Source: Syncephalis fuscata S228
Lineage: Eukaryota > Fungi > Zoopagomycota
NCBI GenBank assembly: GCA_025786725.1
Contig: JAHLTZ010000046.1
Location: 86,202 to 150,201, forward strand
Direction: 5' to 3'
Length of the DNA stretch: 64,000 nucleotides
This document shows, one piece after another, positions 1 to 64,000 of this stretch. The notes beneath the pieces were generated by a model that saw only the letters and a program-made list of their open reading frames with translations, had not been told where the DNA came from and searched no databases. The position numbers were made by a program, and so were the translations under genes. Numbering within the stretch: the first letter of the stretch is position 1; each line of letters begins with the position of its first letter.

Positions 1-178
1 TTTATATTTTGCTAGTGCGGTATTAATGTTTGTTTTACACGTATTAGTATACTATATTATACACCAATGGCTCAAACGCCAGTACAGTTGAGCTTCGGCG
101 GACGTTGTCGTTGCGCCACAGGGCCAGCAATGGATATTCGTGGCAACAACACATAAACCACACGCGTTATTTGAACCA

Positions 179-304
179 ACCAACTTTACAAGTGAGCTGG
201 TGAGCCCAGACACCATACGAAGCCGAATTGTCTTCAGTCTTGCAGTATCCACAGTTAGAAATATTATCGCCAGTCGGCGTGACCATTGATTCTTCTATGG
301 ACAT
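179..304 (-). pseudogene. ATE1 exon-1 fragment carried on a segmental duplication
   Basis: Identical to 12623-12748 (MSIEESMVTPTGDNISNCGYCK...HQLTCK); homology stops at the first intron donor (AAA|GTTGGT). Confidence 0.85.
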
Positions 305-481
305 TGCAACGTTTCGGCAGTGAAATACTGTAAGACGATAGACAGAAAGGATGTGTACAAGTTGAATAACGAGTTAAAGTGGCAGTGACAGCAATGGCAA
401 TGACAACGATCACTGGTTACATCAATAATTAATTAATTAACTATGGCTGGCCATTAATGTTCAATACTTTTTGATCCATGA

Positions 482-2503
482 TTAGTGAAAATACCAACGT
501 AGCATACGTGGCCATGTATTTTGAAAAATCAATTGGAGTATTTCGTAACGAGCTAGTTCAAAGTCCTTAAGCGTTAATCGATTTTGTCGATAAGCATTTG
601 TCAGGTCCCTGCGACATTCAAATGTAATATTGATTTCATTGCGTGATGACGGACTGATAAAGTCCTCATAAATTAAATTAATTTCTCTATCTAATATATC
701 TTTTGTTTTTGCACTCATTGGTGGCCTTGTTGCTTCGTGTTCTTCTAATATTTCGTCAATTGAGCTAATCGAGCCACTGTGAGTATTGGCAGCAGATAAT
801 GAAGGTCTAACCGGATGGCTCGTGTTGTCACGAGGTGATAAGCTATTTTGAATAGATACTTTTGATAATTTAGTAAATGGCTGGCAATTAGCAATAAACA
901 TACCTTGCTGTAAGGGTCTACCGTGATTTCTATATATTGGATGATGCATAAGTGTACTGTAATAAGGTCTGTAACTTTCGTCACGGTTATGAATCAACGT
1001 TTGATCCAGAAAGCGCAATCTTCGCAAAAACGACAAATTTTCATTTGTAAAATCACGAATGGAATACTGATGCAGCTGAACATTTATTAGATTCAATTAA
1101 ATAAAGTATGAGTACAATAATTGACTTACTGCTAGTTGTATTTCCCTATAATCTATTGTCTCCATAAACACTTCAAAGTCACTAATGTCGCCTGAGGTTC
1201 TATTCGACACTATATTTTCTACCGTTTTTTTAGCTTGATGTTGTTGTTTACGTAAAATACGCCGTTCATAATACAAATATCCCATTGGCCAGGTAAAGGA
1301 CATTATATGACTAAAGAATAGCAATATTTCAAGCAATATTTCTGCAGGAAATGCTCTACGAGCTTTAATCCAGGCAGGACTATCGATATAGCGAATCAGA
1401 AAAAATGAAATTATACAAAGCATTCCTATTAAATATTGAAAAATAAATTCGTTGCGGATACCATAGGCATCTGTTACATTCCACATAATAATTCCAATAG
1501 CGGGAAAAATAACACCAAAAAAGCCGCCAAATCCAACGTTGATCAGCTTAAATGACCAGTTAGCAGAGCATATGGGCAGCTGTGGATATGTTTTGCTCGA
1601 ATAAACAGGATCTAATAAAATAACCATAACAACAGTAATGGCAGTGAAAAATGTAATAACAAAAACTACATATACATGATATCGCGGTTCCAAGATTTGG
1701 ATTTTTGCTATGTATTTTACAAAACGCTGAAATGGTGTAATTTTATCTTGCCACGCCAATTTCGATGGTCTTATGTTTCCATTTTGTGACTTATGGCGTC
1801 CAAGTAAAACGTCCCACCAAGGCCTACGTGGTCTAGGCCCTATTGTATTGGATAAAGGCAAAATCTCAATGGCCGTACTTGGAACTGGTAACTCAGTATC
1901 ATCACGAAACATTCTGGGTAATGCCAAAGGTGAATTATCTGTTTGTTTTGTGCAAATATTGCCAGCCTTTACAGTGCAGTTTCCAACTCCAAACCATGTT
2001 GCCCGTCTAGCATGTCGTCTTGCACGTGTGGCTAATTGCTCATCTGCTGATGTAGGTAGCGGTAACAGTTCTGGATTATATTCTCTCAATGCATCTAGTG
2101 AGCTGCGTCGAATTTCAGTTCTTTTTATTTGTTCTTTTTCAAATAGGCGTCGATTGATTTCATAAAGCCACATCACTCGCCAAAATTTAAGACCCTGGCT
2201 TGTTGCCCAAAGAGCCAGCCCAACAGATAGAATAGAAAAATATATTTTACATGTATAAATATTACGATTCTGTATTGCAACAAATGTATTAGTTGCAAGC
2301 ATAGCGCTGCCTAGTACATGGATAACAGCCAGAAATCTACCGCGATAACGTATTGCTTGTTCTTTTCGGGATAAAATTAAAAAAATGAGCAAATCTATAA
2401 TAAATATTGCATTGATCACTCCACATAGAGTATAAAAAAGTGGTGCATTGTCAAAGAACGTCCCAAAACTCGCTTGGGGAATTAATCCCACAGTTGTACT
2501 CAT
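482..2503 (-). CDS. 7TM receptor fused to a C-terminal RGS domain (GprK/AtRGS1-like architecture), copy 1
   Basis: Seven hydrophobic segments, DAYGIRNE motif before TM6, Cys in ECL1 and ECL2. A 54-nt GT-AG intron (1076-1129) joins ORFs 1097-2503 and 482-1096 in frame. RGS motifs DFTNENLSFL, IYEDFISPSSRNEINIT, FELARYEILQLIFQNTWPRM. Confidence 0.85.
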
Positions 2504-5500
2504 AAAAACTGATTAATTAATTAAATGACAAGAAGAAAGGTATTAAACATTACGTTGTTATTGCATCCAAGTAATATTGTTTATTTTGAATAACACATAA
2601 ACATTTGTTGACAACAGTTCACCCTGAAGTGCGTAAATATGCTGCCCCAGACCGAATTACTATTTAAAAAGTTTAAGAATCAATTATATGCCCTTTCATA
2701 GTTGAGTCGTCAGACCTTGCAAAACGTTAACTATATTGCACTAAAATATGCTGTTATGGCTGCTACCTCTTTCATTAATCGGAGTTATACTAGTAAACAT
2801 TGACTGAAATATTGTTTAATTATGGTGTATTTGTCGTCCTAATAATTAAACTAGTAGCTATCATTTATTTCAACAGGCATTGCGTATGTTACCGGCCATA
2901 TATATAGTCCATTTATTATTATCTTTTTTAATGCTTTACTATTTAAAATAGTTTGTTATACGCATATTATAAAACAACAATCCACACTTTTAATTAGCTA
3001 ATTATTATATATTTAATATTCAATTTACATATATTCTCTATTCATCCATGTCATTCCTCATTACATACTCATGATGTTAATAAAAGTTGTCTATTTATTA
3101 CTAATTTATATCAATTTATTTTTGCTCATTTTTTGTCTTAACGCACTATAGCTTAATAATCGATTTTTGCATACTTTTATTTGCTTAACCATAATGTTTT
3201 ATATTATTATCTACTTTAGCAATGCGTTATTTAGCATGAAATAATGTGTTCTTTTTAGCGCTAGCATACATACCTTTATACACTAAATTTTTAACTGCAT
3301 GTAGTTTTATATTCAGATATTATTTTCTAATACATTTGTTGTTATTGTTTTATTAAATAAACAAAATAAAAGCATTTTTTTACAAAATTTTAAATATTCT
3401 GTTTAAGTAGTGCATAATTGGTGGTATCTGATATCCAGCCTGTACTAATATTACACCATTTTGCTTTCTATCTTCTTTGTTTCTTTGTTCTTCATTACAC
3501 CCCATATCAAGCTACTATATAGATTGCCCTTTTTTGTACATTGTTCGGTTCCCTTGAATTGCATTTGCATATCTTGACGGCATTTCACTCCTTTGTTCCT
3601 ATTGTGCCACCATGCTTTAGTCTACTTTCGGTATTAGTCACCTCGTCCACATTGCCGTTTTTTTGTAAAAAAATACTTATAATATTCGATATTTTTAATA
3701 AATAATTATACTTTTTTAACAAGCTATTAACAGATTCAATAGTAATAATAACATTACAGCATGTAGTCCATTGACAAGCAAAACAAGAATATGTAATAGC
3801 AGTCTAGATTTTATTTTTAAATAAGTTGGAACAATAGTGTCAAATATATGTTCTATCTATAAATAAACCAGAACAATGCCATACAATCTGTATTCTATTT
3901 ATAACTAATCAGAACAATGTTCATAGAGCTTCAATATGCATACATAGGCATGTTGCTATCTCACTATAAATAAAGTAAATTAGTTACAATTATCCACGTT
4001 TCTATATTCAAATCTACCATTTTTGTTTGACTATTAAATAACAGTTTTTGTGAACTTCATTTTAGTCAAACATATCTTCAAAACGTTAGCTGCAAACGCT
4101 TTTGCAAAAATTCTGATATTGTGCTGTATCTATATCGTTATATGGATGTGTTACATATTATGACCTTTTCTAGAAACTATAGGCCAGTTTATCAAACAAT
4201 ATCTACCTATTTTCGTTTCTTGAAACAAAAGTATATGGATAACTTTTGTTTGGGAGATTCAGGCAAGCAAGAGTGGATGAGATGGTTTATGTGGTACATT
4301 AATTTTATAACAAAATCAGGCAAGTAATACTAATTAATATTAATTACTATAATAATAATTCACTAATATTATTAAAAACAGTAGATGTAAATGCAATAAA
4401 AAAGCTAAACACTAAAAAGGGCTTAAAGTTTATTCTGCCTTTGGTGGGGCTTCTACAAGCTCATTGGTTTCTACACCTTCAAAGGAACGAGACATTTGCG
4501 GTCGACATGCCATTGTTGTATGGCCGTATACTGGGAGAATGCGTCCCAGCCTTATTTATCTAGGTGGCAATGTCGAAGCCAGCCTAGAAAGAAGACCGGA
4601 GCTGATGGCCATCCACAAGAATTGGCTAATCCTAATATAGCCTATAAACGACAAATCATATTTTAGATGGAATCACTATTTGATGTCATAAATTACAGTC
4701 AATTGATATAGTTGATTGCAATTATGACATCAAATAGTGATTCCATTTTAAAAATACAAATAAAAGCATCATTTAATATATATTCACCCTGTTCAATTGT
4801 TACATTTGTATTAAACAATTTATTGGCAACTATTATCATTTGGAGTCAAATGACTGGATTTCATAATATGTGCGCAGTTGAACTAAATAATTGTTCTATT
4901 AAACATGGGGCGAATGATGATTTATTAATGATTAAATTATTACATTTATTGTTTGTTTAGTGATCAAATGACTATTTTAATAACATTCGGATTTATTGAA
5001 CATGAAACTAGGAGTAATTCACATCAGGGTCCAAAATACTCATTATTATAGATTTATTATACAGTATGCATATATTCAGTATACATATATATTTTATTCA
5101 TTTATATCACTTCCAATATGCCCTACACTATTATATATCATTTATAATATACTAAATGTATTTTATTTATTATATACACCAACACACTTTACGCAGTCCA
5201 CTCATTACTTTATACACACTATCACGTCAACATCGTTTTATATGCTTTCTCGCCGTACATTTATCATTTTATACGCCATTCTATAATTGCCTAGCCTTTC
5301 TCTATCCAAAGCTGCTTTTATTCTTGTTCTAGCTTTATCATTAACAAATGTCGACCAATTTGTTCATTAATTTGTAATATATATAGCATTCCAAATTAGA
5401 CAGCTACTAAAAAGTATTTATTTTGTATAACTATAAAATAAAGCATTATAATACAACGTGCGAGTATTTGCAAAAATAGCTACTCTTATTTTGGTTGTAA

Positions 5501-5569
5501 AATAGTTATATATAGTACAGTGGCAACACTGAATAAATTAATGTGGTATACTACACCAATAGCGTTAGC

Positions 5570-5920
5570 ATTTATATTTAATCTAGCTAGAAATTCTTAC
5601 CGAATAGCGTAGGCCGCACAACAGCTATCTCGTTGATTTGGCTTGTATAAATATGCTCCAGATCTATTTCAAGTTAAATTCAGTATATTGGTTTGTTGCA
5701 TTCAGTCGAATCTACCTTCGCCAGCCACGATTAATAAACATTTGGTAGTCCTAAATAGTATTTGTATGAGTAATAAGCTTTGTTTGCTTGATATACCAAC
5801 TTTACAAGTGAGCTGGTGAGCCCAGACACCATACGAAGCCGAATTGTCTTCAGTCTTGCAGTATCCACAGTTAGAAATATTATCGCCAGTCGGCGTGACC
5901 ATTGATTCTTCTATGGACAT
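5570..5920 (-). pseudogene. ATE1 5' fragment (exons 1-3)
   Basis: Identical to 12623-~12970 including introns 1 and 2; homology ends within intron 3. Confidence 0.85.
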
Positions 5921-6097
5921 TGCAACGTTTCGGCAGTGAAATACTGTAAGACGATAGACAGAAAGGATGTGTACAAGTTGAATAACGAGTTAAAGTGGCA
6001 GTGACAGCAATGGCAATGAAGACGATCACTGGTTACATCAATAATTAATTAATTAACTATGGCTGGCCATTAATGTTCAATACTTTTTGATCCATGA

Positions 6098-8119
6098 TTA
6101 GTGAAAATACCAACGTAGCATACGTGGCCATGTATTTTGAAAAATCAATTGGAGTATTTCGTAACGAGCTAGTTCAAAGTCCTTAAGCGTTAATCGATTT
6201 TGTCGATAAGCATTTGTCAGGTCCCTGCGACATTCAAATGTAATATTGATTTCATTGCGTGATGATGGACTGATAAAGTCCTCATAAATTAAATTAATTT
6301 CTCTATCTAATATATCTTTTGTTTTTGCACTCATTGGTGGCCTTGTTGCTTCGTGTTCTTCTAATATTTCGTCAATTGAGCTAATCGAGCCACTGTGAGT
6401 ATTGGCAGCAGATAATGAAGGTCTAACCGGATGGCTCGTGTTGTCACGAGGTGATAAGCTATTTTGAATAGATACTTTTGATAATTTAGTAAATGGCTGG
6501 CAATTAGCAATAAACATACCTTGCTGTAAGGGTCTACCGTGATTTCTATATATTGGATGATGCATAAGTTCACCATAGTATGGTATATAATTTTCGGCAC
6601 GATTATGAACCAAAATTTGGTCTAAAAAACGTAATCTTCGCAAAAATACCATATTTTCAATTGTGAATTCACGCATGGAATATTGGTACAACTGTACAAT
6701 TATTAGATTCAATTAAATAAAGTATGAGTACAATAATTGACTTACTGCTAGTTGTATTTCCCTATAATCTATTGTCTCCATAAACACTTCAAAGTCACTA
6801 ATGTCGCCTGAGGTTCTATTTGATACTATATTTTTTACCGTTTTTTTAGCTTGATGTTGTTGTTTACGTAAAATACGCCGTTCATAATACAAATATCCCA
6901 TTGGCCAGGTAAAGGACATTATATGACTAAAGAATAGCAATATTTCAAGCAATATTTCTACAGGAAATGCTCTACGAGCTTTAATCCAGGCAGGACTATC
7001 GATGTAGCGAATCAAAAAAAATGGAGTCATGCAAAGTATTCCTGCTAAATATTGAAAAATAAATTCGTTGCGAATACCATAGGCATCTGTTACATTCCAC
7101 ACAATAATTCCAATAGCGGGAAAAATGATGCCGAAAAAAGCGCCAATCACAATGTTAAGAAAATCAAATGGCCATTTACTACCGCAGAAGAATAATGCTG
7201 GATGCATCTTAATTGAAAACAAAGGTTCCAGTAAAATGACCATAACAACATACATGGCAGTGAAAAATGTAATAACAAAAACTACATATACATGATATTG
7301 TGGCTGTAAAACTTGTATCCCTGCTATGTATTTTACAAAACGCTGAAATGGTGTAATTTTATCTTGCCACGCCAATTTCGATGGTCTTATGTTTCCATTT
7401 TGTGACTTATGGCGTCCAAGTAAAACGTCCCACCAAGGCCTACGTGGTCTAGGCCCTATTGTATTGGATAAAGGCAAAATCTCAATGGCCGTACTTGGAA
7501 CTGGTAACTCAGTATCATCACGAAACATTCTGGGTAATGCCAAAGGTGAATTATCTGTTTGTTTTGTGCAAATATTGCCAGCCTTTACAGTGCAGTTTCC
7601 AACTCCAAACCATGTTGCCCGTCTAGCATGTCGTCTTGCACGTGTGGCTAATTGCTCATCTGCTGATGTAGGTAGCGGTAACAGTTCTGGATTATATTCT
7701 CTCAATGCATCTAGTGAGCTGCGTCGAATTTCAGTTCTTCTTATTTGTTCTTTTTCAAATAAGTGTCGATTGATTTCATAAAGCCACATTAGTCGCCAAA
7801 ATTTAAGGCTCAAACTTGTTGTCCAAAGGGCCAATCCAAGTGCTACCATTGAAAAAAAGACAGTGCAAGGATAAACAGGACGGTTCTGCAGTGCAACAAA
7901 CGTATTAGTTGTAATAATGGCGCTACCTAGCACATGAGTAACAGCCAGAAATCTACCACGATAACGTATTGCTTGTTCTTTTTGGGATAAAATTAAAAAA
8001 ACAAGCAAATCTATAATAAATAGTCCATTGATCACTCCACATAGAGTATAAAAAAGTGGTGCATTGTCAAAGATCGTCCCACGAGGCGTATGGACCACAT
8101 GATTCACAGTTGCGCTCAT
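6098..8119 (-). CDS. 7TM-RGS receptor, copy 2
   Basis: Direct paralogue of copy 1 at a 5616-bp offset; intron 6692-6745; RGS motif EFTIENMVFL; ATG at 8119 aligns with the copy 1 start. Confidence 0.85.
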
Positions 8120-8927
8120 AAACACTGATTTTAGATAAATATATGACAAGAAGAAAGATATTAAATATTAAGTTGTTATTGGATCCAAGCAATATTGTTT
8201 ATTTTGGATAATACATGAACATTTGTTGACGATAATTCACCCTGAAGTGTGTAAATTTGTTTTTCCAGGCCGAATCGCTATTCAAAAGGTTTCAAGGGCC
8301 GGTTATGTGCCCCTTCATTTTGGACCTCAAGACTTTGTAATGTGTTAAATGTGTTACACCAAAATATGCGAATATGAGGCATGTGGTATTGGCATATGGT
8401 CGCACAATGAACATGTTGGTATCATAAGTAATAAAATGTATTCATTGAAATGCTTTGGAATTTTTAACAAGTAACAACATAATGCTGTTCATATAATATA
8501 ATCTGAATAGCGTTTCAAAACGTTTTGATTATTGTTTTTAAATAGCTGGACTTGTACAAAGAGTTTATCGACTAAAAATAGCGCACAAGCCATGAGTCAT
8601 GTGATATGTAGTATGCAATGAATTCCGGTTTAGTACAATGTGTTATTCATGAACAAAGACCCTGCCCATTGACCTTTTACAGCATGCGTGTAAAATAAGA
8701 CGCATTATATGACAAAATATCATGCGATCACAAACCATGGATTTAAATAAAGACGGTTTAAGAACAAGAGTCTTAGAATAGCAAGCTACTTTACAATCCT
8801 TATTTCATCATTTCAGTGCACTACTTTCCAAACACCAGTCTCGTTGCTCTATACACCTGCTAAATCAACTCTTAGTTAATACTATTACGTTTAATAATTG
8901 AATCTTACACTTAATTACATTGCCAAA

Positions 8928-9563
8928 ATGCATTCTTCTTTCTTCATTGCTGTCATAGTTATCTTAGTCCAGATGACCAATCTTACTGGCTACATCTCGA
9001 CTACGGATGCAGCACCAACAACTATAACTATTCCCGATTATGGAATTTTAAATCTTCCTAACGGTGATAGATATTTATTTACAAAGCTCAACGATGCACC
9101 CAACTTTGGCTTTAGTCAATGGGGCGCCATAACTAGCAATAATGGCCTACAGGAACTTCCAACGCCTGCTGTTCAACCACCAATTGACATTTCCAGCCAA
9201 CCAAACTCTGCCTCAACGATTCCTGATAATAAGCCACAAGAACCTTCTGCACCTGTGGCTCAGCAGCCAACCGACTCTCCCAACCAAGCAAAATTTGCTT
9301 CAATTCCTTCTGACAATACTGCTATTGACGCTCCACAAACAAATTCTACTGCAACACTAACAAACTTTGCCAAAGGTGCTTTAAATACAACTCGTGATGC
9401 TATTCGCAACAACGCCGGTATAATCGGCACTGCCGCTGGTACTGCCGTGGGTGCTGCTGTTACAGCTGGCACGAGTACATTTATAGGTCCCGGCGGTATA
9501 GCTGCGGGTGCGGCAGCCGGGAAAATGACATCTGAAAAAATAAGAAATACGTTAAGCAAATGA
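8928..9563 (+). CDS. Putative secreted protein with Pro/Gln/Ser-rich duplicated segment and C-terminal glycine zipper
   Basis: Hydrophobic N-terminus MHSSFFIAVIVILV; two ~29-aa repeats (QELPTPAVQPP.../QEPSAPVAQQP...); Gly/Ala-rich C-terminus AGIIGTAAGTAVGAAV...GPGGIAAGAAAG; single exon. Confidence 0.7.
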   Translation: MHSSFFIAVIVILVQMTNLTGYISTTDAAPTTITIPDYGILNLPNGDRYLFTKLNDAPNFGFSQWGAITSNNGLQELPTPAVQPPIDISSQPNSASTIPDNKPQEPSAPVAQQPTDSPNQAKFASIPSDNTAIDAPQTNSTATLTNFAKGALNTTRDAIRNNAGIIGTAAGTAVGAAVTAGTSTFIGPGGIAAGAAAGKMTSEKIRNTLSK

Positions 9564-10426
9564 ACTCAGCAAGTGGCAACTGCAACCTGTCTTATTAAAT
9601 AAGCAGTGGTTTCGTAAATAAATATGTTTTATTATTTAATTTATTTACTTAAAAAAATAGCAATATAATATTTGAATAACTAGTGGATATTATAAAAAAG
9701 TAGATTTATTAAAGTAGTGTAATTATAAACCCTTCATAAATACTTGTTGATGCGGTTAATATTGTTAAAAAAGGCCATTATAAGAGTAAAACTGCTGGAA
9801 AATTTTAATGTATTTATGTAAAGCTGGTTTAAGTGGTATTATTTTATTTAATTACGGGACTACTATTAAATTAGTATATTAGATTCTAAATAAAGCAGTT
9901 TTAGCGATTGAGCTAAAAAATGGACCAATTAGTTAATTAAAAGTGTGGATTGTTGTTTTATAATATGCGTATAACAAACTATTTTAAATAGTAAAGCATT
10001 AAAAAAGATAATAATAAATGGACTATATATATGGCCGGTAACATACGCAATGCCTGTTGAAATAAATGATAGCTACTAGTTTAATTATTAGGACGACAAA
10101 TACACCATAATTAAACAATATTTCAGTCAATGTTTACTAGTATAACTCCGATTAATGAAAGAGGTAGCAGCCATAACAGCATATTTTAGTGCAATATAGT
10201 TAACGTTTTGCAAGGTCTGACGACTCAACTATGAAAGGGCATATAATTGATTCTTAAACTTTTTAAATAGTAATTCGGTCTGGGGCAGCATATTTACGCA
10301 CTTCAGGGTGAACTGTTGTCAACAAATGTTTATGTGTTATTCAAAATAAACAATATTACTTGGATGCAATAACAACGTAATGTTTAATACCTTTCTTCTT
10401 GTCATTTAATTAATTAATCAGTTTTT

Positions 10427-12446
10427 ATGAGTACAACTGTGGGATTAATTCCCCAAGCGAGTTTTGGGACGTTCTTTGACAATGCACCACTTTTTTATAC
10501 TCTATGTGGAGTGATCAATGCAATATTTATTATAGATTTGCTCATTTTTTTAATTTTATCCCGAAAAGAACAAGCAATACGTTATCGCGGTAGATTTCTG
10601 GCTGTTATCCATGTGCTAGGCACCGTTATGCTTACAACTAATACATTTGTTGCAATACAGAATCGTAATGCTTATTCTTGCGCCGTCTTTTTTTCAATAT
10701 CTCTGTTGGGCTGGCTCTTTGGGCAACAAGCCAGGGTCTTAAATTTTGGCGACTAATGTGGCTTTATGAAATCAATCGACACTTATTTGAAAAAGAACAA
10801 ATAAGAAGAACTGAAATTCGACGCAGCTCACTAGATGCATTGAGAGAATATAATCCAGAACTATTACCGCTACCTACATCAGCAGACGAGCAATTAGCCA
10901 CACGTGCAAGACGACATGCTAGACGGGCAACATGGTCTGGAGTTGGAAACTGCACTGTAAAGGCTGGCAATATTTGCACAAAACAAACAGATAATTCACC
11001 TTTGGCATTACCCAGAATGTTTCGTGATGATACTGAGTTACCAGTTCCAAGTACGGCCATTGAGATTTTGCCTTTATCCAATACAATAGAGCCTAGACCA
11101 CGTAGGCCTTGGTGGGACGTTTTACTTGGACGCCATAAGTCACAAAATGGAGACATAAGACCATCGAAATTGGTGTGGCAAGATAAAATTACACCATTTC
11201 AGCGTTTTGTAAAATACATAGCAAAATCCAAATCTTGGAACCGCGATATCATGTATATGTAGTTTTTGTTATTACATTTTTCACTGCCATGTATGTTGTT
11301 ATGGTCATTTTACTGGATCCTGTTTATTCGATCAAAACATATCCACAGCTGCCCATATGCTCTGGTAGTTGGTCATTTAAGCTGCCTAACATTGGAATTG
11401 GCGCCTTTTATGGCATAATTTTTCCCGCTATTGGAATTATTGTGTGGAATGTAACAGATGCCTATGGTATTCGCAACGAAATTATTTTTCAATATTTAAT
11501 AGGAGTTATTTGCATGGCTCCATTTTTTCTAATTCGCTATATCGATAGTCCTGCCTGGGTTATAGCTCGTACCAAATTCCCTTTTGAACTATTAATTGAA
11601 ATATTGCTATTCTTTAGTCATATAATGTCCTTTACCTGGCCAATGGGATATTTATATTATGAACGGCGTATTTTACGTAAACAACAACATCAAGCTAAAA
11701 AAACGGTAGAAAATATAGTGTCGAATAGAACCTCAGGCGACATTAGTGACTTTGAAGTGTTTATGGAGACAATAGATTATAGGGAAATACAACTAGCAGT
11801 AAGTCAACTATTGTACTCATACTTTATTTAATTGAATCTAATAAATGTTCAGCTGCATCAGTATTCCATTCGTGATTTTACAAATGAAAATTTGTCGTTT
11901 TTGCGAAGATTGCGCTTTCTGGATCAAACGTTGATTCATAACCGTGACGAAAGTTACAGACCTTATTACAGTACACTTATGCATCATCCAATATATAGAA
12001 ATCACGGTAGACCCTTACAGCAAGGTATGTTTATTGCTAATTGCCAGCCATCTACTAAATTATCAAAAGTATCTATTCAAAATAGCTTATCACCTCGTGA
12101 CAACACGAGCCATCCGGTTAGACCTTCATTATCTGCTGCCAATACTCACAGTGGCTCGATTAGCTCAATTGACGAAATATTAGAAGAACACGAAGCAACA
12201 AGGCCACCAATGAGTGCAAAAACAAAAGATATATTAGATAGAGAAATTAATTTAATTTATGAGGACTTTATCAGTCCGTCATCACGCAATGAAATCAATA
12301 TTACATTTGAATGTCGCAGGGACCTGACAAATGCTTATCGACAAAATCGATTAACGCTTAAGGACTTTGAACTAGCTCGTTACGAAATACTCCAATTGAT
12401 TTTTCAAAATACATGGCCACGTATGCTACGTTGGTATTTTCACTAA
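10427..12446 (+). CDS. 7TM-RGS receptor, copy 3 (two -1 frameshifts: pseudogene or assembly error)
   Basis: Paralogue of copies 1 and 2; single-base losses near 10690-10702 and in the A-run at ~11223-11226 (GCAAAAT versus GCAAAAAT in copy 1); intron 11799-11852. Confidence 0.8.
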
Positions 12447-12622
12447 TCATGGATCAAAAAGTATTGAACATTAATGGCCAGCCATAGTTAATTAATTAAT
12501 TATTGATGTAACCAGTGATCGTTTCATTGCCATTGCTGTCACTGCCACTTTAACTCGTTATTCAACTTGTACACATCCTTTCTGTCTATCGTCTTACAGT
12601 ATTTCACTGCCGAAACGTTGCA

Positions 12623-14275
<1,653 letters not shown>

Positions 14276-14381
14276 TAATAGGCGTACACACACACACAAA
14301 TATATAAACAATTGGCACTTTATCATTTGTTTAAACATGGTGGCAATCGCCAATCAGCATATATCAGTCAGGTAGCCACAA

Positions 14382-15816
14382 CTATTCTTGACCTTCCGCC
14401 GGTGGAAATCCATCGTCCACTAATCATTAATGTATAGCAATGTTAATATTGATATATATATATATTCAGTAGCTATCTAATAAACTATTTACCTCGACGT
14501 CGATAAATGGTAATTTCTTGTTGTTTAAAATAGCGTCGGTTTTCTTCATCTACCAAGACTAAGTTTAGGAAATAACGAGCCGAGAAGCGTTTATTGACTT
14601 CACGGAAGGTTGGCGTCAATTCAAATCCTCCCAAGAACAAACGAATAGGAATTGTTTCACCTATATTTATAAACAGTAGTTAAACAGCTAATTAATATTA
14701 AGTAATATATGTATTATATAGATCTTGTACCTTTTACAGGTGCGCCATCCATAATTTCGAATTTAGTAATTGTTTCACTCTCATTGTATTGATTTGGAGC
14801 TGTGTAATAAATAACATTAAATAATAATAATTGTTAAAATACATCATCTAGTTTCTACAGCTATTTACCTGCACCGGCTGTTTCTCGACGTATAATAGCC
14901 AATTCCATATGTTTAATTTTAATTCTTACTAAAAGGAAATAAATCTTCCCCACAATAACATCCTTTAAGTGGTATCTAATAGACGATGTGGTCATTATTA
15001 TAGTGATAGCGCTATATCCATTATCCACTACTTACTTTGACTTGTTATACTCAAATTCGATATGCAAACAATCTTCAATGCCTACTTCCATTTTAATGGA
15101 GCTTGTGCCTTCAGCAGGCATTCGATACGAATAAACCCAAATATCCCGCTCTTTGATATCATCACCTAGTCGGCGGCCAATGCTAACACGAATAAAGTAC
15201 TAAAAACCAGTATTAAATTATCTAACTAAATCACTATTGATATTTGATAGATTACCGTAATTTAACATTAATGCCATGATAACTTTCGTATTGTTTTTCA
15301 ACATTTTTGAATTCAAAATCGTATTTTGTTGTCTGTTTTAATTCTCCGGGTGTGGCCAATTCCTGTGATAATGACACAAATTCATATCGATTGCCACGAT
15401 CATAAAACATTTCTAATAGTTAAGTAGTTAATATCAATTACTATCATTGCACTACTAATAACAGTTAGTGACTTGCCAATAAACCAACAAATTCAACTTT
15501 AATGCCATTATGTTCAATTCGCCTTCCATCTCGTAATTTGACCGCTATCTTTAAAGATGTTAGAGGATATTTATTTTAATGGACATCCTATTACTATCGA
15601 CTTACTTGGCCTGATACCGTCTCGCCGTCTAGATACAACGGCATACTCTCTCGCTCGTCCTTGTCAACCTTAACATCGACATGTTTGCGCTTATCTTCTC
15701 CATCAAGCAATATATCTATCTCTGCGGCAGTACCAAACCGGAAGAAGCTCTAACGTGTGCCCAGTGTTAGCCGTGCTAGTTACAAACAGCATCGCTATCA
15801 ACCAAATGATTACCAT
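14382..15816 (-). CDS. VPS26: Retromer subunit Vps26
   Basis: ATG-only first exon, then SFFRFGTAAEIDILLDGE..., [68 protein letters not shown]. Confidence 0.95.
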
Positions 15817-16151
15817 AGTGAAAGCGCTGTGGCCCAAGTAACTTGCTAACAACTCTGTGTTAAGAATGTACTAACGAGATGAACTAAGCACCAACCGAAC
15901 AACAAAGTAGAGAAAGAGTAGTGGGTGGAGTAGTGGTGGTGACAAGTAGTTGGCAAAAGGTAAAGTAGGATGGTGCTTAAATTGCTAGGGAAAAGGAATA
16001 GGTGATCAAATATAGACTGACGTTATTATTACTATTCCATTTGGTCACTCATGGCTTTTCTCGTTTTGTTGTTATTATGTAGGCATATAGACACCACTGC
16101 AATCGTGTTTATTTCTACAGCACTTTGCATACTTACTTCGTCTTATCTTAA

Positions 16152-16245
16152 GATAAATGACGATGAATCCAGTGCACATTGAGGAAGCCGTATTTTGCGG
16201 CCAGATCAATCAAATAGATTAATATTTATTGATATGCTGACGCCG
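16152..16245 (+). ncRNA. Candidate C/D-box snoRNA
   Basis: C-like box ATGACGA (16157-16163), D box CTGA (16237-16240), and TTATTGATATGC immediately upstream, complementary to the conserved LSU rRNA segment GCAUAUCAAUAA. No terminal stem is seen and GCTGAC could instead be a branch site. Confidence 0.3.
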
Positions 16246-16802
16246 AACAGAAATCGGATACTTGATGAGGTGATAGTAAGCTATGTCAGTGTTGTAGGGA
16301 TATACATGTACAGCAGTGGCGCAGCTTTATTAATAGCACGCGACAAACGTCATTTACAGTTGATCTTGTAGGTTTAACAACGATTGCATTAGTGACGACA
16401 GCAGTATATTGATAGCCAGACGTGAATTGTAGACCTTAGGGTCACTTTCTATATGATGGTCTATATGCAGTTTTCAATCGGAAACGCGCGTTGTTTGTAA
16501 TCACTTGTTATACTGTAATAGATATTCATAATCTATAAGGCGGTGATGATACCGAAGGCGAAGATGAAGACAGCCAACGACTAGCTCTAGCTAGTACGAT
16601 CTGTTATATAAATACGTATTATGATGGCGCGAGTTATCTTTTACGTATTCATATTTTTGTTGTTTATGAAATGCCTGCGTTCTGAGCCATTATTTTTTGA
16701 TGTTAATGTAGTAATAAATCGTTAAATCTTTATTTACCAACTTTCTGTTATTACATCACTACATATCGTTTCACTTGTTAACTATTGTCACAGACTTGTA
16801 AT

Positions 16803-19800
16803 ATGTCCGATATCAATGCTGTTGTTGCAGGTGAAGTAGCGTCACCCAAATATGACACTCATTTAGAAGAGAAAATGGCGCATCTCTTGGTAAAGAGTGA
16901 CGTTTTCAGTACGTTAGACTTTGACCTTTATGAACAACTCAACCTTCTCTTTCCCAATGGTAAATGCGCGCGTTATATTCATGTACACTGTAAATAATAA
17001 ATAAAAAAACTAGCGGACTCTATCAATACAGCAAGTGAGGTATATGAACAGACAAAGACGCAATTCGACGAGGTTGACCGGGATTGGCGTGATTCATTGC
17101 GGTGTTTTCAAAGTACCAGCAATACAACAAGTGATACAGCCCTGGATCTAGTCTATCAACATATCAAGGTAGATTTGATATTATAAAAAACTAACATTAT
17201 TAATAACGTACAATAGGAATTGACGGCGCAAGTAGAGTCAATTTATAATAGTGCCGAACAATCAGAGACAACGGCATTAGAAATGACCAAAGATGTAAAG
17301 CAACTAGATACAGCCAAGAAGAATCTAACCGAAACCATGACTGTACTAAAAAGACTCCAAATGCTAGGTAGAATTAAACATTACTATTTGTAAATAATTA
17401 TTCTAATATAATCATTAATAGTAACTGCTACAAGTCAATTGGAGATATCAGTACAAGAGAAACAGCATTCTGAGACAGCACAGCTCTTAGAGGTAAATCA
17501 ATCAATTAATAATAATTGTAATTATAATAATTATCATTATTATTTATAGGCTACATCACAATTACTTGCACAATTTGATAGATTCGCTAATGTGGAGCAA
17601 TTAGAAAGTATTCGACAAGAACACGAACAATTCCAGAGAAAGTTGTCCGATCAACTATTTCGTGAATTTACTGCATGGTACATAGATAGATAGATATACA
17701 TATATATATATATATGTGTGTATATGTATATGAAGAATCTATACTAATAAGCAATATTTATATTTTATATATTATATATTAGTTTCCATGCCCAAGGTGT
17801 TTTAGTACAGACTAAATCAAATGTACAAGATATTTGTTTAATTGCTCAATCATTGGATAAAGTCTTTCGGTAAATATTGATATAATACTGCATCAACTAT
17901 TAATTAATTAATTGACGGTAATAGTGATCGTCTAATTCAATGGTATACCAAGATTCAGTTGCAAGAATATCGTAATATTTTCTGTGGTAATGAAGAAGTA
18001 AGTTGTATTTGTTATTTATGGTAGAATTGGTATTAATTGAAGGGTAAAAGGTTGCTTCATTAGAAGGTGTTCCACGCCGATATACTTGGTTAAAAAGATT
18101 ACTGAAGACGATTGAAGAAGAACATGGCGACTTATTCCCTGAATCATGGCATGTGGCACGTGGTGTAGCTTATGAATTTGCTAAAGTAACTCGGTTAGTA
18201 AATAACGTTATTAATTAAATAGTCCAACATTTAATATGATATAATATACAATAGACAAGACATGCAAGCAGTACTTGAAAGAGAGGCGGCAAATGATGTA
18301 GCAGCAATGTTAAAAGCATTACAATTAACTCTTGAATTTGAACAACAATTAAATAGAAAGTTTATGAATCAGGTAAGTTATATCGCTGAATTAGGCAATT
18401 ATTTAATTAAAGGCTATTGATTATAGGATAAATTACGAGAGGAATTAGTAGGAGAGACCAGTGAAGCACCTAATGATTCATCTGTAATTGAATTCACAGG
18501 CAGTATTTCAAAGGCATTTGAACCATTCCTTGGCTATTATATTGAATCAATTGATCGGTTAGTATCCAGTATTAACGAGTACTCATCTATTAATTAATAA
18601 ATATATTAATAGATCATTGTCTGATCTTATGCAAGGCTATCTATCAGAATCAATTGCCGTTGAAGAAGGATCTGATACATTGGCACTTGCCTCAAGTAGC
18701 GACCTTGTCTACTTCTTTAAAGAGGCATTTGGTCAATGTGCAAAATTATCTACTGGTCGTCCATTAGTTGATCTGTCAAAATTGGCCGCTAAATGGCTTG
18801 CTATTTATGCCAATACAGTATTAAAGAGGAAATTACCACAGTAAGTTGAATGGTAGCTAGAATAATAGTCTAAACGATAGAAACGATGATAGAAACGATC
18901 GGCGTTTATCAGGAAGTGGTAGTGGTGGACGTGATGCCCGAATTATTGCTTCTTATGTAGTTATTAATACGGCTGATTATTGTCAGACTACAGCAGAACA
19001 GGTAGGTGAATAGTAATTAATTGTATTAGTATTAACTATAACGCTTAATAGTTGGAAGAAAAGTTCCGAGATAAAGTAGATACTCAATACTGTGATGAAA
19101 TCCATTTGTCAGAACAACGAGAACCATTGTTAAAGTAAGTTACTAACTATTACAATGATTTGCTATTAAACTATAATGATCTATTAGTATCATCATTACA
19201 GCTGTTAAATCTATAGTACGAGAGGTAGAGATTGCTTGTGAGCCATCATTCCAACGTATGTTATTACTGCCATGGGGTACAATGTCACTGCGGGAAGATG
19301 ACCACTCTGAATATGCCACCGAATTATTACATATCATTAAAGGACAGGCCAAAATACTACGTAAACATTTAATGAATTATCGATTTTATAGATCATTTTG
19401 CGATCAATTTGCCGAGTAAGTAACTATTAGTATACAATTAATTATTTAATTAGTTAGTTAACAACTATAACTCTATACTACAATAGAACATTTATTCAAT
19501 TGTTAGACTTGTGGATTGGTAGAATTAAACGATTATCATCTATGGGTGCCAAACAAGTAAGTATTATTATTAAATACTATTGCATTATCATTAACAATAG
19601 TCTATTCTAGTTAATATCAGATCTGGCATTTCTACGCACTATGTTACTTGATCTGCCATCTCTTGGTGGTGATGCATCAAGCCAATCTAAAGGACCATCA
19701 ATGACGTAATACAATGCAAATGTAACCGTTTATTAATATTATATTAACTATTCTATTGTCTATTAGATATACTAGAATAGTACAAGAAGGCATCAATAAG

Positions 19801-20309
19801 ATTGAGGCAAGCTTTAAACTAATTGATCTCGAGGCAAATACCGCACTGGTAGAAAGCTATGTTCAACAAGCACCGACACCTACAATGATTGGTTTCCAAC
19901 GAGTACTTGAACTAAAGGTAACTTGCAGCTATTCTATAGATATTGCCATACTAACGATAACCATAATGTGTTCCATACTATTGACTATTTATAGGGTCTA
20001 AGTCGAGTAGAACAACAACCATTATTGGAATACTATCGTAAACAATATAGTCCACAAGAGTCACCGCCCACTATTGCTACACCCCCCACATCCACTAGTC
20101 ATCCATTATCTAGTTCACCGCTTAGAGATAGTGTTCTATCAGCCACATCACCTATACAGATCACTACATCGCCTAATACGTCTATTACCGCCATGAGTAC
20201 AAGTCCTTCATCGAGATACAATAAATTCCGTCGATTAGTTGCGGGTATGTCAATGAAACGAGATCCCACTTCAGATAGAAGCGGAGATGAAAGTGGCAGT
20301 GGATTGTAA
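16803..20309 (+). CDS. VPS53: GARP complex subunit Vps53
   Basis: Many short exons; FDLYEQLNLLFPN, MTKDVKQLDTAKKNLTETMTVLKRLQML, RRYTWLKRLL, SSSDLVYFFK..QCAKLSTG, INTADYC. Confidence 0.9.
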
Positions 20310-20409
20310 GAGAAGAGAAGAGAAGAGGGTTGACATTATAGGAATAAAATTAAACATCAATATATTATTATTGTTATATAATAGTCATCGCTATGAAAAT
20401 AGAGTGTTT

Positions 20410-22099
20410 CTACAGCAAATAAGGACGTTTAGAAGCAATAAACGCATCGAGTGCATCCCAGAACTCGCCAACTACCACTTGATCCGTGTGTCGTTTATAT
20501 TTGTGTACCTAGTAATAGTTATTAATAAATAGATGAAGATAGTTGTCTAGTATCTGTTGTATAGTTACCTCTAATATTGTAACATTCCAGCGTTGTACTG
20601 TATCCTTTGTTGGTTCATCGGCATATTTCAAGTAGTATCCTTTAACTATATTATAGTGTATTAATATAACGTATTATTTAGTTAATAGTCATTTACCATT
20701 ATTAAAAATGTCCAAAGGTGTTTGCCATACCCAATTCTTGAATTGCCATTCTGCACCAGTGGTAAATACGGCCACCACTCGTTTCCTATTACAATATAGT
20801 ATATTACATTATATTGCTATTGTTAGTATATACTATTTGATATAGTCTATACGATAATTACCAATCATCTGGTCGAAGTTTATCTACTGAATCAATTACT
20901 TGATATACTGATGTGGTATCGGATCCTTCACTGCGTCGTTCAATATTGATCAGTGTTGGTCGAGCAGTGCTTTGTTCTCGAGCATTACGAGAATCGATAA
21001 AACTTATTATAGTGTTATTAATGCTAAACAATACTATTTTATTATATTTACCTTTTATCTTCTAAAAACTGCTTAACATTGTAAAGATTTACCATTGAAG
21101 TGGCGGCAGCTGGTACAATAATAATTGGAATACGAGCACCTAGTAACAATATATATGCTATAGGTTAACCAACAACAATAGCTGTGCCAGTATCTATTCA
21201 TTACCTTTGGGTCGTGAATGACTAGAAGATCCACTGCTTGATTTACCTAATACAATAATAATCAATATTAATTAATACTTGTAATTAATAACTTACTTTT
21301 ACTAGATGTTGCATCTTTTGATGTTGATGGTGTCGTTTTACTCTTATTTGATTGTTGTGTTAATAGATCACGTACGTGTTTATATATTTCATCAAATGAC
21401 TATTATAATGATGCTGATGATTAGATGGCTTGTTAATAATAGAGACTATTACTTACTCTATTACTACAAATAAGCGCGTCTCTAGATAAAGCAATCTGTT
21501 CATGATCTGTAACTGCTTTAGCATTAGCAATATCCTAATATACATATTTAGTATTGGAATAATAAAAGTATTAATAATCTACCGTTTCACTGAATATTTG
21601 AGCCTGGTCTGCTTCGGTTCTTGCTCGTTTTTCGGCATGTAGACCTGCTGCTGCACTAACCACGTCTAATGGTTGGCGTTTTGCACCTAATATAATATAG
21701 TATGCATATATTAATTGATTAATTTAAATAGTGCACTTAACATCTACTAAACTACTTACTTGACGTATCTTGTGATGTAGATAGCATGCCTAGCAGTTTA
21801 TTACGGTCCATCACAGTTACCGTAGGAATTTCGGCACCAACACCAGATTTCAAGTAGGCCAAATAGTTTTCATCGCGATGATCTACCATAAGCAATAGCG
21901 TTTCGATTGTATAATACTCTTCGGTACCGCTCTTCTTCAATATTGTTTTCTGGGTCTTTGGTAGTTTCAGCTCGCCAAACACGACGGTCTGCGCGTCAGC
22001 TAGTCCTTGCACAGCCGTGCCCGCGGCATCCACCAACTGGACACTATCCTTGTTTGTAGCATATTGCTGCAATAGAGGGATAGGGTCGAATTCATCCAT
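20410..22099 (-). CDS. CDC73: Paf1 complex subunit Cdc73/parafibromin
   Basis: MDEFDPIPLLQQY..., RIPIIIVPAAATSMVNLYNVKQFLE, RVVAVFTTGAEWQFKNW, HKYKRHTDQVVVGEFWDALD. Confidence 0.9.
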
Positions 22100-22602
22100 C
22101 TCTGCACTATAACTATTAGTATTGCTACGGTGGCAGCTATTTGTATGTGCGTGTGTATGTCCAAGTAAATGAAAGTTAGATCGCGTGTTCAATATATGCG
22201 TACTATTGGTTGTTGAATGCAAATAGGCGTTGTTGTTGTATTCATGTTATCGTATTAATTTGTGTGGTTTTTGTTTTTTTGTTCTTTCTCTTTCCTTTAC
22301 ACATTGTCCGCCGACGACTTGTAGGATCGTGTGTGTCTATATACATCTAGTAAGTGTCTAGCTAGAGTTGGATCGAGATGCAGGCCGTGTATAGACGCTC
22401 CTCGCTTGGTGGTGTGCTGGCTATTGTGGGCAGCTGGCGCCCACGACGAGATATGGCTATAGCGACTACGGCATGGGCACATGCATATAGCCACTACCCT
22501 TTTGACAAAGCTCCGCTGACCACTGTACGTCCATTGTTGGCCGTTCAGAGTGCTTGGATTCACGTTTCGAGAGTATCTGCCGCGAAAGCCGTCCGTAAGA
22601 AA

Positions 22603-24343
22603 ATGCCTCCCAAGAAAGCTATCAAGGAAGAGAAGGTGATGCTGGGTCGTCCCTCGAACAATCTTAAGATCGGTGTCGTAGGTCTTCCTAATGTTGGGTA
22701 AATACTACTATTACTACTAAGTAAAACTTGTATAATGTATTAATATAAACATTAAAATAGTAAATCAACCTTCTTTAATGCTATTACCAATAGCGCTGCT
22801 GCTGCCGAAAACTATCCTTTCTGTACCATTGGTAAGTAGTTTATTCATTCTATTGATTGATGTGTATATACATGGCATATAGTATATTAATGTCTTTTAT
22901 AATATGTAGATCCGGAAGAGTCACGTGTAGCAGTGCCAGATCCACGATTCGACTGGCTTTGCGAGCACTACAAGCCAGCATCCAAGGTACCCGCCTACTT
23001 GACAGTCATTGATATTGCTGGTCTGGTAAAAGGTGCTGCCGGTGGTGCCGGTCTTGGTAATGCCTTCTTGAGTCATATTCGAGCAGTCGATGGCATTTTC
23101 CACGTCATTCGTATCCTTTTGTTTAGTTTACATGCTAGATTTATTCATTGTCTATGTTGATTACATTGTTTATCTTGTCACTTCTTATAGGCGCTTTTTC
23201 GGATGAAGATGTTATTCACGTCGAGGGTGAGCTTGATCCAATTCGTGATTTGGCCATTATCCACGAAGAACTTCGTTTGAAGGACTTGGAGTTTCTTGAG
23301 AAACAAGTGGCCAACTTGGAAAAGGCCACCTACAGTCTAGGTGCCAACTGCAGTGTGGCTGATAAAGCCAAGAAAGAGGAATTGGCAAGTGTATAGCGAT
23401 GTAATAGTTATAGCAGTCTATTAACAAGTAGATATAGGTTGTTGTACGCAAACTGCTTGCTCATGTAAAGGATGAGGAAAAGGATGTCCGCAAGGGCACC
23501 TGGAGCAACAAAGAGGTAAATTAATATAATATATCATAATAGCCATTATTTATATATTGCTTCAATAGGTTGAAATCATTAATACGCTCCATCTTATTAC
23601 GGCCAAGCCAGTTATTTATTTGATCAATCTTAGCGAAAAGGATTACATTCGCAAGAAGAACAAGTGGTAAGTTGTATTAATTAATTAATTATCAATAAAT
23701 CCAATATATTAATAATTAATCGTATATTTTATCAGGCTACCAAAGATTAAGGCATGGATTGATGAGAACAATCCCGGTGACTTGGCTATTCCATTCTGCA
23801 GTACTATGGAATACGAGGTAAATACTATAGTATACTTGTAACTTTTACACACTAACTAATAATATTATCGTTATTGTGCAATAGCTTTCTCAATTGCCAG
23901 CAGAAGAACGTAAAACGCGTGAAACTGAATTAGGCACAGCATCTATCTTGCCCAAGATTATTGTGTCTGGCTATCAGTCACTCCAATTGTGTTACTTCTT
24001 CACTGGTGGTGCCGATGAAGTCCGTGCTTGGACGGTTCGTCGCAACTCCAAGGCACCACAAGCGGCCGGTGTTATTCACACCGACTTTGAACGTGGCTTT
24101 ATTATGGCTGAAGTAATGAAGTATGATGATTTGAAGGAACTCGGCACGTAAGTTATAAATGAATACTATCTATTAATTCAATATTAATACAAATAATACA
24201 CCCATCATCATTATTATTATTATAGTGAGGCTGCCGTAAAGGCTGGTGGCAAGTATTTGCAAAAGGGCCGTGACTATGTTGTCGATGATGGCGATATTAT
24301 CTACTTCAAATTCAACGTTACCGCTGCTCCAAAGAAGAAATAA
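22603..24343 (+). CDS. OLA1: Obg-like ATPase 1 (YchF family)
   Basis: MPPKK...[60 protein letters not shown] region [28 protein letters not shown]. An in-frame upstream ATG lies at 22378. Confidence 0.95.
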
Positions 24344-24415
24344 ATTGATTACTAACGTGTGATATTTACACAAATTACGTAATTTTGCTTTATAAATCGT
24401 CTTAATGTGCATTAT

Positions 24416-25478
24416 TCAATATTGTTTGGGAAAGAGACGAATAAACATAAATGTAAATACAAATACGAGACAGACAACTAATAGAACTGTCCAAGTAAAC
24501 ACAGTTGTTTTACTGGCTTGTTTGCGGAATGAACCCAAACGATGTCCTTCTCGTCCCAGTCGATCTATACTAGTGGTCATGGTAGATTGCATATCAGATA
24601 CCACCTACATCAAAAGTAGTATTAATAGCCGGTAAAGTAATAAATAACGCTAATTACCTGCTGATCTTTACGTAGAATATCGCCAAATGATGATACATTA
24701 CTTTTTAGTACTTTGGCTAAACGAACCATATCATCAGTGAGTTCACTGTGAATGGCTCTATCTCTTCTTAAAACACTTTCAAAATCCTCATTCGATGTAT
24801 TCATAGTAGAAGAACGACTACTAAACCTATTATCCATTATTATAATCAACGGTTATTAATCCCATGATTGTAAACTATTGTAACGTACAATTCTTTACGT
24901 AAATCACTGTTACTTTTACCTAATTATCTTTTTATTAATATCAATTATAATATATTAAATAATGACTTACGTGTATCGATTTCATCGGTACTTGTCTTAT
25001 TATCATTGCGTTGCTATCATTTTAAACTTAATACCATCATTATATTAATTATTAACCATTTACCTGTAAAAGTGCTTCTTTCATAACCATTTCTGCTCGA
25101 CGTCGTAGTCGTAATTCCTGCATACTTTCTTGTAATCGCTCTTTATCCTGTTGTTGAACAAATGTTAAAGAGCGATTTTGTGATAATGAATGATCAATAG
25201 GTGATGCCTTGTTATTATAATTATTGTTATTATCTAGCTATTAATTAATTTAATAGATTGCTTGCTTACAAGTTTAGCATCGTCAATCACTCGCGAAAGA
25301 CGCTGAATCGATTGTGTATAGTCACTAAGTACTGCTTTATCATATTGACTATACTGCTTTAGTAATACACTATATATAATAAACTAAATAACATACCATG
25401 AATCCCTATTTTCCTTCCATTCATCTAAAGTTGTTTTTAAAGATCGCAGGTTCTATAACATATAAGCGGTCATATTAA

Positions 25479-25517
<39 letters not shown>

Positions 25518-25674
25518 ACTTTCTACTTACTGTGGCTAATTTGGCCGTTTCTGGTGTAATACACAAGGCATTAGTGTCATTACGTGACAATAGATCCTCT
25601 GTTCTGGCTAGTAGTCGTCGAAAGTCAACCTCCTCTCTAGAAGGTGATGTAGTTAATGTGGCTACCGGTAACAT
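24416..25674 (-). CDS. USE1: ER SNARE Use1
   Basis: N-terminal EVDFRRLLARTE, SNARE helix ELTDDMVRLAKVLKSN..F..IL..D, C-terminal TM ending FMFIRLFPK. Confidence 0.85.
25486..25515. repeat. (TA)n microsatellite in USE1 intron 1
   Basis: Uninterrupted TA run. Confidence 0.9.
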
Positions 25675-26056
25675 ATTATAAAAGACAAGACTATTGTTAT
25701 TGAAAAGAAGTGTTTAAAACAGTATTTGAATATAAATGACTGATTTACTAACTAATGGGTGAAAAAACAACTATAATAATAGAACGTGTAAACAGATCAT
25801 ATTCTATTAATCATTAAATTTAATAGAATAAAAAACTACCTTTAGTTTAATCAATAACTAATTATTGTAGTGGATGATTAGCTCTTTACTGGCAAATAAA
25901 AGACAGTGATGCAATGGTAGTTAAGTAGTAAAGAAAAGGAAAGTAGTGAGAGTGAGTTTGTAGGACATTCTTATTTTCAAAAAAAGGTATTTTTTCAATC
26001 GAGAATATAGCAAACATGGTCGCGACTGTTAAACAACATACAAACGCATACACATA

Positions 26057-27725
26057 TTACTTGTCCAATGGACGGCCACCATGACCGCCATGACCACCAC
26101 GGCCGCCTCGACCACCACGGCCGCCACCACGGCCACTGCCAAAGCCACCTGATGTATTACGATCAAATCCGCCGCTGTGGCCACCTTCACGACGATCAAA
26201 TCCGCCGCGGAATCCACCGCGTCCACGTCCACCCGTCGGTGTAAATCGACGACGTTCTTCGATTGTAAAGGAAGTACCGCGCAATTCAAAACTATTGCGT
26301 GTAATAGCTGTCTTGGCCAATTCAACATTGGCAAACTCAACAAAGGCACAATTCTAAATAATAAGTCATTTACACTAACATAAATATTAATTCGTTAATT
26401 ATTATTTTACTCACCTTGGCTGAAATGTGATCAATGGTTTTTACGGGTCCAATGCTTTCAGTCAAAAAAGTCTTTAAAGTATCGGTATTAATACGTTCTG
26501 AAATGCCTTTTACGTAAACAACTGCTGCTTCGTCTATTCAATGCCATTAGAATAACAATAATATATATATATATTAATCATTTATAAACTTACCACGCGA
26601 TGGGAATCGGTTACGTGGACCACCATGAGCATGTGGTGGCGGCGTTGATGTTGGCTGAGCATTACCGGCTGATGTAGTCGCTGCCGTTGTCGTCGTTGTT
26701 GGTGCAGTGGTAGAGCTAGCAGTGCTAGCAGCCGCTGTTGAGCCAGTACCTTTGTTAGCAGGCATAACTACTGATGTACCGCGTATTTCAGATGCTTGAG
26801 TGCCCCATCGAGTTGAGTTAACAGCTGCCAAATTGGCCCATGATTTGACTGTTGACTGCGGTGTAGATGCAGTGGGTGTCTCTACCTTTGCCGTAGTGGC
26901 TGGAGCAGCTGGAGCAGATGATGCACGATTAACAGCTGCCTTACCACTATCTATTACTGCCTCGGGTTGGACAGCCGGTGTCGTTGACTTGACACCATTA
27001 GGCTTTGTTTGTTCCGGAGCAGCTGCTGCACGTGGAGCTGATTCAGGTTTTTTAGCTGGTACAGCCACTACTGGCTCTGCTACAGGTGCCTCGACCACTG
27101 CTACCTCAACTGGTGCGGGTGCGGGTGATGCAACAACCTCCACCGGTTCAATAGCCGCAACAGTCTCTTCTACTGGTGCCGCTACATTCAGTGTGACCGC
27201 TGATTCATCCGACAACTCATATTCTGCACCAACATCATCTTTCAAGAATCGAAAGATATCATTAAGCACAAAATAGCCGTTGGGCTGTTCAGCCAAAAAG
27301 AATGTTTGGGCAAACTTTTGCGAAGGACCTTCTTTGTTGCACATCTCACCAAGTACTTGAATAATAATACCGCCATCGAGAGAAGCCACACTATCCACAT
27401 TGGAGACTAAGACGTGACAGTCATCAAAACCAAGTTCAATAATTTTATCGTGGATTTCCTATCCATTGATATTGGCGTGTCAATACAGCAGCGCTAGATG
27501 TTGGCCATTTCCTACCTTCTGGCCCTTATACGTATTGACCGGTTCACCTTCATGGCCATGAATCATTTTAGACTTTTTGTTATAAAAACAATGGAGACGC
27601 GACGGTTCCTTATTCAAGAATGTATAGTACTGTTGAACAAACATCCAGCCAATCTCGTATGCTTCCGCTGTAGGCGAAGTAGATTGCGTGCCAGTGGCAG
27701 CAGCATTGGGTGCAGTAGAAGCCAT
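26057..27725 (-). CDS. G3BP/Bre5/Nxt3-like protein (NTF2 + RRM + RGG)
   Basis: IGWMFVQQYYTFLNKEPSRLHCFY, GIIIQVLGEM, KFAQTFFLAEQPNGYFVLNDIFRFL, SWANLAA, RRM (VYVKG, CAFVEF), RGG tail. Confidence 0.9.
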
Positions 27726-28358
27726 CAGCAAATCAATAATACCTGGCACGACTTAATAATAACAAATTTGTATTCGTTGTAATCGTTATATAGATAGTTA
27801 TATGGTTATATAGTTAGTATACTGCAAATAGCTATAGATATTTATAAAGCTTGTCTAGCATAACATTAATATACATGGTCATAATCTATGATCTATAGAC
27901 GCTAGCTAGATGGGACAGACATATGCACGTTTAAATAATAGCCAGGGTCATGATCTGACTGACATATCCCATATTTGACCTTCAACTCATCTAGATCACT
28001 GTCAACTTACTGGTTAGCAGTATATGTCCCTAAGACAGTGTAGTTAATTTAAGTGTAATTAGATACACTCACGCACTCCCAAGCGAGAGGGAAAAGAATG
28101 GGACAATAATGACCAGTATTTGGAGAAGAGAGAGTAAGTAGTAGTGACAATAGTAGTAAATGAACTGTTGTGTGTGTGTGTTAAGAAAAGAGAAGAGCAA
28201 ACGCGTAACAGGTCTGTTATCACGTGTTTATAGATACCAAGAATGATGATAGATTCGTTTATTGATTCATTGTGTTAATTCAATAACAATACACTTGGAA
28301 TAAATGATTGTTCTAATGGTAGCAAGTGTAATAATAATATTGATGTGGATTGTAATAG

Positions 28359-29888
28359 TTACTGTCTACGTTGGTATGGTGTAAATCTTTGACGTGGTTG
28401 TTTATGTTGACCATTAGACCGCTAATTGTTATATAATCAATATAGTGTTGTACTAGAATGATGTATCTACTACTTACCATGGCTGTACGATGGGCTGTTG
28501 TTGTATCAATGTTGCTATTATTAGCTGTATTATTAGATGACCAGCTACAAAGCTTTCCATCTTCTCCTCCAGATACTAGATAATTGGACTATATTCACTT
28601 ATTAGTAGCTAATTAAGTAGCCTATTTGTTATTTGTACCTTGGGTTGCCAGTAACTGCCTCGAATAATCTCAGAATGACCACCGCTCATGAATGAAGTAC
28701 AGTGCTGTAATTCATTCAAATTAACATGGTGGATATGTAGTGCACCTCTATTATAGTGTTAATAATCGATTTATCCTGTATATAGTAAACTTACTCATTG
28801 GATCCAGATAGCATGAATAGTCGCTGACTACTGGCATCGTATTGGCAGTTAATAGCATAGTCAATTGTAGTTGTATCCGTGGATGCACGGCGAATATCAC
28901 CAAATAGACAGAGTGGATCCATCTATATCAATCATTAATATAATGTTATACACTATACTATGGCCGTATTACTTACTCCTTCACCTTTCCATAGCGAAAG
29001 TGTTTCCATATGACTTAGACAGTAGATATATTCAAAGGATGGACCAAAAAAGTCGGCACGATGAATGGATGATTCAGTGTTGGCAGAGGCAATAAGCACA
29101 TCATCCTCTTCTTGTTCTTGTAAATCGTAGATATTTAACATGCCATCCATCGATGCAGTCAATAAATACTGTGCGTTATCTGGATGGAAGTGCACCTATA
29201 GCAAGATTAGATATATGGATATGTATAGGGTTAATAAATAAATTGTTACTTACCTGAGTAACTGAATCACTATGCGCTTCACTAAATTGTTTAACTAGAC
29301 TATTGGAACGCATATCCCTTAAGGCGAGTTAGTTATGTACTAAAACCAGTATTATTGATATAATAGAATTACCAGAAAAGCACATAGGCATCATATTCTA
29401 CTAGATCTGTACCAGCAGCAATAATGGTATCTGCTTGATCAAGGGCTAACATAGGAGTACAAATATTGCCTATGTAATTGATCGTAACATTAAATTAAAT
29501 ATTAATTTCTAGACGTGTATTTACTTACTTTGATAGCTTTGGCTAGGCATTTTAGTGTTTTGACGAAAATCCCATAGTGCTACGAGACCATCTTCGCCGC
29601 AAGATAGCAATAAATGGTCAGTACCTTGTACACGCTGCATCCCTCGAATGGTATTTTGATGGCCCACAGTCGAGCCATCGGTGTAAGGTGGTTTTTGTCG
29701 TAAATACGTATATCATGGTCGGCTGAAGTAGTGACGGCCAGTGTCTGTTCTCCCATATCGTGTATATCATAAATATACGCCGGTTCACCAGTGGTAGCGG
29801 CTATCGTGCAGCTATGCTGTAGTGGATAAGGCGTATTCGCCAGTAATTCCGGTGCATGACCAACCTGGAATGTTGGACCTGTCGTCAT
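28359..29888 (-). CDS. WDR89: WD40-repeat protein, WDR89-like (one -1 frameshift at ~29668)
   Basis: EAHSDSVTQVHFHP..LLTASMDGMLNIYDL..E.DD, SSIHRADFFG, CLSHMETLSLW, GGHSEIIR; the first WD repeat (VGHQNTIRG...LLSCGEDGLVALWDFR) needs one extra base. Confidence 0.8.
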
Positions 29889-30507
29889 GATGGCAATAAA
29901 GAAAGAAAAAGCAAATATTATTTTTCAAATGGATCTGATTTGATTGATATTCGTTGAATTTGAATCAAATTTCAACGTCACTCCACTCTCTTGTTCTACA
30001 TTTCAACAATCTATTTGCATTATTTTTCATTATATATATATAGATTGTCGTGGTAAATTAAATTACTATTATTTATTGTTTATAGTAAAGTATTATTAAG
30101 TAAATAGCAGCATTTATAGCAACCATATTTTTAATATAAAACAACAGTAGTTTTTAAATAGTTAAATATAATGGAAATTGTGATTGTCAGGTCGTTACTA
30201 ATATGTCATATATTGCATATGCACAGTGCTCTATGTAGTTTAATACAAAGGATAAGTGGTTTATATAAACAATACACTATGTACTAATAAACAGAAAAAT
30301 CTATCAGACATATCCAAATATACGAAATCCATATAACGGATTGTTCCACAGCTTGCGTTTATGCAATATTTGTTGCTTTCTGTTTAAATCATGCTAGCTG
30401 ACACTTTACAAATGAATAGTCATATCCATTAGTAGTTAATGACTAAATAAATGATTCATAGAATATATTGTATAACTGTAATAATTAGACCATGGCATGA
30501 CATGGCT

Positions 30508-31719
30508 TTATTTAATCGACTGTTGGCGAGAAGGCCAGTTTAGAGTATTAATCAACTGCATTCTTTCCAATGAATACATAATGGCCTTGTCTGCTTTCTT
30601 CAAACAATCGGCTGGCTCTAGGTAGTGAAGTGTAAAATAAACCCAATGCGAACTGTATAAAACTTCTCTTTTTTCTTTATATTCGGCATCTTTAAGTTTG
30701 CAAAGTACTTCGATTTTTACATCAGTAGGAGCAAGCTGAAGAAATGTTTCTAAAGTAGCCTCATTTACAGAGAAACGCACTATATTCATTTCTTCATTGT
30801 TAAATTCTCTTTTTGTTGAAATGGCATTATTAAAGTTGAAAAACCGTGGTATATATCCACCATTGCTTGTCTTGATGATGCAAATATCTAGCAATACAAT
30901 TAATATGAACATCGATAATAAATACCATACTTACCATTAAAATCCATCTGAGCATACCATCCCGCTTTTTCTATAGCATTTAAACCTAATAATAGTCTAA
31001 TATACATATATTACGTAAACAACAAATGCCTGTACCTAATCCAATCTTCCGCCATAGACTCAACACTATTTTCATATCACTTTGAATTTAAATTAATTGG
31101 AATGTTAGAATGGTATATATTATATAAAAACAATGTTATTAGCTTTCCATACCTGGGAGGACTTTCAGTAAATTCTTTATATGTTTGCTCACATTGGCCT
31201 GGTAAAATATAACACGTATTTTGTCCAGGCATTATGAAACTTCTTCTAGACATAACAACCGAAAACCTGTCGTTTTTAAATAATCCGGGATTTGCCATTA
31301 TATCCTGTCGATGATGATACTTGTGAGTTTTTATATATTACTTTTATATAAAACTTGCTTTATACACATAAAAAGCGGGATTGCGTGGATTTGAATCCAG
31401 CCCACACGCAAGTGTAATGAGATTTCCATGCTGCTTTCCTTTGATATAGTGTACATCATTATTTTTGTACGGCGTTTCGGTAAACTGGATACTATGCATT
31501 GTAAATGGACTCTCTGGATCATTGTTTTTAAAGCCCATAAATTCTACATAAATAGTAGTTTTAGTAAATAACACGAATAAACCGGAGTGAATGCTTACCA
31601 ATGGACTCGGACTTCAACGCTCCTAATATGTTATTGGCAGGCGTGGCTTGAGTAACCGATGCTAGCATAAATGCAGTAGCGGCAATGGCGAGGATGGATT
31701 TCATCATAAACATGACCAT
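30508..31719 (-). CDS. Putative secreted kinase-fold (pseudokinase-like) protein
   Basis: Signal peptide MKSILAIAATAFMLASVTQA; six exons join in frame, one through a GC-AG intron (31305-31358); degenerate kinase subdomain VI-VII pattern GLNAIEKAGWYAQMDFNDICI...PRFFNFNNA. Confidence 0.55.
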
Positions 31720-32689
31720 GCTAAGATTTAGTCGTCAAATAAAAGTTTGTAGTTTTCATTGAACTAGTACGTAAAAAAAGATTAATAGTGGTATAAAATA
31801 AATCCGCTAGCAAATGTAGATATTTATAACGAATTACATCGTGCAATAGTCGACATCTTTACTATGAGGCTAGACAAGTACAGTATACACGTTTTTGAGT
31901 AAGAAATCACGGAAAGAGCACATGGAATAAGCCAAAAGTGGCTAATTTCCGTTATTTCAATACAGGATGTAAAAATGCAAATGTTTAAAGCAACATTTTT
32001 ATTTCTGTCTATATATATATTAAATTGTACAAAATAGACAACACGTGGTTTATTGTGGCGTTATCATCTTCGTATGACTATTATTTTTTGCAATCATAGA
32101 TGTCCAAAAATCAAATAAATTTAAGCATTGCTAAAGATTGGGCCACAACATTAATCTGTTTATATAAACTATAACATATAGTCAAATATTTGTATTACTA
32201 AAGACATGAATATAATAAAAAGGACTACTTTTAAATCTATAATTAAATAGCAATTTTATTATAAATAGACAAATAAATGGCATAACAGCAGTTCAATTGC
32301 TTAATCCGAATGGTTTATTTTAATGGTGCTGTAATTATATTAAACATTATTAATCACGCAATAGCATTATGCCAATTATCTTATCGAAAATTTTTTAAAA
32401 ATATTAGTGTTATGTAAGGAAACAGTAGTTGTTTTCGAGTATTTAAATTCAATGGCTACTAGAATGTTCAAGCCATTAAAGATCATTGTACATCGATTAA
32501 GCATTGCGCTTCGACACTTTGACACAGAAATGAATGGAATCACAAAGGAACAATGTAAAAGATGCAACTGTTTGTTTATCCAGAATGTATTAGATGGTAT
32601 CGCCATATTGAATTTAGTATTTGCTAGTTATGATGATTATGCGCTATTGGCAGCATATAAAACGTTGAAGGATAAAGATAATCAAATAC

Positions 32690-33420
32690 ATTGAAATACA
32701 CTAATTTATACAACAAATTGTATAGAAATTTGCTCTTATAAAGTACTGAGTGTGCTGTTTAAATCATGCTAAATGGCATTTACAATAGCCATGAAATAGT
32801 ATACTTGATAAGCAAATAATCAACATTAGCACATTACATAGCCGTAGCGATTGAAGCATAGCATGTCATTGCTTATTTAAACACATATTAACTATTTGTA
32901 AAACTCAATATTCTTCATCTAAAGACAATAACAAATTGTTGAGTAACTTTAGCAGGCCAGGGTTGTACTTTCTATGAAGTTAGTACGTGAGAAGAAAAAG
33001 TATGATGTGATGATTAGACAAATAAATCTACCGAAAATGCAGATATTTATAGCAAAACACATCATGCAATAGCCGATGTATTTAAGATTGGACAAACATA
33101 GAATACATGTTTCTGAGTGAAAAATGTGAAACGAGCACATAGAATAAACTATAAACAGCTAATTTCCGCATCTCAATACAGACTCTGAATTACATATATT
33201 TTAAAGTAGCATTCTCGTTTTATTTTTTGCATATTGAGCAATAAAGCGAGCAAAATAACGACCCATTATAGTAATAAAAATTTAGATGGCCCTTTTCTTT
33301 AAATGCTAATATTCAAAGAAAATTGTAGACTTGTTTTTAAATACTGTGAAAAAGAAGCATCTTTTGTTAGTATTAACTAGGACTAAAAATGTCTTAAGTT
33401 TAAACACAAATTCAGCAATA
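32690..33420 (-). pseudogene. Emptied paralogous locus of the secreted pseudokinase (flanks kept, CDS deleted)
   Basis: 32690-32880 resembles the 3' flank (30300-30510) and 32960-33200 resembles the 5' flank/TATA region (31745-31970), with only ~80 bp between them. Confidence 0.6.
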
Positions 33421-33659
33421 CATATTACAATTAACCAATGATTTAGTGGCTGTTTAGAACAAAACAAGCTATTACATGCTATTTATGCATTCCAATATAT
33501 ATAGTCGTATTATCGATACATTATTAATATTTAATTCACCAACTGATAGCTCGACTGTCTAGCTTGAATAATCAGTGTAAACGCTATGTTTAGTGAATTA
33601 TAAATAAATACCATTCTTGTGAAATACCCTCGTCCTATGTCCTGCCTTTTTCTATTCAC

Positions 33660-35131
33660 ATGTTGCCTCTTGAAGGAATTCGCGTTATTGAAATGGCCGG
33701 TCTGGCCCCTGCACCATTTGCAGGTAAGTAGTAGTAAGGTATTGGGTGTAATTGAACTAAAAACTACGCATGTTCAGGTATGCTACTGGCTGATTTTGGC
33801 GCTAATGTCATTCGAGTCGAAAGACCTGCCGCGCTTAACACCGACGTGCTAACGAGGTAAATGAAAGTGTGAACAGCTAAGCACTGATTTGTATTAACAT
33901 GGCTTAGAGGAAAACGTTCGCTAGCTGTTGATATTAAATCGGCCGAGGGTCTAGCAGTGATACGTCAACTGGCTAAGCAAGCCGATGTTTTACTTGAACC
34001 GTTTAGACCCGGTGTTATGGAACGTTTGGGTCTTGGACCAGATGTGTTACTGGCCGAGAACCCTCGACTGATATTTGCACGCCTGTCAGGCTTTGGACAA
34101 CAAGGTAACTTTTAATGAATAGTCGTTGATTAGTGTTTATTGATTACCTTTAGGGGAATACGCTCAACAGGCCGGACATGACATCAATTATTTGGCTATG
34201 GCGGGAATACTTTCCGTAAGTATTAATTGGCGCACATAACTGGTGCTAATTATCTGCTATAGGAATTGAGACGGCAAGATGAGGATCCGCGTTTCCCCAT
34301 TAATCTATTAGGTAGACATTTGCGGCCATCATGTCACTCGCTACTAATTTTATTGGAATAGCCGATTTTGGTGGTGGCGGCATATTTTGCGTGGTTGGCA
34401 TTTTAGTTGCATTACTACAGCGACACAATACTGGTCGTGGTCAAGTGGTAGATGTGTCTATTGTAAGTTATTATAAATCGATAATATTGATTTAATTTTA
34501 GTATAATAGACAGAAAGTGTTGGCTATTTAGGCAACTTTATTCGCCGTATGAAATCTATTGGTGGACCTGTAGAATCACTACGTGGTGATGCACCCTTTT
34601 ACAATGTATACAAAACAAAGGATGACAATTACATGAGTGTGTGGGTACAGTTGATGGAATTACCCATACTGTTATTAATCATTTAATTGATATAGAGGTG
34701 CACTTGAACCACAGTTCTACGCACTATTGCTAAAAGGACTGGAGCTTGATTCAAATCAATTGCCCGACCGACAAGATCCGTCCAACTGGCCTCAGTTACA
34801 CACAATATTCAGCGAGTTATTCGCCAAAAAAACGATGGATGAATGGTCGTGTATATTTAAACAGAGTGATGCCTGTGTATTTCCCGTTCTAGCCATGGAA
34901 CAAGCTCCAATGCCTCCTCGCCGTACACCACGACTTTCTTCCGCGCCCGAAACAACCATGACCCATGATGCTTCAGCCGATACACCCGGTGACATTTTAT
35001 TGACCCCAGGTCTGCACAGTGTCGAAGTATTGAAGGAATACGGTTGGAGTGAAGCCCAAATCAATAAGCTTATTCAGCAAAATATCGTGCAACAAGTAAC
35101 AGGAATTGAGAAACGCGATAGCCATTTGTGA
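33660..35131 (+). CDS. AMACR: Alpha-methylacyl-CoA racemase / CoA-transferase family III
   Basis: [82 protein letters not shown]; C-terminal SHL is PTS1-type. Confidence 0.9.
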
Positions 35132-35373
35132 TGATGACGATATTAATGGTAATCATACTAATGTGATCCATTGTTAAATGCCACATTTGCCATAATAAAT
35201 AAAGAGCGAAATTATACCCGAGTCATCTGATCATCCTTACTCATTATTTGTCTCAGCATAGCCACCACCACTTCTATTGTAACTTGGCTTCATCTCTTTA
35301 GCATTTTATTGGAATTGCCTCTCCTTTATTCCTCTTGTTTCCGACTGTCGTTCTTTGCAGTACCGTGCACATC

Positions 35374-36628
35374 ATGTCGTTCTTTGACCTCGAGGCCGGC
35401 CTATCTAAAGGTCCTTCTGCGCCTAATGGCGCCTCTCAAAGCCTTCTCAATTGTAAGTATCGAACGAATAGGTTGCCAAGGCCACCGTGTCACTCATTGA
35501 ATACTGACTACGTATACTGCGCGTATTAACCAACAACTAGCGCCCGATCCCGCCTACAGTGAACTCATCAGTCGAATCCAAACCCGTGTACTTACTAGCA
35601 ATAGCAACAATGCCCGTATTCAACGGCTTATCCAACGACTTGGAACACACACTGACTCGGAAAAGAATCACGACGAATTGTAAGTAACTCAACTGGAGTT
35701 TGACACTTGCTAATCTATAGCGTATAGGCACGCACTTCTTGAAGAGACACATAAGCTAGTTTGTGATACGATGGCCGATATTAAGCAGCTGGGATCATTT
35801 CCTGGTAAAACACCGCAAGAAATGGTAATTAAATGGTAATTAAATAGAGTAAACACAGACAATTAATACTATAATAGAAACAACGAAAGATGGAGCAGCA
35901 AAAACTATCTCGTGACTACCAAATGGTAATAGATAAATTTAAAGGTGCTCAACAATTTGCTGCGGAGCGTTTACAAACGTTAAAAGTGCGCGTAGAAGCA
36001 CAACAGAAACAGAATGCAAAGTAAGTCACAGATTCTCTGTTAATTGCAATAATTTATTCGTTAGTAGAAAATTATCACAAGATGGATTTGAATCAGATAC
36101 GGCAGAAGATCAACCATTACTATTGGAAGACAATGAAGAGCAACGGTGGGTCTAATATAAATTAACTGTGTGTTTAAACGATATTAAACGATGGCCATCA
36201 TAGTATTCGTCTACAAAAAGTTATGGAGAATGAAGTTACTTTCAATGAATCAATGATTCAACAGCGTGATGCAGAGATTATAGAGATAGAACAAGGTATT
36301 ACACAATTAAATGAAATATTCCGTGATTTGGGTACTATTGTTACAGAGCAGCAAACATTATTAGGTAAGTGATGATTGTATTGATAATAATAGATTTGAT
36401 TAGTTAACAAATATGATTAATTAACTAACGAACTAACTAACTAATAATGACTACATAGACAATATTGAACACAATGTTGATAGTGTTGCTGTATCGACAC
36501 AAAGGGGAGCTGAGGAATTGACAACGGCGAATCGATACCAGCGACGTGGGCGACAGCTTAAATGTTATCTACTACTTGTTCTATCCATTATTCTTGCTTT
36601 TGTTATTTTGTTGGTGTTTATGGTTTAG
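35374..36628 (+). CDS. Syntaxin, Pep12/Vam3/syntaxin-7 type
   Basis: MSFFDLEAG start, Habc region, SNARE motif IQQRDAEIIEIEQGITQLNEIFRDLGTIVTEQQTLLDNIE, C-terminal TM. Confidence 0.9.
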
Positions 36629-36801
36629 AGTCGATTATGTTAGTAGTAGTAGCAGTAGTAGTACAATTTATTTCGTAGCCATTATTGTAAACCTTATCAT
36701 AACCATACAATGAATGAAGCATCTTTATGGAGTGTTTGCTATTGTGCTATGAAAGTGTATCACTGAAATATATATATGTGTGTGCGTATGTATTTATATG
36801 G

Positions 36802-36951
36802 CTATTTGAGCTTTTTGAATTCCTTGTCAAGAGTCTCCTTAAATGCTTTAGTAAAGTCATTGGCTCGTTCCATAGATTCAGAATTTTTTATCTGTTTAGC
36901 AATCTCTGAACCTATATCATACAAAATATTAAACTTTGTTACTACTACTAT

Positions 36952-36982
<31 letters not shown>

Positions 36983-37170
36983 ATTACTCACCCTTCTCGC
37001 TTAATTCCTCTACTTTCTCGTGGGTTCGTGCAGCCATACGATGGAATGCCGGGCTTTCCAACAGCTATTGAACCAATATGGTCATGAACTCATTCTTCAT
37101 AATACTATAGTTATTCTACCTTTTCTGTGATGTGTTTCTCGGCCAACTGTCGAAGTATATGTTTTAACAT
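36802..37170 (-). CDS. Small 77-aa protein resembling Mrx7/NCBP2-AS2-type proteins
   Basis: Three exons with canonical introns give MLKHILRQLAEKHITEKLLESPAFHRMAARTHEKVEE...FKETLDKEFKKLK; absent from the ORF track; family resemblance rests on the LLESPAFHR motif only. Confidence 0.6.
36946..36982. repeat. (ACT)n/(GCT)n trinucleotide microsatellite in an intron
   Basis: Direct reading. Confidence 0.85.
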
Positions 37171-37890
37171 GTTGATTTCATAAAGATAAAAAAGTATAAA
37201 GAATAGTAAATACTGTTGTGTGAGAAAAGTGAATCAAATAAATAGATTGTTTTAAATCTGAAGTATTCATGTTACACTTTAATAGGATCACATCACGAAG
37301 ACTTGACCAGGCGTAAATTACGTATTTAACTCAATATTACATTGTTTGTTTTCTATTTATACTGAAAATGTTGTTTTGCATTGTACGTGATCGTAGTGCA
37401 TCCAGGCTACATTATAGTAGTAATAATAAAACTACTAAATTTAAATATAAATAAAATATAAATATATATCTATATTAATTATGGATCCTTCTTCTGAACT
37501 CCACTCACCATGTGGTCATGTTCAAGGATAAATATTTTGGTCATAATCAATATAACAAGAACAATGGTACTCTTAGGTTATTCTATTTACGCATGGTCTT
37601 GAGCTTTCTACAGAATATTTAGTTTTTTACTGCACTTCTAGGCTAAAGTTCATCGATCGTCATAGACCTTTAGCTGAAATATATTGTATTTTCAACGCTG
37701 AAGGTTGATATAACAGGAAGATTGGCATGGCAGTGCCACAAATACCTGTTATTCCATCTTTTTATAGTAAGTAACAAGTACAAAGAGCATGCGACTTTTT
37801 CCTCTACAGTTTGGCCCATCATTTATTACATATGGACTATGTGCTAACAGCTGTACTAAAATATTAGTTTTCTTTATTTTGTTAATTACC

Positions 37891-38891
37891 ATGCCTTTAA
37901 TCAACTATAATAGCGTCAAAGATACTGCGTGGATCAAGAATGCCACTCGCCTGTGGGGTATCCCGCTTCATCCGCGAGGTGAATTAAGTATCGATGAGTA
38001 TTATTTGGAAGTTGTTGGCGATATGAAGCAAGAGCGTATCCGTATGTTAAGCACATTTACACATAATATCATGGTATTGTTTGCTTCTTGTATATTTGTA
38101 CGCAATTTTATTTTATCTACCGGCGTCGTTATAAGACAGCGCCGCAGTTTTCCTGCATGGCTCTGTTGGATTGCCTCGTTGGGTGGCCTAGTGTTTGCCA
38201 CTGAAAGTGTTATGTTAATACTTGACGCTGGCGTTAACTGCCGGATGCTGATTTGGTCAACTTGGTACGGCATGCCTTGGGCACAGTTTTTCAACAGTGC
38301 AATACTACTACAGAAAGCCTACCTAGTACTATGTCGACAAAAGTGGATATTGTATATCGGTATTCCAATGCTATTTCCACAACTACTTCATGGGCCAATT
38401 GTTATGTATTATTCGTACATAACAACAGATCCTGCAGGATTTTGTGGCATGCATTTCCCTCCATTTGTACCAATGTGTTGGTTTGGCGTTATTGTAACAA
38501 TTAACACATTTTTCTCCATAATCTTTTACCGAGTTGCATATAAGCAATACCGTATATTTGGAGCGGATGCCTGGAGAAGATTAGCAAATGATGGAATTCA
38601 GTATATGTGCTTGGTTGCGTTATGTAACATTTTATGTTGCACTTTCATTGTGTCTGAAGTAGCAGGCAATTATACCGATATATTTTTCCCAATAGATTGG
38701 TAAGTAAACATAAATGTGAACTACACAAAGCTAACTGAAACGTATTCAGGTCTATCTCTGCAGCATTGATAGTGAATCATTGTCAAAGCATCCGAAATGC
38801 AAAGGGATTTTCGAATCGCCCAAAGACAAGTCATATGTTGCGTATTTCGCATATTGATACCGCGGGTCTCACAGCACAACAAATACTCTGA
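37891..38891 (+). CDS. Orphan 7TM (GPCR-like) membrane protein
   Basis: About seven hydrophobic helices, Cys at the top of TM3 (VNC) and in ECL2 (GFC), ILLQKAY motif; intron 38700-38749 inside the W codon; start could be 37789 or 37891. Confidence 0.7.
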
Positions 38892-39090
38892 TTACTATTT
38901 AGATTATAGAATACATACTAACTGAACACCGAAATTAATTGCATAATATATAACCTTTAGATACTTTATACTTAAATAAATAAAAATCGTAGTACAATCG
39001 GATTGTACTGCTAAAATCATCATTATGTTAAGATGTGCTCTAATAATGTACAAATTATTTAACTTTTTACTTTTTTGTTTTACGATTGGC

Positions 39091-40641
39091 ATGCTGAAAA
39101 TACATTCATTACTATGTCGCGTGCAGCGCAATGGCGTTTCTCAAAATATCCAAAGCAGAGCCAATTTATTTGAATTTAACAGAACGCTATATCCATGCAA
39201 TGGAGTGACACGGCGTTGGACTAGTAAAGTATGTTTATAAACATATTATTTATGATTTTTTAGTACTAACTTCAAGCACTTATAGCACAGCGGATTGTCG
39301 GATATCTGGGCTCTAGATATTGAAGGTGGCCGTGGTGGTGATGGATGTGTAAGTTTTGAACGTTCGGGCGGTAGTGCTACACGAGGAGGATCGCTGCGTA
39401 ATTTTGGTCGTCCATCCGGTGGCGACGGAGGTCGAGGCGGCGATGTGTGGATTGAAGCTAGCAGTGATGTTAGCGATCTTGGTAGTGTTGCTACGCCATT
39501 GTTACGTGGTTCACGCGGCCAATCAGGTCGAGGAGATATGGTGCGTGGCAAAGATGCAGAGGACACTGTGGTTCGCGTGCCTATAGGCACTGTTGTGCGT
39601 CGGTTTCCACCGACTGTACACGAACCAGACGACATAGAAAAGGAACTTACCAACACCAGGCCGCATACCAGTTATCACGATAAAAAAGCGTTAACAGAGG
39701 AGGAAGAGGAGGTATCCAGCGAAGATTTACGACCATATTATGTCTACTACCCCGGATGGGAGGATCGTGGTGAGATATTTGAGTGGGAAAGACGGGCCGC
39801 ACGTACGCAACAAGGTCGACGATTGCTTGAACATATTGGTCGACGATCACCAAGAAAAATAGCCACTAAATCAACAGATGAAGATGAAGCACTTTCTACA
39901 GTGGTAGACGTCTATGATATGCTGACACCTGGTCAGCGCATATTGGCGGCTACAGGTGGTCAAGGAGGTCATGGCAATCGATGGTTTGCCATGCGAGATC
40001 GACCACCAGCAAAGTTTGCATCACGTGGACTTGTTGGTGAACAGTGTCGATTAGAATTAGAGTTGAAACAGTTGGCGCAGGTAGGATTGGTAGGTGCGCC
40101 CAACGTTGGTAAATCAACACTTTTACGTGCAATCACGCGTGCAAAACCAGAAGTGGCAGACTATGCGTTTACTACACTTCGACCGGGTATCGGTGTACTT
40201 GAATTTGAAGACGGTCTACAGATAAGAATTGCGGATATTCCAGGACTAATCGAAGGCGCTGCACAGGATCGGGGATTGGGTCTAACATTTCTGCGCCATG
40301 TAGAGCGCACTCGCCTACTGCTGTTTATTGTTGATCTGACATCGGATGAACCGTGGTGCGGCCTTGAAACGCTGATACATGAACTGACGGCATATAAATC
40401 AGATTTGCTGCAGCGACCCGCATTGCTTATTGGGAATAAAGCAGACGCACCTGGTGCCAAACAGAATTGGGATCGATGGTGGCGACCACTAGCAATGTCA
40501 AAATCGATTATAGATGATTTGCCAAAGGAGCTGGCGCCAATACAACTTAATGGCGTGATGGCAATATCAGCACTTGAGCAGAAAAACGTCGAACGATTAG
40601 CACGTCAAATACGCCAGCTAGTAACCATGGACCAATCGTAA
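39091..40641 (+). CDS. MTG2: Mitochondrial Obg-family GTPase (Mtg2/GTPBP5-like)
   Basis: Basic presequence-like exon 39091-39229, intron 39230-39285; Gly-rich Obg fold (GGRGGDG, PSGGDGGRGGDV, GGQGGHGN), G1 GAPNVGKS, YAFTTLRP, DIPGLIEGA, NKAD, ISA. Confidence 0.85.
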
Positions 40642-41082
40642 ACATAGCATAATACTAATATTAATAATAATTTTCATTTATGTTTAATCATTCCATTGTA
40701 AAGTTTGTGTAAAATAATAATGGTTTTTACGTAATTATATAGCCATTACCTCAGTGTTATGTTATTGGCGTTTATTATATTGCATATGTAGTTGTAAGCT
40801 ATGAATTTGAAAGTTTGTTTTTTATTATGACTTATGCGTTTGTTGGTAGGTGATAGGCTTGATTATATGGTATACCTTTTATAAATCGATATATGATGCA
40901 ACTATTGCAATGTTTAAGTATGAATTGTGCGCTAAAGTTAACGTTTATTGCTAATAATAATATGAATACCGGTCGTAGTTTCGGTAATTGTTGTGATTGG
41001 ACTAGCCATTATCGGGATGTTTGTTGCCAGTTGTATCAAGATACAGCGACAGTGGTATAAAGAGCAGAGATGATTATTATTC

Positions 41083-41255
41083 CTATTTGCCTGGAGTACG
41101 TGGTATATTGTAAAACACACAGTTAGTAAAAAACAGTCATACAAAAATAAAGTGCACAGCTTACCACCACGACCAGGAACTGGCTTAGCATTTGCCGTAG
41201 CCATAACTACTAAAAGAACTGCGGCAGCAGCACAGACAGTGACGAAAAGCTTCAT
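41083..41255 (-). CDS. 32-aa secreted prepeptide MKLFVTVCAAAAVLLVVMATANA-KPVPGRGGK
   Basis: Exon 1 is 41165-41255 (91 nt); phase-1 intron 41091-41164 with GTAAGC donor, perfect TACTAAC branch and first downstream AG (CAG); exon 2 is GC AAA TAG; TATA-like ATTTAAATA about 80 nt upstream. Confidence 0.7.
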
Positions 41256-43641
41256 GTCGATCTTGGTAGATAAAACAAAGATTAGGATGGGATGAGTACA
41301 GAACAGGCATTGCTGGTCCAATTGATACGCAGTATTTAAATATGCGATAGAGCAGCCCACATGATCTAGATGCATACAAATACCATTTGGCAGGCAAGTC
41401 AAGGCGACATTGGTACGTCTGCACGGGTAAACCTGAATCTACAAGGCACCCGAATACAGACTTGCACTCGCAGTGTAAAATTTTCGGGTTTTAAGTTTCA
41501 ATAAGAAAAGCGAATAGCCAATTGATAGTTTAGAACGCAGCCATGTTACGTATCTCCTTATCGTATGATGCATGATGGTGTTTCATGATGAGTGCCAATG
41601 GATGGATCGTCATATGATGTATTAATGCATACCTGTTCCCATTCCATGTGACTACTGGACTTCTAAAGTGTAACTCTATGGCAAACCAATTGCAGTACAG
41701 CATGCTGTCCAAAAATAACGCGTTTGTATGAATAAGAATGTGTTATTATACATATATCTAGTTTGGCATGTGCTTATCGATTTTAGGCTTACAACGGTCT
41801 AAATAGCGTAGCTGATCGATCGCACGTCATGTAGTTTATGCGGGAAATCGACTCATTTTTTGTTTTCTCAAAGTTATATGCTACTACAACGTCTGGTAAT
41901 CTCATTATCTGGTTGTTTCCACATTTTAATATAAAAAATACCACTGGCTATTCTTAATCCGTTGTCCTGAATATACTGAAAACTACTATATAACTGATTA
42001 TTTTTATCATTATTATAAAAGATAGCAATTTTTTAAACACACTACTACAGCGGTCTAGCTATAATATTATAATAATAACATATAGTCACTGTAAAAATAT
42101 AGTTTTTTATTTCCAATAGTTATAATTGCATCAATAATATTTATACCTATTTCTAATACCTTAAAATACCAATAGAACGCTAGCTTACAGATTTGTTTTT
42201 TTAGATTATCAAGCCAATGTTATTATAATATGCAAAAACGTTAAACGTAATTTTAGTGTAGTTAAGTGATAAAATGCACAGCATTTGAATCAAAAAGCAA
42301 TGATAATACAATAGTACTAAATAATTGCTAAATTGTGTATAAATTTACGTAAAGTTAATTAAACAGTGTGATATTTTGTACAAGTATGTATATGGTATAG
42401 AGATAGCTATTAACAAAGTATAACGTAATTGTATTGCATTGTAATGCAATGGTTGCATTAATACACAAATAAATCTGAAAAATATTAGTTTTTTATCGTT
42501 TATAGGCAATATACTTAAAAGATAGCAAAACAGTTGTTGGATTTAGACTTTCCATGCTTAGCTGAACCGTTCAATATAAATATAGAGCAATAATTTTTGC
42601 AAAAAATGTTAGCCAAAATGCAATCTACGTTATTTTAGTATATCTAGTAAAGCATCAATAATACATATAGCTTTACGTAAAGCTATCTATACTATTATCG
42701 AAGCTTCATTAATCAAATCATTTCTATTGTTTTTTAATTCATATTTTACTGCTTTTTATTACACGATTACATTTAAATTATTTTTATTACTGCTGTGCTT
42801 TCATAATATTAGCACAATAATTTCACGTTCAATCTTTTAAATTAGCGTTTTATTGGTATTTCAAAGTATTATAATTATAAATAAAGTATTTTATTGCCAT
42901 GATAACTATTAAAAGTAAAAATATTACAGTTTACGATGCTCGTATCGTTACAATTCTGGTAATATGAGCATATTGTCATGATTACGTAGTTAGAAAATAC
43001 TCCATGCAACTAGACAGATATGCTAAACTACGCGTGAATAGACAAGAATATTACAAATATAGAATATCGTCAGAATAATATGTTGCTTGCTTATTTAGTT
43101 TACAGTTTCCAAAATCAAATTTGTAACATTAATAACTTTGCAGCAACATTTCTAACATGATCAAGTAAATATACTTTGATAAATTTAATATGTTACGTCA
43201 CTATCAACGTTTAAATCGAATATTCAAATCTACATATCACTACTATTAGCTATTTGCAGTGCTCATTTATAACTAATAGTCCGTTGCTATTTTACATCTA
43301 TTCTGTTTACTAAAAGCAATAGATTAATGCAGCGTTGTTGAATATATGACATTTTAAACTTTTGTCTAAATAGTTGCCTATAACATGCTAGAATTATTAG
43401 GCAAACAAATAATCAATTTTACGCTAATATTGCTAAAATCAATAGTAAACCTTTTTAAAACACATTAGACTATTTAGTTGTATCGACACTAGCAATGACA
43501 ATCTTTTACATATGCTCTGCTTAATATGACCCAACACTCACAAGTAAATCAGTAAATAAAGACAATGAATAGCAATAAAATAACCTTTATTATTTAGCAC
43601 TTTAATGCTGATCTAGTTGTAGTACTATTCATTATTCTGTT

Positions 43642-44147
43642 TCAGTTGTAAGTCGTTGCTTGCTTAGCATTTTGGGAAGTTTTTGGAAAATTATGGTTAC
43701 GGCCAAAGTTTTGTGTCCAGTAAGGTACGCCATCGCTGCCCATAGCCAGGCCACTACCGAAATATGAATAATCATTTGTTAAGTTCTCATAATAAGTACT
43801 TGAACTAATCCAGACGTCCATGGCTTGCTTCATAGATTTCAATCTGGATGCAACGTTTTCCCTTATATAGTTCCACCAGGCGCCGTCGATGAAGCAGCGC
43901 TGCAGCAACTCAGGCTCACCAGGGAATAAATGGCCATAATTATATCATTGGCTTGAACTTGGCTATGGCTCTGTGCAGCTTTGTTTAAAACAAGATGTAT
44001 TGCAAATGGTGGAAGCTTTTTTCCAGCGCGGAATTTGTTAACCAGGGAAAGCATCCCTTGTGGTGTAAAGCCAAGTAGACTGGCGCTTACTTTAACTACG
44101 CTGGCGGCGAATGCGGTAAGCATAACAAGAGTAGTGAGGAATTGCAT
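43642..44147 (-). pseudogene. Secreted CAP/SCP-domain protein gene with frameshift and motif decay
   Basis: Signal peptide; LVNKFRA..LPP..LNKAAQSHS; -1 shift at ~43933 (ATG GCC [C]AT); ENVA, W..S...ENL, YWTQNFG. The usual GEN appears as REN and the usual GH as TY. Confidence 0.75.
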
Positions 44148-45963
44148 TATGATAATGATTGCAAGTTTAAAAGTTGTGCGTAGTTATTGGTGCGTTTATT
44201 CGCTTAATCAGATAGCTGTAATCAATAAAATAAAATAGTAGTGTAAGTTGCTGGAGAAGCTATAGCTTTGTTGGGATGCTGGATCAACTATTGGCCAGAT
44301 AAATTGCTGTGTATTTATACTCAATCTTGTAGTAGCATCTGCTAAGATGTGTTTTATGGTTATAATTATGGCCAAGAGTATTCTTATTTTCTAAGTCCTG
44401 AGTAGTGTAATAAACAACGTCTCCGACCACGCCATGCTAAAACATAACAGTCCTTAATAGCATAAGATTTAATGTTTCAGGTAAACAACCAGTTATCACA
44501 TTTTTATCAAAGCCACACTTTTGCATATTATATTGCCACAATTTGCTAATAGTATTTATGTGTTATAGTTATATCGTTTATTCTTGGTATTAATGATCTT
44601 TTGCCAACAAATATATCAACACACCAACTAATGTGCTATATTGTAAAATTGGTTTATTAATTATTGCATATTGCACGTTTTATATTCTTGCAGGATACAA
44701 GTTTGCACTCATTTTATTGCAGTAAAGTTTTGATCCAACTTTCGCGGTACTGGTTTGAATTTTCATGCTTTGTTATACTTACTGATTATAATCTATTGGT
44801 TTCATTAAACCGTACTAGGACCAACTCCTATGAAATTATTCCGGCTATGTTTAGCACAATACTGCCATAGTTAGATGTTATTGATTTAAAGGTAGCTGTC
44901 CTTATTATGCATGCATTTGCTCAAGACATTGTAATAGACCAATAAACAAATGATTAGACCAATAAACTGGTATTTTATAACTATGAAGGTTCCACGTGCA
45001 ATGCAAACACAATATAACGATTGATTGCAATAGATTCAATTACTACAATGTGGTTATTGGTTTTATTGATTTAATAACAAATTTATTTTTTATTAACCAC
45101 TAATCATCATAGTTTAATTATAATAAACTGAATAATTGTATGATACCAAATAGAAATAAAATGGAAGTAAAAGTTTATTGTCTTCATTGATATAGAATAA
45201 AGCTACAATTATATAGTAAGTATAGCTAGTAATGAAGCTTGAGCATTTTGTAGTATCTCATCATTAATGCAGCATATCAGTTCATGTGTCTGCTCATATG
45301 CTCACAGCCAATAAATAGCTACTCGCCATATTGTTTTAATAGTCGCTTGTTTTTCAGTAATTAGTGTTGATATTCGATATAAGTACATATCATTATCATC
45401 TGTTTAATCAAATAATGCATTTTTAGTCACACCATTAAATATAACAGTATTAAACTTAAAGTTGTAGTGTCTGTGTTGTGAAATTACGTATGGCTAGATT
45501 GTATAATAAGACGGCAATGTCAAGCTATGTTAAATGTAGCTATACACAATTTACATTATAGCTATTGCCAATTGATGAGTACCATCGTACCAACATCAAT
45601 ATAGGCCCTCACCAATCATATAGTAATAATAATAATAATGATAATAGATTTGCTAATATTTATTAGTTGCTGATACAAATAGAACATGAATATAGGTGCG
45701 ACAACTTAATTACATATAGCTAAATTAAGTCATTTCATTACTACAATTTTTGCATATTTGAATAGACACAGATAAATCAAATCGTTAGTAATGTAATAGT
45801 AACATTGGTGGAAAAATCAATAAGTGGAGTATTGGATATGGCTTGATATGAATGAGCTAAACGCAGTTCTTGAATGATTTTGATTTTTTTAAATATATAC
45901 CTAAAATATATTGAGCTAGCAGTTAATTTGCACCACCAATGCTATTTTTAAAAGCACCAGTCA

Positions 45964-46938
45964 TTCTATGTTTGTAAATAAATATAGCGCATGCTACATT
46001 AGTGTATAGGTCATCAATATATAATATTACTTACAAGCTGTTTATAACGTTGTTAATATATAGTGCGTAGCATTTAGTTGGTATATAAACTAATCATGCA
46101 AATTGCTACTTACCACCTATTAGTATAAGTTATCAAACACACAAAATACGTAGCATCTGTTTAATAAATAGTTAGTTAATATAGATTGCTACTTATGAAC
46201 TGTTGGCGATAGATACTAAGTGTCCATAGTGTATAATATATGATTAGTATATTGTTAATAATATGCGGTATGGCTTACTGTCTATTAATATCAAATTATT
46301 AAACGTGCAATGCATAGTATATTTTTAGTGCATAGCTAAATAATACAAGATTTTACTTACGAGCTATTAATGTTAAATCAATAAAACACCCGGTAAATAT
46401 AATATGATTAGTACATGATTAGTCAGCAAGGTCTTACTTACGAACTATCAGTATTAAGTTGTTGATAAACACAGCAATAGCATACCATTAATGTATGGTC
46501 AATAATATACAATGTCACTTACAATCTATTAATATTAGGTTGTTAATATGCACAATAAATAGCATGTAATTAATGTATATTTTGTTAATATACAATTTCA
46601 CCTACCAGCTATAATAGTGTATTATTAATATGCGTAGTACACAGTTTGTAATTAGTGGGTAGCCAAACAATATACAATTTGAATTACTTCCTATTAGTAC
46701 AAGTTTTAAACACACGCAACGTATGGAATATAATTAAAGCATAGCTAATCAATATACAATACAACTTACGAGCTATCAATGTTAGTTTGAGAATAAAAGT
46801 AATATTTAATTAAATGAGTAATTAGTTATTGTGATTGTAACATATTACGACGAATTAAACTAGCTTAGTATACACTATGGCTATATTAAGCACAAAAGCC
46901 ACGACAATGGTACAGACGACGGCAACAGAAAGCTTCAT
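45964..46938 (-). CDS. Micro-exon secreted-peptide gene: signal-peptide exon plus ten 3-nt exons (in-frame TAA in exon 1 as assembled)
   Basis: Exon 1 is 46849-46938 (MKLSVAVVCTIVVAFVLNIAIVYTKLV*). Micro-exons at 46770-72, 46688-90, 46606-08, 46523-25, 46442-44, 46361-63, 46279-81, 46197-99, 46114-16 and 46035-37, each flanked by YAG and GTAAGT-like sites, with introns of 76-80 nt. Confidence 0.7.
46029..46848. repeat. Degenerate ~81-bp tandem array (intron + 3-nt exon unit), ten units
   Basis: Recurrent plus-strand motif AATATACAAT...ACTTAC-NNN-CTAT(T/C)AAT(A/G)TTA at a period of 79-83 nt. Confidence 0.85.
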
Positions 46939-47980
46939 GGTGATATTGATTTGTTATAAGCAGCAATTAGAATAAGCAATGGAATGTGTTTGCTACAAAA
47001 TAAACAATAACGAGTAGTTGACGGCAATTAGAGTGCAATAACGATATCGCGGATTACTTGTGTGTATTATGCGGGCTATTTAAATTTATGATTACGCTGA
47101 AATAGCAACATGACTTATTGTATGGGAGATACAATTAATGTGTAGTATGAACCAACAATAGCAATGACATCACACTGTCTTTGTTCTCTTTTTTTCAAAC
47201 TTTCAATGACAACGTTTGCATACTCCATGAACAAAAGCCATAAATTATATTACTGTAACATTAATGTGTTATAAGATATTTTTGCACAATATGTTTTATT
47301 GTTTGTAAACAAGTTGTCACTTCTTGAACCATAAAACATACTTATTGCTTTATTTGTGCGCTCAGTTTGATGTTGTAGCTACTGTTACAGGAACGAACAA
47401 CATGCTTAATCCACAAAGGCATTATGTCTAAGCATAAATTTGTACATTGTATACTATTGTTGAAATATCAGATGGCCATTGGTCGAGATTCATATGGAAT
47501 GGGCATTGTAATAAACAATATTCGTAATGTAGTGTATCACAACACTTTCAACAATAAACATTTCAGTCTTATTGATGTCACTGGTTAGGCAATTGTAGTG
47601 TAATCTGCATTTGAAAGACTATATGCGATACAATGTGTAGACGCTAGGCTAGGTATATCAAGCAGTTCCAGCCATATACTATTATCTTTGAACATATAAT
47701 GGTAGTGAATTGCATCTCAGCCAGTGATTACACAAAGCCTAATTGATTCCAGATGCCTCTAAAACAATCCTAACATCACATCACAGAATATTGCTTACAA
47801 AATAATAAACAAAAGTAGCAACCACTGAAAAAGCAATTTGATTTTACTAAGACAAGATAGCCATTACTTTTATTGTTCATTTAAGAGGCGAGTTTTGTAA
47901 AGAATCATCAATTTTATTAAAGAATAGGTTGATTAACTTCTTTCTCCTCTATTTTTCTTCAACACACATACGTACACAAG

Positions 47981-48376
47981 ATGACTCGAGTGGGCAACGA
48001 CGAGGTATATTGTCATAAAACAAGCATATTTGTTAAGCATTCCATTAATTGTACTTAGTTTCTCAAGCAAATTCCATTATTATTTGCTGGTGCTCGTGAT
48101 AAAAACACGGTTTACTTGACTCAAAAGCGCTGTAAGTAATGGCGGCTATTTGACACCGCTTTCTATTTAACTCGGCATCCTGTTAAATATAGACGATTAC
48201 GAGACAAAGGCCAAACGAGCACTTAGAACTCATCAAGATGACAAAGCTGAGCGAGAATACGCGTGTGTTTGGCGAATCACTTGTGCCAAGGAGAAATTCA
48301 GTACAGTTGTAAGTGTTAAACATAACACATAGCTCAACAGCGTTAATATCAACGTCTTATTAATAATGCACAATTA

Positions 48377-48407
<31 letters not shown>

Positions 48408-48549
48408 GGTGGAGCCAGAAAATTTAGCAACATTTCTAACCGGATATGCTGCAGCTGTTCGTTCACAAGCCACGTCATTAAAGAAAAAGGATAAGCGACG
48501 TAAACGCAATCCAGCCAAATCAACTGGACCTGCAACAACAACATCTTAA
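47981..48549 (+). CDS. SRP14: Signal recognition particle 14-kDa subunit
   Basis: Four exons: MTRVGNDEFLKQIPLLF...TVYLTQKR...CVWRITCAKEKFSTVVEPENLATF..Y...LKKKDKRRK; absent from the ORF track. Confidence 0.85.
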
Positions 48550-48615
48550 AATAAATAGTATAACAGATAAAGACTGGTTTATTCTTATTTCAGACAGCAG
48601 TTCTCCCTTTGTGCA

Positions 48616-51570
48616 TTAGCCTAGTAGATCGGCAAATGGATCATGGGCAGGTTTCGTTTGTGTAGACGATTGATTAGAAGTGTTGTTGTTCTGCAAATTG
48701 TTGCTGCCAAATGGTGTTAGAGCCGATGATGGCGATGTTATGGAGGATGATGATGTTGGTGCACCACCAAATATATCAAGCAAATCATTCATTGCCCCTC
48801 CTGAAGTGGCCGATCCATGAGAAGTGGCCGGTACCATGGAAGTATTACCCGCTGGTACAAGTGCATTCATGTTATTGGGTGCATCCAATAGATCCATTAG
48901 TGATGGTGCCGACTGTTGTTGCGAAGTAGATGATATTGGAGAGATTGCACTGGAAGCAGGCGGTGAAGGTGACATGTCAAAATCAAGATCCAATAAATCC
49001 TCAACGGCACTTTTCTGTACTTGAGCTGCCACGGCAGCCACCGCTTCCTCAGCCGAGTTAGGAATACTAATGGATAATAGCTAATTAGATCAATAAATAG
49101 TACAGGTTCACTGGTAAACTTACTGAACAGTTTGTAATGCTGAATCCAATCCTACACGCTCGGTACCAACAATAGACTCTGGTAATTTGTGATAGACCGA
49201 GGATAGCGTTGATAAGTTACGAATTAACACGTCAAGTAATGGTGGCGATACTGTTTGAATCTCCATGTTAATTGGTGGCTTTTCTGCTAATACAACAGCC
49301 TAACAAATTGGTATAATTACTTAGTGTTGTGTATATGCATATAGCCGTTGTACTTACTTTAGCAGCATCTGGATTCGATGAAAGCAATCGCCAGTAAATA
49401 TAGGCTCTGTCTCGGATATCTGGATTGTCGCACTCTTTCGTGGCTGCTTCTAGCGTTTGAATCACAATATCTTGACCGTCACTTGGTCGTCGTAAAAACA
49501 TTTTTACAACTGCTGTTACAATTTGTAATTGCACCTAATTAATCAAAATTTGTTAATTACTAATCATCACTGCGGTCGTTTCAATATTACCATAGTTTCT
49601 TCCTCTTTAAAGTTTTCAAGGAATTCGCCAAGAAGAGGTGCGGCATTATCAATACGATCAGCGTATTCTCCAAGAATCCAGATTAACGATGCCTTGGCCT
49701 CTGGCTCATCAAGAACATCGAGATTCTCGTTGAGCACCGGTATAATGCCTTCATATTGATGTGGATACTTGCGGAATATATCCTATAAATACGATATTGG
49801 CATATTAGTACGTTAGTATGTTGAAATAAACACATATTTTATATGCAGCCATTTACCTTTATTACAATCACTGCTTCTTGCACGACATGATTCACTTTAG
49901 TGCGTATAAGTTCGAGCAATACATTGACGCATCGTTCTGCGGCCGGCTCTAGCTTAATAGCACATCGGCCAATGGCTCGCACCGATCGTCGAACAAAATC
50001 GATATCCACTTCATTGGCATACCTATATAAAGTTACAGTATTAATTATCAGCTAATAGTGTTGTAATTTAATTGCCTACTCTTGTAGCTCAGTTAACAAA
50101 TGGTCAATATTCTGTTCATTGGCTAATTTAATAAGGATTTCCAATTTCTCAAGCTTTACATATAGTGGATCATTATAGCGGCAGAAAAAAACACGCATCT
50201 CATTGCCCAGTAGATTGGGCTGCTTTTGTAGAATAAGACTGATATTACGCAGTGCTACATACTGAACTTCAGGTGCCGAAGATAGTAATGTCACTAAGTT
50301 TGCAAAATATATAATGAGGTTAGTTTCTATTAATCTAGCTAATGCATTAATGCTAACCTAAAGGGGGTGTCATTTTCTTTAGTATTTGTTCCCGGAATTC
50401 TTCATCTTCAATGTACGGCATAAATACGAGTAGAATCTATCACAAGTGATTATAAATATTGCTTAAATACCAATACAGTTTATTCACTTACTCTAACTGC
50501 CACGAGTACTACACTGCCATTGGCGTGTTGTAGTCGAGGAATGACACGTTCACACACATTGGTAGCATCTTCACTATCTGATGGTATGTAATTAACAATA
50601 GCCGTTAAAATAGCAATCTGTCCCCATCTAAAGATTTAGTGATCAAATTAGTATTATTATTATATAATAATAAAGTTTAAAATACTTACTCGGTACACTC
50701 ATTGAGTGCAATAAGCAATTTACTAAGCATGGCCGAATCCACTGCAAATAAATCGTTTGTATCCGATGCTTCATTAATGTCCATCAGTGCTGTTACTGCA
50801 TTGGCCACCACCTAATGTTATACCAATAAGCCATTAATAATAAATACAGCTGTATATATTACCATTGGATTAGAGTCGGCAACGAGTTCACGAAGTACAT
50901 CGATAAATCCATTGTCAACGGCCAGTTCCGGGCTAAGATCGTACAATTTTGCCACGTTAATCGCTGCCGTCTTTCGTACGTATGGATTATCATCACGTAG
51001 ACACTTCATCAATGGCTCACTAATAAAGTCAAGCATTTTATCCACTCGAATACATCCCATGGTACGAATGGCCAATGCACGAATCAATGGATTTCTATCG
51101 CTCGTATCCTAATAAAATCAAATAATCGGTATGATTAGAAATACACATTAGCTTGTATTAATTCAGCTCTTACTTTTACAAACGTATTAACAGCTAGAAT
51201 GACTAGTTCAGGCTGAGTCTTTGCATAATTCATTAAATAAAGATATACGAGCTTTTTTAGTTCTAGGTCGTCCGTTTGCATGTTCTTCAACATATCAGGG
51301 AATAGACTGCTAACATCTTTGCCTATTGTCATTTGCGCAATAACGCGCTTGACCGTTTCCTTGCGTCGTATACGCTCATCGCTATTCAAGTCAGAGCGTA
51401 ATTCTGTCAGTTCGCCTATTGAACCAGGATAAATAACGTTATACAGCCGTGCCAGTACTATACTTGCCTCGACGTGTGTTGGCAAAGTAGTTTGGTGCTC
51501 GTACAGCCGCGATAAAATCATTGACAGCACGCTCAACATCTGACAATTGAATATTGGCAAGGGTATTCAT
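48616..51570 (-). CDS. APL2: Beta-adaptin, most like fungal AP-1 complex subunit beta
   Basis: [20 protein letters not shown] (joined by GC-AG intron 51416-51467), [65 protein letters not shown], clathrin-box-like LLDLD hinge; no ear domain. Confidence 0.85.
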
Positions 51571-51685
51571 TGTCAAATGCAAATTGCGTACCCAGTGCTA
51601 TGTATATTTAAAGACTACAGTGGCAGTAAAGGAGCTGCTAGCTGAAATTCAATAGATGAAAGATGGAGTATAGCAATATGAAGTA

Positions 51686-51714
51686 GTGTGCGTGTGTGTG
51701 TGTGTGTGTGTGTG
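51686..51714. repeat. (GT)n microsatellite
   Basis: Direct reading. Confidence 0.9.
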
Positions 51715-52049
51715 GCAATTTATTCCTCACCTATTAAAGTAATAATAATGATTCGTTTTAATAATAAGCTATCACCAGTTTCTACACTGGAATATACAAT
51801 TTGTTAACGTGGTGTAATGGCAACTCCGCTAATTTCAGGCAGAATTAAGCTAATCATAGTATTTTCAATATTTGCTAGTAAGTAGTAAATTATTCAAGTA
51901 GATGTATACTTGCATAATGTATTCACTATCTTTATACATACTTGGTATATATGATAACGACTTGTACTGTTAGAAATGAATCTATCAACTACATTTTTAT
52001 TCTATTACTTTATAACATATTTATTTATTTAAGCTGATAGTTTATCATT

Positions 52050-53361
52050 TTATTCAGTATCAGTATCAGTATCAGTATCAGCATCACCTATGGCAGCAAA
52101 ATCAATCGCCTATACCAATTTTTAATTAATAAAATATTTATTAATAGTATTTAATAATTGCTAGTAACTTACATGACCACCATCGGTAATAGGTGCTTTG
52201 GAAGTTGTCTCTTCATGCGTACTTCTTCGTGCTGCGCGTGTTTTTGTTTCCATTACAGCATTTAAATTTAAAGCTATGCAAAGCTATATTACACAATAAA
52301 TGGCCTTTAATAACAACCTACATTCCTGTTCTGCTTTTAATTCACGTTTAATAGCAACTTGTTTACATTTATCCAATGTTGGCCTCCCTATATTAAATAG
52401 TTATCGTATAATATCATTAAAAAAATGCATTCTAGAAACCTTTAATGCCCAATTCTTCAAGTATAGACTGTAGTCGTCGAATCTGCTCCTTGCCAGTCTT
52501 GCAGTCGGCCAGTTCTTTAGACCTGTAACATATGTAAATAAAATGACTTGTTATTTACTAATTATCATACCATTGCTTACGTACACCACATTTAAGGATG
52601 TATTTCTTTAATGTATCAATCTTTTTAGCTTCTATGTCAGTTTTTACAATATTGTCTTTGGTTGACTAAATTGTAACAGTGTAAATATTTAACTAATATG
52701 ATTTTAATTATAGTCACCGTTGTTGATTTGGAAGTTGATTTTGCAGTATTTAATTTACGTGATTTTTTCACTAATGATTTTACTGAGTTTTTTACAGGAT
52801 CTATTAACTGATTTATACGGTATTTAGCTATTTGTTCTATTACTTCATAGGTAACTTACTTCTTCCGACGATTCTGTTTCTGCATGACTACTTTCTGATG
52901 AAATAATTGCATTTGATCGGCGCTTCTTTCCTTCCACTTGTTTATCGGTAGTGCTACTCTTACTGCTAGATGCCACTGCCGACTTTGACTTGCTGCGTTT
53001 GTCAGTCTTACTTTTGGCTACATCTGCTGGTGCTTGACTTAATATTGCCGCCTAATTATTATTATTATTATTATTAATAGCTATAATAAAGTATAGCAAC
53101 ATACATATTCTTGTTTAAGAAGCTCTTTTATGGTTAGTTTAGCGTCTGCAACATCCAGCGATTTATCCGGTAGTTGAAAGTGCTCTTCAAGTTGTCGACG
53201 CAACAGCCTTTCGGTTAGCGTTCTAATCATTATTAAAATGACGAAAAGTATGTAATCCCGTCTGCATCTACTTACTCAACGTCGCTCTCTTTCAAAATAT
53301 CGCGAATAGTTTTACAAAGAAGCTCTTGCTTTTTTAGAATAGCGTTAACAGTAGTGGTCAT
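52050..53361 (-). CDS. HIRIP3-like chromatin protein (DEK-C-like N-terminus, Lys/Ser-rich linker)
   Basis: Spliced reading IRDILKESDVETLTERLLRRQLEEHF, LKKYILKCGVRKQWSKEL, LEELGIKGRPTLDKCK..KREL..E, acidic (DT)n tail. Confidence 0.7.
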
Positions 53362-53477
53362 TGTGGTAAAGTGTAGGTATTAAAACTTTTTGCTTAACTA
53401 TTTTACTTTGTCCCTTAGCTTTTTTTCCACTTTTCTCGCCTTCAATCCTTCAAATCATTATTTATTTAATATTATGG

Positions 53478-54130
53478 AGCTACTGTACTTTGACTCCCTA
53501 TCTTTAAACTGAAAGTTAAAAAGATTCATAACTCAAGTAAGCCGTTGATCAATTTTAATACTGAAAAGTGATTTGTTGAAGTAATGCTACATCAACTCCG
53601 ATTGAATCAATCAGTCTTAGTTAATTTGCACTATTTTCAATATTAAAATAGATATTAAATAGTAGTTTCATGTCGCTTACAATAAAATATAATAAATAAA
53701 TGTTAATCCATATCATTGCTACTGTAAAGTATTCAAAGCATTATAATTTGCTTATTTAATAGCACTCACCATTTAGTTCCATGTTTAGTAGAACAACAAT
53801 GTGTAGTTCAATCAAGTAAAGAATGTCAATTTCGATCTTTTGACACTGAATCACCTTAGTCTATTTATTAATTATTAGATTGGAGTTATTCTATTTTAAC
53901 TTTCACATCTTTTCTTTATCCATTTCACTTCCCTTTTCTTACCACTTTTAAATACAATTAAACACTCATTTATCAGTGTGACATGTATAATATTACATCC
54001 AACATTAATTAATTCATGTTTAATTATTAATACAATGACGTAATTACTTAGTTATCTTGATTATTGCTTTAACATATATATATATTGTCATTTATTTAGT
54101 CAAATTGGCTATAGGGAAATGGCTGTTTTA
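53478..54130. repeat. Inverted repeat, left copy (partner 61708-62390)
   Basis: Near-identical reverse complement over ~600 bp, with a ~30-bp indel near the inner end. Confidence 0.9.
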
Positions 54131-54598
54131 CTAAAGAATAAATGACAATAATAAGATTTCATTAAATTAAAAGATTAAAAGCCATTCACCCCGTATGTGA
54201 CTGGTATAGCTTTTGCATTTCTTTGCAACAATCTCCTACGCTTGTCCCTCCATAATTTGTCATTGTTTGTATGGGCTAGTATATTGGTGCAACACCTTTG
54301 GTGCCTAAAAAGGTCCCTTCGACTTTTGAATTCGCCTATTACTATTTTGATACAAAAACATGTGGTCACTGTCTAAAATAAGTCAATCTGTTACTTGGAA
54401 ATTGTACGCTTTTAGTAGATGAATTAAAGATTTAAAAAAATTTACCGCGCACAGCACCTCCTCTAAATTATTTCAATCTCTCCTAATTGCTCGTAGCTTT
54501 AATTTTTTTAACGAAAACTCTAATAATTATATTCGCCATCTAATTTCTATTATATCTATTGCATAATTTACCATTTGCCACTTGCGCTAATTAATCTA

Positions 54599-57409
54599 AT
54601 GGCACCCGAAGCTAATTCAAAGGCTTTGTTTCCCAATGCTATGGGCAGTGCTATCCGGGAGATGCACAACGTTAACCGAGATAAGCAACGTAGCATTCGA
54701 ATAACCATCGAAAATCATCACTCAACGCTTCGACTATCGGGTGCACGATTTGATTGTCAGGGAAGCAGCTGCAAAGAAGTACCGAGTCATGTCGTTGATT
54801 CGTGCCATGAACAAACAACGCAGATTGTGTCTGTAATGCCTAACACTGCGTGTAGTGGCTATATAATCTACCGGATGCTTGATCATGCACCGGCTCTGCC
54901 CCATGAAATGGAGTTATTCGTTCTTATTATCTGGGATGTTCCCATTGTAGGCACCAACCGATATCTGCTTGAAATCCTACAAGCCTCGCCTGGAACCCAT
55001 TTACTACGCCAAGATAACACTGTGCAGGAAATCATAGACTATAGGCGTAGTCATCGACTCATGGCAGCTACACATGCCCAATCTCAAGGCTGGAGTGTTG
55101 CGGATAAGGCCTTTATGGCTATTGCTGCCATGACCAATACAATTAATGCAAAATTGGAGCTACGTATTACAAACGTTCCGGATGGCTCTTCGAAGCTGCT
55201 TGATGCACCTGAACACGTCCAGTCTACGGGGTAAGCTGTACACGATCTAATTGAGACAATATGTCGTTAACTCAGTATGTATCAACATTAATCTTTATTA
55301 GCGAGTCGATCGATTGGGGCTTTAACATTGACCCCATATCGCCTAAGCCAGTACTACGAAATGGTAAGAAATAGATCAACTAATAATAAACAAAAAGCAC
55401 AGTCACGTATGCAGTAAACTAATCCAGAACATCCTGTCGCACTGTCCTTTAGACTCCTGTTGTGGCATGCTAAAGAGGGCAAACATGGTTGTACAGCTGA
55501 ATAACCAAACCGACCGAATGTATCTGAAAAATGCTCGACTGTGTATTAAAGAGGGGAATTCAATAGCCCATACGTTTCATGATGTTGCACCGCAAGATCA
55601 AGTGTTGATACCATTTACTGCCCATCGTAAACTAAAAGGCTGTCTCGTCTACGAGATCACTACGCAACAAGCGGTGAAGGCTGATGCGATTGCTGTAGAC
55701 ACAGCTGCTGCCTATCGTAACCATTGTCTATTTTTATTGATTGCGTGGTCTACTCATCCACGCAAAGGCAATCGACTCTGTGTTGATGTCGTGCGCGCGC
55801 GATGTGATATATTTCCTGGTACTGATCAACAATTATCGCAGTTTTACGATGCTTACATTCGCTACCTGCTGGGCTCGACGACACGGCCATCAATCTGGCA
55901 ATTGACAAACGGCGATCGTATTAAAATTACGTCGTTTATTGATGCTGGGCTACATGACGTCGTTCTACTGCTGGATATTGGCAATGTTACGTTTGATTTG
56001 GCCCGTGCTGAAGCACCATTATTCCTTCCAAATCTTGGCATTGGGTAGGTTATTAGGTATTATGATAATAACGACAACGCTAATAGGAATGGCAATTGAT
56101 GCAATAACACGCGATAATAGTGTCACAATGAATAACTCGCTGGCCGATGTGACCGAACGATTTGCGCAACGCGCGCATTGGAAACAACAACAGTTGTTAT
56201 TAATTGTTGAAAATACCCATCATAACTTAACACTTACGCCGATATGGCCCATTGAAAATATTGACCAACAAATAAGCCAGGGACGTCACGAGCTAAAAAT
56301 GTTGAATCGTGCACGACTCCACTGGGCAACTGAGGGCATTCGGATTTATCAGATTATTATGCGCAACTCAAAGACTGCCAGTCCTAATATTATTTATTTC
56401 TTAGTTGTACGTGCGCGCGACACAGAGCTTAGTGTTGGAATTATGGCTGCCTGGGCTTCCGCCTATTTGGAAAGCTCGATCGATATGGATTCCATTGTTA
56501 ACTGTGTACGTATGGTGCCCAACATGGCCCGTTTACCGATGGCTCGACACATTCAGCAAGATATTCAACTAAACAACGGAACCGCCTTTCAACTGACGGC
56601 ATTTCGTAATCCCACTATGCCATTTACCCTTACACTGACCATAGGTCATGCAAGTAGCAATCAGGTAAACAAAACAGCCATTTACGTAGTATATATTGTT
56701 TATCATTATACCATTACATAGATACAAAACTGGCCAGAGCAGCGTACATTCGCTATACCAGCTGGTAAGTTATAGCTTGCAGCTAGCATTAAAGCTAATC
56801 GTTTATATTATAGCTGGTTTATGGCGACCTTTACAGGGACATATTAACTCACCGATTCCACCACAATTACGCGTTACAATGCTTAACGATGAAAGTGGAT
56901 TGCAGCTGGGACATTCGCAGGTGTTCAGTGTCGGTTATCAATTAGCAGCAATACCTGAAAAAACCCAGTTGCCCATAACAAAATTGGTTTTTAACTTTAA
57001 ATCCCTTCCGGCCAATGAAGAGCGAAGCATTTATATATTCCACACTTTACTTGACACGTTCAGTGCATTTAAAATATGGTTTTCTGTACAAGCAAGGGGC
57101 GATTTATTAAGTTTCCACGCTAAATGTAGACTGGATGAACAAGAAATGGCGACTTTGGAATCTACAATGTCTAGGTCAATGTGCACGACGACGGCACTGC
57201 CTGGCAACGATCAGTCCAATAATTCAGTGGCTGTCTTTAGTCAGCCAGACGGCCAAGCATTTTATGTTGCACTTTGTATTGGCCGCAATTTGAATGGCAA
57301 TCGAACTGAATTGATCATATGCTGTGCCGATCAACGTGAAAAAGTAGAAGCTTGCGTGCAAGCATCGAATGAACATCTGCGTTCGTCAGTAATGGAGGTG
57401 CAAGAGTAA
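54599..57409 (+). CDS. Multi-exon protein with four tandem actinoporin/aegerolysin-like beta-sandwich repeats
   Basis: Repeated pattern hxhxh(E/N/L)Nxxxxxx-L...G.hhY...hhhhhW in ORFs 54575, 55467, 55939 and 56696, linked by short GT-AG introns; no signal peptide seen. Confidence 0.55.
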
Positions 57410-58053
57410 CGACAATTAACTTTAGTTTTATTTTAATGTAAAATCCGTATTATACCGCGCCTATCTGGACGTCATTCTATGCTGACTTTTATAAGCTATT
57501 ATAATTATGGTGGGCGAACGCGGAAAATATCTACAAATGGATGAAAAAGCTATTGCGATCACTTACGATGTGAATAATATTTTAATTTTAAGTTTAATGG
57601 GATGTTTATGTTTTTGTTTTATGTAAAAATATAATATATATTGTTTGACAACCATTACATTGCGATTTCGTATTGCAATATAATTACCATGCTGGAGTAC
57701 ATCATATACTTTGCGTTTTAATTTAGCAATCGGAATGTTGTTTAGTATTTTAATTTTACACTTGTTAACTTGTCAAAAAGTAATCAACATAAATGAATTT
57801 AACAAGATCATTTTAATAAAAAAGGACAATAATTTACTGTGTTACCATATTTAGTAGTATAAATTAATTAAAATTTTGGAGCTAATGTACTTTAAATAAA
57901 CTTTTCTTCATATTATTGTCGTTGCTTGCCATTTATATAAAATATAACTAGTAGTTGAATACTTTCTATTGAGCTATAAATTCTTATTAAATATGATGCT
58001 GAATGGAAGTAGTATCAAGTATTGAATTATTAAATTATAAATATCTTATCGTC

Positions 58054-58142
58054 AGTATATAATAAAATAGTATATATATATATATCAGCATCATCATCAC
58101 CCTTGCATATTCATATATATATATACTATTTTATTATATACT
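58054..58142. repeat. Perfect ~30-bp inverted repeat (hairpin) between convergent genes
   Basis: AGTATATAATAAAATAGTATATATATATAT ... ATATATATATATACTATTTTATTATATACT with a ~29-nt loop. Confidence 0.85.
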
Positions 58143-58563
58143 TGTATCGTATTAATAAAAAGCTGTTTATTTATTACTACGTGTATTTATCATACATTTT
58201 AATTTATTCCATTCAATGTACTCTACTTACAGTCATATACACATTATAGATGTACCATTATTATATTACTACTGGTATAATTACTAGTATTATTGCTGCT
58301 ATTAGTTATGCTGTTTGTAGGTTGTAATTTGGTTTGCTTAATCGTATACACATTATAATTGCTAATATACATAGATATTTACCAAGCTCGATATTTTTAT
58401 TGACAAGGAAATCTACACACTCTGCGTCAACACAGTAACGTGTATAGGATGCATTGTCGTATAAACTGCAAATAAAATGTAAAATGTAAAGTGGATGGGC
58501 AGCTATTGTAATGTTGTGAAGAAGAGAGGATTGGTAAAGATGTCAACAATGTTGTATTAGTAT

Positions 58564-60687
58564 TTAGTCGACCTCTTCCATCTTGGACTCGGCATCTGCA
58601 AGCTCTGGCATCTCTTCATCGGCCACCTCTTCTGGTGCTTCGGTGTCATCGATGGATAGACCAAGCTTGATCATGCGGTTGATACGGCCAGCGAATGCGG
58701 ATGGGTCATCAAGGGAGAAGCCAGAGGCCAAAAGGGACGTTTCGTAGAGCAAATGGGTAAGATCCTTGACGGTCTTGTCGTTCTTGTCGGTGACCACGCG
58801 GTCCTTAAGGGCCTTGATGATTGGGTGGGATGGATTGAGCTCCATAGTCTTCTTGGAGGCCATGTAGGAGGACATGGATGAGTCGCGAAGAGCCTGGGCA
58901 CGCATAATACGTTCCATGTTGGCTGACCAGCCAAATTGGCCGGTAACCAACACGCAAGGTGAGCTGACAATACGAGAGCCGACAGTAACCTTCTCAACCT
59001 TGTCGCCCAAAATCTCCTTAACGGCAGCGCACAATGGCTCCAAGGCTGTCTTTTCCTCTTCGAATCGCTTCTTTTCCTCCTCGTCCTCCTCTAGCTCTAG
59101 GCCTTCCTTGGTGACAGACATAAGCTTTTTGCCTTCGTATTCGCGCAATTGCTGGACGCAGTACTCGTCGATTGGATCAACCATGAATAGTACTTCAAAG
59201 CCACGCTTCTTCAATGCCTCAAGGAATGGCGAGTTTTCAACAGCTTGGCGGGACTCGCCAGTGATGAAATAGATGTTCTTCTGCTTCTCTGGCATACGTG
59301 TGACGTAGTCCTTCAAAGAAGTAGCCTCATCGCCAGACTTGGTCGAGTGGAAGCGCAATAATTCGGCCAACTTGCCACGGTTCTGTGCATCTTCGTGGAT
59401 ACCAAGCTTGACGTTCTTGCCAAAGGCTTCGTAGAACTTGTTGAAGTTTTCCTTGTCCTCGGCAATTTCAAAGAACATATCAATGCATTTCTTGACAATG
59501 TTCTTGCGAATGACCTTAAGAATCTTGTTTTGTTGCAATATTTCACGCGAAATATTGAGTGGAAGGTCCTCGGAGTCGACAACGCCCTTAACAAAGTTAA
59601 GCCATTCAGGAATAAGATCTTCACAGTCATCCATGATGAATACACGGCGGACGTACAACTTGATGTTGTTGCGCTTCTTCTTGGTCTCAAACATGTCGAA
59701 TGGCGCACGTTTTGGTGTATAAAGAATAGCACGGAATTCAAGCTGTCCTTCAACAGAGAAGTGCTTAACAGCCAATGGGTCCTCCCAGTCGTTGGTCAAT
59801 GCCTTGTAGAATGCATCGTATTCTTCAGTCTTGATATCATCTGGATTACGCGTCCACAATGGCTTAGTCTTGTTAAGCTCCTCTTCTTCAGTCTTGGTCT
59901 CCTTGACTGTCTTTGTCTTCTTCTTCTTCTCCTTGGCCTCTTCTTCTTCGTCAATCTCTTCAATCTTGGCGCTGTCTTCGGCCTTTTCAGCGTCGACTTC
60001 CTCCTCTTCTGCTTCGTCGTCAGTAACTTCAGTTTCGGTTTCCTTGGTCACAACGAGCTGAATTGGGTAGCCAATAAATTCAGAGTGCTTCTTGACAATC
60101 TCCTTAATTTTGGCCTCTTCAACGTACTCGACCTGGTCCTCCTTAAGGAAAAGCTTGATGGCGGTACCACGGCCGAGTGGCTCGTTGACGGTATCGAGTG
60201 TAACGGTGAAAGAGCCACCAGCAGCAGATTCCCAAATGTATTGTTCGTCATCGTTGTGTTTGGTGATGACTTGGACACGGTCGGCCACAAGGTAGGCAGA
60301 GTAGAAACCAACACCGAATTGACCAATCATGCTGATGTCAGCGCCAGACTGGAGCATTTCCATAAAGCTTTTGGTGCCGGATTTAGCGATGGTACCAAGG
60401 TTGTTGACAAGATCAGACTTGGTCATACCAATACCAGTGTCACGAATAGTCAATGTCTTGTTGACAGTGTCTGGAATCAAGCGAATGTACAAGTCCTTGC
60501 AGCTGTCCAACACTGACTTGTCAGTAAGCGATTGGTAGCGGATCTTGTCAAGTGCATCAGAAGAGTTGGAGATAAGTTCACGAAGGAAAATTTCCTTGTT
60601 TGAGTAGAAAGTGTTAATGATAAGCGACATAAGCTGGGAGATTTCAGCCTGGAAGGCGAAAGTCTCTGGAGCAGCGTTATCGGCCAT
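58564..60687 (-). CDS. HSP90: Cytosolic Hsp90
   Basis: [45 protein letters not shown]-terminal MEEVD; intronless with strong C/G-ending codon bias. Confidence 0.99.
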
Positions 60688-60934
60688 TTTGGTGTATGTA
60701 GATAGGAAGGGAACGTTAAAAAGAGTAAATAAACAGGTGCAACCTAGGCGGTGGCAACAGGACTAGATAAATGAACACTACGAGATAACTTCCACGACAA
60801 AGAGTGGCAGCTAGAAAAAGACAATCGACCGTGAAGTAGACGAGTGCGGCTTACGCGCCAATGTCAAACAGGCTTTTTAAGGATGATGACTCTGGAGAAT
60901 CAAAAAGAAAAATTCACTTTTGAGCGAACACCAT

Positions 60935-60949
60935 GGAAAATGCTGGAAC
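60935..60949 (-). promoter_or_regulatory. Possible heat-shock element upstream of HSP90
   Basis: GGAAAATGCTGGAAC = nGAAnnTGCnnGAAn, one mismatch to a three-unit HSE, about 250 bp upstream of the ATG. Confidence 0.4.
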
Positions 60950-61707
60950 CATCTACGTTTAATCCGGATTGAGTGTGAGATCACGACTCGGCTTGAGTCA
61001 CTATTGAACAAAAGAGACATCTCGACCAATGGAGAGCATAATAGTTGGTCCACGTGACGTCATTTACAAGCGAATGTATCAGGTGAATGTGTACAATTTA
61101 ATACTGAAACTAAATGTCTAGGTGGAAAATATATCAGCAAAATATGGCAGCTTTGCCAAGTAAATACACTATTAGCAAATAAATAGACCGACGAATGTGT
61201 GTCTTAATAGCAATAATAGTAATATTAATAAAAATGTTAAATAACTCCATTATTTCTCTAATTTAGCCCAATAAACTATTTTACGTAATCGATCATAGTG
61301 ATTTAAATAATTGATTTGTATTTAAATTATTACTTATAATAAACATTAGTCTAATATTATTGTCCATTATCTTTTTTATAAAATTGATTAAATATAACAG
61401 AAATTGTATCAGTAGCTGCTATTTTAAACATTTAAATAAACAATGTAACATACTATTTGATTTCGTTGAAAAATTTAAGGCAATCATCGTTGTTGCTGGC
61501 CACGTGTAGAAAGATTGATCAAGTATTAATAAAAGCCATATAATTGCAATTCCATGTCATTCCACATTGCTTTTTACTGTATCTATGTACAGCATGGATT
61601 ATTGCATCTGAATAGTCTATTCTATTTGTTATTATTCTACTATTGCATTTTGGACATATTTATAATGTAAAATCAATATTAATATAATTATTATAAAAAG
61701 TCGCTTA

Positions 61708-62390
61708 TTAAACAGCTATTTTCTATAGCCAATTTGACTAAATAAATGGCATTTTGCACAATTAGTATCATAATGCCAATATATATATATATATGTTAAA
61801 GCAATAATCAAGATAACTAAGTAATTACGTCATTGTATTAATAATTAAACATGAATTAATTAATGTTGGATGTAATAATATACATGTCACACTGATAAAT
61901 GAGTGTTTAATTGTATCTAAAAGTGGTAAGAAAAGGGAAGTGAAATGGATAAAGAAAAGATGTGAAAGTTAAAATAGAATAACTCCAATCTAATAATTAA
62001 TAAATAGACTAAGGTGATTCAGTGTCAAAAGATCGAAATTGACATTCTTTACTTGATTGAACTACACATTGTTGTTCTACTAAACATGGAACTAAATGGT
62101 GAGTGCTATTAAATAAGCAAATTATAATGCTTTGAATACTTTACAGTAGCAATGATATGGATTAACATTTATTTATTATATTTTATTGTAAGCGACATGA
62201 AACTACTATTTAATATCTATTTTAATATTGAAAATAGTGCAAATTAACTAAGACTGATTGATTCAATCGGAGTTGATGTAGCATTACTTCAACAAATCAC
62301 TTTTCAGTATTAAAATTGATCAACGGCTTACTTGAGTTATGAATCTTTTTAACTTTCAGTTTAAAGATAGGGAGTCAAAGTACAGTAGCT
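61708..62390. repeat. Inverted repeat, right copy (partner 53478-54130)
   Basis: Reverse complement of the left copy. Confidence 0.9.
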
Positions 62391-63387
62391 TCGAATCTAT
62401 AATTCATCTACTATTCTTTAGTAAAATAGCTATTCATTAATTATTGAAATTAATTAATATGGCTTTATAGATGCCGTATTACATTAGGTATAGATAGTCG
62501 TATGTAAATCTATAATTATAAAATACATGTAGATTTCTGTATTTGTACACACTTGATAGTCATAATAGTGATGTTGCGTCATTAAAACTAAATATATAAC
62601 GTTACTATACTCATAAATCTATTTTATTTTATTTAACAAAAATAATGGCAGTATTATTGACATGCTACTCAATTCCCTTTGCTGTAGCATTATTATATTT
62701 GGCCAGTTGCTGTTACTATACAAATATTATTGTTATATAGCAACTTGAAGCTATTTTTGCTTATTGTTAGCTGCTTTATCCATTATCCTCTAATTCATAG
62801 TGTCCTTATTTTTTAACTTCGCCTTATTTATTTCTCTCCTTCCCTTTGCTTTTCATTCTTCGAGTCTCACTTTATAATATAGTAGCAACGTTCTGTTCAA
62901 ATCATTGCCTGTTGGATACTTATTTGCCTTAGCTATCAATCTTGACCCATTTACTTACTAAACTACCAGCACAGTATTACTTTCTATTATTCGCAACATG
63001 CTGTATATTCGTTCTATTATACATTAATTATGCATTATTAATAAAAAACCGATTATTTATTGCTAGTTGTATTTTTACACGTTCATTCATTGTGCTTATT
63101 CAGTCACATATATTATAGCTATATTGTTCATGCATTCTATACATTTATATTTTTCATTAGGTAAATCATTTTGTTGTCTCTAATATTTCTACACTTTCTT
63201 TGACTACTCAAATGATTCATATCAAAACACAATAAAAACAATACATAGTTCAGTCTCTTAACATATCCTCTCTTTCTCTCTCTAGCTTCATGAATGATAT
63301 TTTGTTCAGTTTATAAGAGTGTAAGAAGCACATTGTTAACAGACAAAACAACAATTGTATACGAGTAGCCTGGCTGTGTATTCAAGA

Positions 63388-64000
63388 TTAGACCTCATCG
63401 TCGTCATCGTCGTCCATATCGTCGCCTAGTAATGCATCCTATATCAACAGTTCAGTCATCAGTATAACATAACAGCGCATTTTTATTCTATGTATATATT
63501 GCTTTTTCTACTTACCTTGGCATATTGTTCAGCTGCTTCTTGAATTTCTGATGGCACTGGCTGATGACGACCGCCATTTGACACGGGAATCCAACTCATT
63601 TCCAACTGAAACTCGCGGTCTTTATTTTCATCATGTGCCGCATAAATACTAAATAACAAATTAATTAACACCAGCTATGATTACATTTTTATTATTAAAT
63701 AAATACTTACATGCGAGCAGCTTCCTTTACACCTTGCTCGACTGTTAATTCATCAAGTTTTAGTTTTTCAATTTCTGCTTTTGCCACTTGTTTTCCTTTG
63801 CCAATGGCACATCCGGCGTAGCCCTGAACAGTTAAATGGCCGATTAATACTGCGCTCGCTTAAATATTAGTCTTAATATCATCGCACTTACCCAGTAAAC
63901 ACCTGATGGCTCCACAAGGAATAGCTGTGGCCCATGGGTATCTACTGCGCCCACCAATAGAGCACTGCCAAATGGACGTACACTCGAGTATAGTGTGTGG
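63388..64000 (-). CDS. PRE10: 20S proteasome subunit alpha-7 (PSMA3), 3' part; 5' end lies outside the window
   Basis: [61 protein letters not shown], acidic tail. Confidence 0.95.

Follow-up and report, generated by a model that had tools for sequence, protein, structure and literature searches.

Among the closest described systems are the nank genes of the truffle Tuber melanosporum, NLR genes with tens of codon-sized, alternatively spliced microexons (Iotti 2012, PMID 22289772, as described in PMC4986451, PMC3689799, PMC13449251 and PMC10197012, which cite it). The schistosome micro-exon genes (MEGs) comprise 35 Schistosomatidae-specific genes with exons mostly of 6-81 bp (often 15), introns of 0.1-5 kb and isoforms produced by exon skipping (bioRxiv 10.1101/2023.06.21.545858). 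In Coprinopsis cinerea, long reads show the splicing of exons of 1-3 nt, but the 3-nt exons are scattered, 27 in 26 genes, and form no arrays (PMC12230235).

The locus presented here lies in a window of 64,000 nt, the whole stretch of DNA that was analysed, from Syncephalis fuscata S228 (contig JAHLTZ010000046.1, positions 86,202-150,201). Syncephalis belongs to the Zoopagomycota and is a parasite of other fungi, mainly Mucorales. Like the nank genes, as the citing papers portray them, those of S. fuscata form an expanded fungal family with tens of consecutive 3-bp exons and canonical spliceosomal introns, whose products diversify rapidly and have a link to biotic interaction. An earlier reading made from the sequence alone knew of no described fungal array made up solely of 3-nt exons; judged by the same secondary accounts, the Tuber genes are such a precedent. 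However, the nank products are there described as intracellular NLR-type receptors of an ascomycete that are diversified by alternative splicing, whereas in S. fuscata, a member of the Zoopagomycota, the array codes for the whole mature portion of a small secreted peptide and is read in phase 1; here selection appears to favour full inclusion, with diversification in the DNA. The NACHT and ankyrin domains of nank proteins are not a feature of the S. fuscata products, and a Pfam search of six annotated family proteins gave neither a NACHT or ankyrin domain nor an informative match for the hairpin peptide. With the MEGs the family shares secretion by a parasite, a conserved signal peptide followed by short frame-neutral exons in multiples of three, and a tendency to be missed by automatic annotation. 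It differs from them in its 3-nt exons, its mutually homologous introns of about 78 nt, its size of about 200 genes and its fungal genome. The S. fuscata system thus works like the nank and MEG genes in architecture and belongs to neither family. The literature that was searched, most subscription journals lying outside it, holds no account of such genes in Syncephalis.

Our main reading, to which we assign a probability of about 0.72, is that the gene in the window is old and probably decayed, and belongs to a large, constitutively spliced family of 3-nt-exon genes whose diversity is held mainly in the DNA. The features of the gene, all on the minus strand, are as follows.

46939..47158 (-), 5' flank (promoter and 5' UTR), from family-wide homology by blastn
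46846..46938 (-), exon 1, signal peptide and pro-region ending RR, from homology to paralogue leader exons
46773..46845 (-), intron 1 (73 nt), homologous donor ATATGT against GTATGT in the family, cryptic GT at 46848
46770..46772 (-), micro-exon 1, CTC
46688..46690 (-), micro-exon 2, GAA, with the weaker donor GTAATT
46606..46608 (-), micro-exon 3, CTG
46523..46525 (-), micro-exon 4, ATT
46442..46444 (-), micro-exon 5, TTC
46361..46363 (-), micro-exon 6, CTC
46279..46281 (-), micro-exon 7, ACA
46197..46199 (-), micro-exon 8, TTC, with an AT donor, probably dead
46114..46116 (-), micro-exon 9, GTG
46035..46037 (-), micro-exon 10, CTT
45966..46034 (-), terminal intron (69 nt), acceptor typical of the family
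45671..45965 (-), terminal exon, which finishes the stop codon, then the family-conserved 3' flank

The sequence-only reading had placed ten triplets on the minus strand, each directly preceded by YAG and separated by introns of 76-80 nt, and all of them were found where it put them. Its observation that the splice signals are kept while the triplets vary also holds: the acceptor AG is invariant in 10 of 10 units, the donor columns count G9 T10 A10 A9 G9 T9, and the triplet columns are the least conserved positions across the units (4, 8 and 4 of 10). The strict motif YAG-NNN-GTRAGY occurs 7 times in the array against 0.018 expected from 5,000 Markov simulations, in none of which were more than 2 motifs seen. 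The flanks are related to those of most array genes and of an intronless paralogue, with blastn identities of 66-77% upstream and of 65-69% over about 280 nt downstream. The earlier reading was also correct in setting the terminal acceptor at 45966 and in forming the stop codon across the last junction, and the interpretation as a signal-peptide gene read in phase 1 is borne out by the family. The sequence evidence supports the view that the array consists of putative spliceosomal micro-exons of a secreted-peptide gene in this phase.

The model of exon 1 requires revision. The one-base break in it had been recognized, but homology ends the exon at 46846 (93 nt) rather than at a donor at 46848. 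The latter is a cryptic GT near the homologous donor at 46845, which reads AT in this gene; 17 paralogues have GTATGT at this point against ATATGT here. The neighbouring gene at 41255, which had been taken as the paralogous model, is only a distant relative without an array, and the true paralogues are located on other contigs. This leader relative (41165-41255, minus strand) has 30% identity and one ordinary intron, and is annotated as a read-through ORF of 105 aa, P0139. The window also contains the 3' portion of an Obg-family GTPase gene (39541-40641, plus strand), whose product is identical to a known S. fuscata protein, and at the GTPase-syntenic loci of other Syncephalis, the only loci to which this applies, no array was seen. 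At 1320-1342 and 6936-6958, about 5.6 kb apart, the same short tandem repeat occurs with the same motif spacing, suggesting a local duplication.

A lack of intact homologous arrays elsewhere had been named, together with a transcript result, as a ground for giving up the interpretation, and a scan of the same genome for periodic arrays had been proposed. A genome-wide search with a two-unit motif gave 3,247 matches, against 1 for the reversed control. At least 136 relatives of the leader exon were found, and 22 other arrays were modelled from 20 loci. Where recovered in these models, the leader exon is 91-115 nt long and codes for a signal peptide with a pro-region whose last residues are usually RR; every one ends in phase 1. 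Behind it come about 5-42 exons of 3 nt, with mutually homologous introns of about 78 nt (60-90 nt). The modelled exons are 3 nt long in 549 of 566 cases and 6 nt in 10. The recurring 6-nt type has a shorter acceptor, ATTAG, and usually stands just before a Cys codon (L038, L041, L042, L043, L047, L049); one such exon has the sequence that other genes split between two 3-nt exons, and may reflect the loss or gain of a single intron. Scaled roughly from a sample that favours long arrays, in an assembly that contains duplicate contigs, the family would comprise about 200 genes and 5,000 exons. Most of these array genes appear to have been missed by annotation.

Six annotated proteins (P0127, P0130, P0134, P0136, P0138, P0140) carry the same leader ahead of unrelated mature parts, one of which contains a von Willebrand C-like domain. 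Because one leader heads such different products, leader and promoter can be regarded as a shared cassette. Among the named family matches of the leader-profile searches only S. fuscata proteins were present, a search with P0137 returned P0137 itself, and a comparison by features gave no Atlas match. The queries for searching and folding were exon 1 or annotated intronless proteins; spliced models were compared locally only.

In phase 1 each codon spans an intron, and an exon completes one codon with two bases and opens the following codon with its third. Selection on these junction codons is evident. No stop is found among 436 of them, against 21.6±3.6 expected when the exon order is shuffled (0 of 2,000 shuffles), while Cys codons number 66 against 34.6±4.3, and the mutual information across the intron reaches z=11. 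Genome-wide, T joined to AA or AG across an intron occurs 9 times against about 130 expected, and the control, C joined to AR, 108 times against about 83. Phase 2 shows no effect on stops or Cys. A whole codon per exon, phase 0, is ruled out since the leaders end in phase 1 and selection at the junctions is confined to phase 1; phase 0 also holds stops. The stop codon of the array is often completed by the terminal exon.

These results are also important for the question of whether the array is coding at all. A non-coding 81-bp minisatellite with a chance likeness to splice sites would account for units that are tandem and similar, to which Tandem Repeats Finder assigns an 82-bp period in the window, and some metagenome matches are indeed monotonous satellites. 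It would leave unexplained the avoidance of stops and the formation of cysteines across gaps of 78 nt, the agreement between leader phase and terminal stop, and the intronless paralogues with the same junction sequence. Such a minisatellite is highly improbable for the window array. At the family level it is refuted by the junction statistics, which reveal a coding constraint linking adjacent units.

The predicted products are mostly 28-46 residues long, with disulfide-patterned skeletons such as C-2-C-3-C-n-C-3-C-n-C; shorter products with two cysteines or none are also present. The mature peptide would be released by a Kex2-type cut after RR, and modelling suggests that it is most often a helical hairpin with 4-6 cysteines. 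One early fold model reached no more than pLDDT 62, but a two-helix hairpin was obtained with pLDDT 85 for the mature portion of P0137. In the models, many paralogues have a CxxxC spacing and a predicted two-helix hairpin that resemble those of the plant alpha-hairpinins, or vicilin-buried peptides. Luffin P1, BWI-2c, VBP-8, VBP-10 and nigellin-1.1 are among the top 50 of a structure search with Z-scores of 4.9-5.6, which are no higher than those of generic helix pairs. Unlike alpha-hairpinins, many S. fuscata members have six cysteines, the family gives no sequence or Pfam match to them, and the window copy is Cys-free. Secretion, the cysteine pattern, the expansion of the family and the lifestyle of the fungus together suggest an effector or antimicrobial role of these peptides in mycoparasitism.

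The diversity of the products could arise by splicing or in the DNA. The earlier reading had proposed that exon skipping could give up to 2^10 isoforms, and combinatorial skipping as the principal diversifier would follow the example of the schistosome MEGs and the Tuber nank genes. Every exon is frame-neutral, none of the 1,024 inclusion patterns of the window copy holds an internal stop, and alternative splicing is reported for nank genes in the accounts available (PMC4986451, PMC3689799, PMC13449251, PMC10197012). Across the family, however, junctions made by skipping one exon contain 22 stops against 20.5 by chance, and those made by skipping two contain 23 against 19.2. In addition, 107 of 408 single skips would cost a cysteine, and the intronless paralogues carry full Cys skeletons. 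Since the skip junctions are not purged of stops and a quarter of the single skips lose a Cys, full inclusion appears to be the selected product. Skipping as the main source of diversity is therefore unlikely, and this genomic proxy argues against frequent functional skipping of microexons in S. fuscata. Unpurged stops would still be compatible with skipping plus decay of the bad products, and runs of ten to forty 3-nt exons may be spliced imperfectly.

Paralogues do differ by gain, loss and block exchange of whole units. The twins L031 and L032 differ by one, five and one whole units at an intron divergence of 1.2%, and a single duplicated unit separates L036 from L037. One near-identical block of 9 units is common to L050 and its neighbour, whose arrays are otherwise divergent. 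Pairs of introns with at least 90% identity show a difference of 7%, as against 60-70% of positions in their exons. A unit consists of a one-codon exon and an intron, and the introns are alike; whole codons can thus be gained, lost or swapped without a frameshift. The simplest mechanism would be unequal exchange between similar introns, in which each step moves the equivalent of one codon and leaves the frame intact.

The main reading can be put together from these elements. All the exons behind the leader would normally be spliced in, in order and in phase 1, and cleavage after RR would yield the mature Cys hairpin. Unequal crossing-over and conversion between similar introns would add, delete or swap whole codons with the frame kept, so that the diversity would lie mainly in the DNA of the roughly 200 paralogues and not in exon skipping. 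The intronless genes would have lost their introns through cDNA.

P0123, P0131 and P0137 are annotated proteins in which this leader precedes a Cys-rich mature part, and their coding sequences are contiguous in the genome; each of the three annotated Cys-rich family proteins that were mapped is intronless. Around the gene of P0123, homology persists over about 600 bp upstream and 800 bp downstream, with an identity of about 80%. Over six junctions, 23 of 24 nt agree between this gene and the joined exons of the array L047b, and the transition to the terminal exon also falls where the array predicts it. At the sequence level, these intronless paralogues confirm the predicted array junctions.

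In the flank trees P0123 is located inside a clade of young arrays with a support of 99-100 (combined and upstream flanks), and the window gene and other old arrays are found outside it. Loss of all introns via cDNA is favoured because the intronless copy nests among young array genes, although the direction is statistically insecure: in the AU test a position outside the young clade was not rejected (p=0.26). A SINE-like element of about 400 bp in nine array introns (L040:3207-3604; also L031, L041, L043, L045, L047, L049) suggests, by its target duplications, that reverse transcription is active. In each case it is inserted in reverse orientation at one and the same site within the unit intron; its tail is A-rich, and the duplicated target measures about 15-17 nt. 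By eye its head is tRNA-like; ARAGORN and Rfam did not score it as a tRNA.

The opposite direction, with intronless genes ancestral and a mobile, introner-like intron invading every codon, must be weighed against the same data. Near-identical introns (94-96%) do sit at non-corresponding places in separate genes, between triplets that differ, as found within the S. fuscata array family in a survey of array-family loci, and the AU test is compatible with an intronless copy outside the young clade. The nesting of that copy in the young clade with older array genes outside, the copying of exon and intron together in recent gains, and the strict 3-nt spacing, not expected from independent insertions, make such an invasion quite improbable.

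The window copy itself differs from its relatives in several ways. Its exon 1 has 93 nt, as compared with 94 or 97 nt in phase-1 paralogue exons, and contains the one-base break in codon 28 with an in-frame TAA at 46855-46857. Two of its donors are changed from GT to AT, one after exon 1 (46845) and one, absent from the list of the earlier reading, after the TTC at 46197-46199. In the other modelled genes only 1 donor of 566 is AT, the remaining 565 being GT or GC. Its introns are of a more decayed type with 57% mutual identity, it lies on a long branch, and it encodes no cysteine. With X at the break, the product reads leader-X-IRR followed by eleven residues. The sequence thus indicates an old and divergent member of the family, which is probably decayed rather than working.

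A working copy would require that the break in exon 1 is an assembly error, that the GT at 46848 serves as donor and that exon 8 is skipped in frame; the product would then be a short Cys-free peptide. The break sits in a run of T, other copies have similar one-base breaks, and single-base breaks in several family copies could be errors of long-read assembly. Moreover, the junction codons of the window gene contain no stop, and other divergent members (L033, L048) are Cys-free as well. It is nevertheless rather doubtful that the gene and such a product are functional, given three lesions in one gene, two of them of a kind seen once in 566 donors elsewhere. The signal-cleavage region has also drifted: 26 codons hold 9 amino-acid changes from the consensus, though the same number is seen in L038.

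When metagenomes were scanned for three units in a row, at least 120 stretches were returned, and many of those listed have introns of fungal type and variable triplets. None of the contigs concerned was considered to be human. Between the S. fuscata unit and the metagenome arrays there is no real DNA similarity. Of the listed arrays, some form part of PNP_UDP-NACHT-ANK genes, and others continue into HET or kinase exons. One such gene, L091:2415-7816, contains two arrays of 3-nt exons between its ankyrin repeats and has the layout of Tuber nank, to the extent that the citing papers describe it. In L073, L079 and L133 the arrays are placed directly 5' of HET-domain exons, an arrangement of which no description was found in the literature searched. 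Seven AT-rich arrays (L063:90-2997, L057, L083, L088, L098, L107, L118) have 16-23% GC, a period of 90-100 nt and phase 1; in the AT-rich contigs phase-1 stops number 0 of 116 against 5.6±1.8. One of the seven leads into a protein-kinase exon, which we take to resemble Glomeromycotina kinases. Other metagenome contigs show few phase-0 stops and no junction signal. In L059:369-2824 an array of 34 units follows a first exon of two codons (Met-Lys), and its product is of low complexity. L058 and L096 are monotonous, with 33-45 identical GGA triplets, and are probably satellites unrelated to splicing; L096 adjoins long uninterrupted ORFs.

Judging from the metagenome scan, this architecture, described once in truffles, appears to be far more widespread. 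We propose, tentatively and at somewhat less than even odds, that codon-sized arrays are a recurrent and largely unannotated fungal device by which homologous recombination becomes single-codon editing, used in S. fuscata for about 200 secreted hairpins, of which a variant would occasionally be fixed as an intronless gene through cDNA, and likewise in unrelated NLR, HET and kinase arrays of other fungi. If the main reading is true, the S. fuscata family would represent an extreme gene structure, with one intron per amino acid along the whole mature peptide in about 200 genes. It would provide a natural test of how the spliceosome copes with many 3-nt exons in succession, and of how introns are gained by tandem duplication and lost via cDNA. 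For a mycoparasite, it would also mean a hidden store of peptides that are candidate effectors or antimicrobials.
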